This document shows, one piece after another, positions 1 through 64,000 of a stretch of 64,000 nucleotides of DNA (the stretch's first letter is position 1; every line of letters begins with the position of its first letter). This DNA comes from Pirellulales bacterium. Its GTDB lineage: Bacteria > Planctomycetota > Planctomycetia > Pirellulales > UBA1268. The notes below the pieces were generated by a model. The model saw nothing but the letters and a program-made list of their open reading frames with translations, was not told where the DNA came from and searched no databases. The position numbers were made by a program, and so were the translations under genes. Location: contig CBDFMH010000001.1 in assembly GCA_965249545.1 (NCBI GenBank), forward strand, positions 45-64,044. The letters are read 5' to 3'.

Positions 1-2
1 CA

Positions 3-1121
3 TACAGCCGACCCGTCATTGTTCCTGGGATTATTGTTGAGAAGCCTGGTCGATCTCAGTACACAGTGATTGCTCCAATTACCGGTTATGTCACTCAGGT
101 CTATCAAACACCTGGAAGGTCAGTTTCACCAGGCGATCCACTTTTTGAACTACGGTTAACGCACGAAGAACTCGTACAGTTGCAGGTTGATTTGCTTGCT
201 ACGTCGGAAGCACTTGATGTTGTTCAACGAGAGCTTCGTCGGCTTGAGAGTATCAATACAGAGGGCCTGATTGCAAAAAAGAGGATTCTCGACCAGCAAT
301 ATGAATTACAAAAACTAGAGGGTCGCCAACTCGCACAGAGGCAGGCCCTGCTGTTGCACGGACTTTCTGGATCTCAAGTAAAGACGATTCAAGAAAGCCG
401 TACATTATTAGGCACCGTCATAGTCCGGGCACCGTATGAGGATGAGCTTGTTATCGATGATGCGCAGGGACAGCCCATGCTCCTGCTGCAGCAGCTCGAT
501 GTCGAGCGTGGCCAATATGTTGAAACCGGCGTGACGCTTGCAGTATTAGTCGATCATCAAACATTATTGATTGATGCGGAGGCTTTTGAAAAAGATGCGA
601 TTGAAATTAGTGAAGCTGCTTCAGAGGGCAGGCCCGTCGTTGCAATGCTTGAGACTGCGTCTGGGGAATCTAGGGACATTCCGGGACTTACAATAGACTA
701 CCTTGCTAGTGAAGTTGATGCAGAAGCGAGAACATTGCACTTTTTTGTGTCGCTTCCGAATGAAAAGCTATCTGGTCTGCCCGGTGAACTGAGTTCGGAA
801 ACACTGAATTGGCGATATCGCCCCGGTCAAAGAGTGCGACTGCGAGTTCCAATTGAGGAGTGGCCGGACCGGATGGTTGTGCCAGCCACTGCGGTGGCTG
901 AAGATGGTGTCGAACACTACGTCTTTATTGCGGATGGAGATCACTTCCATCAACAAGCTGTTGAGGTTGAATTTCGTGATCCAAAATGTGTTGTTCTTGC
1001 GAATGACGGGTCAATCCATCCGGGCGACATTATTGCTCTCACCGCTGCACAGCAGCTTCAATTCGCATTGAAGAGTCAATCAGGAACGACTGTTGATCAT
1101 CATTCAGGACATACCCACTAA
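3..1121 (+). CDS. RND efflux periplasmic adaptor (membrane fusion protein), CzcB/CusB-like; 5' end truncated by window edge
   Basis: Frame is open from position 3. Lipoyl-like halves (IAPITGYV...PGRSVSPGDPLF; VRAP...VERGQYVETG) flank a coiled coil. Lies directly upstream of an RND permease and ends in a His-rich tail DHHSGHTH. Confidence 0.85.
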   Translation, partial: YSRPVIVPGIIVEKPGRSQYTVIAPITGYVTQVYQTPGRSVSPGDPLFELRLTHEELVQLQVDLLATSEALDVVQRELRRLESINTEGLIAKKRILDQQYELQKLEGRQLAQRQALLLHGLSGSQVKTIQESRTLLGTVIVRAPYEDELVIDDAQGQPMLLLQQLDVERGQYVETGVTLAVLVDHQTLLIDAEAFEKDAIEISEAASEGRPVVAMLETASGESRDIPGLTIDYLASEVDAEARTLHFFVSLPNEKLSGLPGELSSETLNWRYRPGQRVRLRVPIEEWPDRMVVPATAVAEDGVEHYVFIADGDHFHQQAVEVEFRDPKCVVLANDGSIHPGDIIALTAAQQLQFALKSQSGTTVDHHSGHTH

Positions 1122-1153
1122 ACCTGCTACCTGTCTCTGCACAAGGGAATGTC

Positions 1154-4100
1154 ATGCTTGATGTTGTTATACGAGCCGCACTTCGCTATCGGGTTTTAAC
1201 ATCTGTCTCTGCTTTAGCAATTCTTTTTTATGGTGGCTTGGCTTGGCGTAACCTTCCGATCAATATCTTCCCGGATCTTGATCGGCCACGAGTAACAATT
1301 CTGACAGAGGCAAGCGGGCTCGCTCCTGAGGAAGTAGAGATGCTTGTGACCGTGCCGCTTGAGGCAGTTTTAACCGGGGCGAGCGGTGTTCAGACAGTAC
1401 GAAGTTCGTCAGGTATTGGTCTTTCTGTCATTTGGGTTGAATTCGAATGGGGCTCAGATGTTTATATCAATCGTCAGATTGTTGCCGAAAAGATTGGATC
1501 AGCGCAAGAGCGACTGCCGAAAGGCATGCGTCCTCATATTGCGCCAATCTCTTCGATCATGGGGCAGGTTATGCATATTGGCATCGAAAGCGTTCATGGT
1601 AAAACGGCTCCTATTGACCTACGAACGTTCGCAGATTGGGTTGTTCGTCAGCGTCTGTTGACCGTGCCAGGAGTTGCGCAAGTTATCACTATGGGTGGTG
1701 GTCGCAAACAGTTTCAGGTGTTGGTTAACCCTGATTTGATGTTGCAATACGGAGTCTCGCTTCATGATGTTGAGCAGGCCGTCCGAGCCAGCAATTCAAA
1801 TGCTACTGGTGGCTATCTCGAGCGAGCCGGGAATGAGTTGCTGGTTCGCGCATTAGGCCGAATCAAAACAGTAAATGATTTGAAGGCTGTTGTGGTGAAG
1901 GCAAGGGAGGACCGCCCGGTAGTCTTGGGGCAGGTGGCTCGAGTTGCAGAGGGGGCGCAATTAAAAAGAGGCGATGCGGCTGTCAATGGAAAGCCGGCCG
2001 TTCTCGTAGTTGTTTCAAAGCAACCAGGTGCTGATACTCGTCGTTTGACCGAGGATGTCCTTAGTGCAATAGAAAGTATCAGGCAATCTCTCCCGGCTGA
2101 TATTCGAATCATCCCAGATCTTTATCAGCAAAAAACATTTATTGATTTAAGTATTTCGAATGTAATCGAGGCATTACGAGATGGCGTCTTGCTTGTCATT
2201 GTTGTTTTGTTCTTGTTTCTTCTCAATGCTCGTGTGACATTCATCACGCTTACGGCAATACCTCTATCGATCATGATTACGGCCATCGTTTTTCAGGTTC
2301 TTGGTATGTCGATTAACACAATGACTCTAGGTGGATTGGCTGTTGCAGTAGGTGAACTTGTTGATGATGCGATTGTCGATGTTGAAAATATTTTCCGTCG
2401 TCTTCGTGAAAATAGTCAACGGACAGTACCCCATCCAATTCTTCGTGTTGTTTATGAAGCAAGTCGGGAAGTCCGAAGTTCTATTGTCTTTAGTACATCT
2501 CTTGTCGTTCTTGTTTTTGTTCCACTCTTTGCACTCGGGGGAATTGAAGGGAAGTTATTTATGCCCCTCGGCTTGGCTTATATTATTTCTATCCTTGCAT
2601 CTCTTGTCGTCTCCTTAACGGTTACGCCTGTTCTGTCGTACTGGTTGTTGTCTGGTTCGACTGGTTCTCGGAAATATCGCAAAAGCTTTGTTCTTAAAGT
2701 TTCCCAATCTTTAGTAGGGTGGGCGAATCGTTTCAGCATTCGGTATCCAGCAATTGTCTTAGTGGTGGTAGCTGGATGTTGTGTAGCTAGTGTTGTGATC
2801 CTTACGCGGCTAGGGAGAGATTTCTTACCTCCATTCAACGAAGGCAGTGTTCAGGTCAATGTGTTTTTGCCCCCAGGAACATCGCTCGTCACATCAAATG
2901 CAATCAATGCGATGGTTGATGAACGTATTGGAACAGTTGAGGGCGTGTTGAACGTTAGTCGCCGGACAGGTAGGGCAGAAATGGATGAGCACGCGGAAGG
3001 AGTGAATACATCAGAGATTCTTGTATGTTTAGATCCGACTGCGAGCCGCAGTCGTGAGCAATCAATTCAGGATATCAGAGAACAGGTTGAGAATGTCCCA
3101 GGCGTTATCGCATCAGTTGAACAGCCTCTCTCGCATCTCATCAGCCACATGCTTTCAGGAGTAAAAGCACAGGTGGGCATTAAGCTTTATGGAGACGATC
3201 TTGTTTTATTACGGAAAAACGCCGAGCAGATAAAAGAGGCAATTGCTGATGTGTCCGGTGTTACTGATCTTTTAGTAGAGCAGCAAACGGAATTGCCTCA
3301 ACTCAAGATTCAGATCAATCGAGAAAAACTAGTGCAGTATGGCCTTACAGTTGAAACAGTCAATGAGTTTATACAGACAGCAATGTACGGCCGAACCGTG
3401 TCGCAAATAGTTGATCGTCAGCGTGTGTTTGATCTTATTGTACGGATGGATGAACCGTATCGAGTCGATGTTGAAAAGCTGGGGGACTTGTCAATTAATC
3501 TGCCAACGGGTGGGCGAGTCCCGCTCGATGCTGTTGCTGCTATTAGGGAAGGTAGTGGGCCGAATACGATTAACCGAGAAAATGCGAGGCGGCGTATTGT
3601 TATTCAATGTAATACGGTCGGGCGTGACCTTGATGGGGTGGTTCGAGAGATACAGAAGCGGCTTAAACCAATTGAGTCTGGGTTGCCCCCGGGGTCTTTC
3701 CTTGAATACGGAGGCCAATTTGAGAGCCAGAGGCAAGCAACAAGGATGATTGCTTTGTTAAGTCTGGTATCGCTGGGTGGAATGTTTGTACTTCTCTATA
3801 CGTTATTTCACTCTGTAAATCTTTCTCTGCAGGTACTTTCGGCATTGCCTATGGCAGCTATTGGAGCTATTGGTGCACTCGTACTCACAAACCAGTCATT
3901 GACTATTGCAAGTATGGTTGGATTCATATCACTCTGTGGGATTGCTTCGAGGAATGGAATTCTCCTGATAGCTCATTACCTTCATCTCGTTCGACATGAA
4001 GGAGAAGGGTTTACTCGAGATATGATAGAGCGAGCAGGGAAAGAGCGGGTCGCACCAATGCTGATGACGACGCTCACTGCGGGTATCGCGTTGGTGCCAC

Positions 4101-4294
4101 TTGTTTTGGCTGCAGGTGAACCAGGGAAGGAAATTCTCTATCCAGTGGCAACAGTCATTCTTGGTGGCCTGATCAGTTCGACTATTCTTGATTTCTTTGT
4201 ACACCCGGCCTTGTTCTGGTGCTTCGGTATGCGCGATGCAGAAAAAGCAATAGGAAAAGCTGGAACTGATGTCTTAGCAGCACCCTCACGATAG
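1154..4294 (+). CDS. Heavy-metal efflux RND transporter permease, CzcA/CusA family
   Basis: 1046 aa with typical HME-RND motifs: LPINIFPDL, GLAPEEVE, NTMTLGGLAVAVGELVDDAIVDVENI, GRDFLPPFNEG, PMLMTTL. Confidence 0.93.
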   Translation: MLDVVIRAALRYRVLTSVSALAILFYGGLAWRNLPINIFPDLDRPRVTILTEASGLAPEEVEMLVTVPLEAVLTGASGVQTVRSSSGIGLSVIWVEFEWGSDVYINRQIVAEKIGSAQERLPKGMRPHIAPISSIMGQVMHIGIESVHGKTAPIDLRTFADWVVRQRLLTVPGVAQVITMGGGRKQFQVLVNPDLMLQYGVSLHDVEQAVRASNSNATGGYLERAGNELLVRALGRIKTVNDLKAVVVKAREDRPVVLGQVARVAEGAQLKRGDAAVNGKPAVLVVVSKQPGADTRRLTEDVLSAIESIRQSLPADIRIIPDLYQQKTFIDLSISNVIEALRDGVLLVIVVLFLFLLNARVTFITLTAIPLSIMITAIVFQVLGMSINTMTLGGLAVAVGELVDDAIVDVENIFRRLRENSQRTVPHPILRVVYEASREVRSSIVFSTSLVVLVFVPLFALGGIEGKLFMPLGLAYIISILASLVVSLTVTPVLSYWLLSGSTGSRKYRKSFVLKVSQSLVGWANRFSIRYPAIVLVVVAGCCVASVVILTRLGRDFLPPFNEGSVQVNVFLPPGTSLVTSNAINAMVDERIGTVEGVLNVSRRTGRAEMDEHAEGVNTSEILVCLDPTASRSREQSIQDIREQVENVPGVIASVEQPLSHLISHMLSGVKAQVGIKLYGDDLVLLRKNAEQIKEAIADVSGVTDLLVEQQTELPQLKIQINREKLVQYGLTVETVNEFIQTAMYGRTVSQIVDRQRVFDLIVRMDEPYRVDVEKLGDLSINLPTGGRVPLDAVAAIREGSGPNTINRENARRRIVIQCNTVGRDLDGVVREIQKRLKPIESGLPPGSFLEYGGQFESQRQATRMIALLSLVSLGGMFVLLYTLFHSVNLSLQVLSALPMAAIGAIGALVLTNQSLTIASMVGFISLCGIASRNGILLIAHYLHLVRHEGEGFTRDMIERAGKERVAPMLMTTLTAGIALVPLVLAAGEPGKEILYPVATVILGGLISSTILDFFVHPALFWCFGMRDAEKAIGKAGTDVLAAPSR

Positions 4295-4466
4295 CTTTGT
4301 AAGTAGGCTTGTTTTTGTATAAGGCGCAGGTGCCTGGGAGACAATGAGGCTGAAAAACAGTCAAGGTTAGGCGGCGATTTTTTCTAGGAATCTTCACTGG
4401 TAAACTTGGAGCGGTATATTTTCATAATGCGACTCCTATCCGTCCCTCGACATAAACCGTATTGAG

Positions 4467-7400
4467 ATGAAATATCATACAGGCTTTTTCCCCTCTTCGA
4501 TTCTTTTGGTGCTCGTTTCCGTTCTGTTATTTTTGTGCGAAGGAAAAGCTACAGAAGGTAGTGAATCAGGCAACGAAATAGCAGTCACAGAAATCGTCCA
4601 GTTGCCTCCAGGTATGCATGTGGACGTCTTTGCAGATGAGTCACTGGTTGCGAACCCTGTTGCTTTCTCAATTGACGAAATGGGGCAAGTGTTTGTTTGT
4701 GAAACATTTCGCCAAGGCAAAGGTGTCGAAGATAATCGAAAACATCTTGTATGGCTTGAAGATGATCTTGCAGCGCAGAGTGTTGCCGATCGGCTGGCAA
4801 TGTTTCGTAAGCATCTTGGTGAAAAAGTGCATGACTATTCTAAATTTGAAGATCGTGTGCGATTGCTTATTGATACGGATCAGGATACGGTCGCCGACAA
4901 GGTAGTTACTTTTGCCGACGGATTTAATGAGATTGAAGACGGGACAGGTGCAGGCGTCTTGGCAATTAATGGAGATGTCTACTACACATGCATTCCGAAT
5001 TTGTGGTTGTTGAAAGACACTGATGGCAATGGAATTGCTGACGTCAAGAAAACATTGCACAGTGGATATGGTGTCCGGGTTGCATTTCGTGGTCACGACA
5101 TGCACGGGCTCACGCTTGGCCCCGACGGACGTGTTTATTTCAGTATTGGAGACCGTGGTTACAACGTGATTACGCCGGAAGGGAATCGTTTACACCGTCC
5201 ATACTGTGGTGCTGTGTTTCGATGCGAGCGAGATGGTTCAGGCCTCGAAGAGTTTGCTTATGGCCTTCGTAATCCACAGGAACTTGCTTTTGACGACTAT
5301 GGGAATCTTTTTACGGGAGACAATAATTCTGATTCCGGTGATCTTGCAAGGCTTGTCTACGTACTTCCCGAATCAGATTCGGGCTGGCGAATGTATTATC
5401 AATACCTGGATGATCGGGGGCCATGGAATAGAGAGCGAATCTGGTTGCCCTACAGGTGTGATGAAAAGACTGCCGCTGTGCAGCCGGCTTCTATTCTTCC
5501 GCCTGTTGCAAATTTGGCTGATGGTCCGTCCGGGTTTGTCGCCTACCCGGGTACAGGACTGCCGGCCCAATACAATAATCATTTCTTTCTGGCCGATTTT
5601 TATGGAACACCAGCACTGAGCGGGATACGGTCTTTTGCAGTTGAGAAATACGGTGCAGGATTCGCGTTACAAGACAGCGAGTGGTTCATCAAGGGTGTTC
5701 TTGCAACAGATGTGGACTTTGGATTTGACGGGAGTATGTATATATCTGACTGGATAAGTGGCTGGAACGGTACAGGTAAAGGCAGAATTATTCGGGTTAC
5801 GTCATCATCCCAAGAGGCAGCTACAGAGATTGCTGAACTGTTGCAGGTTGGCCTTGAGAAACTTTCGACCATCGAACTTATCAACCTCCTTGAACATGAC
5901 GATCGACGTGTTCGGCAGCGAGCGCAGTTTACTCTTGCTGATCGTGGGGCGTTGAAATCACTGCTTGAGGTAAGCACTGATACCAGTCGTGACGTCCTGG
6001 CAAGAATTCATGCAATTTGGGGTTTGGGCCAATTGTCTCGAAAGAAAGCGGTCAATTACCAAGCACTCGTTTCATTACTAAAGGATTCTCATGCTGAGGT
6101 TCGACGGAATGCGATTGTCGTTCTGGGCGATGGGCATTTTCCACAAACTGTTTCTTATCTGATCGATACGTTAACTGAAAAAGATGAACGTAAAAGTTCT
6201 CCGGCTGAAAAGGCTGCAGCTGCGATTGCTTTGGGGAGAATCGCCCGCCACGAGAAAAAAACACTGGTACAAGCGGTTCCCGCACTGCTCGATACTCTTG
6301 CTAGCAATAATAATGTTGACCCTGTTCTTCGGTGTGCTGTTTGTTCATCTTTGTCTTTTTGCGCGACGGCAGATCAGTTAGTTCAATGCGTGTCCGATAC
6401 GCGTCAGCCAGTACGGCTTGGGGCAGTTGTTGCCTTGGCGCGAATGCAATCTCCACAACTCGAAGCATTCCTTAGTGATATGGATACTCAAGTTGTGACA
6501 GAAGCCGCTCGTGGGCTATACGAGAATAGAGACAAAGAGTCGATACGCTGTCTTGCTGGATTAGGGAGTAGTCGGAACGTTCCAAATATCGCCCAACGAT
6601 ATGCTGTCGCAGCATCCTTCCGGATTGGTGGTCTGCCTGAGGCGGAGAAGGTACTTGCAGTCGCGGCTGACCAATCGGTAAGCGAGGAGATCCGTGTCGA
6701 GGCCATGGACGCGTTGATGGCATGGAAAAATCCATCGGATATTGATCGTCTTTCAGGTCAATATCGTCCGGTCGAAAAGAGGCCATCGCTCGATTTCACC
6801 GAACATCTTTCGCAGTGCCTTCAGGATCTTTTTTCTGGGACTGAAAAAGTAAAAATCAAGGCCGCTGGATTGGTGACATTTTTTGAGGTCGAAGCGGCGG
6901 TCGACTTGTTGTGGACAAGAGTGAACGATGTAGAAGAAGAGCCTGGTGCTCGAGCAGCCTCACTCAAAGCTTTGTTCGGTCTCCATGACCCAACACTGAA
7001 AGACTGCGTTGGTACGCTGCTTCGTGATGGCAATGCTGCAGTGCGTAAAGTCGCTAGGACCATACTTGCAACAATCGATCCAGCTGAAGCTGTTGCAGAG
7101 GCGGAGTATGTGCTTCAAGGTGACTCGACTGACGAACAGCAACAGGTCATTGAAATGCTTTGTCAGCTGAGTTCAACGAAGGCAGACAGCGTTCTCTTGA
7201 AGGCCCTTCGATTGCAACTGACAGCAGATGCACATTCTCCTATTACGCTGGATCTTCTTGAAGCAGCAAAAAGGAGAGGTGTGAAGTCTCTTGTAGATGC
7301 CGCTGGTGAAATAGAAAACAAAAGAAACCCGGAAGATCCTCTGGGGAACTACAGAGAGTGCCTCTCGGGTGGAAATGTAGAGTATGGAGAAAAAGTTTTT

Positions 7401-7817
7401 TTTAAAAATAAGAAAGTTACTTGTGTTCGTTGTCATATGGTCAACGAGCGGGGAGGGAGTGTCGGGCCCAACTTGTCAAAAGTTGGTCGAGAAAAAACAG
7501 CAGAGTATCTTCTCGAGTCCATTGTTTTGCCGAGTGCGAAGATCTCACCCGGATATTCGACAGTCCAATTCTTGATGGCAACGGGCCGGGTTCATTCTGG
7601 TGTTATAAAAAAAGAAGAAGCTGATCGTTTTGTTATTCAGAACGCAGACGGTGACTTGGTGACACTTCGTAAAGATGATGTCGATGAAATGCAGGCCGGT
7701 CTTTCTGGTATGCCTGCTGACCTAGTGAAGCAATTGTCAAAAAGAGAGGTGCGAGATCTTGTTGCTTATCTAAGTTCACTTGTAGAGGAAAAGAAACGTA
7801 GTGCTCATTTTGAATGA
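4467..7817 (+). CDS. PVC-type heme-binding CxxCH protein (beta-propeller dehydrogenase-like domain + HEAT repeats + cytochrome c)
   Basis: Signal peptide; LPPG..VDVFA..LVANPVAFSID start; GLRNPQELAFD; HEAT-like helical repeats; C-terminal CVRCH...GPNLS heme domain with distal Met (SGMP). Confidence 0.88.
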   Translation: MKYHTGFFPSSILLVLVSVLLFLCEGKATEGSESGNEIAVTEIVQLPPGMHVDVFADESLVANPVAFSIDEMGQVFVCETFRQGKGVEDNRKHLVWLEDDLAAQSVADRLAMFRKHLGEKVHDYSKFEDRVRLLIDTDQDTVADKVVTFADGFNEIEDGTGAGVLAINGDVYYTCIPNLWLLKDTDGNGIADVKKTLHSGYGVRVAFRGHDMHGLTLGPDGRVYFSIGDRGYNVITPEGNRLHRPYCGAVFRCERDGSGLEEFAYGLRNPQELAFDDYGNLFTGDNNSDSGDLARLVYVLPESDSGWRMYYQYLDDRGPWNRERIWLPYRCDEKTAAVQPASILPPVANLADGPSGFVAYPGTGLPAQYNNHFFLADFYGTPALSGIRSFAVEKYGAGFALQDSEWFIKGVLATDVDFGFDGSMYISDWISGWNGTGKGRIIRVTSSSQEAATEIAELLQVGLEKLSTIELINLLEHDDRRVRQRAQFTLADRGALKSLLEVSTDTSRDVLARIHAIWGLGQLSRKKAVNYQALVSLLKDSHAEVRRNAIVVLGDGHFPQTVSYLIDTLTEKDERKSSPAEKAAAAIALGRIARHEKKTLVQAVPALLDTLASNNNVDPVLRCAVCSSLSFCATADQLVQCVSDTRQPVRLGAVVALARMQSPQLEAFLSDMDTQVVTEAARGLYENRDKESIRCLAGLGSSRNVPNIAQRYAVAASFRIGGLPEAEKVLAVAADQSVSEEIRVEAMDALMAWKNPSDIDRLSGQYRPVEKRPSLDFTEHLSQCLQDLFSGTEKVKIKAAGLVTFFEVEAAVDLLWTRVNDVEEEPGARAASLKALFGLHDPTLKDCVGTLLRDGNAAVRKVARTILATIDPAEAVAEAEYVLQGDSTDEQQQVIEMLCQLSSTKADSVLLKALRLQLTADAHSPITLDLLEAAKRRGVKSLVDAAGEIENKRNPEDPLGNYRECLSGGNVEYGEKVFFKNKKVTCVRCHMVNERGGSVGPNLSKVGREKTAEYLLESIVLPSAKISPGYSTVQFLMATGRVHSGVIKKEEADRFVIQNADGDLVTLRKDDVDEMQAGLSGMPADLVKQLSKREVRDLVAYLSSLVEEKKRSAHFE

Positions 7818-7929
7818 GAGGAGGGCATTGCTAAAAATTACGGGGTAGTCTGAATGAGACTGACCTGTATCGATGCATTCAATCTTTTGCGGGCTCTGAA
7901 ATCCTTTGGATGCTGAAATGTCAGGGGTT

Positions 7930-9480
7930 TCATTCATTGTGGGTGACGTCGCTGCATGAAACGTTGTCGACAGCGACGGCACTGCCAGGGTCGCCTGTAT
8001 TTTCAATTGACAGAACAATGTTTTGTCCAAGAAGGTCTGGGTGTTGCTCAGCTGAGACACTGACAGAGATCGGTGTCCAGATCGTTGGCCAGCCATGTTT
8101 CCAGTACACCTTTCGGATGCCAAATATGTCAGGAGATTCTTCAGTCCCATTAACTCTTTTTTTACTTTTCCTGTAGTCGTATCCAACAAATGTTTGTCCA
8201 TCTTCTTCCCAGAAGTGTGGATGGCCTGGTACGAGTTGTGCCCCATCGTCACCGAGGAAGAAGCTATTTCCGAAACGTCGCTTTTGTTTGTTGAACTGAG
8301 TTAAAGGTATGCCGTCCTTGTCAACATACGGCCCCATTGGATCACGACTGCGACCCATTCGGATTGTGTAGCTTTCCATGAGGCTTCCGTAACTTGCAAA
8401 TAAGTACCAGAAGTCATTTTTTCGGTAGATGGCGGCACCCTCGATCCATTCGTTATCGCCTGTCCACACGTCTTCTTGGTTCGTAGCCCGGTCGGCAACC
8501 CTTGCATGAATTTTTTCATGAGTCATTACTTCAGGATTTTCCTGCTCATGGAGTAGAAGGCCGGTTTCTGGATTTAGTTCAGTGACTGCTATAAAGTTCC
8601 CACCCCAAGCCATCCAGAGTCTTTGGTCGAGCTCATCGAAAAATACATACGGATCGAAGGCAATGATATCTTCATCGCCAGCATGCGATAAAACGAGGTT
8701 CTCGTATTTCTCAGGAGGTGCTGCTGGCCAATGATAGTTTGGTGCACCTTCTCCAGTCGGCTCGATGTATTGGATGGCGTGATATTCTTCTCGTTCACCT
8801 TCCGGATCCTCGAAGGTGCTAACATACAAGAGTTTTCTGTCTCTCACGATGACAGGGCAAACGGCACCACGGTCTTCCTGTGCCCGCTGGTAGTCTTCAA
8901 AGTCTGGAGCGATTTCCCAGGGGTCATGAATGGGGTCAAGTTCCAACCTCTGCACAAATCGGCTCTCACTAAAGGCATGTCTATACCCTCCGTCAATCCA
9001 GATATTGCCGCCGTCGTCGTTAGAAAACTCTCGTGGTGCACCAAGTATTTCGACAGGGTTTATTGCTACTTCATTTTCAGCGAGTGATTTATTACCAATT
9101 CGTAATTCCAGCCGAATATGTGAGGTTTCACTCGTGCCGTCTGGATAGTCTTGTGTTGGACTGGCAAGTTGTTGCGAATGGTTTTCGTCATAGATACTTC
9201 GTGCCCAGACCGTCAGGTTGAATGTTTTTCCCTGTGAGAGCCAGAGGCTTGTTTCCTGTTCAATTTTATCACCGCTTCCGTTGAGCACGGCATAACGAGT
9301 GCCGTGAACCGGGGCATAGTATTCATTTGATCCGGCTTGTAGATAATGCCACCCATCGTCTGACTCAAAACTCGGATTTCGGATAGATTCATCGTGAGTC
9401 TCTTGAGACCATCCGGTTGCAAGTAGATGACAAATGGAAAGAAGAAGGCCAAGCAGGCCCCTGAAGAGATGTTTACTCAT
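7930..9480 (-). CDS. Secreted GH43-family glycoside hydrolase (endo-arabinanase-like) with CBM-like flanks
   Basis: Signal peptide; AFDPYVF (pKa-modulator Asp), WIEGAAIY (acid Glu), YTIRMGRS..PMGPYVDKDG and PGH are GH43 arabinanase-type motifs. Confidence 0.78.
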   Translation of the reverse strand: MSKHLFRGLLGLLLSICHLLATGWSQETHDESIRNPSFESDDGWHYLQAGSNEYYAPVHGTRYAVLNGSGDKIEQETSLWLSQGKTFNLTVWARSIYDENHSQQLASPTQDYPDGTSETSHIRLELRIGNKSLAENEVAINPVEILGAPREFSNDDGGNIWIDGGYRHAFSESRFVQRLELDPIHDPWEIAPDFEDYQRAQEDRGAVCPVIVRDRKLLYVSTFEDPEGEREEYHAIQYIEPTGEGAPNYHWPAAPPEKYENLVLSHAGDEDIIAFDPYVFFDELDQRLWMAWGGNFIAVTELNPETGLLLHEQENPEVMTHEKIHARVADRATNQEDVWTGDNEWIEGAAIYRKNDFWYLFASYGSLMESYTIRMGRSRDPMGPYVDKDGIPLTQFNKQKRRFGNSFFLGDDGAQLVPGHPHFWEEDGQTFVGYDYRKSKKRVNGTEESPDIFGIRKVYWKHGWPTIWTPISVSVSAEQHPDLLGQNIVLSIENTGDPGSAVAVDNVSCSDVTHNE

Positions 9481-9527
9481 AGAAAGTATCTCAGGAGTTG
9501 AAAAAATCTTCTGAAGGTTGTAAACGA

Positions 9528-10256
9528 ATGTTCAAGAAAATTGTAAGTTTCATTGTGGTTTTTTTATTTCCTGTAGTTTCTTCTGGCCAAGAGGGTCACC
9601 TCCAGGAAGTAGCAAACCTTCGCAAGGACGTAGCTGTGGAGATGCAATATCTTATTGCCGTTCCACAGGAAGAGCCGGCCGCTGAGGGTTGGCCTCTGAT
9701 GCTTTTTCTTCACGGTTTAGGCGAATGTGGCAATGATATCAATCGTGTGAAAAAGCATGGCCCACCAAAGCTTATCGAAAATGGAACAAGATTTCCTTTT
9801 GTTGTCGTGTCCCCGCAATGTCCGCGGGGAAGTCGTTGGGAGGCTTGGCGACTTTCGGTGTTGCTGGACGAAGTTATAAAAAGGAATGATATTGATGAGG
9901 AGCGTGTTTATATAACGGGCCTGAGTATGGGCGGGTTTGGTACATGGGATCTCGCGGCTTATTCCCCAGAGCGATTTGCTGCAATTGCACCAATATGTGG
10001 TGGCGGAAATACGCTCGATGGAAAACTCTTGATCAATCTTCCTGCGTGGGTATTTCACGGCGCAGAAGATAAGGTTGTCCCCGCTTCTTTTTCAGAATCC
10101 ATGGTTACCGCAATACGGAGAGCAGGTGGAGGACCAAAGATCACAATCTACCCACATGCTGGCCACGATAGCTGGACTGAAACGTATGAGAACCCAAAAC
10201 TCTATGCATGGTTGTTAAAAAAGCAACGCAGGAAAAACAAAAGCAGATCAGACTAG
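9528..10256 (+). CDS. Secreted alpha/beta hydrolase (predicted peptidase/phospholipase-carboxylesterase)
   Basis: PLMLFLHG, GLSMGG nucleophile elbow, VFHGAED and AGHDSW give a Ser-Asp-His triad. Start placed at ATG 9528; the ORF track starts at 9498. Confidence 0.85.
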   Translation: MFKKIVSFIVVFLFPVVSSGQEGHLQEVANLRKDVAVEMQYLIAVPQEEPAAEGWPLMLFLHGLGECGNDINRVKKHGPPKLIENGTRFPFVVVSPQCPRGSRWEAWRLSVLLDEVIKRNDIDEERVYITGLSMGGFGTWDLAAYSPERFAAIAPICGGGNTLDGKLLINLPAWVFHGAEDKVVPASFSESMVTAIRRAGGGPKITIYPHAGHDSWTETYENPKLYAWLLKKQRRKNKSRSD

Positions 10257-10394
10257 CGTGCAAGTCGCAGCAAGGACAGCAGTGAGGGATTCGTTCAAGT
10301 GTCCGCTGTGAACTGAGCGCAAAGCAAAAGTTGTACGACTCAGAAAAGAACGAATGAATGAATGTCGTTTTGCTAGGTGTCGAAAAGACCACAG

Positions 10395-11006
10395 TCAGCG
10401 AGACATAAATTCAACAACCTTGTTGATATTGACAGGTAGGCTGACATCTGACTTATCGGGTCGTCTGTCAACGGTGAATCTCAGGCGCTCGTTGTCCGAA
10501 CTAATCCAGTCACATGGTTCACCAGTCTGGGTCGCAATTGCCTGTTGGTATAAATCGACAAGCTTCCCTTTTCTTCGGACATCAACGATGTCTCCTGGCT
10601 TAACTTGGAAGGAAGGTTTGTCAACAGGAACGCCATTCACAGTAAAATGACCGTGCACAATACCCTGTCTGGCCTGCGGCCTTGTCTTTGTAAAACCACT
10701 TCTTCTGACAACATTGTCGAGTCGTAGCTCACACTCAATGAGAAAGATGTCACCGGTGTTACCAGTTTTCCGTGCGGCTTTTGCAAAAAATCGTCGGAGT
10801 TGTTTCTCTCCAAAACCGTAGTAGTACTTGATCTTTTGCTTCTCAATCAGCCCTTCACCATATGTGGAAGGTTTATTGCGTCTCTTTTGGCGAACACCGG
10901 GTGGATCTGAGCGACGCTCGGATGCTCGTATTGCTCCAGCACTTTCAAAGATCATAGATCCAAGACGACGATTAATGCGAGCTTTAGCCCCGGTGTAATG
11001 ACCCAT
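10395..11006 (-). CDS. rpsD: 30S ribosomal protein S4 (zinc-free type), stand-alone
   Basis: MGHYTGAKARINRRLG, EKQKIKYYYG, ELRLDNVVRR, QARQGIVHGH, VDKPSFQVKPGD. Confidence 0.96.
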   Translation of the reverse strand: MGHYTGAKARINRRLGSMIFESAGAIRASERRSDPPGVRQKRRNKPSTYGEGLIEKQKIKYYYGFGEKQLRRFFAKAARKTGNTGDIFLIECELRLDNVVRRSGFTKTRPQARQGIVHGHFTVNGVPVDKPSFQVKPGDIVDVRRKGKLVDLYQQAIATQTGEPCDWISSDNERLRFTVDRRPDKSDVSLPVNINKVVEFMSR

Positions 11007-11451
11007 CTGTTTTACTTACCCTTGAATACCTTGTATTGAATGTACCTTTCGCTGCACCCAAGGCCGTTGGGTGTAGCGATATTGAAATCTGTAGAGTCGC
11101 TCGCAAGACATTTGGGGCAACCACTTCTCGATTTCAGGTCTTTGAGTGTACAGCGGTTTCTGAAATATGCGAGTAGTGGGCCTGAAAATGGGCCAAAAGA
11201 GGCTGTCATTCCAAAGAAAGGGAGTCTCGGAGCTTTGGACAGTATTCTCGGCAGGGCTGGGATAAGAAGAGACCTTCTCATTTGGTTTGCCAGCTTTTTC
11301 TGGCTACAGTGTTCAGCGGCTTTCCCAGGAAAATACAATGCACCTGCTGTTTCGACACGGGCGTCGAGAAGAACTCTTCTACTGTGGGGAAAATGATGGG
11401 TGAGCAATGCGCCTCAAGTAGGCCATTGATCGATTGCAGGTGCACAATTTT

Positions 11452-11739
11452 ATGAAACACGCTCAATTGAAAAGGTTGCGATTGAGAGTGTATTCAACAC
11501 TTATGGGGACCCTTATCGCAATTGGAGTTGCGGTGAGGGCATTCGGTGGTGTGGATAATGCGCATCCGGTCATGCTCGGGCTGTTAACAGGTTTAGCAGC
11601 AATTTTTGTACTTCTTGTGGTGATTGATTCTGCCTACCACGCAATTACAAAAATAGATGCTCGGTGCATTCATTGTGGGGAGTCTCGAAAGATGCGATCG
11701 TTTTGGGTTGTCGGAGAGTGCCCGCATTGTGGGCAGTAA
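11452..11739 (+). CDS. Small membrane protein with C-terminal Zn-ribbon
   Basis: Two hydrophobic helices followed by CIHCG...CPHCG. Start placed at ATG 11452. Confidence 0.6.
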   Translation: MKHAQLKRLRLRVYSTLMGTLIAIGVAVRAFGGVDNAHPVMLGLLTGLAAIFVLLVVIDSAYHAITKIDARCIHCGESRKMRSFWVVGECPHCGQ

Positions 11740-11935
11740 GACATATTAAATTGGTAGGGGACCAGGCAAGCATGTAGTCATTCTTGATCGCATTCATAAC
11801 ATGTAAAGAACAGAATGTCGGAGTAAACTGGCTGAACATGTTACGGCCTTGAGTGCCAGAGTGTTGAATAAGCCGATGAGAACTCTGGTGATGGGCTGCA
11901 CAAAGGTCTCAAAGTAGTGAAAGGATTCAACGGAA

Positions 11936-12583
11936 ATGCCCTCAAGAGAAACACATGCTCGCAAAAGCTACGAACGAGCTGCCCTTGATGAGCACGGAAT
12001 TGATCGTGATCCATTCCAGCAATTCACAATATGGTACGACGACGCAGTAGCGGCTGGCTTACCAGAGCCCGAGGCAATGACACTTTCAACGGCGACTTCA
12101 GAGGGCCGGCCGTCTGCCCGGATTGTTTTGCTTCGTGGGTATGACGAACGAGGGTTTTGTTTCTTTAGCAATTACTCCAGTCAAAAAGGAAAGGAGTTGG
12201 CTGCCAATCCGTATGCCGCCGTGACGTTTCACTGGGTTGAGTTGGAGCGGCAGGTCAGAATTGCGGGTCGGGTAGAGAAAGTAACTGCAGCGGAGAGTGA
12301 TGTTTATTTCCAAAGTCGTCCCAGTCAGTCGCGGATTGGTGCCTGGAGTTCGCCGCAGAGTAATGTCATTCCAAGTCGGGACGCGCTTGAGCAGTTCTTT
12401 GATGACTATCAGGAACGGTATTCCGACGTGACGGCGATCCCTCGGCCAGAGCACTGGGGGGGCTACCGGGTGATTCCGGAACGGATCGAGTTCTGGCAGG
12501 GTCGTCCGAACAGGTTACATGATCGGTTGTGTTTTACCCGTATTGATCAGGGTCAGTGGACATTGCAGCGTCTTGCTCCGTGA
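11936..12583 (+). CDS. pdxH: Pyridoxine/pyridoxamine 5'-phosphate oxidase
   Basis: [44 protein letters not shown]. Confidence 0.96.
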
Positions 12584-12635
12584 AGGAAGCGTGAGCAGGG
12601 TTTGAGTGTTCCCTCGTTTGTCGATCACGCATTCG

Positions 12636-13988
12636 CTATTGGAGGTGTCCCCGCCAGCCGACAGGTTGTGTCCAGGCTTGCTGCTGCTGGCTTTTGAATG
12701 AAGGGTCGGGGTGGTCCTGATCAGCTGTCACCACGGCTCGGATGTAAAGCTCGCTACCAGTCAGGCGGTACTGGGGGGTTTCTCCTGTGGCTGTAGCCAG
12801 CACTTTGCCGATCGCTGGCGAAGAGTATTTGTGTTCCGAGGACAGCTCGCCTTCCTCTTGGTTCTCAGGAATTACTGTCGTGCCATGGTCTTTGGCTGTA
12901 CCAATAAATTGAGTGGTGTACTGCACGCCGGGTTTTGCATTGATTCGAAGAGCAAGCACGTTTTCGACGGCATCATATGACACCTCCTTCAGTTCGACAC
13001 CACTTGAGGCGTAGAAGTCACCTGCTTTGATTCCACGGATTATGTGTTCAGGCGAGAGGTACCTTGATTGGACCTGAATCCAGCCTCTGCCAGTATGACT
13101 TCCAGGTTTCCCGTGGTAGTGATGGCTGTCATCAGTGGCGATGCCGAATAGTGGTGGAGCACCGAGTTCACTCAGACGTATTGTATTTGCAATATCCCAA
13201 AGGTGTTCCACTGCAGGGTGGGTGTCATCACCAAGATGATTGATGCTTGGATGGCCGTTGTAGACTTCGAAAAAACGTTCCCGGACAACAAATGCAAGAT
13301 CTTCTGCCGTGATGCCATATCCAAAGTTTGGATGGTTGAGGTGCACAAGCACTTCACGTCCAGTGCGACGGGCCTGATCTTCAACAGCGCGAAGGTTCGC
13401 TTCCATTGCCTCTCGAATTGTCAATCCACCAGAGGGAGGAATGACTTCTTGAAGGTTGGTGGCATTCATGTGAAGAGGTTTTTTTTGAACCCGATCACTG
13501 ATTTCCTCTCCCTGGATCATGATGAACGCACCACGTTCTTCGATCAGCGAACGAAATTCATCGAGCGGTTTGAGCCGTATAGCGTAGTTGTCTGTGTCAG
13601 CCTTGCCGCGCGTTTCCACCCATCCATTCCCGAAGCGTGCCTGATATTTTTTCAGAGTAAGGTTGCCCCCACGCTCAATGATCGTGCTGTGTTTCATCCA
13701 TCGCGTACCTTCGCTGAGCACGTTGTGATCTGATAAAGCAAGAAAGTTGTAGCCGTGTGTCCGATACCACTCAGCAATCATTTCTGGGAAGTCGTTACCG
13801 TCACTCCATAAGCTATGCGTATGGATGTTGCCTTTGTAGTACTGCGGTGCAGGCTTGGCGGGAACGGCTTCGTCACAGAATCCGGTCAGTGCAAAGGAAA
13901 CAGCAACGCAAACAACGCCTGGTATCACAAGGCAGTAGCGACCAAATCGGCCGCCGGTCACAATATGTCGAAAGCGTACGTAGCGCAT
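12636..13988 (-). CDS. Exported PHP-domain metallohydrolase
   Basis: KGNIHTHSLWSDG, LSDHN, GEEIS, NHPN, FEVYNG and TDDSH metal-binding motifs; hydrophobic N-terminus. Start uncertain (13988-14030). Confidence 0.8.
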   Translation of the reverse strand: MRYVRFRHIVTGGRFGRYCLVIPGVVCVAVSFALTGFCDEAVPAKPAPQYYKGNIHTHSLWSDGNDFPEMIAEWYRTHGYNFLALSDHNVLSEGTRWMKHSTIIERGGNLTLKKYQARFGNGWVETRGKADTDNYAIRLKPLDEFRSLIEERGAFIMIQGEEISDRVQKKPLHMNATNLQEVIPPSGGLTIREAMEANLRAVEDQARRTGREVLVHLNHPNFGYGITAEDLAFVVRERFFEVYNGHPSINHLGDDTHPAVEHLWDIANTIRLSELGAPPLFGIATDDSHHYHGKPGSHTGRGWIQVQSRYLSPEHIIRGIKAGDFYASSGVELKEVSYDAVENVLALRINAKPGVQYTTQFIGTAKDHGTTVIPENQEEGELSSEHKYSSPAIGKVLATATGETPQYRLTGSELYIRAVVTADQDHPDPSFKSQQQQAWTQPVGWRGHLQ

Positions 13989-14227
13989 TTGTGCTTTTCC
14001 CCCTGTTTCAATACCAACGACACCTTGCAATCGTACGAATCTATACCGTATGGATGATAAGACAATCCATACTTCTTTTTGTGCAGATCAAATGTATGTA
14101 AAACTATACGTGGCTCTTTTGTGTGGAACAAACGTGAATCGAAACAGAAATAGGAGCCCAAGCAACAAGATCGATCATCGAGAAAAATGTACTCAGCCAA
14201 ACTGTTCTGGATAATTCAACTTAAAAG

Positions 14228-16594
14228 ATGCCGAATGGGTTTCATGAGTTCTCACAATTCATCATGCTTTTTAAATTTCACATTCTGACTTTGCATATGA
14301 CAGCAGTCTTCCTGCTGTTTGGGTTTGGTAATCATTTCGTTTTCGCAGTGGATGACGGTGCATCTGCGTTTCCTAAAGGTGATGCCACAACCCGTCCAAC
14401 GAAACCTAATATTCTGATCATGATGGCAGATGACATGGGGGTCGGTGATACGAGTGCCTATTTGGATGTGCGGTTATCTCCTGCAAGTTCTCCTGTCAAA
14501 AAAACACTACGAACACCGCACCTCAAGCAATTTGCAAAATCAGCGATTGTGTTCACTGATGGCTATGCGCCAGCTTCTATGTGCAGTGCAACGCGTTATT
14601 CTCTACTCACTGGTCGTTTTGCCCACCGGTCGTACCTTAAGTATCAGGGGTGGCTCCCTCATGGACCCAACACGCCAATGATCCAAAAGGCCATGGTTAC
14701 TTTGCCAGAGATGTTGCAGTCGAACGGGTACCGTACTGCTGGTATCGGGAAATACCACGTAGGCATGGCGTTCGATAACGGAGACGGTGAGCCCGCCGAA
14801 GATTTCTTTTTTGGTGATGTCGACTTTACGAAGCCAGTATTGGATGGCCCAACACATCACGGTTTCGATGAATACTACGGCGTTGCCGGAAACACCGAAG
14901 AGCCTCTCGATACAGAGCCACGTATTCTGATTCGGAACGACCGCTTCACCTTTACTGATCGCAGTCAGATGAAGCTGATCGGAATGAAGAATCACAAAGG
15001 ACGCATTCTGTCGGCACCAGACTGGGATCTCAGTAAACTCGGTCCACTGTATCTGCAAGAAGCAGAAAGCTTCCTGACGCGGCAGTCAAGCAATGGCACA
15101 CAGCCTTTTTTTCTTTACTACGTGCCCAATGCCAATCATTTTCAACGAAACCCCCATGGCGATTATGCGGTTCCGGAAAAAATAGCAGGGACAAAGATCA
15201 AAGGCGAAAGTCGTTACTCAGATGGGTCTGCTGCGGATGATCGCGAGGACATGGTGCTGGAGAATGACGTTGTCTTCGGCAAGCTGCTTGAAAAACTAAA
15301 AGCGACAAATGATCCGCGGTGGCCTGGGCATAAACTCATTGAGAACACGCTCATTATCTTCACCAGTGATAACGGTCCTAATGTTGGAGATAATCTGGGG
15401 CCCAATCAGGAAAGCGGGGAACTGCGAGGCAAGAAAGCCAAGTTGTGGGAAGGTGGCATCCGAGTACCGTTAATGGTTTCCTGGCCAGCTGTACTTGAGG
15501 GAGACACGATCAATCGCTCCATTGTGACCTTGACTGATCTCTATGCGACACTTGCTCACATCATTGGGCATTCATTAAGCCCTGAAGAAGGACAGGACAG
15601 CCACAATGTATTCGCGTATTGGCATGGCCACCCTGAAAAAACAGATACACGGCCACGCGTTTTCTTCTGTCATTTGGGGCCACCGTTTCTCAACGATGCG
15701 TTGGCTATTCGCCAAGGTCAGAACAAACTAATCGTCGAAGGAGGATTGGCAATGCCTTGGGCGTCGGGAGGCTCACGTGGTGCGGCAACGCCCATCGCTT
15801 TGTACGACTTGGAGAAGGATCTTTATGAGACTAAAACTTATACGGGTGCTTCATCCACTGTCATCATTGATGGATTGGCATCCACGCTATTAAGAATTCA
15901 TAACAGTGGCCATGCCAGACACATGCGCGGTACGGGTGGTGGTCCAGTAATTCAAGATTCCGGGTGGCATAATCTAAGGAACGATGTCACTGGAGAAGTT
16001 GGATTTACCTTCCAGTTGCGACCTGGAGCAGGTGGGAAGGTGGTAACTCACCTCGGAATGTTTGATGATCACGATCGAGATAAACCAGTTCGTGCGGCTC
16101 GATCCGTGCCAATGGATAACGGCCGTGACCAGCCAACGAAGAGCCCGCTTCACGGCAAAAATCATTCGTTAAAGAGTTCACATGTGATTCGACTTCTGGT
16201 GCGTTCTGAAGGTATGCAGGACGATCTTGCTCGATGTCATCTGGAGCCAGGTGCCTCCGGCGAATTAGTAAACTCTTTTCGATACAAGCGTTTGCCGGAA
16301 CCTGTTCAGCTCGAAGAAGGACTGACCTACGTGCTTCTCATGTCCACGCAGGTTGCCGACGGTGATCATTTTCGTGACCCAGTCAGCTTCGATGGTCTTT
16401 CGCCGTTGGTCGATCCTGATCTTGTTGTTCAGCGGAGCTTGTTGCTTCGTGAAGGTTCCCTATCTGGTCACACCGATCTGCCAGCGTGTGAGGATATGAC
16501 CGATTCCTACTCTCGACATCGTTTGCCAGTCGGCCCCACTCTGCGATTTGCAGAGAATGGACTGATGGATGAGATCGATGAATCGAAGCCATGA
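14228..16594 (+). CDS. Formylglycine-type (S1) sulfatase with extra C-terminal beta-sandwich domain
   Basis: PNILIMMADDMG, CSATRYSLLTGR, GKYHVG, FTSDNG, LRGKKA.LWEGG.RVP; about 230 extra C-terminal residues. Confidence 0.9.
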   Translation: MPNGFHEFSQFIMLFKFHILTLHMTAVFLLFGFGNHFVFAVDDGASAFPKGDATTRPTKPNILIMMADDMGVGDTSAYLDVRLSPASSPVKKTLRTPHLKQFAKSAIVFTDGYAPASMCSATRYSLLTGRFAHRSYLKYQGWLPHGPNTPMIQKAMVTLPEMLQSNGYRTAGIGKYHVGMAFDNGDGEPAEDFFFGDVDFTKPVLDGPTHHGFDEYYGVAGNTEEPLDTEPRILIRNDRFTFTDRSQMKLIGMKNHKGRILSAPDWDLSKLGPLYLQEAESFLTRQSSNGTQPFFLYYVPNANHFQRNPHGDYAVPEKIAGTKIKGESRYSDGSAADDREDMVLENDVVFGKLLEKLKATNDPRWPGHKLIENTLIIFTSDNGPNVGDNLGPNQESGELRGKKAKLWEGGIRVPLMVSWPAVLEGDTINRSIVTLTDLYATLAHIIGHSLSPEEGQDSHNVFAYWHGHPEKTDTRPRVFFCHLGPPFLNDALAIRQGQNKLIVEGGLAMPWASGGSRGAATPIALYDLEKDLYETKTYTGASSTVIIDGLASTLLRIHNSGHARHMRGTGGGPVIQDSGWHNLRNDVTGEVGFTFQLRPGAGGKVVTHLGMFDDHDRDKPVRAARSVPMDNGRDQPTKSPLHGKNHSLKSSHVIRLLVRSEGMQDDLARCHLEPGASGELVNSFRYKRLPEPVQLEEGLTYVLLMSTQVADGDHFRDPVSFDGLSPLVDPDLVVQRSLLLREGSLSGHTDLPACEDMTDSYSRHRLPVGPTLRFAENGLMDEIDESKP

Positions 16595-16768
16595 TTTGTG
16601 AAAAAATGGATGAAAACCAAATGGGTGTACTCCATCTCCTGACATCCACCAAGTCGCGGTTCACAGAGGCCTGCAAGTTATCAAACGTATTAGGATGAAC
16701 TTCTGATTTCGTTGCCCGAAGTGTGGTCTGGTTGGAAGAGAGGTTGTGTGCTGCTTGCGCGAAGCTTC

Positions 16769-18253
16769 TTATCGTAGGTTATTCTGGAGTGCTGTGATTA
16801 TTTTCTGTGAATCAGGACCCCCGGCAATATTTCGATACTCTCTAGGGTCATTTTTGACATCGTAAAGTTCTTCACTTCCATCACCGTAGCGAATATATCG
16901 ATAATCTTTACTGCTCAGAACAAAGTCGTCTGAGTTGATGTAAGTTTTGACAACACGTTCTGTTGTGTGAATCGGGTCTCGTAATAAAGGAGCGAGTGAA
17001 ACACCATCGAGGCCTGTTGTTGGAAAACCAGCCACTTCCGATAAGGTTGGAAACAAATCTAACAGGCTGACAGTTTCTTCGCATAATGCGCCGGCTTGTA
17101 TCGTGGGTCCACAGAAGATGAGTGGAACCTGGGTTGAGTGAATCCAGCCTGTCTGTTTGCCCCACGCCTGCTTCTCTCCAAGGTGCCAGCCATGATCACT
17201 GAACAAAACGATAAATGTGTTATCTGCATGTGATGTGCGCTTCAGACAATCAATTAATCGTCCTACTTGATGGTCGACAAACGAGATGCTTGCCAAATAG
17301 GCCTGCACTGCCTTCGTCCACTGCCCGTTGTGCGTGACATGTGCATGCGTTCCAGCGGTAACGGCACTTAATGCCCGTTTTTTACCAGCGGTTGGAATAT
17401 CCTCCAAGTCATTGATTGTTGTCGTGGGTAATTGGATCGACTCAAGAGGGTGTAACTCAAAGTACTTCACTGGTGCATACAGTGGGATATGCGGTCGGTA
17501 AAAACCAACCGCCATAAAAAATGGCTTCTGAGATCCATGGGTTTCTATTTGTTGAGTAGCCCAATCAACAATTTTGCTGTCGCCAAAAGCATCATCAGGT
17601 AGGTCGAAAGCAGACCAGTCAAACGACTCACCTTTTTTGTCATCAGGGCTTCGCTCGCTGGACATGCGGTTGAAGGGCATGACATACCTTTTTCCAGCAG
17701 GCCCACTCTGTATGACATGTCGAGGGTTTTTAGAGCCTTTGCTTGGAAGTTCTTTTTTTGTGTAGTCAGCGCTCTCACCGTCGAATGGGCTCCACCGTTG
17801 TTCTGTCATGTAGCTCTTCTGGAAAATTACCTCGGTAACGTTTTTTTTATGATGAATTTTTCCTGTTCCGTATGTTGCGTATCCGTGTTCCGCAAAAAAC
17901 TGAGGCAGCATGGTGTAGGCCGTATGGTCGAACTTGCTTCCATTTTCATAAACTTTTGTTTTGACTGGAGAGAGTCCGGTAAGTACCGCGGTCCGAGAAG
18001 GCTGGCAAAGAGGAGTTGTGCAGTGGGCGTCTGTGAAGGCACAGCCAGCTTCAACAAGTCGATCCATATGAGGAGTCTTGGTCTGCGGATGTCCTTTTAG
18101 ATAGCCGACCCAGTTGTTTAGATCGTCAACGCTAATAAATAAGATATTTGGAGACGCATTATTTTGTTTTTCAATCGCTCTATTCTCAGATGGCCGAGCC
18201 ATTGAAGGAACTGTTAATGCAACCCCCAGCAGCATCCATGTTTGCCAGTTCAT
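16769..18253 (-). CDS. Formylglycine-type sulfatase (iduronate-2-sulfatase/choline-sulfatase-like)
   Basis: PNILFISVDDLN, CQPSRTAVLTG, GFYRPHIP, FSDHGWHLGEK; signal peptide. Confidence 0.92.
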   Translation of the reverse strand: MNWQTWMLLGVALTVPSMARPSENRAIEKQNNASPNILFISVDDLNNWVGYLKGHPQTKTPHMDRLVEAGCAFTDAHCTTPLCQPSRTAVLTGLSPVKTKVYENGSKFDHTAYTMLPQFFAEHGYATYGTGKIHHKKNVTEVIFQKSYMTEQRWSPFDGESADYTKKELPSKGSKNPRHVIQSGPAGKRYVMPFNRMSSERSPDDKKGESFDWSAFDLPDDAFGDSKIVDWATQQIETHGSQKPFFMAVGFYRPHIPLYAPVKYFELHPLESIQLPTTTINDLEDIPTAGKKRALSAVTAGTHAHVTHNGQWTKAVQAYLASISFVDHQVGRLIDCLKRTSHADNTFIVLFSDHGWHLGEKQAWGKQTGWIHSTQVPLIFCGPTIQAGALCEETVSLLDLFPTLSEVAGFPTTGLDGVSLAPLLRDPIHTTERVVKTYINSDDFVLSSKDYRYIRYGDGSEELYDVKNDPREYRNIAGGPDSQKIITALQNNLR

Positions 18254-18371
18254 TTTTACTTCCGTTTGTTTCGCGATGTCTCATCAGGCGTCACGGCTGC
18301 CTAGGAACGCTTTTTTAAAACCAGCAAGCGTTGCTGAACACATTCAATGTGCTGGAGTGCGAAAAAAGTAG

Positions 18372-18445
18372 TGGGCGAAGAGGGATTCGAACCCCCGACC
18401 CCCTCGGTGTAAACGAGGTGCTCTAACCAGCTGAGCTATTCGCCC
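18372..18445 (-). tRNA. tRNA-Val (anticodon TAC)
   Basis: Minus strand reads GGGCGAA-TAGCTCAGCTGGTTAGAGC-A-CCTCG TTTACAC CGAGG-GGGTC-GGGGGTTCGAATCCCTC-TTCGCCC-A, a full cloverleaf. CCA is not encoded (followed by CTA). Confidence 0.97.
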
Positions 18446-18515
18446 TGAATCTTTCCTAAGTGTAACGCACAGTTTCGTGTCCGGCAGTCCCTTCTTTAAA
18501 GATCATGATTTTGGC

Positions 18516-20318
18516 TCACTTCCCCGGCGTTGAGGTGTCAGTTGCAGGCTTGGGCGGAATTACTGTCCGAATGCCTAGTTCTGCAAGTTGTTTGGTGTCA
18601 ACAAGACCAGGTGCTCCCGTCATTAAGTCACTTGCCCGCTGTGTTTTCGGGAAAGCAATTACATCACGAATTGAATTGAGATGCCCAAAGAGCATGACCC
18701 AGCGATCAATGCCAAGGGCAATTCCGCCATGCGGAGGAGCGCCACTTGCCAGTGCGTCAAGGAGGAAACCAAAGCGTTCCTGGGCAATCTCAGGAGAAAT
18801 GCCGAGGAGTTCGAAAACTTTTTTTTGCGTTGCTTGGTCATGGATTCGAATCGTGCCACCTCCCGCTTCTGAACCATTAATCACGAGGTCATAAGCAATT
18901 GCACGGCACTCTGATGGGTTCGACGTAAGTTTTTCTAGGTCTTCAGGATGAGGTGCTGTGAAAGGGTGATGCATTGCAGCCCAGTTCCCAGTTTCTTCAT
19001 CACGGGCGAACATCGGAAAATCAATAACCCATGACACGTGCATTGTATTTTCATCGTACAGTTCAAGTTCTTTACCAAGATGTTTTCGAAGTGCGTGTAG
19101 AGTCTTGCAAGTAGTTTCAAAACTATCCGCTGATATAAGCGCCAGGTCACCAGGTTTTGCTGACAGTGATTTACGAATGTTTTCCGCTACATCAGATCCT
19201 AAGTTTTTGGCAACCGGCCCGGTCCAAGATTCAGAAGAATCAAGTTTGAGCCAGACGAGGCCCTTCGCGCCTGCTTCGACTGCCATCGCGGTGAGCCCAT
19301 CGAGATCTTTTCTCGAGAATTTTTCAGCAGCACCGGAGACAAGAATTCCCCGGACTCTTCCACCTGACTCAACAGCACTTTTGAAAACACGGAAGTCACT
19401 GTCCTTTGTGCCCTCAGTGAGATCAACGATCTCAAGGCCAAACCGCATGTCCGGAGCATCATGCCCATATCGTTCCATGCATTCAGTCCAAGTGAACTGT
19501 GGTAATGGGAGAGCAATGTCTAAATCAAGAATGTCTTTTGCTGTCTTAACCACAAGACTTTCAATAACACTCGTCACGTCATGTGCATTGACGAATGACA
19601 TCTCAACGTCGAGTTGTGTGAACTCGGGCTGCCGGTCTGCTCGTAAATCTTCATCTCGAAAACATTTTGCAACTTGTACATAGCGATCAAGTCCAGCAAT
19701 CATCAAAAGCTGTTTATAGAGCTGAGGTGATTGTGGTAACGCAAAGAAAGCACCATGTTCAAGGCGGCTTGGGACGAGGTAGTCACGCGCTCCTTCCGGG
19801 GTACTTCTGCCAAGCATCGGGGTTTCGACATCAATAAATCCGAGTTCATCAAAGTGATCTCGCATGAGTTTTACGATGCGGCTGCGTAAGAATAAATTAT
19901 TTTGCATGTCGCTTCGACGCAGGTCGAGCCACCGATTTTTGAGTCGAACCTCTTCGCCAGGGAGTTCCATTGCTCCTGGCTGGAAAACCGGTGTTTCTGC
20001 TTCATTAAGAATTTCTAATTCGCTGCAGACAACTTCGATTTCACCAGTGACGAGCTTTGGGTTCGTTGTTCCTTCTGGGCGTCTTCCAACACGGCCACTT
20101 GCTGAAAGAACCCATTCCGACCGTGCTGCCCGAGCGCGCTCCATGACGTTCGTTGGTGCGTCAGGTCCAATCACTACTTGAGTCTTACCCCAACGGTCTC
20201 TTAAGTCGATGAAGATGACACCTTTGTGGTCGCGGACGCGGTCTACCCAACCACACAGTGTTACGGTTTCATCGAGATGGCTTGGACGTAGTTCACCACA
20301 GGTGTGAGTTCGTAGCAC
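18516..20318 (-). CDS. aspS: Aspartyl-tRNA synthetase, probably non-discriminating Asp/Asn type
   Basis: RTHTCGELR, FIDLRD, LPQSPQLYKQ, FRDEDLRADRQPEFTQLD, GAPPHGG. His in RDHKG and Gly in RPEG match non-discriminating enzymes. Confidence 0.97.
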   Translation of the reverse strand: MLRTHTCGELRPSHLDETVTLCGWVDRVRDHKGVIFIDLRDRWGKTQVVIGPDAPTNVMERARAARSEWVLSASGRVGRRPEGTTNPKLVTGEIEVVCSELEILNEAETPVFQPGAMELPGEEVRLKNRWLDLRRSDMQNNLFLRSRIVKLMRDHFDELGFIDVETPMLGRSTPEGARDYLVPSRLEHGAFFALPQSPQLYKQLLMIAGLDRYVQVAKCFRDEDLRADRQPEFTQLDVEMSFVNAHDVTSVIESLVVKTAKDILDLDIALPLPQFTWTECMERYGHDAPDMRFGLEIVDLTEGTKDSDFRVFKSAVESGGRVRGILVSGAAEKFSRKDLDGLTAMAVEAGAKGLVWLKLDSSESWTGPVAKNLGSDVAENIRKSLSAKPGDLALISADSFETTCKTLHALRKHLGKELELYDENTMHVSWVIDFPMFARDEETGNWAAMHHPFTAPHPEDLEKLTSNPSECRAIAYDLVINGSEAGGGTIRIHDQATQKKVFELLGISPEIAQERFGFLLDALASGAPPHGGIALGIDRWVMLFGHLNSIRDVIAFPKTQRASDLMTGAPGLVDTKQLAELGIRTVIPPKPATDTSTPGK

Positions 20319-20471
20319 GGTGCATAAGGCCTTTCAGGAGGGGGCAATATGAATGAACACAAGAGGGAAGGGCTTGTGGATTCGGTAGTGAACGAATTGT
20401 CCGTGTTCGAGACCGTTTCTCAAGGTCATGCCCTCAAATCACATGCGTGGGCCTTGATTGCATCAAAAACG

Positions 20472-20687
20472 CTATTCGTCCGATGGCTTTTGGAAGAAGC
20501 CGGTGTGAATGAGAAGGCCGACAGACAGCACGATTGAAAGTCCAAGAAAGAGTGCTGCTACAAGCATGAGGACTTTGTTGTTCGTGAAAAGGGCGACAAA
20601 GCCGAGGATGACAAAAAGCAGCGAAATGCCAACAGCTGAGAGGCAGAGTCCTTGCTCTAGTTTGTCATTGAATTTAAATAGCGACAT
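20472..20687 (-). CDS. Small two-helix membrane protein, hypothetical
   Basis: 71 aa, two clear hydrophobic segments, co-directional between dcd and aspS. Confidence 0.5.
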   Translation of the reverse strand: MSLFKFNDKLEQGLCLSAVGISLLFVILGFVALFTNNKVLMLVAALFLGLSIVLSVGLLIHTGFFQKPSDE

Positions 20688-20782
20688 TTTCAGCAGCCAA
20701 GAATAAGGGTGTTTGTGAGTGGTGTATCAACCTCGAAAGAACAATGACGGAATCAGCAATACTGCGTTCAAGCATTCGTCGA

Positions 20783-21370
20783 TCATCGGGGAGGCTGCAC
20801 AGCATTTCGTCCAACAGAAAAAGCGAGCTCTAGTTGTTCGTCACTTGTGTCCCCGCCCAGTTCCCGAAACATCATGCTGGGTTGAATGTCCCGATTGTGT
20901 TGGTACTTGTCACTTGAATATTCGGTGATCGCACCAGTGATCTGATGAAAGAATATTTGGCAAATGGGTACACCCGGATAAATCTTCACTGGTTGGACAG
21001 CAAACATTTCCAGCGTCCAGTATCCAGCAAAGCCAACATCACCAAATCCAGCAGTGACATGTACGAATAAACCAAGCCTGCCAATCGAACTACGCCCCTC
21101 AATCATTGGGACGAGATTGTGAGTCTCTGTTCGTTCAACAGTTCGCCCCAGATAAAGTTGATTGGGAGTTAGGACCAGACCCTCTTCTGGGATTTGCACT
21201 CGAGCCACTCGATTACTCTTTCGCATGTCGAGAACAATTTCTTCGTAGACAAGAAGTTCATCGTGAAGTGAAAGGTTGTAGCTGTTCGGGTTGAGCCTTT
21301 TGTCGTCAAATGGGTCGATATGAATATTGTCGCCAAGTTGCTTCCGGATCTCGTGGCCTGAGAGAATCAT
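20783..21370 (-). CDS. dcd: dCTP deaminase
   Basis: MILS, NPNSYNL, EGRSSIGRLGL, GFGDVGF.G.WTLE, ICQIFF. Confidence 0.93.
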   Translation of the reverse strand: MILSGHEIRKQLGDNIHIDPFDDKRLNPNSYNLSLHDELLVYEEIVLDMRKSNRVARVQIPEEGLVLTPNQLYLGRTVERTETHNLVPMIEGRSSIGRLGLFVHVTAGFGDVGFAGYWTLEMFAVQPVKIYPGVPICQIFFHQITGAITEYSSDKYQHNRDIQPSMMFRELGGDTSDEQLELAFSVGRNAVQPPR

Positions 21371-21493
21371 TCGGGTTTTCCTTGCAAAGTGCGATGGCTT
21401 AATCCGCAGCCAAATGGGAGGAAAAATTTTTCCAAGAACCCAGACAACAAAGATTGTAAGGATTTGATGAGAAAATGTCTCAAAAAAATCATA

Positions 21494-22264
21494 TCACCGA
21501 GAATTTTTCAGATGCCTTGGGAGTCCCGCTCGTGGGCAAAGGTCTTCAAGTCCACATCCGGCACAGCGAGGTTTGCGAGCAAGGCAGGTGCCTCTGCCAT
21601 GCTGAATCAAACGATGGCTAATGGCGACCCAGTGGTTTCGTGGAATTTCCCGTACAAGGTCCCGCTCTGCCCGAACGGCATCTTTTGCTTTTGTCAGGGC
21701 AAGTCGACGAGAAATACGACCTACGTGTGTATCAACAACAACACCCTCAGCCAAACCAAAAGCGCTGCCGAGGACGACGTTCGCCGTTTTTCGGCCAACT
21801 CCCGGCAGGGATGTCAGTTCTTCAACCGTTTGAGGAACCTTTCCGTCGAATTGATCAACGAGTTTGCGACAGCAACCCTGGATGTTTTTGGCCTTCGCTC
21901 GAAAGAATCCCGTTGTTTTTACAGCATTTTCAAGTTCTGGAATGCTCGCTGCTGCCATTTTGTGAGGGTTTGGCCACCGTTTGAATAAATCTCGAGTCAC
22001 TAGATTGACCCGTTTGTCTGTGCATTGGGCCGACAAAATTGTGGCAATGAGAAGTTCGAAGGGATTTCGAAACCTGAGTGAGCAGTCTGCGTCAGGATAG
22101 AGTTCTTCAAGGCGATCTACAATTTGGAGGGTGCGTTCCCTTCGTTGTAGCCGTGATTCCCTGCTTGGCACGATATGGGGGCGTGGGTTCTCCGAAGACG
22201 CTGGTGATGTCGATTTCGCTCTCATTTCAAGCTTCAGAGTACCATGAGGCTTCGCTCTCGCCAT
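21494..22264 (-). CDS. nth: Endonuclease III
   Basis: LLIATILSAQCTD, HhH motif LPGVGRKTANVV, VDTHV, Fe-S motif CLARKPRCAGCGLEDLC. Confidence 0.96.
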   Translation of the reverse strand: MARAKPHGTLKLEMRAKSTSPASSENPRPHIVPSRESRLQRRERTLQIVDRLEELYPDADCSLRFRNPFELLIATILSAQCTDKRVNLVTRDLFKRWPNPHKMAAASIPELENAVKTTGFFRAKAKNIQGCCRKLVDQFDGKVPQTVEELTSLPGVGRKTANVVLGSAFGLAEGVVVDTHVGRISRRLALTKAKDAVRAERDLVREIPRNHWVAISHRLIQHGRGTCLARKPRCAGCGLEDLCPRAGLPRHLKNSR

Positions 22265-22329
22265 GTCGATGCTAGGATTTCAGTAGTTGCAAGGCGATCG
22301 GTGTTGTGGTTGCTTCCTTGGGAGGTCCA

Positions 22330-22758
22330 ATGGACTGTGAATTGGTTGATCCTTCAGAATATGATCCGCTTTATTTGGCGGGTGTAGTTAAATTCAACGA
22401 GTGCGACTACTACGAATGCCATGAGGTCTGGGAAGAGCTGTGGACGGAGTACCGTGGTCCATCAAGAAAGTTCTACCAAGGTCTTATTCAAGCGGCTGTT
22501 GCCTTGTACCACTTTGGTAATGGCAATATTCGGGGTGCTCGAAAGCTACATGGCAGCGTGCACGGGTATCTTGATCCATACGGCTCTTATTATCTTGGAC
22601 TGCACCTTGATACATTCTTTGAAGCTTTTGATGAGTGTTTAAAAGAAGTTGCCGCAAGCACCGAGAACTTTCCAAAGATCGACCTCGACCCTGAGACACT
22701 GCCAGAAATTCACCTTGATCCGCCACCCTTAGTTGACGGAGGCGATACAGATGAATGA
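22330..22758 (+). CDS. DUF309 family protein
   Basis: FN..DYYECHEVWEELW...FYQGLIQAAVALYH...GN..GA signature; GGAGG SD before ATG 22330. Confidence 0.85.
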   Translation: MDCELVDPSEYDPLYLAGVVKFNECDYYECHEVWEELWTEYRGPSRKFYQGLIQAAVALYHFGNGNIRGARKLHGSVHGYLDPYGSYYLGLHLDTFFEAFDECLKEVAASTENFPKIDLDPETLPEIHLDPPPLVDGGDTDE

Positions 22759-23446
22759 CGACTCTCTCGCATTCTCTCCGGACGATTTTTCGGGATTCGC
22801 ACGTCTATTCCCACTTCCGAATCTTGTTATGTTTCCACACGTGATGCAAGCCATGCATATCTTTGAACCTCGATACCGATCGTTGTTCGAAGAGGCAATC
22901 TCCGATGATCAGCTCATTGCCTTAGGTGTCTTAGCGCAAGGCTGGGAGGTTGATTATGAGGGCCGTCCTGCTCTTGAACCGATGGCATGTCTTTGTCGGA
23001 TAGCAACGTATCAGCGAACGCCGGAAGGAACCTACAATGTTTTGCTTCTGGGAGTTCGTCGAATTCAACTTCAGGAAGAGTTGCCACCAACCAAGCCTTT
23101 TCGAGTTGCAGAGGCTACGATCGTTGAAGACCACGTGCCTTCGCATTCCTCAGCAGAAGAAATTGTAGGTCTGCAACAGCAGCTGTTAATGGCATTCAAA
23201 CGTTCCATGCCAAAAATTCCTACTTCGTATGAGCAGGTTGATGAACTTCTTGGCAGCCAAATTACACTCGGGATGCTGGCTGATATTGTCGCCTATACGG
23301 CTGAGTTGAATTCGAGCACAAAGCTTTCACTCCTGAAGACGAACAATGTGGTCGACCGCGTTCACGTTCTATTGAACGCACTGAGTAAAAGTAGTCAGTC
23401 GTCTAAAGCTCGGCGAACGTTCCCACCAGCTTTTAGCATGAACTGA
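22751..23446 (+). CDS. Stand-alone Lon protease N-terminal (substrate-binding) domain protein
   Basis: LFPLPNLVMFP...HIFEPRYR, GTYNVLLLGVRR; no ATPase or protease domain; overlaps the DUF309 stop. Confidence 0.88.
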   Translation: MNDDSLAFSPDDFSGFARLFPLPNLVMFPHVMQAMHIFEPRYRSLFEEAISDDQLIALGVLAQGWEVDYEGRPALEPMACLCRIATYQRTPEGTYNVLLLGVRRIQLQEELPPTKPFRVAEATIVEDHVPSHSSAEEIVGLQQQLLMAFKRSMPKIPTSYEQVDELLGSQITLGMLADIVAYTAELNSSTKLSLLKTNNVVDRVHVLLNALSKSSQSSKARRTFPPAFSMN

Positions 23447-23648
23447 CTTTATGCGGTGTTCGTAACTCTATTCAAAGCTTAGGCAAAAAGTGGAGCTATG
23501 TTGCCCGCAATAGGAAAAGGAATGAAACGTTGGTTCCGTCGAGCTTTTGGAAGGAGAAAAGTTCCTCTGTTTTTACTTCAAATGAGGATGAGCTGCGTTT
23601 TGTCAAAAGAGTGACAGATTTTGAACAGTTAGGTGCTAAACTTAGGAA

Positions 23649-24281
23649 ATGAGCAAGAGCCGCAAAGAATTGGATGAACTCGCGTCAAGCACCTGCCAGC
23701 AGGCAGGTGCCACTCAAGTAGTTGATCATCAAAGAATAGAGGCTGCTGTTCGGGAAATTCTTGCTGCAGTGGGTGAAGATCCAGAACGTGAAGGTTTGCT
23801 TGAAACACCGGCTCGTGTTGCTCGCATGTATGCGGAAATGTTCAGTGGATTACATGATGATCCTCGGCGCCATTTGGGAAAGGCATTCACTGAGAAATAC
23901 GATGAACTTGTCTTAGTTCGTGATATTGCTTTCCACAGTATGTGTGAGCATCATTTATTGCCTTTTATGGGGCATGCACACATTGGATACATACCAGATG
24001 GTCGCGTGCTGGGGCTCAGTAAGCTGGCAAGGGTGGTTGAGGCAGTGTCCCATAAGCCGCAGGTTCAAGAGCGTATGACAGAACAAATTGCTGATTTGTT
24101 AGAGCATGATCTTGGGGCGAAAGGAGTTGCTGTTGTTCTAGAGGCTTCGCACACATGCATGACGATTCGGGGTGTACGGAAACCTGGGAGTCTTTGTGTG
24201 ACTTCAGCCATAAAAGGAGTTTTCCGAGACAATGTCTCCAGCCGAGCTGAAGTTATGTCACTTATCAATGGGAAGAATTGA
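23649..24281 (+). CDS. folE: GTP cyclohydrolase I
   Basis: [48 protein letters not shown]. Confidence 0.97.
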
Positions 24282-24378
24282 GTTGTGCTTTGGTTGGTGT
24301 GCGATGGGTTGTCGTTGCGTGGTGACTCCACGAGGTGTTCTTTTCGAGCAACTTTCGTAACACGGTGAATCAACAGAT

Positions 24379-25227
24379 ATGACCCTGCTTGTAGATTTTC
24401 TTTGTCGCTTTAGTTTCGGGCTCGCATTCGGGCTGTGCATGACTCCAGCGACGCTTGTTCCAGGTGGTTTTTTTCGAGTGAATACGCTTGTATTACTCGG
24501 TCTTACGACGTTTGCTGCACTGCTGTCATCAACACTTGGTTTGTTTGCAAACACATGGCTTTTGGCCGCCGCAGCGATTGTTTCATGGATCGGAAGTGTG
24601 TTGTGGTACGCAGATCGTCGCTGGCCAGGTCTTTTTTGCTGTGGTGTCGCCGCGACGCTCTGTGCTGCCGCCACGGCTCTTACTGGTGAATTAGCAGTTG
24701 CCCAAGTTGGGCTGCGAATGCTTTCAGGCTGTTTGATTGGCTTTACAGTCAACGCGATGCTTCTCGGGCACTGGTACCTTAATGCGCCTGGTATGCGGGT
24801 GGATGTGCTCCGTCGATCAATTGATCAGACACTTTTCGTATGGGGGCTCTTGTCGTTTCTTGTTGTGGCAATGGCCATCTGGCAGTTTGGGGCCATCGAA
24901 GACCGTAGCGATACGGTATCGACCAATATTTTTCGAGCGGTGACTGCGGCTACCTCTGGCGTTGATGGAGGTCTTGATTCAACAGGCGTGGCGTTGTTCT
25001 GGCTTCGCTGGCTAGCGGGACTCATTGGGCTTCCAATTCTTTTACTCATGAGTCGTATGACCTTAGATATACCGAACACACAAAGTGCAACAGGAATTCT
25101 TTACGTGGCATGCTTAGCGGTTATTTTGGGTGAATTGACTGCTCAGCTTCTTGGGATGACAGTGAGGGTTGAAAGTCCTGTTGCGCAACCGGCTCAACAG
25201 AAAATATGGAGTGAGAGTACAGCATGA
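24379..25227 (+). CDS. Polytopic membrane protein with MLLGHWYL and QSATGILY motifs
   Basis: About 8 hydrophobic segments; overlaps next gene (ATGA). Resemblance to DmsC-like anchors is inference only. Confidence 0.75.
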   Translation: MTLLVDFLCRFSFGLAFGLCMTPATLVPGGFFRVNTLVLLGLTTFAALLSSTLGLFANTWLLAAAAIVSWIGSVLWYADRRWPGLFCCGVAATLCAAATALTGELAVAQVGLRMLSGCLIGFTVNAMLLGHWYLNAPGMRVDVLRRSIDQTLFVWGLLSFLVVAMAIWQFGAIEDRSDTVSTNIFRAVTAATSGVDGGLDSTGVALFWLRWLAGLIGLPILLLMSRMTLDIPNTQSATGILYVACLAVILGELTAQLLGMTVRVESPVAQPAQQKIWSESTA

Positions 25228-25712
25228 ATATTGTGTGTGCGTGTCCTGCCTGTCACACGGGTATGTATCAGACGGCTATTGAAGATGCTTCGTCGGTCAC
25301 ATGTCCAGCATGTGGCCAGAGTGTTGCTATTCCCCAAGGGGCGATTCAGGTTGCCGAACAAAATGCTCACCCGCGACTTATTCGATGTGTGGTCTGTCCT
25401 AGCACGGAGTTGTTTGTAAGAAAAAACTTTCCACAGCGACTTGGCATTGCGATTGTTGTTGTTGGGCTTGCCGCGAGCTGCATTGCTTGGGGCTACCGAG
25501 ACTTATTTTGGACGTTTGGCATTCTCTTTAGTACAGCATTGCTCGATGTAATTCTGTTCTTTGTTGTCCCCGATTGCCTGACATGTTATCGCTGCGGCGC
25601 ACGATATACTGGCACCGATGGAATGGGTGAGTTTGGGAATTTCAATCTTGAGACTCATGAGAAGTATCGGCAGCAAGCTGCGAGAAGTCGGCAATCTACT
25701 CTTCCATCCTGA
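25224..25712 (+). CDS. Membrane protein with multiple CxxC Zn-ribbon motifs
   Basis: CPAC, CPACG, CVVC, two TM helices, CYRCG; translationally coupled to the upstream gene. Confidence 0.75.
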   Translation: MNIVCACPACHTGMYQTAIEDASSVTCPACGQSVAIPQGAIQVAEQNAHPRLIRCVVCPSTELFVRKNFPQRLGIAIVVVGLAASCIAWGYRDLFWTFGILFSTALLDVILFFVVPDCLTCYRCGARYTGTDGMGEFGNFNLETHEKYRQQAARSRQSTLPS

Positions 25713-25966
25713 GCAAGTTGGTAAATACGTAAGGATTAGAAATGCACTATGACTCAACTTGGGTTGAATGGGTGCAGCGGAAGACCTAAGGGGCGTCATT
25801 GAGAGCAATGTCGATTTGACGATGCGGGAAAAAACGAAAGCTAATAAATCATCCTGGTGCGTGTTCGGCTGTAGTGTCTGAATTTGTGCCATCAGCATCT
25901 ACTGTCGTAAACTCTATGAAGAGAGTCTGATTCGAAGTGGTGCAAGAACGAGGCTTGCGGAAAAAC

Positions 25967-26251
25967 ATGGTAGAGAGCGATAGCCAACTGAAATCAGGAA
26001 CTGCCGTGGGTGAAGTTTCTGTAAAACTTTTTGCTGGTGTTGCTGAGTTAGCCGGCGTGAAAGAGCTACGAGTACCTGTTAAGCATTTTACGGTAGCAGA
26101 GGTTCGTCGTGCCCTCGAGATCAAGTTTCCACAGCTAACCCCACTGTTGTCTCGAAGCGCTATTGCCGTTGATGGTCGCTATGCAACGGAAGACGAGTTG
26201 CTTTGTTCGGATTCAGAAATTGCTATCATTCCGCCAGTTAGTGGAGGTTAG
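25967..26251 (+). CDS. moaD: Molybdopterin synthase sulfur carrier subunit
   Basis: VKLFA...IAIIPPVSGG, ending in C-terminal Gly-Gly; adjacent to moaE and moaA. Confidence 0.9.
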   Translation: MVESDSQLKSGTAVGEVSVKLFAGVAELAGVKELRVPVKHFTVAEVRRALEIKFPQLTPLLSRSAIAVDGRYATEDELLCSDSEIAIIPPVSGG

Positions 26252-26255
26252 GTGG

Positions 26256-26732
26256 ATGCTGCAGGTTGATCTCACGGATGATCCGATTGATGTGTCACAC
26301 ATGCTCTCACGTGTTGCAAGCAAACGTGCAGGAGCGGCTGTGTTATTTACGGGCACGACACGGCAAGAGACGGATGGTCTTACGACAGACTGGCTTGAGT
26401 ATGACGCATATAGACCATTGGCTAGAAGAGAACTAGCTCGGCTGTACGAACAAGCTGTTCGCAGATTTCAAATAGTGAAATGTTCGATCGTACACAGGCT
26501 CGGTAAGGTCTCCGTTGGTGAAGTAAGTGTTGCCATTGCTGTTTCCGCAGTCCACCGAGCCGAGGCGTTTGCTTCAGCATCATGGCTTATGGGCCGGATT
26601 AAGGCAGACGTGCCGATATGGAAGCGACAGGTCAATGATTCCGAAGCTTTTTGGGTTCACCCAGAAAATAGTGACATGCTAGCCAGAAATTCCGGTCGGT
26701 GTTCACAGGAGCCTTTTGATGAGTTGTCCTGA
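26256..26732 (+). CDS. moaE: Molybdopterin synthase catalytic subunit
   Basis: GAAVLFTGTTR, LEYDAY, HRLG, SAVHRAEAF, IKADVPIWK. Confidence 0.93.
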   Translation: MLQVDLTDDPIDVSHMLSRVASKRAGAAVLFTGTTRQETDGLTTDWLEYDAYRPLARRELARLYEQAVRRFQIVKCSIVHRLGKVSVGEVSVAIAVSAVHRAEAFASASWLMGRIKADVPIWKRQVNDSEAFWVHPENSDMLARNSGRCSQEPFDELS

Positions 26733-27744
26733 TAGAGCCTTCGGTGTTCCCATCAAGAAAAGTCTTGTTGATCAATTTGGTCGGTCTCATACGGATCTAC
26801 GAATTAGTGTGACAGACCGATGTAATCTTCGGTGCGGGTACTGCATGCCACTTGAAGTGTCTTTTATGAGTCAACAAAAACTGTTGACGTATGACGAAGT
26901 AGTACGATGTGCCAGTGTCGCGTCTAAAATGGGGGTTCAGACAATTCGTTTAACGGGCGGTGAGCCTTTGATGCGACCCAAGCTCTATCAGCTTGTTGAG
27001 CAGTTGACTCAGTTACCAAAAATTGAAGAAGTTGCGATTACTACCAATGGCTTGCTTCTGGCAGACCAGGCTGCTGGTCTAGCCAAGGCAGGGTTGTCTC
27101 GGCTGAATGTCAGTCTCGACAGTCTTGATGAAGCTCGTTTTGAAAAACTGGCACGTCGTTCTGGCCTTCAGCAAATTCTTGAGGGACTTGAAGAGGCGAG
27201 TCGGCAAGGGTTTCAGTCAATTCGCATCAATGCGGTGTCGATTCGTGGATTAACGGAGGAAGACATTATCCCGTTAGCCGAATTTTGTCGGAAGCATTGT
27301 TTTCACCTGCGGTTTATTGAATTTATGCCACTCGACGCAGAAGATGCATGGTCTCATGAGGACGTTCTGACGGGAAGAGAGGTTCGCCAAATACTCGAAA
27401 TGCATTTAGGCAAACTGTCAAAGAACAATGAGGACGATCCAGGCCAGCCCTCGATTGACTATACTTATGCTGATGGCAGTGGTGTTGTTGGATTTATCGA
27501 TCCGGTTTCTCAGCCGTTCTGCGATCGCTGTGACAGGTTGCGGCTTACCGCGGATGGTCAATTTCGTAACTGTCTTTTTTCAACTACTGACTGGGATGCT
27601 CGGGCTCTGCTCAGAGAGGGTGGAACAGACGACGAACTCCAGGGTCTTTTGGCAGCGTGCGTGGGTGCGAAACACTTTTCGCATGGTATTGGCACGGAAT
27701 CTTTTCAGAGGCCAACGCGAGCTATGTACCAAATTGGAGGGTGA
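26719..27744 (+). CDS. moaA: GTP 3',8-cyclase (radical SAM)
   Basis: LRISVTDRCNLRCGYCMP, RLTGGEP, RFIEFMP, FCDRCDRLRLTADG..RNC, C-terminal MYQIGG. Confidence 0.96.
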   Translation: MSCPDRAFGVPIKKSLVDQFGRSHTDLRISVTDRCNLRCGYCMPLEVSFMSQQKLLTYDEVVRCASVASKMGVQTIRLTGGEPLMRPKLYQLVEQLTQLPKIEEVAITTNGLLLADQAAGLAKAGLSRLNVSLDSLDEARFEKLARRSGLQQILEGLEEASRQGFQSIRINAVSIRGLTEEDIIPLAEFCRKHCFHLRFIEFMPLDAEDAWSHEDVLTGREVRQILEMHLGKLSKNNEDDPGQPSIDYTYADGSGVVGFIDPVSQPFCDRCDRLRLTADGQFRNCLFSTTDWDARALLREGGTDDELQGLLAACVGAKHFSHGIGTESFQRPTRAMYQIGG

Positions 27745-27777
27745 CGGCCGGTGGAATGACACCGCGGCAACAAACGA

Positions 27778-28947
27778 GTGAATAACGAACATAACCATCC
27801 ACAAAGGCGATATCTTGATAACGCGGCGACTACGTGGCCTAAGCCAGAGGTGGTTTGGAAGGCGTGGGAGCAGGCAGCTAGAGAAAATGGTGTAGCAGTT
27901 GGAAGAGGTGCATATCGAGAGGCATTAACGGCAGGAAATCTTATTCACCAGCTACGTCTGGAAGTCGCATCCTTGCTCGGTGTTTCACCAGAAAGAATCT
28001 GCCTGCCGGTATCAGCGACCTTTGGGTTGAATCAGGCAATTCATGGTGTTGTTACGTCTGGTACTCATGTCATTGCAACTGCGGCTGACCATAACGCAAC
28101 TCTTCGACCACTTCATTATCTAAAGGAAAAAGGTCGCATCCATTTAACGGTTGTTTCGTGTGATGGACGAGGTTGGGTTGATCCGGACGACATTGTCCGG
28201 GCATGGCAGCCGAATACAAGCCTTGTAACCCTGTCACACTCATCAAATGTTACAGGTGTTACCCAAGATGTTGAATCAATCGTAAAAGTTGCACGAGAAC
28301 GAGAAGCACTTTCACTGCTTGATGCTTCTCAATCGCTTGGTCATGTTGCATTCTCTCAATATGAGTCGATGGCCGACATTGTTGTCTCACCTGGCCACAA
28401 GTGGCTGATGGGAATGCACGGAATAGCTGTACTCTATGCAAGACAAGGAATTCAGTTTGATCCACTGATCCAAGGTGGTACAGGCTCAACGAGTGAATCT
28501 CTTGAAATGCCCGTCGAAATGCAGGATCAAGTTGAGGTGGGAACCTTAGACTTCCCCGCGGCCGCAGCACTACTCGCTGGGTGCAGGTGGCTCAAAGATG
28601 AGAGATTGGAATCAGTTGCAGCCGCTTGCAAGGGTTACGCTCAAGCGTGCTATGATGGGTTGTGCGATATTCCGGGAGTTCGTGTGATAACTCCTGATCC
28701 AACTTCAGGTGTTTTAGGTCCGCCGATTATCAGTATGGTCTGTGATGGGTATTCACCAGTTGAGGTCGCTGCCTTATTTGAACAGATTGCGGGTGTTCAG
28801 GTGCGTTCTGGATACCACTGTGCTGCTCGCATTCATGAATTTCTCGGGACCACCAAAGGCGGAACCGTTCGTATTTCGTTCGGTCCTTTTAGCGGTATCA
28901 GAGATGTTGAAGCTGTTGTCTCGGTAACAAAGAAGATAATGCTGTAG
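27778..28947 (+). CDS. Cysteine desulfurase-like PLP enzyme (aminotransferase class V)
   Basis: YLDNAATTWPKP, HNA, SNVTG, DASQS, PGHKWL (PLP Lys), VRSGYHCA (persulfide Cys). Confidence 0.88.
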   Translation: MNNEHNHPQRRYLDNAATTWPKPEVVWKAWEQAARENGVAVGRGAYREALTAGNLIHQLRLEVASLLGVSPERICLPVSATFGLNQAIHGVVTSGTHVIATAADHNATLRPLHYLKEKGRIHLTVVSCDGRGWVDPDDIVRAWQPNTSLVTLSHSSNVTGVTQDVESIVKVAREREALSLLDASQSLGHVAFSQYESMADIVVSPGHKWLMGMHGIAVLYARQGIQFDPLIQGGTGSTSESLEMPVEMQDQVEVGTLDFPAAAALLAGCRWLKDERLESVAAACKGYAQACYDGLCDIPGVRVITPDPTSGVLGPPIISMVCDGYSPVEVAALFEQIAGVQVRSGYHCAARIHEFLGTTKGGTVRISFGPFSGIRDVEAVVSVTKKIML

Positions 28948-28975
28948 AGTGCAGGGTGGTAAAAGGAGGTGTTGT

Positions 28976-29401
28976 ATGGCAGGGAAAAAAAATGACGTCT
29001 GGTATTCAAAGGGTCTTCGCTTTGAATGCTCGCAATGCGGGGACTGTTGTACCGGCGCGGAGGGGTATGTCTGGGTCAATCAGGCCGAGATCGATGCAAT
29101 GTCAGCGCGTATGCAAATGACTCCTGAGGTTTTCGAGAAACAATTCGTTAGACGTGTAGGTGTTCGACGGTCGCTCACAGAAAGGCCCGGAGGGGATTGT
29201 GTGCTCCTTGATGCTGAAACACGTGGTTGTACGGTCTACGAAGATCGGCCTCGTCAGTGTCGCACCTGGCCGTTCTGGAATTCCAATCTCAAATCTGAGG
29301 CGGCGTGGGACGAGGCGGCTGAGAGTTGTCCAGGCTGCAATCAAGGTGATCTTGTGCCGCTTGAGCAAATACAAGAACAAGCTGCGCGGATTCGCATTTA
29401 A
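28976..29401 (+). CDS. YkgJ-family Cys-cluster (Zn/Fe-S) protein
   Basis: FECSQCGDCC, DCVLLD..CTVYEDRPRQCRTWPFW, CPG; AGGAGG SD. Confidence 0.88.
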   Translation: MAGKKNDVWYSKGLRFECSQCGDCCTGAEGYVWVNQAEIDAMSARMQMTPEVFEKQFVRRVGVRRSLTERPGGDCVLLDAETRGCTVYEDRPRQCRTWPFWNSNLKSEAAWDEAAESCPGCNQGDLVPLEQIQEQAARIRI

Positions 29402-29510
29402 TAAACCAAGGTGCCTTTTACAGGGCCCCACAGCAACTGGCTGATTCACTGCGGCTGATTGGTAGAGAGGGCCATCGGAGTCGTGCCCCGAGTTTTTTCA
29501 GCGTCTTCTA

Positions 29511-29768
29511 CTAGAGAACGCCACCGTGTGTCCGGTATGGGGTCATGTGAGACGGTTGGTCAAGGAACCAGATGCGTTCCCATTCATCAGTAATCGCCCG
29601 AAGATCTTCCGAGGTGTAGATTAATTCCTGAGCTCTCCGAATAGGGTCACCGGAATACATAGGAATGAGACATCCCGTGTTTGTTGCTACGAGAATTCCT
29701 ATGACCAATGCAATGATAAATTTCAGGCCGATATCCCACGTACCACTACGGGTATTGCTGGTATTCAT
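29511..29768 (-). CDS. Small putative lipoprotein of a planctomycete-typical family
   Basis: Hydrophobic signal ending NTGC (lipobox-like), then YSGDP.RR..ELIYTSEDLR.I.DEWERIWFLDQPSHMTP.RTHGG. Confidence 0.7.
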   Translation of the reverse strand: MNTSNTRSGTWDIGLKFIIALVIGILVATNTGCLIPMYSGDPIRRAQELIYTSEDLRAITDEWERIWFLDQPSHMTPYRTHGGVL

Positions 29769-30048
29769 CGCGCCGCGCTCCCTGTATCAGTTATGTCGTT
29801 TGTCTCAGTCGGATACGTAAGTTCTTCACACAAATAATTGTTTTTTGTTCTGAATAAAGCAGAAATATTCCGGTGGTTACCTATTGACCATCGACTGGAT
29901 TCTTCAAGAGTCTTTCTCTGAGTACTATTTACCGAGCAAGACATTTCAGTGCGATGGTAAAATTTTTCAAACCGATATGTATGTTGAAATAGGCACGTAT
30001 CTGCTCTGTAATCTGTCACTAAAACAGCTTCTCGGTAGAATATGGGCT

Positions 30049-30345
30049 CTAGGGAGATTGTGGCTCGTCGAGTTTTCTGACCCGTGCTTCCATCTCCTTG
30101 CCCGGCTTGAAACTCACAAAAGACCGTGGTGGGACGTTCACGGCATCGCCCGTTCGAGGGTTTCTGGCAACCCGACCACCTCTTCGCTTGATTTGAAATA
30201 CCCCAAAATTCCGAAGCTCGATCCGGCCCTCTTTGACCAGTGCGTTTATGAGTGCGTCGAATGTGGTTTGAACCGCCTCCTGAGCTTTCGCTTTTGGGAG
30301 GTCTAACCGCTCGGAAATTGTTCGGACAATATCTTGTTTGGTCAC
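30049..30345 (-). CDS. IHF/HU-family DNA-binding protein
   Basis: MTKQDIV...GRIELRNFGVF...ARNPRTG...FKPGKEM; GTG start with GGAG SD. Confidence 0.93.
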   Translation of the reverse strand: MTKQDIVRTISERLDLPKAKAQEAVQTTFDALINALVKEGRIELRNFGVFQIKRRGGRVARNPRTGDAVNVPPRSFVSFKPGKEMEARVRKLDEPQSP

Positions 30346-30723
30346 GACTCTGACACTCCAGTCGTGGAGTTAGGGCCGAAAATGGCCGTTTAAACCCCAT
30401 GTGGACGGGCCAGTCGGCATCTGTGTCGAGAATTCGTGTCCGTCCGGTAGGAACCATAATGGGGCTTTAGTCGTGATGTCAACGAGGATTGGGATTTTGT
30501 GAAAAATGTGGCACTCGCCTCTTTCATCTCTCATATCGGCCTAAAAATCGGTAGTCTTGAACTAGATCATATATCCGGAAGAAAAATTAAATCTTACCTG
30601 TTTTTCCTATTTGACGGAGCCGTTGGCAGTTTGCCCCTGCGGTACACTGATTGAGTGGCGTGGACTGATAGGTTTCAGTTTTTCAGCCATCATCGAGGTC
30701 CCCTTACCATTTAAAATAAGACG

Positions 30724-31692
30724 ATGACTGCATCTGTTTCTCCGGTGCTCCCTGACTTAACTGTTCAGCTCGGGCGGCTTTCAATACCGAATCCGATCAT
30801 GGTTGCGTCGGGAACCTTTGGCTACGCCAATGAAATGCAGGAATTTGTTCCACTGCATCGACTTGGTGGGATCGTTCCCAAAACAATTACAGTCGCGCCA
30901 CGAGCGGGAAACCGTCCCTGGCGTACGATTGAGACTGCCTCCGGATTACTGAATTCAATTGGGCTTGATAACGACGGTATTGAACAGTTTGTTCTAGACA
31001 AGCTCCCTTTCCTTCGGTCATGCGGTGCACCTGTGGTTGTCTCAATTGCAGGAGGAACAGTCGCTGAGTTCGTGTTGCTTGCCGAGCAACTCGATAAGGA
31101 AAGTGGAATAGCTGCGCTCGAGTTAAATATCTCATGCCCTAATGTCAGTCACGGTGTTGATTTCGCAACGGATCCAGAGCTCTGTCGACAGGTAGTCGAG
31201 GGTGTACGCCACGCAACTCAGTTACCAGTCATAGCGAAGCTAACACCAAACGTGACGGATATTACATCGATTGCCCAGGCGGCAGCTGACGGCGGTGCGG
31301 ACGCTGTGACGCTCATCAACACCTGCCAGGGGATGGCAGTCAATTGGCGCAGGCAGCGGACACTTTTAGGAAATGGTATCGGTGGTTTAAGCGGTCCTGC
31401 AATTAAACCAATCGCCTTGCGATGCGTCCACCAGGTGCATACCCGCGTTGGTATACCGATAATTGGTGTGGGCGGCATTATGACAACGGATGACTGTATG
31501 GAGTTCTTCGTTGCTGGAGCCTCAGCTGTACAGATTGGAACGGCAAGTTTCGCAGAGCCTGTTATTACAGGACGGATCCTAGACGAACTTCCTGCAGCTG
31601 TAAATTCACTCGGGGCATCGGAACTTCAACAGATCGTTGGTACTCTAGTAATTGGCGATCTTGCGAAAACGTCAGCCAAGACCGGCAAATAA
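30724..31692 (+). CDS. pyrD: Dihydroorotate dehydrogenase, class 1 catalytic subunit
   Basis: NPIMVASGTFG, LLNSIGL.N.G, ELNISCPNV, KLTPNVTDI, GGLSGPAIKP. Confidence 0.93.
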   Translation: MTASVSPVLPDLTVQLGRLSIPNPIMVASGTFGYANEMQEFVPLHRLGGIVPKTITVAPRAGNRPWRTIETASGLLNSIGLDNDGIEQFVLDKLPFLRSCGAPVVVSIAGGTVAEFVLLAEQLDKESGIAALELNISCPNVSHGVDFATDPELCRQVVEGVRHATQLPVIAKLTPNVTDITSIAQAAADGGADAVTLINTCQGMAVNWRRQRTLLGNGIGGLSGPAIKPIALRCVHQVHTRVGIPIIGVGGIMTTDDCMEFFVAGASAVQIGTASFAEPVITGRILDELPAAVNSLGASELQQIVGTLVIGDLAKTSAKTGK

Positions 31693-31735
31693 CTGAGAAC
31701 TATCATTGGATGGGTTCAGGTTTCAATGAGGGCGG

Positions 31736-32788
31736 ATGACAGACGTGTTGGAGATGAATCCCGGTATGCAATCTAAGTCAACTTCTACAGCGAGGATGCG
31801 AGTCCTTTCAGGCATTCAGCCAACAGGACGGTTTCATTGGGGCAATTACTTTGGCGCGATTCGGCAATACATCGAGTTGCAGGATGCCGGGGATGCTTAC
31901 TATTTTATCGCGGACCTTCACGCGCTCACAACAGTTCGCGAACCTGAAAGACTTCGCGGATTTGTACGAGATGCAGCGATTGATCTGGTTGCCTTGGGGC
32001 TCGATCCTGAGCGAGCCACGTTATTTGTTCAGTCAGATGTTCCGGAGGTTGCTGAGCTTACCTGGTTATTGATGACGGTGGCACCGATGGGGCTTTTAGA
32101 ACGGTGTCATGCGTATAAAGATAAAAAAGCCAGAGGACTAACCGCAGACGCTGGCCTGTTTACCTATCCCGTCCTCATGGCTGCAGATATTTTGGCATAC
32201 GATGCTGATGTTGTACCAGTCGGTGAAGATCAGGTGCAACACATTGAAGTATGCCGAGATCTCGCTGGTACTTTTAATCATCTCTACGGTGATGATATTT
32301 TTCGTCTTCCGAAGCCACGGCTTGTTGACGGTGCGGCGAAGGTGCCAGGGACGGATGGGCAGAAGATGTCAAAAAGTTATGAGAACACGATCGAGGTATT
32401 CGAAGACCTGCCAGCACAGAAAAAGAAAATCATGCGAATTACGACGGACTCCCGATCGATGGAGGAGCCAAAGGACCCACAACAAGACCATCTGTACCAG
32501 TTGTTTTCCCTTGTAGGGTCCGAAAAAGAAGTTGTGGAAATGGCAGAACTCTATCGACGTGGTGGGTTCGGGTATGGTGAGGTGAAAAAAGCAGTTGTTG
32601 CGGCTGCCAAAGAGGCTTTCGTCGCCGCACGAGAACGACGGTGTGAACTAGAGTCGAATCCAAGCAGGATAGACGAAATTCTTGCTGTTGGCGCGGAACG
32701 AGCAAGAATAGTCGCTGGTAATGTTCTTGAGCGTGCACGTGAAGCATGTGGGCTGCGTGGTTCATCTACGCGGGGGCGGAAACAATGA
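31736..32788 (+). CDS. trpS: Tryptophanyl-tRNA synthetase
   Basis: [36 protein letters not shown]. Confidence 0.96.
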
Positions 32789-33204
32789 ATGTGCTTGGTG
32801 TTGGCACGGACATCACAGAGTGCCTGCGGATAGGCAAAATGATTGAGCGACACGGAGAGCTTTTTGTACAACGTGTCTATACGCCCAAAGAAATTGAATA
32901 CTGCCGAGGCCGCCGGATGGCGATGCAGCATTTTGCTGGGCGATGGGCTGCGAAAGAGGCAATTCTTAAGGCACTTGGTACAGGGTGGCGGCAGGGCATC
33001 AGTTGGCGCGATATCGAGGTCGTCAATGGCGTAACTGGAAGGCCCGTTGTGACTCTGATGGGCGGCACGCAAGACATTGCTGAAAAAATGGGGATAGGTG
33101 GCGTGCTTGTAAGTATTTCTCATTGCCGCACTCATGCCACGGCTCACGCGATCGCGGTAAGCCAGATGCCACCAACGTTCGATCAGGATATGCCTTGGGA
33201 GTAG
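32785..33204 (+). CDS. acpS: Holo-ACP synthase
   Basis: [29 protein letters not shown]; ATGA overlap with trpS. Confidence 0.94.
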
Positions 33205-33209
33205 GCGGC

Positions 33210-35960
33210 CTACTTTTCAATAAACTTATCCAGTTCGGCAACCCCGCCTTCAATAGTCAAGTCGGATACTGGGGTTCCATCGTCTACCTGCGTTTGCCCA
33301 TCGCGGCGTGTGAGCACAAGCGTCTGCTGACTTTTCATATGGTCGGTTAATTGCTTTCGAAGATCCTTCTGTTCTTTTTCTGGAAGTTTCGCAAATGCAC
33401 CTCGTCCACGGCATTTTGGAAATTTACTACACCCGAGCCATGGACCTCGCTTGCCATCACGAAGGTTGAGGAATTCGCCACATTTAGAACACTCAATGTC
33501 TGTCAGAATGGGGGGAGGGGCAGGGAACTTGAGGTTTCCTTTTTTGTCAATGTTCATGATAAATGATGCGGGTGCATCCGGATCTGATTTCTTAGATGAC
33601 TTTTTCGGTGGCGGTGGGCCATCTTCGACAAGAAAGTCTCCAAACCGACCCGTTCGTTTCACCATCGGCGTTCCATTTGGTGAGAGAAGGTCAATTTGCT
33701 CTGGGAGCAGGGGCCTGCCGTCGCGGTCAACAGGCATGGCGAAGGTGCAAGCCGGTATTTCTTTTGGCTTTCGCTTTCGAGGTTTTTTCCCTTTCGCTGT
33801 CTTCTTTGGAGGAGGCGGTTCCACAAGTATTTTTTCGTTATACCCACAGCATGACAGAAACCGGCCTGTTTTTCCGAGACGATACTCAAGACGACGGTCG
33901 CACGTTGGGCAAGCATATTCAGAAGGCGTCGATTCGGCTTTTTTGTGCTTGAGTTGATCAGCGAATTCAATTTTAGGAACAAGTTCTTCATAGAACTCAT
34001 GGAGCATGTCGGTCCACTGTTTTTTTCCTTCAGCTACTTGATCGAGTTCCTGTTCGATCTCACGGGTATAGCCGACTTCGATAAACTGATCGTGGAAGCC
34101 TTCCTCAAGGAATTCTGTAACTGCTTCACCAAGTGCGGTCGCATAAAATCGCCTTTCGCGTTGTTCTACATAGCCACGATTTTCGATGACATTGATAATG
34201 CTTGCATAGGTCGACGGCCTCCCGATTCCTTCTTCCTCTAGTTTCTTTACAAGAGTCGCCTCACTGTACCGAGGTGGCGGCGCTTGGAATTTCTGCCTTG
34301 GCTCAATACTGAACGGTGCGAGTTGTGTTCCTTTATCAAAATCGGGCAGGACCTGATCGCCGTCTCCCTTCGGGATTCCGGTAACACGCAAACAGCCATC
34401 AAATCGCAAGACACGTCCATTTGTTTTAAAGACGGCTCCTGTATCTTTGTCTGAACGTCGCATACGCACAGCCGTGCTGTCCCATTCAGCATCGGTTGCT
34501 TGGCAACCAACAAATGATTGCCAGATGAGCCGGTAGAGTTTGAGTTGCTCGTCGCTTAAAGCCGAGGCGATAGTATCTGGATCACGAAATGGATCGGTTG
34601 GTCGAATCGCTTCGTGAGCTTCTTGTGCTGACTGATTACTGCTTGAGTAAAAGCGAGGTTTTTCAGGGAGGTATTCTTTCCCTAATTTTTCTTCAAGGTA
34701 GCTTCGCGCTAACTTTATGGCTTCACCGGATAAATTCGTTGAGTCAGTTCGCATGTACGTAATTAGTCCGACTCGCCCTTCGCCTGGCAGGTCGATGCCC
34801 TCGTAGAGTTGCTGAGCGACACGCATTGTTCGATCCGTTGACATGCTCAGTCGGCTACTTGCTGCCTGCTGCAAGGTGCTTGTGATAAATGGTGGATAGG
34901 GTCTCGACTTTGTGCGTTTCACATCAATTGAATCGATGCTATAGCGTGTGTTGGAGTCTGGCTTTCCCGTTATCCGTACAACATTTTTTGCTCTTCCCTT
35001 GCCGGTACTGCTTTCCTCTCGTTGGATATCAATGTCGACTAAGCCCGCTGCCTCAGCAGCCGATACTGCTTTATCAACAAGTTCTTCGGCCGATGTTTTG
35101 TCGGCCTCAATCTTCAAGGTCTTTCCACCAACCTCAACAAGTTCGGCGGAAAGGCTGCGGTGATCAGACAGCCAGGCGGTACGTTGCTTAATTGTTGGTG
35201 GTCGGTTGCGATCATCTCGCTGCGACATGAAGTCGTTCCAGACGGCATGCAGAGCGTCAGCGCCATCGGTATCAAACGAGAGATATCCTGAAAATTCCCA
35301 AGACTCATCTGGAGTAAAGTCACGAATCTGTTTCTCACGCTCTACAACAAGCCTTGTAGCCACGCTCTGTACGCGGCCCGCACTTAATCCCGAGGCGACC
35401 TTTTTCCATAAAATTGGAGAAACTCGGTACCCAACAATGCGATCAACAATTCGGCGAGCCTGCTGTGCTTCCACACGAGGCATATTAATACTGCGAGGAT
35501 TTTCAAAAGCTCGTTGAACGTCAGACTTCGTGATCGCGTCAAAAGTGACTCGTTTCGCCTGTTTTGGGTCGACTTTCAGTTCTTCTGCAAGATGCCAGGC
35601 GATGGCTTCTCCTTCACGATCAAGGTCAGTTGCGAACCAAATATCACGAGCCCCTTTCGCGAGCTTGCGGAGTTCTGTGACCGTCTTTTTCTTTGCTGAA
35701 TCGACTTCATAAGTTGGTGCAAAGTCATGCTCGAGGTCGACTCCGGGTACAAGTTGTTTGATTCCCTTGGGAGCTCGGCTCGGAAGATCACGAATGTGCC
35801 CCACTGACGCTTTTACGACAAATCCACGTCCAAGATACTTCTCGATGGTCTTCGCTTTTGCCGGACTTTCAACAATTACGAGCTCATAGTCGCCGGAAGG
35901 AGCGGCTCGGGGAGCTGATTTGCTGCTTGTGCGAGCCTTACGGGTGGTCTTTTTGGCCAT
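33210..35960 (-). CDS. topA: DNA topoisomerase I (type IA) with C-terminal Zn ribbons
   Basis: LVIVESPAKAKTI, ATDLDREGEAI, SAGRVQS, ITYMRTDS (catalytic Tyr), GIGRPSTY. Confidence 0.97.
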   Translation of the reverse strand: MAKKTTRKARTSSKSAPRAAPSGDYELVIVESPAKAKTIEKYLGRGFVVKASVGHIRDLPSRAPKGIKQLVPGVDLEHDFAPTYEVDSAKKKTVTELRKLAKGARDIWFATDLDREGEAIAWHLAEELKVDPKQAKRVTFDAITKSDVQRAFENPRSINMPRVEAQQARRIVDRIVGYRVSPILWKKVASGLSAGRVQSVATRLVVEREKQIRDFTPDESWEFSGYLSFDTDGADALHAVWNDFMSQRDDRNRPPTIKQRTAWLSDHRSLSAELVEVGGKTLKIEADKTSAEELVDKAVSAAEAAGLVDIDIQREESSTGKGRAKNVVRITGKPDSNTRYSIDSIDVKRTKSRPYPPFITSTLQQAASSRLSMSTDRTMRVAQQLYEGIDLPGEGRVGLITYMRTDSTNLSGEAIKLARSYLEEKLGKEYLPEKPRFYSSSNQSAQEAHEAIRPTDPFRDPDTIASALSDEQLKLYRLIWQSFVGCQATDAEWDSTAVRMRRSDKDTGAVFKTNGRVLRFDGCLRVTGIPKGDGDQVLPDFDKGTQLAPFSIEPRQKFQAPPPRYSEATLVKKLEEEGIGRPSTYASIINVIENRGYVEQRERRFYATALGEAVTEFLEEGFHDQFIEVGYTREIEQELDQVAEGKKQWTDMLHEFYEELVPKIEFADQLKHKKAESTPSEYACPTCDRRLEYRLGKTGRFLSCCGYNEKILVEPPPPKKTAKGKKPRKRKPKEIPACTFAMPVDRDGRPLLPEQIDLLSPNGTPMVKRTGRFGDFLVEDGPPPPKKSSKKSDPDAPASFIMNIDKKGNLKFPAPPPILTDIECSKCGEFLNLRDGKRGPWLGCSKFPKCRGRGAFAKLPEKEQKDLRKQLTDHMKSQQTLVLTRRDGQTQVDDGTPVSDLTIEGGVAELDKFIEK

Positions 35961-36140
35961 GAATTTTGTATAAAAAGGGAGTGAAAGTGAATAATTTCTA
36001 CTGATATCGGGATTGGCACCAAACTATCTGGCGATACAATTTCGACCTAGTTCTAGCTAAACAGCGTTACCTTCCCCGATCTCTACTTGTCAAGCCTCAG
36101 TGGTTTTCCAGCCCGCGGCACTTCAGAAAAAGGCGGTTTT

Positions 36141-38420
36141 ATGGCCGGATCATTCAACTTCTTCCGGAAATATCAGCGATCGATGCTCGTAGCAGTAGCG
36201 GTCTTGGCGATGTTGGCCTTTTTTGTGTTGCCTCCATTTCTCCAGATGGGGGCAGGCTCGTCCTCTGCAGACCCTGTTGTTGTGTCATGGAAAGGCGGCG
36301 CTGTTCGAGAAGACCAGCTCGAACGAGCAGTGGCACTGAGAACCCTCGCGAACCGTTTTCTTATGCAGGCGGCTGCTACAGCCGGTCGAGACCCTTCTCG
36401 ACTACCCGCATTCCCAGAGGGTGAGGAATTGATTGTTCGCGAAATGCTTCTTGCAAAAGAGGCCGAAAAAATTGGATTGACAGTTAGCAACACCGCAATC
36501 AATGAGTTCATTGCAGCTTGGACGAATAATATGGTTCGACAAGATCAGCTTGATGGAATCATTGCAGGCCTTCGCTATGGCCGTACACCGGTTTTGGCCG
36601 CCGACCTCTTTGAGTCCTTACGCACGGCGCTTGTTGCACGAAATACTCTGCTTTTATTTCAAACAGGTTTTTCAGGCGATCCGCCGGGTTGGCGGTGGGA
36701 CTTCTACAAACGACTTGAACAGTCTGCAACGATTAAAGCTTTTCCAGTTGAGGTCGAAAACCTTGCGACTTCAATTGAGGCACCAAGTGAATCAGAACTA
36801 AGAGCTTATTTTGAAAAATTCAAAAACAACCTGCCATCAGCACGGAGCCCAAACCCCGGGTTTAAAGAGCCTCATCGGGTTCGATACACATCACTCATGG
36901 CAGATCAGAAGGAATTTGAGGATGAGGCAGAGAAAACAATAACGGAAAAGGACGTAAAAGAGTTTTACGAGACAAATAAGGAAAGTCGATTTCGTCAGTC
37001 ACCGCCTGATGCTCCGCTCACACAAGAATCGGCTCCGAGTCCGACCGATGATAAAAGCGAAGTGAAAGCAGGAAAGGAAAGTGGAGAAGGAAAAACACTG
37101 AAGGACAGTCCTGAGGCTCCGAGCCAACCGGAACAAAGCGCGAAAGAGAATGCACCGAACGATTCCAGTGAAAAAAAATCAAAGGAGAGCCGGGGGCAGG
37201 AGAAGGATGCAAGTCAGCCGTTGGATTCCGAGAGTAGTTCAACGAATCACAGGACACGAGTGATTCCCGTTACTTTTCAGGTGAAAGAAGAGACGGATGA
37301 AACTGATTCATCTGCCAAGGACGCCAGTCAGCAGCCTGAGAAAGCACCCGTTACTGGAGCTGCAATACCGGATTCGGTTGAACCACCGCCGGCTGACAAC
37401 CCAGCGGCCACTAAAGAAAACAAAGAGCCGGCAGATTCCTCTGAACCAGAAATGACATTTCAGCCGCTTGAAGAAGTAGCCGAACAAATACGTCAGGAGA
37501 TTTCTCGGCAACGCGCTACTGAAACAATCGATGCAATTTTTTCAGCACTGGCTGCCGATGTAAATGCTTACGCTGAAGATCGTGCGCTCTGGATTGCCCG
37601 TGGAAAAGATGGTGACAAAGAGCCGACACCCCCTGATGCTATGAAGATAGCTGAAAAGCAATCGCTTGTTGCAGTAGAGTCTGATTGGTTGACTGTGAAC
37701 GAAGCCGCTGACAGTGGCGGTATAGGAAGCAGTTTTGAATTTGTACCTGATCCGTCAAGTCGCTTTGGCATTCGCCAGCAGCGATGGCTTGAGGTGATGT
37801 TCGGTGATGGGACGATACCTCTTCGTCCGGTAACGTCACGAGATGCTGAAGGAAATCGCTATTTCTCCTGGAAGCAAGACGATCAAGAAGAACGGGTTCC
37901 GGCCTTTGAGGAGGCCCGTGATAATGTTGAAAAGGCATGGCGAATAGTCGAGGCCCGTCCCCTTGCCTTAGAGCAAGCTACTAGTTTAGTTGCGAAGATG
38001 AATGAAAAAGGTTTTGTGGAATCGCTTTCGAAGGCTGAACTCGAGAAAGTTCAGGACATTGGTCCATTCACCTGGCTTACGCAAGGTGCGGCGGGAGTGA
38101 ATGCAGCACCAGTGTTATCATCGCCTCAGGGGCTTGCTATGCCAGGAAACGCGATGATGCAAAAGGTGTTTGCAACTACTGAAGGGAAAAGCGTTGCTGT
38201 ATTTAATGAGCCAAAGACAATCTGTTATGTCATTGGTGTTCTTGCGTTTCAGCCTCCAGAGAACGAGTTGCAGAACAGGTTCGAAGGCATTCTTGGAGAT
38301 CAGAGACGTTTGTCCATGGTCGCTCAGACCGCATTTGCTGAGGTCTTTATGGATTGGATCGCTGGCTTGGAGAAAGATTTAGAACTGACGTGGAATCGTG
38401 ACCCAAGGCTGCCTCGGTAA
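36141..38420 (+). CDS. Membrane-anchored periplasmic protein, SurA-N/PpiD-like, with long acidic low-complexity linker
   Basis: FNFFRKYQR plus N-terminal TM; LLAKEAEKIGLTVS...I (SurA_N-like); PSESELRAYFEK, FQPLEEVAEQIR and PAFEEARD repeats like PpiD; disordered E/S/P/K-rich centre. Confidence 0.6.
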   Translation: MAGSFNFFRKYQRSMLVAVAVLAMLAFFVLPPFLQMGAGSSSADPVVVSWKGGAVREDQLERAVALRTLANRFLMQAAATAGRDPSRLPAFPEGEELIVREMLLAKEAEKIGLTVSNTAINEFIAAWTNNMVRQDQLDGIIAGLRYGRTPVLAADLFESLRTALVARNTLLLFQTGFSGDPPGWRWDFYKRLEQSATIKAFPVEVENLATSIEAPSESELRAYFEKFKNNLPSARSPNPGFKEPHRVRYTSLMADQKEFEDEAEKTITEKDVKEFYETNKESRFRQSPPDAPLTQESAPSPTDDKSEVKAGKESGEGKTLKDSPEAPSQPEQSAKENAPNDSSEKKSKESRGQEKDASQPLDSESSSTNHRTRVIPVTFQVKEETDETDSSAKDASQQPEKAPVTGAAIPDSVEPPPADNPAATKENKEPADSSEPEMTFQPLEEVAEQIRQEISRQRATETIDAIFSALAADVNAYAEDRALWIARGKDGDKEPTPPDAMKIAEKQSLVAVESDWLTVNEAADSGGIGSSFEFVPDPSSRFGIRQQRWLEVMFGDGTIPLRPVTSRDAEGNRYFSWKQDDQEERVPAFEEARDNVEKAWRIVEARPLALEQATSLVAKMNEKGFVESLSKAELEKVQDIGPFTWLTQGAAGVNAAPVLSSPQGLAMPGNAMMQKVFATTEGKSVAVFNEPKTICYVIGVLAFQPPENELQNRFEGILGDQRRLSMVAQTAFAEVFMDWIAGLEKDLELTWNRDPRLPR

Positions 38421-38456
38421 ATAGTGGAGGAAACTCACCGTAAGACGTCTTTGGTT

Positions 38457-40364
38457 TTAAGGCGTTTCTATTAAATCCGTGGTATCAAAGGGCTTTAATG
38501 CGACCGCTGCAAGCGGAGGGATGGTGATAGAGACTGAGTACTCTCGCCCATGTTGGGCAATCTGTTCACATGGAAGTCGGTCGTTATTGATGATATTGCT
38601 ACCTCCAAGGTGAGCAGCATCACTATTAAAAATTTCTACAAAGTGATCAGCTGTAGGAACACCTACTCGATAGTTTTCACGAGGAACCGGTGTGAAATTG
38701 CACACGATAAGTAATACATCTTTTTGAGAAACACCTTTTCTCAAAAACGTAATAATACTTTCTTGCCAATTCTGGCAGTCGATCCATTCAAACCCTTGTC
38801 CATCAAAATCTATTTGGTGAAGAGACGTCTCCTCTCGTAGTAATCTGTTGAGCTCTGTAACAGTTTGCGAGAGTCCTCGGTGGCTGTCCTCTTGGAGTAG
38901 GTGCCACTGGAGGCTTTCATCAAAATTCCATTCTTCCGGCTGACCAAACTCATTACCCATAAACAAGAGCTTTTTGCCTGGATGGAACCACATTAATGAA
39001 TACAGTAGTCGTAGGTTGGCGAATTGTTGCCACCTGTCACCAGGCATTTGGCTAAGCAAAGAGTCTTTTCCGTGGACCACTTCGTCATGCGAAAGTGGGA
39101 GGACAAAGTTTTCATGAAACGCATAGATTAAGCTGAATGTGAGTTCGTCATGGTGAAACTTTCTGTGAACTGGATCCTGCTTCATGAATCGCAGGGTGTC
39201 GTTCATCCAGCCCATATTCCATTTAAGGCTAAATCCAAGTCCACCAGTATGAGTTGGTCGCGAAACACCAGGCCAGGCCGTGGATTCCTCGGCGATGGTC
39301 AGCGTGCCAGGGAAGTGATGATGAACCTGGACATTTAATTCCTTAAGGAATTCAATTGCTTCGAGGTTTTCACGGCCACCAAAGCAGTTTGGTAACCACT
39401 CTCCTTCACGACGACTGTAATCGAGATAAAGCATTGAAGCGACCGCATCAACACGCAGTCCGTCAACATGGTAATGGTCCAGCCAGAATAGAGCTGAGGA
39501 GATGAGGTAATTCGCTACTTCGTTGCGACCATAGTTGAAAATAAGGGTTCCCCAGTCTGGGTGCTCGCCCCTACGCGGGTCTTCATGTTCGTAGAGAGCA
39601 GTCCCATCCAAACGGCGAAGCCCATGATCATCTTTTGGAAAGTGCGCAGGCACCCAATCGATAATGACTCCAATGCCGGCTTGATGACAACCGTCAATCA
39701 GTGACATGAAATCTTGAGGTGTACCAAAGCGACTTGTTGCAGCAAATAAGCCAATCGTTTGGTAGCCCCAACTTGCAGAGAGGGGATGTTCTGTCGGTGG
39801 AAGAAATTCCAAATGGGTAAATCCCATTTCGAGGCAGTAAGGAATAAGTTCTTGCTCAAGGTCACGGTATGTCAGCCAGCGATGCGGGTCATCCCCTGGA
39901 CGCCTCCAGCTTCCAAGATGAACTTCATAAAAAGAGATTGGCTCACTGAACCAATCTCGCCGCAGCCTTTGCTCCATCCATTGTGAATCACTCCAGCTGT
40001 AATCACTTAAATCCGTGATAACAGAAGCGTTCTGCGGTGGCACCTCAGCTGAGTACCCGTAAGGATCGGCGCGATCAATAGTTCCTTCAGCTGTTTGAAC
40101 ACGGAACTTGTAGGCAGTATGAGGCCTAACACCAGGAACGAAGAGTTGCCAGAAGCCAGACGGTACCAACTTACTCATCTTGTGGTTGTGGCCAGCCCAG
40201 TCGTTGAAATCACCAACGACACTAACTACCTCAGCATTTGGCGCCCAGAGAGCAAAATGGACTCCCTGTTGTCCATTACGGGTACACAGTTGCGCACCAA
40301 GCTTGTCATAGCTTTTCCAGTGTCTGCCTTCGCCTAGGAGGTGTAGGTCGTAATCAGTCAGCAT
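38457..40364 (-). CDS. glgB: 1,4-alpha-glucan branching enzyme (short-N-terminus form)
   Basis: [66 protein letters not shown]. Start uncertain (40364-40457). Confidence 0.96.
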
Positions 40365-40606
40365 TTGTTCAAGTAGAGAAGGGGATGTGAGTAAGAAGGT
40401 GCAGCGGTTCCCAAACGAGCCACAATGATGCCGACTGCTACATGATGTAGCGATCAATCAGGGGGCTCAATCAATCGTACCGCTGAATGACTAGCCGTGC
40501 TGTCCAATAGGAATGGTTTTGGGTCAGGTTGTTCCGCCTGAAGCGACAGTGCCACCTGAAAGGGGCACTGGGAGCATAAGGCAAGGGTGAATTGATCAAT
40601 AGGAAA

Positions 40607-40637
40607 GGCCCGCCGACTAGAAGTCTGTCGGCGGGCC
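40607..40637 (-). terminator. GC-rich hairpin, probable intrinsic terminator of the peptidase C26 gene
   Basis: Perfect 11-bp stem GGCCCGCCGAC/GTCGGCGGGCC with 9-nt loop, about 45 nt after the stop; followed by TTTCCT on the minus strand. Confidence 0.65.
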
Positions 40638-40682
40638 GCTCGAATTTATCTATGAAGTTGGTATTGGAAACGTCCGCTCGGA

Positions 40683-41429
40683 TTATGCCACGAGCCGCAT
40701 CGCCGGTACTTCTCCGGTAATTCCAACAACAAACTCTTCAAAAATCTTTGCATCAAGAGCAGATGCCGAGTCTGCCTCTGGGTGAAACTGGGTGCCAATC
40801 GCAAGCCATCCCTCAACTTCACTCTCAATAGCCTCGATGACTCCATCAGGAGATCTCGCCGTTATACGGAATCCTGACGCAAGATCATCAATAGCCATAT
40901 GGTGCATGCTGTTAACGCGTATTTCACCATCTCCATACACACGCTCCATTGCAGAATCCGATTCTACGAGAAGTCCATGACGGTGAGCGGTGTCGAGTGG
41001 GTCTTTGTGAGGGATCGCTTGGGGCATGTCTTCAGGAAGATGCAGATACAGGGTGCCACCTTCGGTGACATTAAGAAGCTGCATGCCGCAGCCAATGGCA
41101 AGTACGGGTAAATGCCTGGCACAGACGTGCTTGGCCAACATGCGGTCAAAGTCTTCACGTCTTTGATCCATTGGACGAACTGCGGGATGTGGCATGTAGC
41201 CGTCTCGTTGTGGGTCAAGATCTGCACCACCAATAAGGACAACTCCGTCAAGCGTGTCGAGCAATCTTACGAGGTCGTCTTCTTCGTCAAGAGGAGGCAA
41301 AACAAGAGGTATGCCTCCGGATTGAATGATGTTCTCGTAATAGCCCGCCGCTATGAATGAAAGCGAAGCATGCTCCTTGCAACTGGAGCGAAAGTCCATA
41401 TTAATTCCGATTACCGGTTTGGCTGCCAT
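40683..41429 (-). CDS. Gamma-glutamyl-gamma-aminobutyrate hydrolase family protein (peptidase C26, PuuD-like)
   Basis: KPVIGIN, LDGVVLIGGAD, IGCGMQLLNV..GGTL, VNSMHH, QFHPE; GAAGGA SD before ATG 41429. Confidence 0.88.
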   Translation of the reverse strand: MAAKPVIGINMDFRSSCKEHASLSFIAAGYYENIIQSGGIPLVLPPLDEEDDLVRLLDTLDGVVLIGGADLDPQRDGYMPHPAVRPMDQRREDFDRMLAKHVCARHLPVLAIGCGMQLLNVTEGGTLYLHLPEDMPQAIPHKDPLDTAHRHGLLVESDSAMERVYGDGEIRVNSMHHMAIDDLASGFRITARSPDGVIEAIESEVEGWLAIGTQFHPEADSASALDAKIFEEFVVGITGEVPAMRLVA

Positions 41430-41671
41430 GAAAGTTCCTTCTTCGAGCAACACTGTTGCGTGTTTGCGCCACTCATCCTTGAGCGACAATTTCAAACATT
41501 GCGGGTGTGAAGATATCGCTCAAAAAAAACAAGACAAGCATCTTTTTGATTTTGTGGTCAGGAATAGATCCAACCACAAGATGCTGTGCTAGCACTTTAT
41601 TTGCTAGCACACGGTGTCGTCTGGCACAGAATTTGCGCAACGAGAGCAAGGCTTGTCACTACCCGTTCTTA

Positions 41672-42562
41672 TCAACCAGATAACCAGACCGCATCAGAAA
41701 AACTTCGAAACCAGGTTCGCTGGCGTTTGGCAAGTTGGCGAGTTCGTTGTTTCGTCTTCGTGATAGCCTGTTGTTTCGTAATTTCCCCACGGATAAATGC
41801 AAGAGATTCTTTGTATCCGGCAGCTTGTGCTGCTGTTTTACCAATTCCATATTGTTGTTCAGCAGCTTCAGTTTCTTCGAGAATGCCAGACTCAAACATC
41901 GTTTCAACTCGCTCGTTGATTTGGCTGTTGAGTACTTTTCGCGGATGATCGATGACGAGTATGGGGCATGGAAAAAGTCGCTTTTCAGGATTGCCTGCTG
42001 AGTTCCATGACCGCTTGTGATCTACACCAGATACCTGAATAATTTCGAGAGCTCGAATGATGCGTTTTGTGTCGTTGGGGTGAATGGTAGCGGCTACGTC
42101 TGGACGGAGCAGGCCAAGCTTCTTGTGAAAAGCCTCGGGTCCGCTCTGTTTTATCTGGTAAGTCAGGCTGTTTCGTAACTCGAGGTCTATTGCCGGAGAG
42201 TCGTCGAGCCCGTCCCGGAGACATCTCAGGTACAGTGGAGTGCCACCAACAAAGAGAATACGTCGACCACGGGCACGACAGTCCTTGATGGTGTGAGTTG
42301 CCGTACGAAGCCAATCTGAGGCTGTGAAGAGAGATGCCGGATCTACAAGATCAAGGAGATGGTGAGTCGCCTGGGCTTGCTCTTTCAGAGTTGGTTTGGC
42401 TGCACCAATATCGAGCCCTTTATAAACAGCGACTGAATCAGCACTGAGAATGTCAGCATTGAGTCGCTGAGCAATACGAATACCTAATGCAGTCTTACCC
42501 GATGCGGTTGGGCCTGTGAGGATTATGCAATCACTTGCTAATTCAGACTTTGAAGATGGCAT
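41672..42562 (-). CDS. miaA: tRNA dimethylallyltransferase
   Basis: GPTASGKT, SADS..VYKGLDIGAAKP, VGGTPLY, HPND..RIIRALE, TRQLAKRQRTWF. Confidence 0.95.
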   Translation of the reverse strand: MPSSKSELASDCIILTGPTASGKTALGIRIAQRLNADILSADSVAVYKGLDIGAAKPTLKEQAQATHHLLDLVDPASLFTASDWLRTATHTIKDCRARGRRILFVGGTPLYLRCLRDGLDDSPAIDLELRNSLTYQIKQSGPEAFHKKLGLLRPDVAATIHPNDTKRIIRALEIIQVSGVDHKRSWNSAGNPEKRLFPCPILVIDHPRKVLNSQINERVETMFESGILEETEAAEQQYGIGKTAAQAAGYKESLAFIRGEITKQQAITKTKQRTRQLAKRQRTWFRSFSDAVWLSG

Positions 42563-42650
42563 TGGATCTTTGGTGTCGTAAGTCTTTGTCGCATGGTACA
42601 GTTAAGAACGTCAGTATGCGGTAAAAGTCTCTTTTGGAGAAGCAGGAGCG

Positions 42651-43004
42651 ATGGAATCAGACAGCCTGAAGCAGACATCAGAACAATCTGTTGGAACAGT
42701 ACTCGGGCACCTTGAGCACATTATCTCGAGTCGAAAAACGTCGGACGTCGACCGATCGTATACGAGTAAGCTTTTTGCTGGAGGCGTGGCAAAAATAGGT
42801 TCTAAGGTTACAGAAGAAGCCGAGGAGTTGGTCGAGGCAGCGGCGAATGAGTCTGACGAAAGAGTCGTTTCAGAGGCGGCTGATCTGCTTTATCACGTTA
42901 TTGTGCTGCTGGCTCATCGTGATTTAACACTCGCTCAAGTGGAAACCACACTTGCTGGGCGTTTTGGCGTGTCGGGGTTGGAAGAGAAAGCATCAAGAAA
43001 ATAG
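42651..43004 (+). CDS. hisE: Phosphoribosyl-ATP pyrophosphatase
   Basis: SYTSKL, KVTEEAEE, EAADLLYH. Confidence 0.93.
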   Translation: MESDSLKQTSEQSVGTVLGHLEHIISSRKTSDVDRSYTSKLFAGGVAKIGSKVTEEAEELVEAAANESDERVVSEAADLLYHVIVLLAHRDLTLAQVETTLAGRFGVSGLEEKASRK

Positions 43005-43055
43005 TCATTGGAAGGTTACGGATTTTTAATCGAGGTCAACGCAAGTAGAGAGACA

Positions 43056-43934
43056 ATGAAGAAATCGAGATCAGGATCAGTGGAACGGATGCTGCGTATT
43101 GGCATTCCAAGTAAGGGGCGGTTGTCAGAAGTAGTCTCTGATTTGCTTCATGACGCAGGGCTTTCGTTTCGACGTATTTCTCGTTCATTGTTTGCACGAT
43201 GCCGTGATGTACCAGTCGAGATCGTCTTCCTGCGAACCGATGATATTCCAATTCTGACAGCTGAGGGAGCGATTGATCTCGGCATCACTGGTGCCGATCT
43301 TGTTGCTGAGGGACGAGTCGATCTTATTGAAAGGCTTTCGCTTGGAGTAGGCGGCTGTAGGCTGGCCCTTTGTGTGCCGGATGATGCAGAGATCACGTCA
43401 CCAGAAAATCTGCAAGGACGAAGAGTTGCTACGAGTTTCCCAAAGATAACTCAGGATTGGTTAGCGCAGCATGGTGTCGAGGTTCATTTAGTTGAGCTCT
43501 CAGGTAGTGTTGAAATTATGGTGTCTTTGGGAGTTGCTGATGCAGTTGTTGATCTTGTAGAGACGGGGAGTACCCTCGCAGCAAACCGCCTTCGAGTGCT
43601 TGAAGAAATTGGCTGTTACGAGACTGTACTTGTTCAAAATAAAAGTGTTGTTGATGCCGATATGGCTGATCGTATTGTCCGCCGTCTACAGGGAGTTGTG
43701 ATAGCCCGAACATGGACGTTGCTCGAATATAACGTTCCACGTGATCGGCTGGCTGAGGCAGAAGACATTACTCCGGGGTTTAATTCACCAACCGTGAGTG
43801 CGCTGGAAGAGAATAGCTGGTGCTCCGTTCGGGCGATGGTGCGGCGAAATGAAACCCATAAAATTATGGAGCGTCTTGAATCAATCGGTGCTTCTGCCAT
43901 TATCGAAACTGATATCTCAAATTGCAGGCTGTAG
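43056..43934 (+). CDS. hisG: ATP phosphoribosyltransferase (long form)
   Basis: IGIPSKGRL, RTDDIP, DLGITGAD, GSVE, DLVETGSTL..NRL, C-terminal regulatory domain (PG..SPTVS). Confidence 0.95.
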   Translation: MKKSRSGSVERMLRIGIPSKGRLSEVVSDLLHDAGLSFRRISRSLFARCRDVPVEIVFLRTDDIPILTAEGAIDLGITGADLVAEGRVDLIERLSLGVGGCRLALCVPDDAEITSPENLQGRRVATSFPKITQDWLAQHGVEVHLVELSGSVEIMVSLGVADAVVDLVETGSTLAANRLRVLEEIGCYETVLVQNKSVVDADMADRIVRRLQGVVIARTWTLLEYNVPRDRLAEAEDITPGFNSPTVSALEENSWCSVRAMVRRNETHKIMERLESIGASAIIETDISNCRL

Positions 43935-43941
43935 CTGTTAT

Positions 43942-45267
43942 TCAGGCAAAGTTTCCGGCTAAGGGTCGACCGCCCCGGAACGTAGAGACCACTTCTGTTG
44001 TTGCGTCAAATATTGCGGCGGCTGCTCTGTCTGAATTTTTGGGTGGCATGGATGGTTTGAGAATCACGAAGTCAGCAGGGCGTCCAGTGGCAATGCTTCC
44101 TGTTCTGTGCTCGAAACCAAGGGCCCATGCTCCGTTGGAAGTAATCATGAGCAGAGCTTCCTGTGGTGTAACCAGACCAGCATCGATGAGGCAGGCAGCC
44201 TCTGCACGAATTGAAAGATCAGGATTGGAGCCTCGCCCATCGGTCCCAAGGCAAACTCGGACTCCAGACTTTTTGAATTCTGTAAGAGGTGGAAGATTAC
44301 CAGATAAGGCTTGTGTGGTACGTGGGCAAACAACCAGAGCAAGAGTGTGGCGATGGCGCTTGAGTCGGGCCATTGCCTGTTGGTTGTCGACCAGATGCGT
44401 TCCATGAATGATCAGGCCACGACCACTCTTTGCTAATAAAGAAACCCAGTCAGCGGTTGTGGCCAACTTGGGGGCGTGTTCAGGCCAAATGCCGAGGTCG
44501 TTGAAAAGCTTTCGGAAAGGACCTGTTTGATTGTGGAGGAACTCTTCCTCAAACCTCGACTCGGCTAAATGCATAGCCAGAGGGGTTACGCAGGTGGTGC
44601 TACGGCTTCTTTGACAGGTGGCTCGATTGTTTTGTGCTGCGGCAACTGCTGCTTGACCAATATGCCACTGTGTAGAATAAGGAGCATGAGGCGAGAGCCC
44701 GACAGCAACACCACCACGAGATATTTTTTGAGAGTCACGGAAGCTAGAAACAACCCGTGATGGGAGTGATTTGATGGTCGACCGGTCCAGGCCGAGGACC
44801 TCATGGAAAATGCGAAGACGGAGCCGGCCGGATATTTCATTGTAAGCAATGTCGCTGGTCGCAATCTCACCAAGAGCAACCACTCCGCATGCAGCAGACT
44901 CGTGAGTACCAGACGCGATGGCAGCAGTAATTTTTTCATGAGCAGCCGTTGAGGGCCGGCTTTGCTTGCGTTTCCATGAAACGACTTCATGGATCCATTC
45001 GTGAAGCCCGCCTTTTGTATCAAACGGCTTTTGGCACGAAGAGAACTCAAGGTGCGTATGAGCATTAACAAAACCAGGTGCAATGATGGCATTGCCTTTA
45101 TCGATTACGTGAATGCTTTTGGCAGTACGTGGCGGCCACACTCCGAAGCCTGTTACAACGCCTCTTTCAACACGAAGCCAGGCATTTTCAAGAGGTCGAC
45201 GTGTAACTGGAAATAGCCATCTCGATCGAATTATAAACGACCGATGCTTTTGCCCCGGATTCAGCAT
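43942..45267 (-). CDS. Amidohydrolase, probable aminofutalosine deaminase
   Basis: PGFVNAHTHLE, SPHAPYS, HLAES..E, VCPR, LGTD; directly downstream of mqnA-mqnC. Confidence 0.75.
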   Translation of the reverse strand: MLNPGQKHRSFIIRSRWLFPVTRRPLENAWLRVERGVVTGFGVWPPRTAKSIHVIDKGNAIIAPGFVNAHTHLEFSSCQKPFDTKGGLHEWIHEVVSWKRKQSRPSTAAHEKITAAIASGTHESAACGVVALGEIATSDIAYNEISGRLRLRIFHEVLGLDRSTIKSLPSRVVSSFRDSQKISRGGVAVGLSPHAPYSTQWHIGQAAVAAAQNNRATCQRSRSTTCVTPLAMHLAESRFEEEFLHNQTGPFRKLFNDLGIWPEHAPKLATTADWVSLLAKSGRGLIIHGTHLVDNQQAMARLKRHRHTLALVVCPRTTQALSGNLPPLTEFKKSGVRVCLGTDGRGSNPDLSIRAEAACLIDAGLVTPQEALLMITSNGAWALGFEHRTGSIATGRPADFVILKPSMPPKNSDRAAAAIFDATTEVVSTFRGGRPLAGNFA

Positions 45268-45283
45268 ACGAGTTGCTCTTGTG

Positions 45284-46435
45284 TTACGTTGCCGAGGTCA
45301 AGAGAGGCAGGTCAATGTTCACAGGTGATCTAGGGTGTGGTTTCAACACTAGGTCGGATTTCTCATCTACAAGCTCGTAGAACACGTTACGGCGTCTCGG
45401 CTCCCAGCCAAGTTCGGAGATTGCAGAACGCATCTGCTCGAGAGTGAGGTGGTGCACAGTTCCAGCGGCGCTCACTACGTTTTCTTCTAACATCAGGCTT
45501 CCCATGTCATTCGCACCAAACAGAAGTGCAAGCTGGCCAATGTCCCTGCCTTGGGTGACCCAACTCGATTGGATATTGGGAATGTTGTCCAAATAGAGCC
45601 GGGCAACAGCTTGGGTTTTCAAGTATTCAAAAGCACCGGAAGGGGGGATGTGGGACATCTCGGTATTGTCTGGTTGAAATGACCAGCAAATAAAAGCAGT
45701 AAACCCACCGGTCTCATCCTGTAGCTCTCGTAAACGGTCGAGATGCTCTATTCTCTCCGCAAGTGTTTCAATGTGCCCAAACATCATTGTAGCGGTACTT
45801 CGTCCACCAAGACTATGCCATTTTCGATGGACATCCAGCCAGTCGTCCGTCATCACTTTCCCGCGAGTCATGGCTGCTCGAACACGGTCCACGAGAATTT
45901 CGCCACCCCCACCGGGAAGTGATCCAAGTCCGGCAGCCGCTAGTCGTTCAAGGATTTCTAGCAGTGGAAGCTTGGTTACCTTTGTGAGATGGAAAATTTC
46001 GGGAGGAGAGAATCCATGGACATTTACTTCAGGGTACTGCAGCTTAATATCTCGAAGGAGATCTTCGTACCATTCGAGCGGCAGTGTGGGGTGCATTCCT
46101 CCTTGAAGAAGGATTTGATCTCCTCCAATCGCAACAGTCTCTTCAATTTTCTTGAGAAGGATTTTTCGGTCGAGTACATATCCTTCGGGGTCTTTAGGGC
46201 CGCGGTAGAAAGCACAGAAATCACAAACAGCCGAGCAGATGTTTGTGTAATTAATGTTTCGATCAATGTTGTACGTTCTGTACTGCTCCGGGTGAAGTTT
46301 TGTCGTCACAGCATTGGCTGCTTTGCCAATTGAAGCCAAAGAGTCTGACTCAAGTAGTTGAATTGCATCAGCGCGTTTTAAGCGGTGCCCTTCGGTAACA
46401 GAGTCGAGGATCTTCTGAATTTCTTTTTCAATCAC
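45284..46435 (-). CDS. mqnC: Cyclic dehypoxanthinyl futalosine synthase (radical SAM)
   Basis: DRNINYTNICSAVCDFCAF, LLQGG.HP, SLPGGGGEIL, TATMMFGH, GFTAFI.W.FQ, QSSWVTQG, GANDMGS.MLEENVV. Confidence 0.93.
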   Translation of the reverse strand: MIEKEIQKILDSVTEGHRLKRADAIQLLESDSLASIGKAANAVTTKLHPEQYRTYNIDRNINYTNICSAVCDFCAFYRGPKDPEGYVLDRKILLKKIEETVAIGGDQILLQGGMHPTLPLEWYEDLLRDIKLQYPEVNVHGFSPPEIFHLTKVTKLPLLEILERLAAAGLGSLPGGGGEILVDRVRAAMTRGKVMTDDWLDVHRKWHSLGGRSTATMMFGHIETLAERIEHLDRLRELQDETGGFTAFICWSFQPDNTEMSHIPPSGAFEYLKTQAVARLYLDNIPNIQSSWVTQGRDIGQLALLFGANDMGSLMLEENVVSAAGTVHHLTLEQMRSAISELGWEPRRRNVFYELVDEKSDLVLKPHPRSPVNIDLPLLTSAT

Positions 46436-47358
46436 TGGGCACCGGTTGGAAAGTGTTTTGAATATTGGAATGCAGCATCGAAATTACCGTTGGATGGAGC
46501 GAGACCAAGTTCCATGGCGTATTCGTGGAAGAGTTGCAAGCCCTGTCGTTCATCGTACCCGAGATTGTAGTGGAGATTATCGCTTAAGTAGTCCAGGCAT
46601 TGTGGTACTGAAAGTCCGTGAGGAGCAGCTTCGATGGCTGCTATGGTTGCTAAATTAGCGAGCCCCGCGTCGCGGGCTGCATCAAGTCGTCTACCTAGAC
46701 GCTCGAAGTCAACTGAGGGGCGTGCTGCCCAGACAGCAAAAACAAAAGGAAGCCCGGTCCACTGATGCCATTCGTCACCAAGATCCCAAACAGTCTGGAA
46801 ACCTCCACTCGTCGGGCCAATCGCACGATCACCGATCAGAAGTACCGCGTCGGCACTCGTCGATTCGATGCTTTCCCCAATTGGCAGCATTTCAAGTTCT
46901 GGGAAGATACCAAATCGCTTAGCTAATAAAATTCGGCAGAGTGCCACGCTTGTTCTTGAGCCCTCATCGATAGCGATTCGAGAAGTTTTTTCTGGACGAG
47001 TGCGAAAGAAGAGTCGAACACTCATGACTGGTCCAAGGCAAGCTATGCACGCGTTTGAAACTACGTGGTATCGACCCTCACTCTGGGACGACCAGTTATT
47101 TTCATTTATGGATGCGTTCGATTGAGGTGTATCGAGGCGTTGGAACAGTTCAATCGAAGGAATGAGGGCAACATCCAGTTCATCAATTGCCAAGCGATCT
47201 GCCAGTCTGCTCGGCAGATCAAAGTCCAGCGAATCACCCAGCCCATAGATCAGCGGTCTGGTATTCAGGTATTGAACCGCACCAATGCGTTCACCATGTT
47301 GCTTAAGAAGGTTCCGGCTACTTTGCGGTGTCTTCAATGTTTGTCGTGGACGAATCAT
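46432..47358 (-). CDS. mqnA: Chorismate dehydratase (futalosine pathway)
   Basis: IGAVQYLNTRPL, GPVMSV, SRTSVAL, LLIGDRA, DLGDEW..WTGLPFVFAVW. Confidence 0.92.
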   Translation of the reverse strand: MIRPRQTLKTPQSSRNLLKQHGERIGAVQYLNTRPLIYGLGDSLDFDLPSRLADRLAIDELDVALIPSIELFQRLDTPQSNASINENNWSSQSEGRYHVVSNACIACLGPVMSVRLFFRTRPEKTSRIAIDEGSRTSVALCRILLAKRFGIFPELEMLPIGESIESTSADAVLLIGDRAIGPTSGGFQTVWDLGDEWHQWTGLPFVFAVWAARPSVDFERLGRRLDAARDAGLANLATIAAIEAAPHGLSVPQCLDYLSDNLHYNLGYDERQGLQLFHEYAMELGLAPSNGNFDAAFQYSKHFPTGAQ

Positions 47359-47528
47359 GTTTGCTAAGGATGGAAATGCAAGTTTTTAGCGGGTCTAAAC
47401 AATATCTGACCAATAAACAATAGACGAATCAGCGAGTGAGGCCAGAAACGAGGGTGAATGAGCTTAGAAACGAAGATCTCAGGGAAAAGGACGGACCAGG
47501 ATGTCCGCAATGCTTCTGGAGGGAATGC

Positions 47529-49268
47529 TTAGGGTTCCAGTTGCCTGAATGCACGGATTCCAAGTACTAACGGCAAGAAAGTGGCTAGCAGACCACCCGG
47601 AATAACAATGAGAATGCTGACAACTTGTCCACCAGAAATCCCGGGGAGCCAACTGGTTGTAGTACCAGAGAGTTGCCCAACAGTTTGCTGGAAGAGATTG
47701 AAATGGTTCGTAAAACCAACGGTAATCACGATAAGAATAATGAACATTGCACTGAGAACGAGGCTTAAAGTTCCCCCAAATCCAGCAGCAATTTTGGCAG
47801 GGGACGATTCACGGAAATTTGGCATGCTCGCCCCCATTCCAACAGCGATACCAGAGAGGCCGCCGCAGAGAGCAAGGCAGCAGGTCAGGTGGACAAATAC
47901 TGTGCCCCAAGGCAACCCAAGCATGCAGTCACTCAAAAGAATTAATCCGAGGCATGGTACGAGACCGCCTACAAATGAGAAGAGGAACTTTGACCATACA
48001 ATTTGATCCCTATGTATAGGAAGAAGACCGAGAATCCAAAAGCGACGACCTTCAAGGCTTATTGATGGAAAGACAAAGCGTGTAGTGAAAGTCGAAAGAA
48101 TCAGACCGACGACAGCTAAGTTGAGGTGTCCGATGAGAGACGCGTAGACGTGCGTATAATTAAATGAGCGAAGGTTGTAAAAATAAAGACCTAAGAGACC
48201 AAAAAAGATAACGAATTGAGACCATTGAGTGATATCCCGGCGAAAAATTTGGAGATCTTTGACAAGAAGCAAACGGATAGGATTTCCAACCCGCGATCCT
48301 GCACGTGCGAGTAGTTCATCGAGCCAGAAGAGCCGTCTGTGCCTTCTGATTGGTACTTCTGCTTGGAGGTTGCTGTACCCCTTGCGGTAGGTCCACCGTG
48401 CAACCCAACTGGCTACAAGGCTTAGAAGAAGCGCATTGGCGAGAATTAACCCAAGGAACTTCAATGCCTCAAGAGTGCTTTGACGAGTCAGGTCACGTGA
48501 TTCCCCGCGGAGTGCCGCATCGAGTAGGCCGGAAGAAAGCCACCAGCTTGGCAGGAAAACCTGCTCTGTCATGGCAAGACGAGACAGCGTTTCCTCAAAC
48601 CATGCGGCTGTGAGCAATTGGCTCTGAACGGCCCCGAAAGTTGCCCATGAAACCCAAAGGATTCCTGTCGCGGCAATAGCAAGCGATATGGATAAGGCAT
48701 GGAGTCGTAGTCGAGGTAGCCCAGCAACTACGAGCATGCACAGTATGCTGCCGATAGATGCTGGAATGATGACAAATGTAACGATGAACGGTATGAGCAT
48801 AATGAAAAAGCTCCACGGGGCGTCCCGCACGATGCCATATGCAATGAGCATCGGACTCCCGAGAAGAATGAATCCCCAACTCGAGAACCAGAGTGCTTCT
48901 GTGAATTTGTGGGCATGGATCGCTTCAGCGCGCAGAGGGCATGTCAAGAGAAAGGACGACTCTCCGGAACGGTACAGACCACCGTACATTAAGATGCCAG
49001 TTGAAAAGGCCATCATTACCATCAAGGCAGAAAAAAACGTATTAAACAGCAACGATATGACTTCGGCATGCATAGAGTCAATGAAGTTGAATGCATCGTA
49101 GAACAGGCAGAACACGGCAGCCCAGAAAATTAGACTGAGTACGAGGACAAGCCCGAAACGGAAACGCGACTGGCGGACGATTGAAGTGACAACGTTCCAC
49201 GCGATTGTCCTTCGAAGCTTCCTCGAGAGCTGATTTTCCTGAGGAATATCAAGCAATTGATTCTGCAT
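47529..49268 (-). CDS. Putative ABC-2-type exporter permease (large polytopic)
   Basis: Many TM segments; LLVKDL..FRRD, RFVFPSISLEG; adjacent to an ABC ATPase. Confidence 0.8.
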   Translation of the reverse strand: MQNQLLDIPQENQLSRKLRRTIAWNVVTSIVRQSRFRFGLVLVLSLIFWAAVFCLFYDAFNFIDSMHAEVISLLFNTFFSALMVMMAFSTGILMYGGLYRSGESSFLLTCPLRAEAIHAHKFTEALWFSSWGFILLGSPMLIAYGIVRDAPWSFFIMLIPFIVTFVIIPASIGSILCMLVVAGLPRLRLHALSISLAIAATGILWVSWATFGAVQSQLLTAAWFEETLSRLAMTEQVFLPSWWLSSGLLDAALRGESRDLTRQSTLEALKFLGLILANALLLSLVASWVARWTYRKGYSNLQAEVPIRRHRRLFWLDELLARAGSRVGNPIRLLLVKDLQIFRRDITQWSQFVIFFGLLGLYFYNLRSFNYTHVYASLIGHLNLAVVGLILSTFTTRFVFPSISLEGRRFWILGLLPIHRDQIVWSKFLFSFVGGLVPCLGLILLSDCMLGLPWGTVFVHLTCCLALCGGLSGIAVGMGASMPNFRESSPAKIAAGFGGTLSLVLSAMFIILIVITVGFTNHFNLFQQTVGQLSGTTTSWLPGISGGQVVSILIVIPGGLLATFLPLVLGIRAFRQLEP

Positions 49269-49289
49269 CTTTACCGTTTATTTCTTTTT

Positions 49290-50048
49290 TTATGTGTCAT
49301 CAGACGACGCCTCCTGACGGCCTGTTGAGCTTGATGTGATTTCAAGATACAGATCTTCAAGACTTCTTGTTTTCACGTCTACCTGTTCTCGGAGTTCTGG
49401 AACAGTCCCAAGAAATTTGAGATCTCCTTGCACCATGATGCCCATGCGATCAGCCATTTCCTCAGCCATCGCGAGTGTGTGAGTTGACATGAATACGGTC
49501 ATGCCATCCGCAGTTTTCTTCTTCAGCAAGTCTTTGACAATACGAACGCTTCGTGGATCAAGACCAACCATCGGTTCATCAAGAACAAGTACGTCAGGGT
49601 CGTGTAGGAATGCAGCCGCAAATACAAGCCGCTGTCTCATGCCCAGAGAATAGTTTTCGGCAAGTTCGTTAGCAAATTCATGGAGCTCAAACCTATTGAT
49701 TTCTCTCTTGATATATTCCTGTGAAAGCTCTCTTGGTATGCGATACATGTCAGCAATGAATCGTAGGAATTCATGACCCGTAAGCTTGTCGTACAGGTAA
49801 GGCTCGTCAGGTACGTAGCCCAAATGAAGATGAGCTGAGCGAGTTTCCGTTAGCAGGTCATGACCGCAAACGCGAATAACTCCACCAGAAGGACGAAGCA
49901 AGCCAACGAGCATTTTGATCGTTGTCGTCTTACCTGCGCCATTCGGACCAAGGAGAGCAAATAATTCACCGGAGGGTATTGTCAGACTGAGGTCTGATAC
50001 AGCAACCTTGCTGCCATACGTTCGAGTAGCATGTTCAAATTGAATCAT
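49290..50048 (-). CDS. ABC transporter ATP-binding protein
   Basis: GPNGAGKTT Walker A, YSLGMRQR signature, LDEPMVGLDP, STH. Confidence 0.93.
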   Translation of the reverse strand: MIQFEHATRTYGSKVAVSDLSLTIPSGELFALLGPNGAGKTTTIKMLVGLLRPSGGVIRVCGHDLLTETRSAHLHLGYVPDEPYLYDKLTGHEFLRFIADMYRIPRELSQEYIKREINRFELHEFANELAENYSLGMRQRLVFAAAFLHDPDVLVLDEPMVGLDPRSVRIVKDLLKKKTADGMTVFMSTHTLAMAEEMADRMGIMVQGDLKFLGTVPELREQVDVKTRSLEDLYLEITSSSTGRQEASSDDT

Positions 50049-50093
50049 ATTGATAGTACTAATAGTGCGTTGTGATGTGCAGAGAACGCATGG

Positions 50094-51038
50094 TCATCGG
50101 TTTGTCTGGTATGAGTTTACACCGCTATTTTCATGCTTCTCAAAGAGACTCTTTACATGATCCAGCCTGCTTGTAAGTGATGCAGAGACCGTGTCTGTAC
50201 GTCGCTGGAAAAGTAGTTTTGAGCCAAGTATCGTCGACTCGTGTTGTAGCACCCTGCCACGAGGACCAATCCACATTCTGCTTCGTGGCGGTTGGTGGTC
50301 ATTGGGTGTTGTTCTGTAGTTGACGATGTCGGTATTTACAAGTTGATTGTCAAAGTACAGGACTTCATGACCAGCAACGCTCGCATATAAGATTTCTATT
50401 GGCTTGTGGCTTGGTCGAAGCGGGCTGTAAATAGGAACAGTCCAGCGTTGCCCTTGGGAAACCCCTGCCATAGTCGCCTGAGGCGAAAGTTCGTCTCGGA
50501 TCGATAAATTATTTGGCAATTGACGACTTGTTTCGTATTGCAATTGGCCGGAATGAAGCGACACCGTGACTTTGTTGCCAGGAGTGATGTTGCCATGCAA
50601 GTGAACAGTCTGCCCAACTCCTGGGACTTTGACGATTGATTGAAAATCTTGTAGTTCTCCACGGCTATTGATCGTCATGCAACCCAAAGCATCAAGTTCT
50701 ATTGATGGATGTAGAGTCTCCACGTTCGCTCCGAGCAATGAATTTGCCCAAGGCGGTAACAAGTCGTTCAAGGGGAGTTTGTCAAGTTGAAGGTTCGACC
50801 AGACGGTTACGGTGCCGGAAGGGCTTGGCTCAACAATGCTCAATGCGGATCCGACCGGGCTGTTGTTAAGCATGATCGTCCAACCTACCGTTGAGGTGTC
50901 CTTGGTAGGAGTGTAAATCGACTGATAGCCCGGTGGGGTGTCAGACAGGATGGTCGGTAAAACTCTACTGATAAACAACCAGCTGTTTGCAATAGCTGCA
51001 AAGACCAAAATGAGTGCTGTGACGATTGGGCGATACAT
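50094..51038 (-). CDS. Hypothetical membrane-anchored/exported beta-rich protein associated with the ABC exporter
   Basis: 314 aa with N-terminal hydrophobic helix; co-directional with and immediately upstream of the ABC ATPase. Confidence 0.65.
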   Translation of the reverse strand: MYRPIVTALILVFAAIANSWLFISRVLPTILSDTPPGYQSIYTPTKDTSTVGWTIMLNNSPVGSALSIVEPSPSGTVTVWSNLQLDKLPLNDLLPPWANSLLGANVETLHPSIELDALGCMTINSRGELQDFQSIVKVPGVGQTVHLHGNITPGNKVTVSLHSGQLQYETSRQLPNNLSIRDELSPQATMAGVSQGQRWTVPIYSPLRPSHKPIEILYASVAGHEVLYFDNQLVNTDIVNYRTTPNDHQPPRSRMWIGPRGRVLQHESTILGSKLLFQRRTDTVSASLTSRLDHVKSLFEKHENSGVNSYQTNR

Positions 51039-51470
51039 AAAAGTGAATTCTGGCTCTCTTTTTTTAAGTGAACAATAGAAATAGTCGTTGCATGATTACT
51101 CAGCTATGGTCACAAAGAACAAGCTGTGCCCGATGTCATTAACGTGAGAGACGCGTTCTCTGAACAATCTCTGTGATAATTTATGTTTGTTACCAGGAAC
51201 GTGTTGGAGGAGATTTGAGGCAGTTTTTAGCGGAAAAAGTTAAATAATGCCCGAGGTAAGTATTGGAGTTGCTAAAATCTCGGCACAATTTTTATAATAC
51301 GTCGAGTCAGGCGGGGTGGGTTTCCAAAAATTTTCGCGGCACATGGTTTTTGAGTGCTGGTCGAATGTTTTCCGTGAAGAATCATTCGGTCATCGGGCTG
51401 CGTTAAGAATCCCTCTCCCGATAAGGATAGCGATGTTCGGTCAACTGGAAAGAACCCAGGAGGTTGAGCG

Positions 51471-51752
51471 ATGAGCGATTCTGTCTACTACCATCAAGGG
51501 TGTCCTGTATGTGGCAGGATGTTGAGAATAGGCGTCCGTTTACTTGGCCAGCGTGTTTACTGCCAGCATTGTGGCGGAGGGTTTCGAGCAACTGATGAGA
51601 CTCTCGAGGACGATGAAGGGGCATTCCGGGCGGTATCGCAGATTCAGAAAGATCGGATTGAAATGCTGCTGGAACGGGCTTCAGAAGCGATTGTGAACTC
51701 AATGAATGATGAGCAGTCTCAGGAAGAAGATGTTGCCCAGGAAATAGTCTGA
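51471..51752 (+). CDS. Small Zn-ribbon protein with acidic tail
   Basis: CPVCG...CQHCG; strong AGGAGG SD upstream. Confidence 0.75.
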   Translation: MSDSVYYHQGCPVCGRMLRIGVRLLGQRVYCQHCGGGFRATDETLEDDEGAFRAVSQIQKDRIEMLLERASEAIVNSMNDEQSQEEDVAQEIV

Positions 51753-51786
51753 CGAACCATGCTGATGGTGGGTTCTCAGGCATTTA

Positions 51787-53100
51787 CTATCTACTTGCCT
51801 GGACCAAATCTTCTAATGTAACCCAGTAATTTGGAAAAGTTTTTTTAACACATGCGGGGTTGGTAATGCATACTCCCTTCGAGCGAAGGCCAACAAGTGA
51901 CAGGCTCATGGCCATACGGTGATCATCATAAGTTTGTATCCTGGCCGGACGAAGGGGGGCCGGATGTATTGTCAGGCCATCAGGCTGTTCATCAACAGTG
52001 GCCCCAAGGCGCTGTAGTTCGCGTGTGAGGTCGCTAATACGATCAGTCTCTTTGTCTCGTATGTGAGCAACATTTCGAATAACGGTTGGTCCTTCGGCAA
52101 AAAGAGCGACGGCAGCGAGTGTCATGACAGTATCGCTGATTGCATTCATGTCGATATCAATGCCTTTCAAATCATTGCCTTGAATTGTAATGGATGGACA
52201 TGATGAACTACTGCTTGACCACGTGACAGTGCAGCCCATTTGTTCGAGTGCAGTGCAAAATTCGATATCACCTTGCATGCTATCTCGACCAAGTCCCTCG
52301 AGAGTGACTGCCCCACGCGTAAGTGCAGCAGCGGCGGCAAAATAGCTGGCTGCAGATGCGTCGGGTTCAATTTCATAATTTTGTGACACGTAACCAGTAG
52401 GTGGAATATCCCACTGCCGCTCATTACGAAGATCACATTTTCCTCCAAAGGACTCAATGATTGTGCGAGTCATCTCAAGATACGGAGTGGAGACAAGTGT
52501 TCCCGTAAGCTCGAGGGAGAGGCCTTCTGGCATGCATGGTGCAACTAGCGCGAGGCCACTCGCGAATTGGCTGCTCGTTGTGCTCTGGATGCGTGCTTCA
52601 GCATTTGTCACTCCATCGCTACGAATCGTAACAGGAGGGCACTCTGCCGTACTTCCTGCCTCTGCCTCGACACCAAGCGTTCGGAGGGCATTCAAAAGAT
52701 CACCGATTGGCCGCTGTCGCATACGAGCGGTTCCATCGAGAACATATTGCCCATGTCCAATGCTTACCAAAGCGGTAAGAAATCGCATTGTTGTTCCGCT
52801 TGCTTGACAATCGATGGAAGCCTGAGAATTCGGAATCAAGCCTCCTGATCCATGAATGGATAATGTCTGTTTGTTCCAATCTGCGTCGACATTGAAGCCA
52901 AGGCTTTTCAGGCCATCAATCATGATTCGGGTATCATCACTGTCGAGCGCACCGGTTATCTGACTTATTCCATGAGCTAAGGCAGCACAGATTACGGCTC
53001 GATTCGTGATACTCTTTGATCCAGGCGCGCGGACACGGCCTTGGATTGGTCTTTCCACGGGTATTATGGTGATTTCGTCAGGGAGTGAGTTGAGTGACAT
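51787..53100 (-). CDS. aroA: 3-phosphoshikimate 1-carboxyvinyltransferase (EPSP synthase)
   Basis: PGSKSITNRA, SGTTMRFL, SSQFASG, IEPDASAASYF, KETDRI, TYDDHRMAM, CVKKTFP. Start is 53100 or 53118. Confidence 0.95.
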   Translation of the reverse strand: MSLNSLPDEITIIPVERPIQGRVRAPGSKSITNRAVICAALAHGISQITGALDSDDTRIMIDGLKSLGFNVDADWNKQTLSIHGSGGLIPNSQASIDCQASGTTMRFLTALVSIGHGQYVLDGTARMRQRPIGDLLNALRTLGVEAEAGSTAECPPVTIRSDGVTNAEARIQSTTSSQFASGLALVAPCMPEGLSLELTGTLVSTPYLEMTRTIIESFGGKCDLRNERQWDIPPTGYVSQNYEIEPDASAASYFAAAAALTRGAVTLEGLGRDSMQGDIEFCTALEQMGCTVTWSSSSSSCPSITIQGNDLKGIDIDMNAISDTVMTLAAVALFAEGPTVIRNVAHIRDKETDRISDLTRELQRLGATVDEQPDGLTIHPAPLRPARIQTYDDHRMAMSLSLVGLRSKGVCITNPACVKKTFPNYWVTLEDLVQASR

Positions 53101-53221
53101 CAGGCTTTTAAAGAGCATCGCTGGGTAAGGATTTCAAGACTGCCGGGAGAAACATTTCTCAGTTAGAGTATGCCATGTCGGACGGTCAAGCACTATCAAT
53201 TCTTAAACAACGCTACTATTC

Positions 53222-54454
53222 ATGAAGGATTTTGTGATGGAATCACTGCGTCCGAGTTCTGAGAGTGGTCGTGGTTCATATGATCTCACTGTTCCGCCAG
53301 TTGTACGTTTTGGTCATGGCCGGATCGCGGAGGTAGGCCACGTCGCAACCGCTCTAGGTAAGCGGATCTGGCTTGTTGTTGGAAAGCGTAGTTTTTCTAC
53401 ATGTGGTGGCAGAGAGAGTTTGTTAGATGGGTTTCGGCAAAACGGATTGAGTTTTGATGAAATAGCTCATTCATGTGGTGAGCCAACAGTGCAGCAGGTT
53501 GCGAATGCAATATGCAATATGCCAGTTGACCAAAAGAATGTAGTTGTGGTCGCGGTCGGTGGTGGCGCGACTATTGATTTTGGTAAAGCATTATCAGTTC
53601 TAGCGACAAACATAAAACCAGACTCGGAAGAAATAGCCGAGGAGATGATTGTCGATCGGTTAGAGGGCGTAGGTCGCGGTGTTCCAATTGTCAATCCTCC
53701 ACTGCCTTTTTTAGCGGTACCGACAACGGCAGGCACTGGTGCAGAGGCAACGCGCAACGCGGTTCTTTCTTGTCCAAAGCGGAGGTTTAAAAAAAGTCTA
53801 CGGAGCCCACTGATGGTTCCGCGAGCGGTGATTCTTGATCCAAAACTGATTGGATCGTGTAGTCGTGACGTTATCGCTGCGTCAGGAATTGATTGCCTTA
53901 CGCAGTTGATCGAATCATTCATTTGCCGTTTTCGTTGGGCTGTTCCAAGAGCATTGGTGCTCGATGCCTTTCCACAGGCAATGAGTGCTTTGCCTCGTCT
54001 CCTTGAAAATCCATTTGATGACACCGCACAATCTGCAATGTCACACGCAGCTTTTATTTCTGGGGTTTCGCTCGGAAATTCTGGCTTAGGTCTGGCTCAT
54101 GGTGTAGCAGCCGCGCTCGGAGTCGAGTGTGGTGCTCCCCATGGCTTGGCATGTGCGGCATTGTTGCCAGTCGCGCTTCGTGTCAATCAAAAGAGTGCAG
54201 AGTGTGACCTTGCGAGGCTTGATCAAGAGCTGGATGGCAAGATGCTGCCTGCCCAAGAGAGCGCTCGACGATTCATTGAACGTATTAAGGATTTGTGCCG
54301 AATAGCGGGGACGCCAACTCGCCTCTCAGAATTTGGCCTAAAAAGGGAACGGATTTCCTGGCTTGCCGAACATTCAGGCGGCAACAGCATGAAAGGGAAT
54401 CCAGTACAGCTTTCACCAAGCGAGTTACAGGATGTGCTCGAATCAGTTTTTTGA
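53222..54454 (+). CDS. Iron-containing alcohol dehydrogenase family protein
   Basis: GGGATIDFGK, PTTAGTGAEAT, DPKL, GLGLAHG, APHG. Confidence 0.88.
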   Translation: MKDFVMESLRPSSESGRGSYDLTVPPVVRFGHGRIAEVGHVATALGKRIWLVVGKRSFSTCGGRESLLDGFRQNGLSFDEIAHSCGEPTVQQVANAICNMPVDQKNVVVVAVGGGATIDFGKALSVLATNIKPDSEEIAEEMIVDRLEGVGRGVPIVNPPLPFLAVPTTAGTGAEATRNAVLSCPKRRFKKSLRSPLMVPRAVILDPKLIGSCSRDVIAASGIDCLTQLIESFICRFRWAVPRALVLDAFPQAMSALPRLLENPFDDTAQSAMSHAAFISGVSLGNSGLGLAHGVAAALGVECGAPHGLACAALLPVALRVNQKSAECDLARLDQELDGKMLPAQESARRFIERIKDLCRIAGTPTRLSEFGLKRERISWLAEHSGGNSMKGNPVQLSPSELQDVLESVF

Positions 54455-54481
54455 ATACGCTTGATGTCATTCAGTATTTGC

Positions 54482-54838
54482 TCAAGACAGAAAGACAATT
54501 GATCCTAGTACACACGCAATAAGTGACAGTGCCAGAAGAATAAGTAAAAGAAGTTTTGAATCAGATTGTTTTTTAGTGGGTTTAATTGTTTTTATGACGA
54601 TGTTCGGTTGGGCTGGCAGTGTTTGATTGTCTGTCTCAATTGAAAAGATTGCACCGACTGCCTGCTCTTGAAGTGATCGCGGGAGAGGTGGCATGGCAAA
54701 ATTTTCTGACGCACTCTTTGGCACAGGTGGGATGGCCTGATCTGCAGTAGGGGGGCGTGAATCTTGCATGCTCTTGGTTGATGAAGGTGCTTGGTAGTTG
54801 TTAGGAAAGAATTTAGTGCAAAAGAATTCAGAGTCCAC
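54482..54838 (-). CDS. Hypothetical Pro-rich protein with C-terminal membrane anchor
   Basis: Disordered N-terminal part and a single C-terminal hydrophobic helix; 18 bp after the methyltransferase stop. Start uncertain. Confidence 0.45.
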   Translation of the reverse strand: MDSEFFCTKFFPNNYQAPSSTKSMQDSRPPTADQAIPPVPKSASENFAMPPLPRSLQEQAVGAIFSIETDNQTLPAQPNIVIKTIKPTKKQSDSKLLLLILLALSLIACVLGSIVFLS

Positions 54839-54856
54839 GTTGCTTTTTCGATGGAA

Positions 54857-55630
54857 CTATTCGACGCGGCGCCAGGCTGTGAGTTCAGCTATCGTGTGTT
54901 GGTGTTTGCGGCCAGTTTCACGAATGACGAATGGAATGTTCTCACGGGACCCAAGTGTGAAGTGTGGATGCAATGCTCTTGATAATCCAGTGAATGTATC
55001 AATAGGGATTCCGGAATTATCGACGTAGCCGCCTAACCAATAACTCGGAGGGGTGTAATCTTCCAGCCAAGTGTAGGGTGAAGTAATGACTAGCCATCCA
55101 CCAACACGAATGCGTTGCGTTATTGAATTGAGAAAGAGCTGGGGCTGATAGAGACGATCAATTAGGTTTCCCGCGAAAACAAGATCGTAGTTATGCATTT
55201 CATCAGCCAGATTGCATGCATCGCCGGTTTGGAATGTGACTCGGTTGGCAATGTCACTATCCAGCAGACTCTCAAGCGATATTTGACAATCATTCGACAA
55301 TCGGCCCTCAGTTGGGATGCCGTACTGAATAATGCCGCTTTGCTGCAATCTCTTTGCTGCTTCGATGAAACCAGACGAGTAATCAAGGGCGTCAACATGC
55401 TGAAAATGCTTTGCCAGTTCAAATGAAGACCTCCCCACTGCACAGCCAATATCAAGGCAGCGATTACGGTGTTCAAGTTTCACAGAATTCATTAAAAAAT
55501 CGATGCATGCAGCAGGGAAATTTGGGATTCCAAGTACGGGTGGGCCGTAATGAAAACCTAAGTACTGGGACACAAGTCCGGAGGTTTCGTAAAGTGCAGA
55601 GCCAGGTGTTTCTGGAGCAGTTTCTTTCAT
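54857..55630 (-). CDS. Stand-alone SAM-dependent methyltransferase of the OvoA C-terminal (5-thiohistidine N-methyltransferase) type
   Basis: YET..LVSQY..FHYG, NFP, LDIGCAVGRSSFELA, GDACNL, NLIDRL..P, SPYTWLE.YTP...WLGG and PFVIRET.RK.Q match OvoA methyltransferase-domain motifs as recalled. Confidence 0.8.
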   Translation of the reverse strand: MKETAPETPGSALYETSGLVSQYLGFHYGPPVLGIPNFPAACIDFLMNSVKLEHRNRCLDIGCAVGRSSFELAKHFQHVDALDYSSGFIEAAKRLQQSGIIQYGIPTEGRLSNDCQISLESLLDSDIANRVTFQTGDACNLADEMHNYDLVFAGNLIDRLYQPQLFLNSITQRIRVGGWLVITSPYTWLEDYTPPSYWLGGYVDNSGIPIDTFTGLSRALHPHFTLGSRENIPFVIRETGRKHQHTIAELTAWRRVE

Positions 55631-55654
55631 TTTTTCTTTTCAGTTCGTTGATAT

Positions 55655-56689
55655 TTAGTTCTTGGAAATACGTGGGGTTGCGATAAGGCCATCAATGAGA
55701 CTTTGGGGTAAAGGTGACGTCGCCGCCAGTAGCGAGCCAACAACACTACCACGATGACACGAGTCACCACCACATTGTGCATTTGAACAGATTCCATTTG
55801 CGGGCTTGCCGGCATGTCTGTATGCAAGAAAAAGTGCGGCAGGAAATGCATCAGGAATGTAGCAAGCTGATGAGAGCATCCCGCCGACAACCACTCGATC
55901 TGGATAATCTTCCCAACGGGCGATCTTTGCTTTCGAAACCCATTGAGAAGCCTCGTCAAGAATGACCTCTCGTAAGTCTGCTCCAAGGCTTACGCTGGCT
56001 AGAATTCGAACAAGAACATCTGCTGCAGTAAGAACGTCGTTGTCTTTGTGGGTAAGAGAGACATGATTCTGCACTATTTCACGAATGTCAGGATGTCGCG
56101 GACCAATCGCGGCGATCAGTGCTGGTACGGCGACAAGGCCACCAATGTGAATGTCACGGACTCCACAATTGATCGCCTTTCGACCAGAGGCATAATTTGT
56201 GAAAAAGTGTCTGTGGTACTCTTCAACATAGGTGTCATTGTGTTTCTGAGGAGTAAGCATGAAATTGACATAATGATCGAGCCAGCGAGTGGAATCGTAA
56301 TGCCCCGAACGTTGAATCAGCTCAAAAAGTTCAATCGCCAGAAGGGAGTTGACGGTGTTTTCACCGGCTGTCAGAAATTGGTGGTAGTGAACGCCACGTT
56401 TTCCCCAGTACTGCGACTGCTCGCGTAGGATATCACCATTTGCATTGAGTGGCTTATATTCGGATCGCCAGAGAATGCTGTCCGGATGCGTTTTTTTCGG
56501 AGATTGATAGGAGTCAAGTATCCCAAAGTCTCTCTCAATTGCAGATTGGTTGTAGTACCAATGAACGGGCATCGCGATACTGTCGGCTACCAAGGCACCA
56601 AGTAAAATCTGCTTGCCAAAAGAAACGGTTGGAAGGGATTCAATGTCCACAAGGTGTTTTTTTTCTTCATTCGATTGCTGAGTGTTCAT
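55655..56689 (-). CDS. ADP-ribosylglycohydrolase-fold protein, crystallin J1/selenoprotein J-like
   Basis: GALVADSIAMPVHWYY, AGENT, LTH, ACYIPDAFPAAL, GGDSCHRGSVVGSLL; ATGA overlap with the upstream ATPase. Confidence 0.8.
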   Translation of the reverse strand: MNTQQSNEEKKHLVDIESLPTVSFGKQILLGALVADSIAMPVHWYYNQSAIERDFGILDSYQSPKKTHPDSILWRSEYKPLNANGDILREQSQYWGKRGVHYHQFLTAGENTVNSLLAIELFELIQRSGHYDSTRWLDHYVNFMLTPQKHNDTYVEEYHRHFFTNYASGRKAINCGVRDIHIGGLVAVPALIAAIGPRHPDIREIVQNHVSLTHKDNDVLTAADVLVRILASVSLGADLREVILDEASQWVSKAKIARWEDYPDRVVVGGMLSSACYIPDAFPAALFLAYRHAGKPANGICSNAQCGGDSCHRGSVVGSLLAATSPLPQSLIDGLIATPRISKN

Positions 56690-57414
56690 CGTAATACTTG
56701 CTCGAAAAAAGATGCGACTCGAGAGTTTTCGGAGTTTTTGAATACGGTTTCAGCAGGGCCGTGTGACAAGACTGTACCGTCGCCTATAAAGGCAATTTCG
56801 TCAGCCACTCGACGAGCAAAGTTCATCGCGTGAGTTACAAGGATGAAATCAGTTCCAGACTCCTTAAGACCCTCGATCATATCAAGTACTTCAGCAGTCA
56901 TCTCAGGGTCGAGGGCGGAAGTCGGCTCGTCAAGGAAGAGCCGCTTTGGTCTAACAACCATCGCACGAAGTATTGCTATCCTTTGGTTTTGGCCACCAGA
57001 AAGCTCTGCTGGCCGTTTGTCAGCATGCTCATGAAGCTGGAATCGTCTCAAGGGCTCTTCTACTCTCGCTATGGCTTCATCACGACTTAATCCGTGGACG
57101 GACACGAGAGGGAGAATTAAATTCTCACGAGCAGATAGGTGAGGGAAGAGGTTGTAGGATTGGAAAACTGTACCAACAGTGCGCCGATAGAGGCGAAGAC
57201 TGGCTTCGTCTCGTTGCAGGATAGTTTCATCGAATGCCACTGTCCCGCTGGTTGGTATGTCGAGGCCTGCGAGGATTCGAAGGAGCGTAGATTTACCACC
57301 ACCCGACGGGCCGACAAGGACAAGTGAGTTCACCATCTCGGTCTCGATTGATAGTTTGTCGAGAACTCGCGTGGTACCAAACGTCTGAGTGAGATCTTTT
57401 ACAATGAGCCGCAT
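56686..57414 (-). CDS. Polar amino acid ABC transporter ATP-binding protein (GlnQ-like)
   Basis: GPSGGGKST, VFQSYNLFPHL, LSGGQNQR, DEPTSALDPE, VTHAMNFAR. Confidence 0.92.
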   Translation of the reverse strand: MRLIVKDLTQTFGTTRVLDKLSIETEMVNSLVLVGPSGGGKSTLLRILAGLDIPTSGTVAFDETILQRDEASLRLYRRTVGTVFQSYNLFPHLSARENLILPLVSVHGLSRDEAIARVEEPLRRFQLHEHADKRPAELSGGQNQRIAILRAMVVRPKRLFLDEPTSALDPEMTAEVLDMIEGLKESGTDFILVTHAMNFARRVADEIAFIGDGTVLSHGPAETVFKNSENSRVASFFEQVLR

Positions 57415-57434
57415 GGTGTTGCTTGGGGTGCTGG

Positions 57435-58169
57435 TTATCGTTCGTAACTAAATGATGCTTCGAGCCACCTGGAAGTAGCCGATAGTGGTAAGGTGAGCAT
57501 TAGATAGCCAATCGCAAGAGGTACGTAACTCTCAAGTGTTGAGTACGTAAAAGAGTTCACTTCACGAGCATTAAGTGTGAACTCGGAGATAGCAATAACA
57601 GAGAGGAGTGAAGAATCTTTGATAAGAGACACGAGTTGACCTGCTATAGCTGGGAGGACAAGGCGTACGGCCTGAGGTAAAATAACAAGTCGAAAGGACT
57701 GCCACTGTGTCAGCCCAATCGCACGAGCTGAGTCCCGCTGTGTCTTAGGTATGGCATTGAGTCCACCTCGGAAAATCTCAGCCATGTACGCCCCGCTAAA
57801 AGCAGCAAGCACCAAGGTGCCTACCACGAAACGATTTTCGAGACCAACGGCATTCGCTATGACATAAAAACCGAGAAGTAACTGAACGAGAAGTGGTGTT
57901 CCGCGAATGATTTCAACATAGATTCTTCCAGTTGCCTCGATAAGAGGATTTCGAGCACCAAGGAATAGCGCGACGATAAGCCCAATGGCAACGCTGAGTA
58001 CTAAGGCTGCAAGACTCAGCCCGAGAGTCACAAGCCAACCGGAAATAAATTTCTGTCGATATTCCCAGACGCCAGACCAGTTCCAATCACCAGGCACCTG
58101 AAAACAGGCAAGAACGAGCAGGCTGGTGACAGCCGCTGCAACAATGAGGTGAGCGAAAGATCGAGACAT
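57435..58169 (-). CDS. Polar amino acid ABC transporter permease (HisM/GlnP-like)
   Basis: YVEIIRGTPLLVQ, AYMAEIFRGG..AIP, ILPQA, LIKDSSL. Confidence 0.93.
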   Translation of the reverse strand: MSRSFAHLIVAAAVTSLLVLACFQVPGDWNWSGVWEYRQKFISGWLVTLGLSLAALVLSVAIGLIVALFLGARNPLIEATGRIYVEIIRGTPLLVQLLLGFYVIANAVGLENRFVVGTLVLAAFSGAYMAEIFRGGLNAIPKTQRDSARAIGLTQWQSFRLVILPQAVRLVLPAIAGQLVSLIKDSSLLSVIAISEFTLNAREVNSFTYSTLESYVPLAIGYLMLTLPLSATSRWLEASFSYER

Positions 58170-58346
58170 GTCTATAGCATAGAGCCTTCGGCTGGAAATT
58201 TAGAGTCGTAATTATGTGGTGGGCCTCTCTGCCGTCCCTGTGATGAAATAAAAGGCAGCAAGGAGTCCCTTTTTTCGAACTATTGGAATCCTTGTATTTA
58301 CTTTTGTTACCCAATAGCGGACACAGAACCGACCACGAGCTTGCAC

Positions 58347-59159
58347 TCAGAAATAAAAAGGAATGTTATTGGCTTTAAAATAAGCTTTTTCCTCAGGCAA
58401 AAACTGTTCTCCAAGTCTCTCGAAGCCACCTGTATCTTTAAATTCTTGTAGGAATTTGTTGATTGCCTGAAGGAGTGTGATGTCCTGTTTTCGTAGCCCA
58501 ATGGCCCAGGTTTCCTGCCGGAATGGACTAAGAATGGCTCGTGTTGTCTTTGGATGGCGGCGGTGATGTCGGTAAACGGAGAGTGAATCGTAAATGAAAG
58601 CATCTACTTTCCCTTGCATGACTTCAAGTACAGCGGCCGACTCCATATCTAAGACAAATACGTCTGCTTTTTCGAGTTGTTGGGCCGCATATTTGTGAGC
58701 AGATGTTCCCAATTTGACAGCAATACGAACACCTGGTTTTGTGATGTCGTCAGGTGAAACGATCGGCGAATCTCTTCCAACGAGAAGAGTGAGTCCAGTT
58801 TTCAAGTATGGGTTCGAGAAGGCGATTGCCTTGGCCCGCTCTGGAGTGGATGTCATGGATGAAATAATGCAATCAATCGTACCAGTTCGAAGTGCTGGAA
58901 TCAGGCCGTCGAACGCGATGTTTTCAATGAGAATCGGCCGCCCGAGTGATTCGCCAAGTGATTTGGCTAGTTCTACGCTTATGCCTTCAGGCTGGCCTGC
59001 GGTATCTGTCATTTCAAATGGTGGATACGAAAGCTCCATGCCAACCCGAAGGATAGGAGGGGCCGCTTTTGCTGTGGTCAGTAAAAGTTTTTCGGGCAAT
59101 GCGATGAATGTGAGAAGGATTCCAATCGCGTAATATATAGATAGTCCTTGGATTCGCAT
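58347..59159 (-). CDS. Polar amino acid ABC transporter substrate-binding protein (family 3)
   Basis: LRVGMELSYPPFE, FDGLIPAL.TG.ID.IISSM..T.ER, FS.PY. Start placed at ATG 59159 to give a signal peptide. Confidence 0.9.
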   Translation of the reverse strand: MRIQGLSIYYAIGILLTFIALPEKLLLTTAKAAPPILRVGMELSYPPFEMTDTAGQPEGISVELAKSLGESLGRPILIENIAFDGLIPALRTGTIDCIISSMTSTPERAKAIAFSNPYLKTGLTLLVGRDSPIVSPDDITKPGVRIAVKLGTSAHKYAAQQLEKADVFVLDMESAAVLEVMQGKVDAFIYDSLSVYRHHRRHPKTTRAILSPFRQETWAIGLRKQDITLLQAINKFLQEFKDTGGFERLGEQFLPEEKAYFKANNIPFYF

Positions 59160-59351
59160 GTGGTTGTCCAGGAGGCATTGTTCAATATTTTTTTCAGTAT
59201 ATGAAACCAGAGAGCACTGTAGGAATACACAGGGCGGTTCGGGTGATGATAGCATTTTTAATGCTGTGAATGCTCGATGTTTCAGTCAACTGTACGTTCA
59301 ATGTACGCTTTGTTGTCGGCTCCACAGATTGCTGTGATAGGAAGATTTATT

Positions 59352-59837
59352 ATGACGAAAATATATACAGCTTTGTTCTGTTGCACTCTTCTTTCAGTTA
59401 CTTTTGCAGATAGCCTCGACCAGGATTCAACCACGGTGGAGTTCTTTGAGCGTATTTACAAAATGGATATTCAAGGAGTGAAGCCTTACGAGGAGTATCA
59501 AGATCCGGACTCCTTCTATTCTGAGATTGCAAGAAAAGTAGGCATTCCTCAAGTTGCACACGACGCCGTTGGGAAAAGATTTGGGTGGAAACAGGACGAC
59601 AAGAGATTTTTTTATGCGACCATGATTAAGGGTGGTGGGGCGTCACCAGATTGGGGCGTGATGGTAACAAGAGTTCCCGTGGCTCTTCAAAAAGCTCAGT
59701 CGATAGAAGAAAGAAAAGCAATCCTTCAATTAATGGAAATGAAGTTTGTGGTCATTTCATACGACGGTAATATTTCTTTTCCGGAGGTTGAAACATCAGG
59801 TCGTAAAAAGACCAAGCCCATTCATCCAAATCTTTAA
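59352..59837 (+). CDS. Hypothetical exported protein
   Basis: Signal peptide (MTKIYTALFCCTLLSVTFA); no recognised domain. Confidence 0.55.
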   Translation: MTKIYTALFCCTLLSVTFADSLDQDSTTVEFFERIYKMDIQGVKPYEEYQDPDSFYSEIARKVGIPQVAHDAVGKRFGWKQDDKRFFYATMIKGGGASPDWGVMVTRVPVALQKAQSIEERKAILQLMEMKFVVISYDGNISFPEVETSGRKKTKPIHPNL

Positions 59838-59914
59838 GACGAGATATTGTCGCTATGAAGGGTCATCAATAATTAGTGACGCTGTTTCGATTAGGTGCCA
59901 TCTGCATCGCAATC

Positions 59915-60859
59915 TTATCTTCTGGTGGCTTGTGTGAATCCAGCCTCGATTAGATCAGGATAGCCGGGCTGCAAGGCACGTGCGTCATAGCCACGAGATG
60001 ATAGTATACGCGCCGCCTCAAGGCAGCGGCCGCCGGACAGGCAGTGACAGTAGATGATCTTATTACTGGGAAGCCGGTCGTGTAAATTATTCTTGGCAGT
60101 GGTTCGAAGTTCGCTGAGGGGAAGAGACTTCGCAAGAGACAGATGGCCACGTGACCATTCCTTTGGCTCACGAACATCTATGAGAATAGCATTCTGAGTC
60201 ATTATGTCGTGCTTGACCTTGGCAAGCGTGTCCTCCGTGTGGGTTTCGGCAAGGACATGCGTAACTGTTCCAATGATAATCGCCATCAGAAGCCCTATTG
60301 TTTTGCATGTGTTTCCAGAAGACGGTGGCTGATTCCATGGCATTTTTGCAATGACCATCCCCATTCCGCATGTGTCGGTGATGCCGGCAAAAACAAGACC
60401 TGCTCCAATAAAACCGGCAAGACATAAGCCGGCAAGTCGGATCTCGTAGATTCCGCTGAATGCTGCTAAGAGAACACCAGCGAAGACGAGTGATCCTGCT
60501 GAAATTCGGACCTGTCTTTCCAGAGATATTGCTTTTCGACCTCGAACAACAGGAAGGCCCGCAGTTTCACAGGCGACGGTTCCTCCTTCAATATTCACGA
60601 CTTTGTTAAAACCAGCAGTAGACATGGCATCACAGGCTTTTTTACTACGACCACCGGACTGGCAAATGAAGTATAGGAATCCGTCTGTGCCAGGATTCAA
60701 AGCCAGCAATGCTGGGTCAAGGCGATCAAGTGGCATGTTCTCTGCGCTCTGAACATGAAGGGTGCCAAATTCTCCAGGTGTGCGAACGTCAATGATCCTG
60801 ATGGACTTGTTATTTTGAAAACGATTTAGAAGTTCTTGAGGGGAGATGTTCTCAGTCAT
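59915..60859 (-). CDS. Two-rhodanese membrane protein (rhodanese + DUF2892/YgaP-like + rhodanese)
   Basis: IDVRTPGEF...H, CQSGGRS; [13 protein letters not shown]...GITDTCGM...MPWN; second IDVREPKEW..GHL, CLSGGRC. Confidence 0.88.
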   Translation of the reverse strand: MTENISPQELLNRFQNNKSIRIIDVRTPGEFGTLHVQSAENMPLDRLDPALLALNPGTDGFLYFICQSGGRSKKACDAMSTAGFNKVVNIEGGTVACETAGLPVVRGRKAISLERQVRISAGSLVFAGVLLAAFSGIYEIRLAGLCLAGFIGAGLVFAGITDTCGMGMVIAKMPWNQPPSSGNTCKTIGLLMAIIIGTVTHVLAETHTEDTLAKVKHDIMTQNAILIDVREPKEWSRGHLSLAKSLPLSELRTTAKNNLHDRLPSNKIIYCHCLSGGRCLEAARILSSRGYDARALQPGYPDLIEAGFTQATRR

Positions 60860-61016
60860 ATGTTCTTCCTTCAGGTAACCCTTTTAGTTCGTGTAGCACT
60901 GAACTTGCGGCGGCTACGGAAGCCAATTGTATTTCAGGATAGGCTTCTTGTGCCTGTTTCGTACAGTGCTCTATGAAGTCAACGTTATTTAGTCAAAATT
61001 CTAGAGGAATGAGCTG

Positions 61017-61038
61017 ATGGAAAAATACATTTTTCCAT
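61017..61038. promoter_or_regulatory. Perfect 10-2-10 inverted repeat, candidate transcription-factor operator
   Basis: ATGGAAAAAT-AC-ATTTTTCCAT in the divergent intergenic region between the rhodanese and NRAMP-like genes. Confidence 0.45.
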
Positions 61039-61163
61039 TGTGTGGTGTTTTATTGACTGTCGAGGGGTGGTAGTCCTTGGTTTATTCATTGAATTGAACC
61101 TGCCATCTCATATGTTGCAAAAAAGTTTCAATTCCGTTTTGAGCAATAGCAAGGAATCCCTGG

Positions 61164-62852
61164 ATGAGTTCAGAAAAAAAGATGCACGATCGTCTGTTGA
61201 CAGAGCGATCACAACTTGAAGCCGCTCAAGCTGCTGGTGTTGGGCGTACGCTTGCAACGTATACACGACTATCGGGGCCAGGTTGGTTGCAGTCAGCCAT
61301 AACGCTCGGTGGTGGATCTCTGGCTGGATCGCTTTATTTGGGAGTCATTGGTGGGTATGAGTTTCTCTGGTTACAGCCCCTCATGATGATACTCGGGATC
61401 GTAATGCTTTCTGCGATTGCATACGTGACTCTCTCGACTGGAAAGCGACCGTTTCAGGCGATGAACGAGCATGTAAGTCCGGTACTCGGTTGGGGCTGGC
61501 TTCTGGCTGCAATGATGGCAAACCTGGTCTGGGCAATGCCGCAGTTTTCTCTGGGTACAGCAGCGCTCCAGCAGAATTTATTTCCACAATATCTTGCTGG
61601 TGATTCTGCGAAAAACATTTGCGTGCTTTGTTTGTTTTTACTCGCTGCTGCGGTGGTCTGGTTTTATGACTCACCAGGATGGGGAGTTAAAATCTTTGAG
61701 TTGTCTCTCAAAGCAATGGTCGGGCTTGTGGTGCTTAGTTTTTTTGGTGTTGTAGTGGCAATGTCCTGGAAAGGTGAATTGGATTGGGTAAGTATTGCCA
61801 AGGGTTTTGTGCCAGACTTCAGCCTTCTTTGGCGTCCAGTAACTGGGCTGCATGGCTTCATTGATGACTCAAGTGATCCTGGGTTTTGGACTGCAACAAT
61901 TCTTCGCGCGCAACGTGAACGGATGATAGCCGCTGCCGCTACTGCAGTTGGAATTAATATGACGTTTCTCTTGCCGTACTCAATGCTCCGTAAAGGCTGG
62001 GATCGAGCTTTTAGGGGACTTGCTGCTTTCGATCTATCAACAGGCCTCTTTATCCCGTTTCTTGTCGCAACGAGCTGTGTTGTGATTGCTGCTGCGAGCC
62101 AGTTTCATGCTCGATTTGATGAAAAATTTATCAATCAACCTGCTGCTAATATCACTGGTTCGTACAGGGATAACCTTGAAAAAAGGATTCAATCAGATTC
62201 CCTTTATAAGACTCGTTCCACTCCTCTTAGTCATTCAGAGATGAATGCAAAGATTGATGCTCTGCCGTCAGCGGATCGGAAGCTCGCGTATATGCTTATC
62301 AAGAGAGATTCCCTCGATCTTGCAACTGCTTTAGAAAACCTGTTCGGGAAAGGTGGTCTTACACAAAAAGTTTTTGGTATTGGCGTTCTTGGGATGGCTA
62401 TTTCAACGATAGTGATACTGATGGTTATTAATGGATTCTGTGTGACTGAGATGACAGGGCGTGATGGTGACCGAGTTGTTCAGCGACTTGGAGCACTATT
62501 GCCGGGTATTGTTGGTGGCCTTGGATTTCTTGCCTTGTGGGGAGATGATCAGGCAAGGTTCTGGCTTGCGGTGCCTACAAGTAATTTTGGCATGGTACTT
62601 TTGCCAATTGCATACATCGCATTCTTTTTCATGATGAATAGCCCATCTTTGCTTGGCGATGCCATGCCCAAAGGTAAGTTGCGGATTGTTGTGAACGCCG
62701 TAATGCTCGCGGCGATTATCGCTGCGAGTGTTGGTGCTGGCTTGAGCGTATGGGCGAATGTCGGCTGGATTGGTGTAGCTTTTGCAGTTGGATTTGTTGT
62801 GATTAGCGTGGTCAATGCGAGCTCGAAACAACCGGCATCGAAAAAACAGTAA
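61164..62852 (+). CDS. NRAMP-related (APC superfamily) transporter
   Basis: GPGWLQSAITLGGGS at TM1, about 11-12 TMs, AAASQFH, GMAISTIVILM; canonical DPGN motif absent. Confidence 0.72.
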   Translation: MSSEKKMHDRLLTERSQLEAAQAAGVGRTLATYTRLSGPGWLQSAITLGGGSLAGSLYLGVIGGYEFLWLQPLMMILGIVMLSAIAYVTLSTGKRPFQAMNEHVSPVLGWGWLLAAMMANLVWAMPQFSLGTAALQQNLFPQYLAGDSAKNICVLCLFLLAAAVVWFYDSPGWGVKIFELSLKAMVGLVVLSFFGVVVAMSWKGELDWVSIAKGFVPDFSLLWRPVTGLHGFIDDSSDPGFWTATILRAQRERMIAAAATAVGINMTFLLPYSMLRKGWDRAFRGLAAFDLSTGLFIPFLVATSCVVIAAASQFHARFDEKFINQPAANITGSYRDNLEKRIQSDSLYKTRSTPLSHSEMNAKIDALPSADRKLAYMLIKRDSLDLATALENLFGKGGLTQKVFGIGVLGMAISTIVILMVINGFCVTEMTGRDGDRVVQRLGALLPGIVGGLGFLALWGDDQARFWLAVPTSNFGMVLLPIAYIAFFFMMNSPSLLGDAMPKGKLRIVVNAVMLAAIIAASVGAGLSVWANVGWIGVAFAVGFVVISVVNASSKQPASKKQ

Positions 62853-62867
62853 CAGGCCTGTGACTCC

Positions 62868-63422
62868 ATGCCCTATGAGGACACTCTTCCACTGCTCGCA
62901 TCACTCCTGTTGCTTGCATCTGTTTTTATCTGGATGTGGCGATCAAGTGGACAGTACCAATGGGTGATTGTGGCACTGCTGGTATGTGCAGCCGGTTGCG
63001 GAGTGGCCACAATCGATTTTTTTATTCAGACTGATCGTGAGCAGGTAGAGCTCTTGCTGCCCGAGCTTGCTAAGGCTGTTGAGAAGAAAGATCTTGAGAC
63101 TCTCCTTGCTGCGATTGCTCCTGAAATACGACCGGTTCAGGAGCAGGCTAAGAAGGCAGTTTTAGAGATTAAGCCGAGGCGGGTTCTCATAACACGTCTC
63201 GAGGTAGATCTTCTGTACGGCCAAAAATTTCCTACGGCAGTCGCCAATTTGCTTGTTCGAGTCTCTGGTCGAATGGTAGGGAGAGAGGAGGGCGTCGCGA
63301 TTGTCAGCGCCACTGTGACGCTGGAGAAACGCAATCAGTGGCTTGTGACAGAGTGCATTATCAAACCAGCGGATCTTCTGCACAAAAGAGAAACAACACG
63401 GGCCGGACAGGTCATACGTTGA
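62868..63422 (+). CDS. Hypothetical protein, two TMs plus NTF2-like soluble domain
   Basis: Two N-terminal helices, then TDREQV...LAKAVE..D; beta-strand-rich C-terminus ending W.VT. Confidence 0.65.
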   Translation: MPYEDTLPLLASLLLLASVFIWMWRSSGQYQWVIVALLVCAAGCGVATIDFFIQTDREQVELLLPELAKAVEKKDLETLLAAIAPEIRPVQEQAKKAVLEIKPRRVLITRLEVDLLYGQKFPTAVANLLVRVSGRMVGREEGVAIVSATVTLEKRNQWLVTECIIKPADLLHKRETTRAGQVIR

Positions 63423-63435
63423 CCGCCGGCCCGTG
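63397..63435. terminator. Hairpin between convergent genes, probable terminator
   Basis: CACGGGCCGG/CCGGCCCGTG 10-bp stem plus inner GGTCA/TGACC; T-rich run (TTGTTTCTCTTTT) follows on the minus strand. Confidence 0.6.
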
Positions 63436-63457
63436 CCGCTACCAGTTGTTTCTTGGT

Positions 63458-64000
63458 CTAAGAGTTTGATCGAAGCACATTCTCTAAACTGAATGTGGTA
63501 TCAAATTCTTTTCCTTGTTCCTCAACAACTTTTTTATAATCACCAATCTGATTACTGATTTCTTCAATCACTCCAGGCTTTTTGCTGAGAGTAGGGTTTT
63601 CCATGATGCTTGCCTGCAACGCAGTGAGTCCTTCCTCGTACGCAGATTGTGCCGCCTCAAGATCACCAGCTTGCGCAGCTCGACCCGCTCGTTGCAGTGA
63701 TTCACGTGCTTTCATACCATCTGGTGTGGATCCGATTGTTGAGACCGCCATCCAATAGTCGTAGTTAAGCACGTCACGACATGAGCTAATGCCTCGATAG
63801 TTCTCTTTGGCATCACGAAGAAGGGCGCACAAGTTTTCTGCTTTCTCACGTTGGGATTCAGCAAGAGTACTAGCCGCCGTTTCCCATGAAACTGAAGTAG
63901 CATTCTTCGCATGAGATGCCAGGTCAGCTTGCTCGTCAGTCCTGTTTTCAGGGGCTGTCTGCAAGGCATCCTGTTGCTCTGGCGAGAGTGATTGCACACG
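63458..64000 (-). CDS. 3' part of a helical (TPR-like) hypothetical protein; start lies beyond the window
   Basis: Frame is open to the window edge. All-helical; NYDYW...AR...A...GDL..A...YE.G resembles C-termini of planctomycete proteins often labelled IRE (tentative). Confidence 0.6.
   Translation of the reverse strand, partial: RVQSLSPEQQDALQTAPENRTDEQADLASHAKNATSVSWETAASTLAESQREKAENLCALLRDAKENYRGISSCRDVLNYDYWMAVSTIGSTPDGMKARESLQRAGRAAQAGDLEAAQSAYEEGLTALQASIMENPTLSKKPGVIEEISNQIGDYKKVVEEQGKEFDTTFSLENVLRSNS

Follow-up and report, generated by a model that had tools for sequence, protein, structure and literature searches.

A planctomycete importer-ARH-OvoA operon that has lost its sulfoxide-synthase domain, with the unrelated protein c1 as its probable replacement

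In the window, the whole 64,000-nucleotide stretch of Pirellulales DNA that was analysed, a methyltransferase (MT) of the OvoA C-terminal type stands free in an operon with an amino-acid importer, which raises the question of where its substrate comes from. The MT is the fifth gene of a minus-strand run of six ORFs (54482-59255): SBP, permease, ATPase, ARH-fold protein, MT and a small ORF. In this order the genes are separated by 177 bp, 20 bp, a 4-bp ATGA overlap of the ATPase stop with the ARH start, 24 bp and 18 bp; the ORF listing of the window confirmed the six genes and the spacing given in the original prediction. Of the SBP start proposed there, 59159 is an internal ATG giving 270 aa, but the ORF extends to 59255, and either position may be the start.

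The importer, the ARH-fold gene and the MT form one conserved operon, as had been proposed. The gene order is kept in 15 non-identical related loci with a free-standing MT, and 36 further loci have otherwise the same order but carry full-length OvoA where the MT stands here. In four RNA libraries, contigs match the genes and span the permease/ATPase, ATPase/ARH (X15 record 3, X17 record 17) and ARH/MT (X16 record 11) junctions. They lend weak support to co-transcription, because the strand cannot be read from such contigs and DNA may be present in an RNA library. Two unrelated genes, Fe-ADH and EPSPS, are equally syntenic with the operon in related loci. This would fit a simply inherited neighbourhood, in which the importer is a general Arg/His/Gln/cystine transporter, the ARH-fold protein has an unrelated job, and the MT, together with the protein c1 described below, acts on a compound other than thiohistidine. 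Such an arrangement is distinctly unlikely: the genes run in one direction, 20, -4 and 24 bp apart, and the family assignments given below also speak against it.

The MT (54857-55630, minus strand) is a free-standing OvoA-C/OvoM-type imidazole N-methyltransferase. It scores 273.6 bits against TIGR04345 ovoA_Cterm (cut-off 170 bits) over the full profile (positions 1-242 of 242), which upholds the predicted type. Among solved chains it matches OvoM (9bxl, 257.7 bits), OvsM (9bxh, 231.8 bits) and OvoA (8khq, 225.2 bits), and the closest of these are named 5-thiohistidine or 5-selenohistidine N-methyltransferases, against the view that its substrate is some other compound. Free-standing members of this family are already known: OvoM, the best solved match, and OvsM are single-domain proteins of the same family and length as the window MT. 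OvsM acts in the ovoselenol pathway with OvsA, SenB and SenC, and methylates 5-selenohistidine but not histidine according to bioRxiv 10.1101/2024.04.10.588772. The selenium option raised in the original prediction is unlikely here, because no selD over its cut-off was found in the genome.

At the residue level the MT keeps 73 of 90 positions conserved in fused MT domains. It has Ser where OvoA, OvoM and OvsM have the Asp of the YETD motif, so that its substrate may have shifted; a Gln shared by OvoA and OvoM is replaced by Thr. Its identity drops by 21.8 points from fused-versus-fused to MT-only-versus-fused pairs, compared with 5-11 points for five other genes; since the deletion described next, the MT has thus diverged roughly twice as far as the neighbouring genes. 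This fast divergence and the lost Asp are points in favour of a non-thiohistidine substrate. The dN/dS values against close relatives (MT 0.07-0.14, EPSPS 0.09-0.16, ARH-fold gene 0.05-0.11) show that both the MT and the ARH-fold gene remain under purifying selection.

The MT has a recognisable ancestry. Of 90 non-identical MT matches, 36 lie in loci where one OvoA ORF of about 740-790 aa comes after the importer and ARH genes; it scores about 615-627 bits against TIGR04344 and 297-327 bits against TIGR04345. The OvoA proteins that relatives have at the MT position measure 743-790 aa. Within a 151-genome sample of the order, 10/10 genomes of the window's family carry the MT domain, against 1/141 of the others. 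In a quick tree of 89 rows, with gammaproteobacterial OvoA as outgroup, a branch within the planctomycete OvoA clade separates off the 19 free-standing MTs (SH-aLRT 92). The ARH gene and the MT lie just 24 bp apart at the place where OvoA relatives carry the synthase domain. The locus therefore descends from an operon of importer, ARH-fold protein and full-length OvoA kept across the family, from which the sulfoxide-synthase domain was cleanly deleted in frame in the window's sub-lineage, leaving an OvoM-like MT. Bifunctional OvoA (Erwinia tasmaniensis type; OvoA-Th2, PDB 8KHQ), which works with the lyase OvoB, has a C-terminal domain homologous to the window MT, but its N-terminal DinB/FGE sulfoxide-synthase domain is gone here. 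A beta-hairpin of 8KHQ contacts the N-domain (PMC10696552), and this hairpin is among the parts that turned variable in free-standing MTs. The gene combination, originally read as a salvage invention, is instead a remnant of the importer-ARH-OvoA operon.

A synthase encoded elsewhere could have compensated for the deletion. The genome yielded no OvoA/EgtB/SenA-type sulfoxide synthase: in profile searches the best scores were 39 bits for OvoA-N, 53 for SenA and 58.5 for EgtB, all in proteins carrying only an FGE-sulfatase domain, and a tblastn search of the genome using a relative's OvoA-N gave no match. The assembly is 92.75% complete in 5 contigs, and a synthase of one of these types could lie in the unassembled 7%. 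This is highly improbable, as the deletion is visible at the locus itself, where just those 24 bp lie between the ARH gene and the MT. Two more MT-only genomes, G500 (95% complete) and G537 (94%), have best synthase scores of 37 and 28 bits (controls: 617 and 703 bits), and all 45 of 45 Verrucomicrobiota genomes with a free-standing MT lack such a synthase. Searches of the window's family revealed no dedicated OvoB-type lyase either, and under a sulfoxide route one step is therefore still missing.

The likely partner is c1, a protein of about 390 aa outside any named family, encoded on another contig, outside the window and the operon (G000:C5:2719404-2720531). In a sample of 251 Verrucomicrobiota genomes, strong c1 matches occur in 45, which coincide exactly with the 45 that have a free-standing MT, and none of the 4 OvoA genomes has c1 (genome lists compared by hand). 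In 36 of these 45 genomes c1 lies at most 700 bp from the MT, and in 7 of 12 Verrucomicrobiota loci it is directly upstream. Among planctomycetes c1 occurs in 16/19 MT-only genomes (including the window's genome, G500 and G537) versus 0/34 OvoA genomes; one survey gave 13/16 and 0/31. The three MT-only exceptions are G844, G857 and G858, whose completeness is not given; c1 was also not found in G414, G513 and G515, nor in any of three gammaproteobacterial OvoA genomes. c1 and OvoA-N are thus strictly mutually exclusive. In protein P0244, c1 is fused to a TIGR04345 domain scoring 215 bits. These are raw counts that ignore shared ancestry, so the independent events may be few, although they cover at least two phyla and one fusion. 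The c1 gene is intact in 8/8 relatives fetched, with dN/dS of 0.02-0.055 in five measurable pairs. The MT, called an orphan in the original prediction, therefore likely has a substrate-supplying partner elsewhere in the genome, as co-occurrence, adjacency and fusion indicate. Verrucomicrobial MTs that pair with c1 reach 147-237 bits, close to the family cut-off, which is a further point for a different substrate.

The c1 model (pLDDT 96.1) has the non-heme-iron dioxygenase NicX as its best fold match (E 1.7e-13), followed by M29 aminopeptidases. The TM-score is 0.55-0.61 to NicX (2,5-dihydroxypyridine dioxygenase, PDB 7cn3) and about 0.5 to PepS and AmpT; AmpS is also among the fold relatives. 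Identity to these enzymes is only 12-14%. Pfam M29 gave no match for the window-genome c1 and 16.7 bits (cut-off 27) for a relative's c1, and a profile search of the PDB with c1 reached only E 0.75. E235, E297, H322, H348 and D350 are near-invariant in c1, and we take them to resemble the metal ligands of the NicX/M29 fold. To our knowledge, no NicX or M29 member has a thiohistidine-type MT as genomic partner. This fold also separates c1 from OvsA, the partner of OvsM, which belongs to the EgtB-like branch of iron sulfoxide/selenoxide synthases.

Since most structural relatives of c1 are aminopeptidases, c1 could be a hydrolase that frees thiohistidine. Salvage would then proceed by import of thiohistidine or its peptide or conjugate, release by c1 and/or the ARH-fold protein, and methylation to ovothiol. 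The absence of OvoA/EgtB/SenA-type synthase matches from three MT-only genomes that are 93-95% complete, the retention of the importer after the deletion, and the M29 relatives PepS, AmpT and AmpS are all compatible with this. Two Verrucomicrobiota loci, L190 and L191, have genes for an M20 peptidase and Opp-type permeases divergently beside c1-MT. The habitat labels give sea water, where algae make ovothiols (PMC8433421). Salvage is nevertheless unlikely. For c1 the best fold match is to an oxygenase rather than a peptidase, 45/251 Verrucomicrobiota genomes carry the c1-MT pair but not this importer, and imported ovothiol A would require no methyltransferase. The strict mutual exclusion of c1 and OvoA-N fits synthase replacement, as does the fusion of c1 to the MT, which mirrors the OvoA architecture. 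Because c1 stands in place of OvoA-N and is found fused to the MT, uptake is not needed to explain the MT, and because c1 tracks free-standing MTs, replacement explains the "orphan" MT better than salvage does.

The importer itself is equally present in relatives with full-length OvoA (36 loci), and is therefore not a response to synthase loss. It consists of a family-3 periplasmic SBP (58347-59255; SBP_bac_3 119.5 bits), a permease of the His/Glu/Gln/Arg/opine type (57435-58169; BPD_transp_1 70.8 bits; TIGR01726 HEQRo_perm_3TM 74.4 bits, cut-off 42.2) and an ATPase (56686-57414; ABC_tran 111.9 bits), all on the minus strand. Related loci keep the SBP upstream of the permease, and the permease has a dN/dS of 0.03-0.05 against close relatives. 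The three-part architecture and families match the polar amino-acid ABC importers GlnHPQ, ArtPIQMJ, HisJQMP and TcyJLN, but the window importer reaches no equivalog cut-off and, unlike them, shares an operon with OvoA or the MT. The best NCBIfam models for the SBP (Lys/Arg/Orn, cystine, Arg, Gln and His binders) all score far below their cut-offs, its nearest solved chains are Arg/Gln/cationic amino-acid binders, and GlnQ/ArtP/TcyN-like models give the ATPase 196-209 bits, all under equivalog cut-offs. Table 1 of PMC13674229 lists OpuB/PhnC/PhnE-type transporters among the families adjoining iron sulfoxide/selenoxide synthase genes; a family-3 importer and ARH are absent from it. The importer may be an accessory specific to the window's family that supplies His or Cys or retrieves oxidised product.

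The ARH-fold protein (55655-56689, minus strand) belongs to a distinct subfamily. The predicted fold holds (ADP_ribosyl_GH 125.5 bits; AlphaFold model pLDDT 91.6, with MJ1187, DraG and ARH3 as best folds at 12-18% identity), although other residues stand at the canonical metal-binding positions; searched as a single sequence, the protein matches no solved chain at E <= 0.01. DraG, ARH1, ARH3 and MJ1187 share its fold and Pfam family, but their acidic or Thr metal ligands are exchanged: GGD(S/N)CH aligns with canonical GGDTDT/GGDADT, and PVHW with PVEF (PxE to PVH). Across 49 sequences H43, H68, H101, H103, E156, E157, H159, D179, H181, H214, C276, D309, C311, H312 and R313 are invariant, and a His/Cys site stands in place of the usual acidic metal site. 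Unlike DraG, ARH1 and ARH3, the subfamily is linked across genomes to an OvoA-C-type MT and not to ADP-ribosyltransferases. In the 251-genome Verrucomicrobiota sample, 15/15 ARH-bearing genomes have the MT, versus 34/236 of those without ARH. A further 42/45 ARH-bearing genomes have it, and with the 10/10 of the window's family ARH predicts the MT in two phyla, which weighs against an unrelated ARH job. The ARH gene is located elsewhere in the genome in two species of the family, and Verrucomicrobiota ARH relatives have varied neighbours (photolyase, DUF3253, Dps and amine oxidase among them), both of which favour such a job. Whether the first enzyme is OvoA-N or c1, the ARH-fold protein goes with the MT, which counts against an unrelated job and argues for the same product class in both; the protein would therefore use or recycle this product.

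The last ORF of the run (54482-54838, minus strand) encodes a small Pro-rich protein of 118 aa with a C-terminal transmembrane helix. Family scans gave no match. In 8 relatives it is found at 46-92% identity, and its motifs and hydrophobic tail are conserved there; its dN/dS of 0.23-0.77 makes it weakly constrained. Its true start may be an internal Met at residue 24.

Synthase replacement is, on balance, the probable explanation: the locus would be an ovothiol-type operon of an aquatic planctomycete family in which OvoA-N was deleted and its first step taken over by the unrelated c1. In the ancestral operon OvoA stood with a polar amino-acid ABC importer and an atypical ARH-fold protein, and an in-frame deletion of the synthase domain left an OvoM-like N-methyltransferase. 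With its NicX/M29 fold and Glu/Glu/His/His/Asp set, c1 would provide the MT with a thio-imidazole amino acid, most likely through de novo synthesis of 5-thiohistidine at a metal centre. The MT would methylate 5-thiohistidine with SAM to an ovothiol-type product, which the ARH-fold protein may use or recycle, with His or Cys supplied, or oxidised product retrieved, by the importer. The apparent replacement of the synthase by c1 points to an undescribed way of making an ovothiol-type antioxidant in a marine planctomycete.

The operon consists of six co-directional minus-strand ORFs, which lie where the original prediction had placed them: the binding protein (SBP; 58347-59255, −, for which an internal start at 59159 had been used), the permease (57435-58169, −), the ATPase (56686-57414, −), the ARH-fold protein (55655-56689, −), the methyltransferase (MT; 54857-55630, −, 257 aa) and an ORF of 118 aa whose tail is hydrophobic (54482-54838, −). 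Read from the SBP onward, the intergenic distances are 177 bp, 20 bp, −4 bp (an overlap), 24 bp and 18 bp. Contigs from RNA libraries cover the operon and bridge its junctions; strand, level and a single transcript are not readable from them, and uncovered bins are uninformative. A promoter and terminator scan returned three promoter-like and four terminator-like sites, not above shuffled sequences (6.3 and 4.6). Divergent from the operon is a 186-aa ORF of no family (59277-59837, +), with 50-91% identity in close relatives. Upstream lie a double-rhodanese protein with a YgaP-like membrane segment (59915-60859, −) and an Nramp-like transporter (61164-62852, +), whose synteny is confined to close MT-only relatives. 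In one related locus, L015, the SBP and permease genes are close to those of the window (dS 0.30 and 0.49), whereas the ATPase, ARH, MT, Fe-ADH and EPSPS genes are much farther from it (dS 1.66-2.73). This contrast points to recombination inside the operon or to a chimeric assembly.

The MT is of the OvoA C-terminal type, as originally proposed: it matches TIGR04345 (ovoA_Cterm) over profile positions 1-242 of 242 with 273.6 bits, the cut-off being 170. Its best PDB matches are OvoM (9bxl, 257.7 bits), OvsM (9bxh, 231.8) and OvoA (8khq, 225.2); the next one falls to 26.5 bits. By their PDB names, 9bxl is a free-standing 5-thiohistidine N-methyltransferase and 9bxh a free-standing 5-selenohistidine N-methyltransferase. 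Because OvoM and OvsM have already been solved, a free-standing MT in this family is not new in itself. Family membership predicts that the window MT is a SAM-dependent N-pi methylase of 5-thio- or 5-selenohistidine. OvsM follows the synthase OvsA in the ovoselenol pathway and leaves histidine unmethylated (10.1101/2024.04.10.588772). OvsM thus works with OvsA, whereas the co-occurring partner of the window MT is c1, a protein of about 390 aa encoded on a different contig of the same genome.

Unlike the bifunctional OvoA, the 257-aa window ORF lacks the N-terminal 5-histidylcysteine sulfoxide synthase domain (OvoA-N, TIGR04344). The MT had been described as an orphan; it has a likely partner in c1, but a genome-wide search for ovoA/egtB synthases did come back empty: in the own genome (92.75% complete) the best OvoA-N match has 39 bits against a cut-off of 400, the best SenA match 53 bits and the best EgtB match 58.5 bits, and TBLASTN with the OvoA-N of a relative found no match. 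Two weak TIGR04344/EgtB/SenA matches were considered as a hidden synthase and rejected, as they contain an FGE-sulfatase domain only and no DinB domain. Two other MT-only genomes, G500 (95% complete) and G537 (94%), gave best scores of 37 and 28 bits, while fused controls scored 617 and 703 bits. In contrast to the canonical thiohistidine pathway, an OvoA/EgtB/SenA/OvsA-type synthase was thus not found in any of these three genomes. A selenium route was also rejected, with a best selD match of 72 bits against a cut-off of 125; the own genome differs from the ovoselenol pathway (OvsA, OvsM, SenB, SenC) in having no selenophosphate synthetase (SelD/SenC) over the cut-off. The PLP gene that follows OvoA in the locus L055 was considered as an OvoB candidate. 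Its relatives in the own genome and five family genomes are only 23-32% identical, with a fused MT or without, and are uninformative on OvoB either way. One verrucomicrobial genome, G838, carries OvoA in two frames (561 aa and 428 aa; G838:C1:2889965-2892704) together with a second partial N-domain match, which may be a frameshift or a duplication. It also has a divergent ARH copy (247 bits).

Relatives of the operon were collected by an MT scan of species genomes (best 80 of 191 confirmed) and by TBLASTN of the window proteins against the loci, and 90 non-identical MT matches were listed. In 36 of the 90 listed matches a single ORF of about 740-790 aa comes after the same importer and ARH genes; it scores about 615-627 bits with TIGR04344 and 297-327 bits with TIGR04345 and is a complete OvoA. 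In 3 of the 90, importer and OvoA are direct neighbours, the ARH gene being absent from between them, and 30 of the 90 are OvoA genes without importer or ARH neighbours (24 gammaproteobacterial, 6 on cut contigs). A further 18 of the 90 are MT-only with an ARH gene upstream. These 18 include the locus L032, where an ARH-MT fusion was considered and rejected: ARH and MT occupy separate frames there, and the long ORF that seemed to join them is an artefact of high GC. The gene order of the window recurs in 15 non-identical MT-only loci and, with OvoA in place of the MT, in the 36 loci above. In the OvoA-type operons a conserved Pro-rich protein of 460-560 aa, with a shared N-terminal stretch and no family, follows OvoA (L024:7758-9134, L166:5938-7614, L172:5447-6919). 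The 118-aa ORF of the window resembles it weakly (E about 1e-3, low complexity).

In a 151-genome sample of the order, all 10 members of the window's family have the MT domain, as does 1 of the 141 other genomes; the ARH subfamily is present in those same 10 and in none of the 141. Two genera of the family (7 genomes) carry fused OvoA, and a third genus and that of the window carry the MT alone. Two species of this family have their ARH gene outside the operon (L167 on G414:C100 and L169 on G486:C12); one of these copies is only 38% identical, and the other is 57% identical and adjoins a DUF6288/PDZ protein.

In a quick maximum-likelihood tree of 89 MT domains, with gammaproteobacterial OvoA as the outgroup and L136 and L138 left out, one branch within the planctomycete OvoA clade separates the 19 free-standing planctomycete MTs from all other domains. 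Its SH-aLRT support is 92, subject to a long-branch warning. From this placement, the fused state is ancestral and the synthase domain was deleted. The first residues of the window MT, 24 bp from the ARH gene, align with the inter-domain linker of OvoA, and the protein is 57-61% identical to fused relatives and 36% to verrucomicrobial MTs. The window's lineage kept its resident OvoA-C domain and lost OvoA-N.

The MT changed faster than the neighbouring genes across the deletion event. Between fused forms its median identity is 79.1%, and between MT-only and fused forms it is 57.3%; the corresponding drop in five other genes is 5-11 points. Of 90 positions conserved in at least 95% of 70 fused domains, the window MT keeps 73. 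Several of the 17 changed positions map to the hairpin that, in the structure of OvoA, touches the N-domain (PMC10696552). In addition, Asp17 of the YETD motif, kept by OvoA, OvoM and OvsM, is replaced by Ser. Across 12 close relatives, dN/dS (Nei-Gojobori) is 0.07-0.14 for the MT, 0.05-0.11 for ARH and 0.03-0.15 for the importer genes, compared with 0.09-0.16 for the housekeeping gene EPSPS and 0.23-0.77 for the last small ORF. Judged from the sequences, the MT remnant is probably still functional.

The importer had been taken as a sign of salvage. A family-3 SBP, a HEQRo-type permease and an ABC ATPase do stand together in one operon (Pfam, NCBIfam), as in a polar amino-acid importer; every equivalog model scored well short of its cut-off (the cystine SBP model 111 vs 312 and HisJ 67 vs 459, among others). 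The same importer accompanies full OvoA in relatives, and being equally part of OvoA operons and MT-only operons it is no evidence for salvage. The importer is a feature specific to the window's planctomycete family.

Outside the planctomycetes, ARH relatives were found in 45 genomes, mostly Verrucomicrobiota, where they stand beside neither OvoA nor the importer. A full-length free-standing MT is carried by 42 of the 45 (33 above cut-off), and OvoA-N above cut-off by none. The MT is present in 49 of 251 Verrucomicrobiota genomes sampled evenly, fused to OvoA-N in 4 and free-standing in 45. In 7 of 12 fetched free-standing-MT loci, c1 (380-400 aa) is encoded directly upstream on the same strand, and mostly polysaccharide genes flank the pair. 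By raw genome counts, which ignore shared ancestry and for which completeness is given for part of the genomes, c1 occurs in 46 of the 251, and 45 of these are exactly the free-standing-MT genomes (lists compared by hand). The remaining one has a weak 107-bit match and no MT; the four OvoA genomes have no c1. In 36 of these 45 genomes the c1 gene is no more than 700 bp upstream of the MT; in 5 the two share a contig at a distance of 2-9 kb, and in the other 4 they are on separate contigs.

The same pattern is seen in the planctomycetes. Among the 50 loci searched there and in gammaproteobacteria (L083, L104, L109, L114, L053, L062 and L078 were left out), c1 was found in 13 of 16 planctomycete MT-only genomes and in none of the OvoA genomes, 31 planctomycete and 3 gammaproteobacterial, again as raw counts. 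It is present in the own genome, G500 and G537 and absent from the OvoA genomes G414, G513 and G515. The own copy (57-62% identity) lies far from the window at G000:C5:2719404-2720531, between a helicase gene and an AraC-type regulator gene. c1 is intact in all 8 close relatives fetched, with dN/dS of 0.02-0.055 in five measurable pairs. In one 650-aa protein, P0244, a c1 part (55% identity with the own copy) is fused to a TIGR04345 domain of 215 bits; the protein has the same two-part plan as OvoA but a different first half. c1 and the OvoA sulfoxide-synthase domain are mutually exclusive alternative partners of one MT family, and we read their exchange as a case of an enzyme displaced by an unrelated one.

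In P0341, P0355, P0357, P0363, P0367 and P0372 (636-670 aa; no NCBIfam family) the N-terminal half shares about 30% identity with c1, and the C-terminal half measures about 270 aa. The loci L138 (the same as L191) and L136, from two verrucomicrobial genomes, carry c1, MT, a SUI1-like gene, a TPMT-like methyltransferase, an ARH gene and a photolyase on one strand. Genes for an M20 peptidase and for Opp-type permeases adjoin this run divergently in L191, and they are also present in L190, a related locus.

Searches of Pfam and NCBIfam assigned c1 to no family: the own copy had no match, and that of a relative reached 16.7 bits on Peptidase_M29 (PF02073), whose cut-off is 27. A sequence search of the PDB gave no usable match. 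Among 1.84 billion proteins, about 79 cluster representatives match c1 at E ≤1e-30. The AlphaFold model (pLDDT 96.1) has as its best structural match the non-heme-iron dioxygenase NicX (E 1.7e-13), followed by the M29 aminopeptidases PepS, AmpT and AmpS (E 1e-9 to 1e-11) and then the crocagin proteins CgnE and CgnB. The modelled c1 has the peptidase M29/NicX fold but no PF02073 sequence membership. Five residues are near-invariant (E235, E297, H322, H348, D350) and resemble a metal site of the NicX/M29 fold. With aminopeptidases next in the structural ranking, a serious rival is that c1 is a hydrolase, or that it has a salvage role; the best match is to a dioxygenase, and c1 takes the place of a synthase domain both beside the MT and in P0244. 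In the reading that we favour, c1 would make the thio-imidazole substrate de novo, and the ARH-fold protein would act on the product or need it.

The ARH-fold protein matches PF03747 (ADP_ribosyl_GH) with 125.5 bits against a cut-off of 26.2, and Foldseek relates it to MJ1187, DraG and ARH3 with a probability of 1.00. A PDB search with the single sequence found no match. The profile alignment sets it apart from canonical ARHs: GGD(S/N)CH stands opposite GGDTDT and GGDADT, and PVHW opposite PVEF (PxE). We read ENTV, by eye and not from a tool alignment, as the counterpart of the TDDT motif. The acidic or Thr di-metal ligands of canonical ARHs are not kept, and numerous His and Cys positions show no variation across 49 sequences. 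In the verrucomicrobial sample (251 genomes), the MT is present in 15 of 15 ARH-bearing genomes versus 34 of 236 without ARH. The protein accompanies the MT with either first enzyme, OvoA-N or c1, and all 10 sampled members of the window's family have it. The association is one-way: genomes with ARH have the MT, but genomes with the MT need not have ARH. Such a pattern fits an enzyme that acts on the product or needs it.

The surroundings of the verrucomicrobial ARH genes are varied and indicate no function, and the ESM Atlas returned nothing besides ARH clusters. In P0241 (667 aa) the subfamily is fused to a flavin amine oxidase, and in one verrucomicrobial locus an amine oxidase of the same family follows the ARH gene (L140:6973-8190). 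P0242 (1162 aa; source name the snow alga Sanguina aurantia) starts with an ARH domain 38% identical to that of the window. These long relatives, the amine-oxidase fusion and the algal fusion, were considered as clues to function, and neither explains it.

Literature searches found no paper pairing ovothiol with ADP-ribosylglycohydrolase, none with OvoM and thiohistidine together as whole words and, in main texts, none on the OvoM structure or on an MT partner outside the known synthase family. In section 7 and Table 1 of a survey of genes beside iron sulfoxide/selenoxide synthase genes (PMC13674229), neither ARH nor a family-3 importer appears, and the available part of PMC8433421 makes no mention of planctomycetes. 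We tentatively propose, at somewhat less than even confidence, that c1 is a new thiohistidine synthase, a metalloenzyme of the NicX/M29 fold that places sulfur onto the histidine imidazole without an OvoA/EgtB/SenA-type enzyme. Under the same proposal, c1 and the OvoM-like MT would be the main ovothiol-type route in Verrucomicrobiota and part of Planctomycetota, and the His/Cys ARH would be the first known enzyme that needs the product or takes part in its recycling.

A finishing MT without an OvoA/EgtB/SenA-type synthase is present in 45 of the 49 MT-bearing Verrucomicrobiota sample genomes and in one planctomycete sub-lineage. These findings also offer an entry point to a conserved subfamily of the ARH fold, with an active site rebuilt from His and Cys. 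If c1 makes thiohistidine, genome surveys undercount the makers of these antioxidants, and c1 would be a new enzyme for forming carbon-sulfur bonds, for which two genes suffice as a test system. The loss of the synthase domain in the window would then be a natural experiment in which one synthase displaced another.
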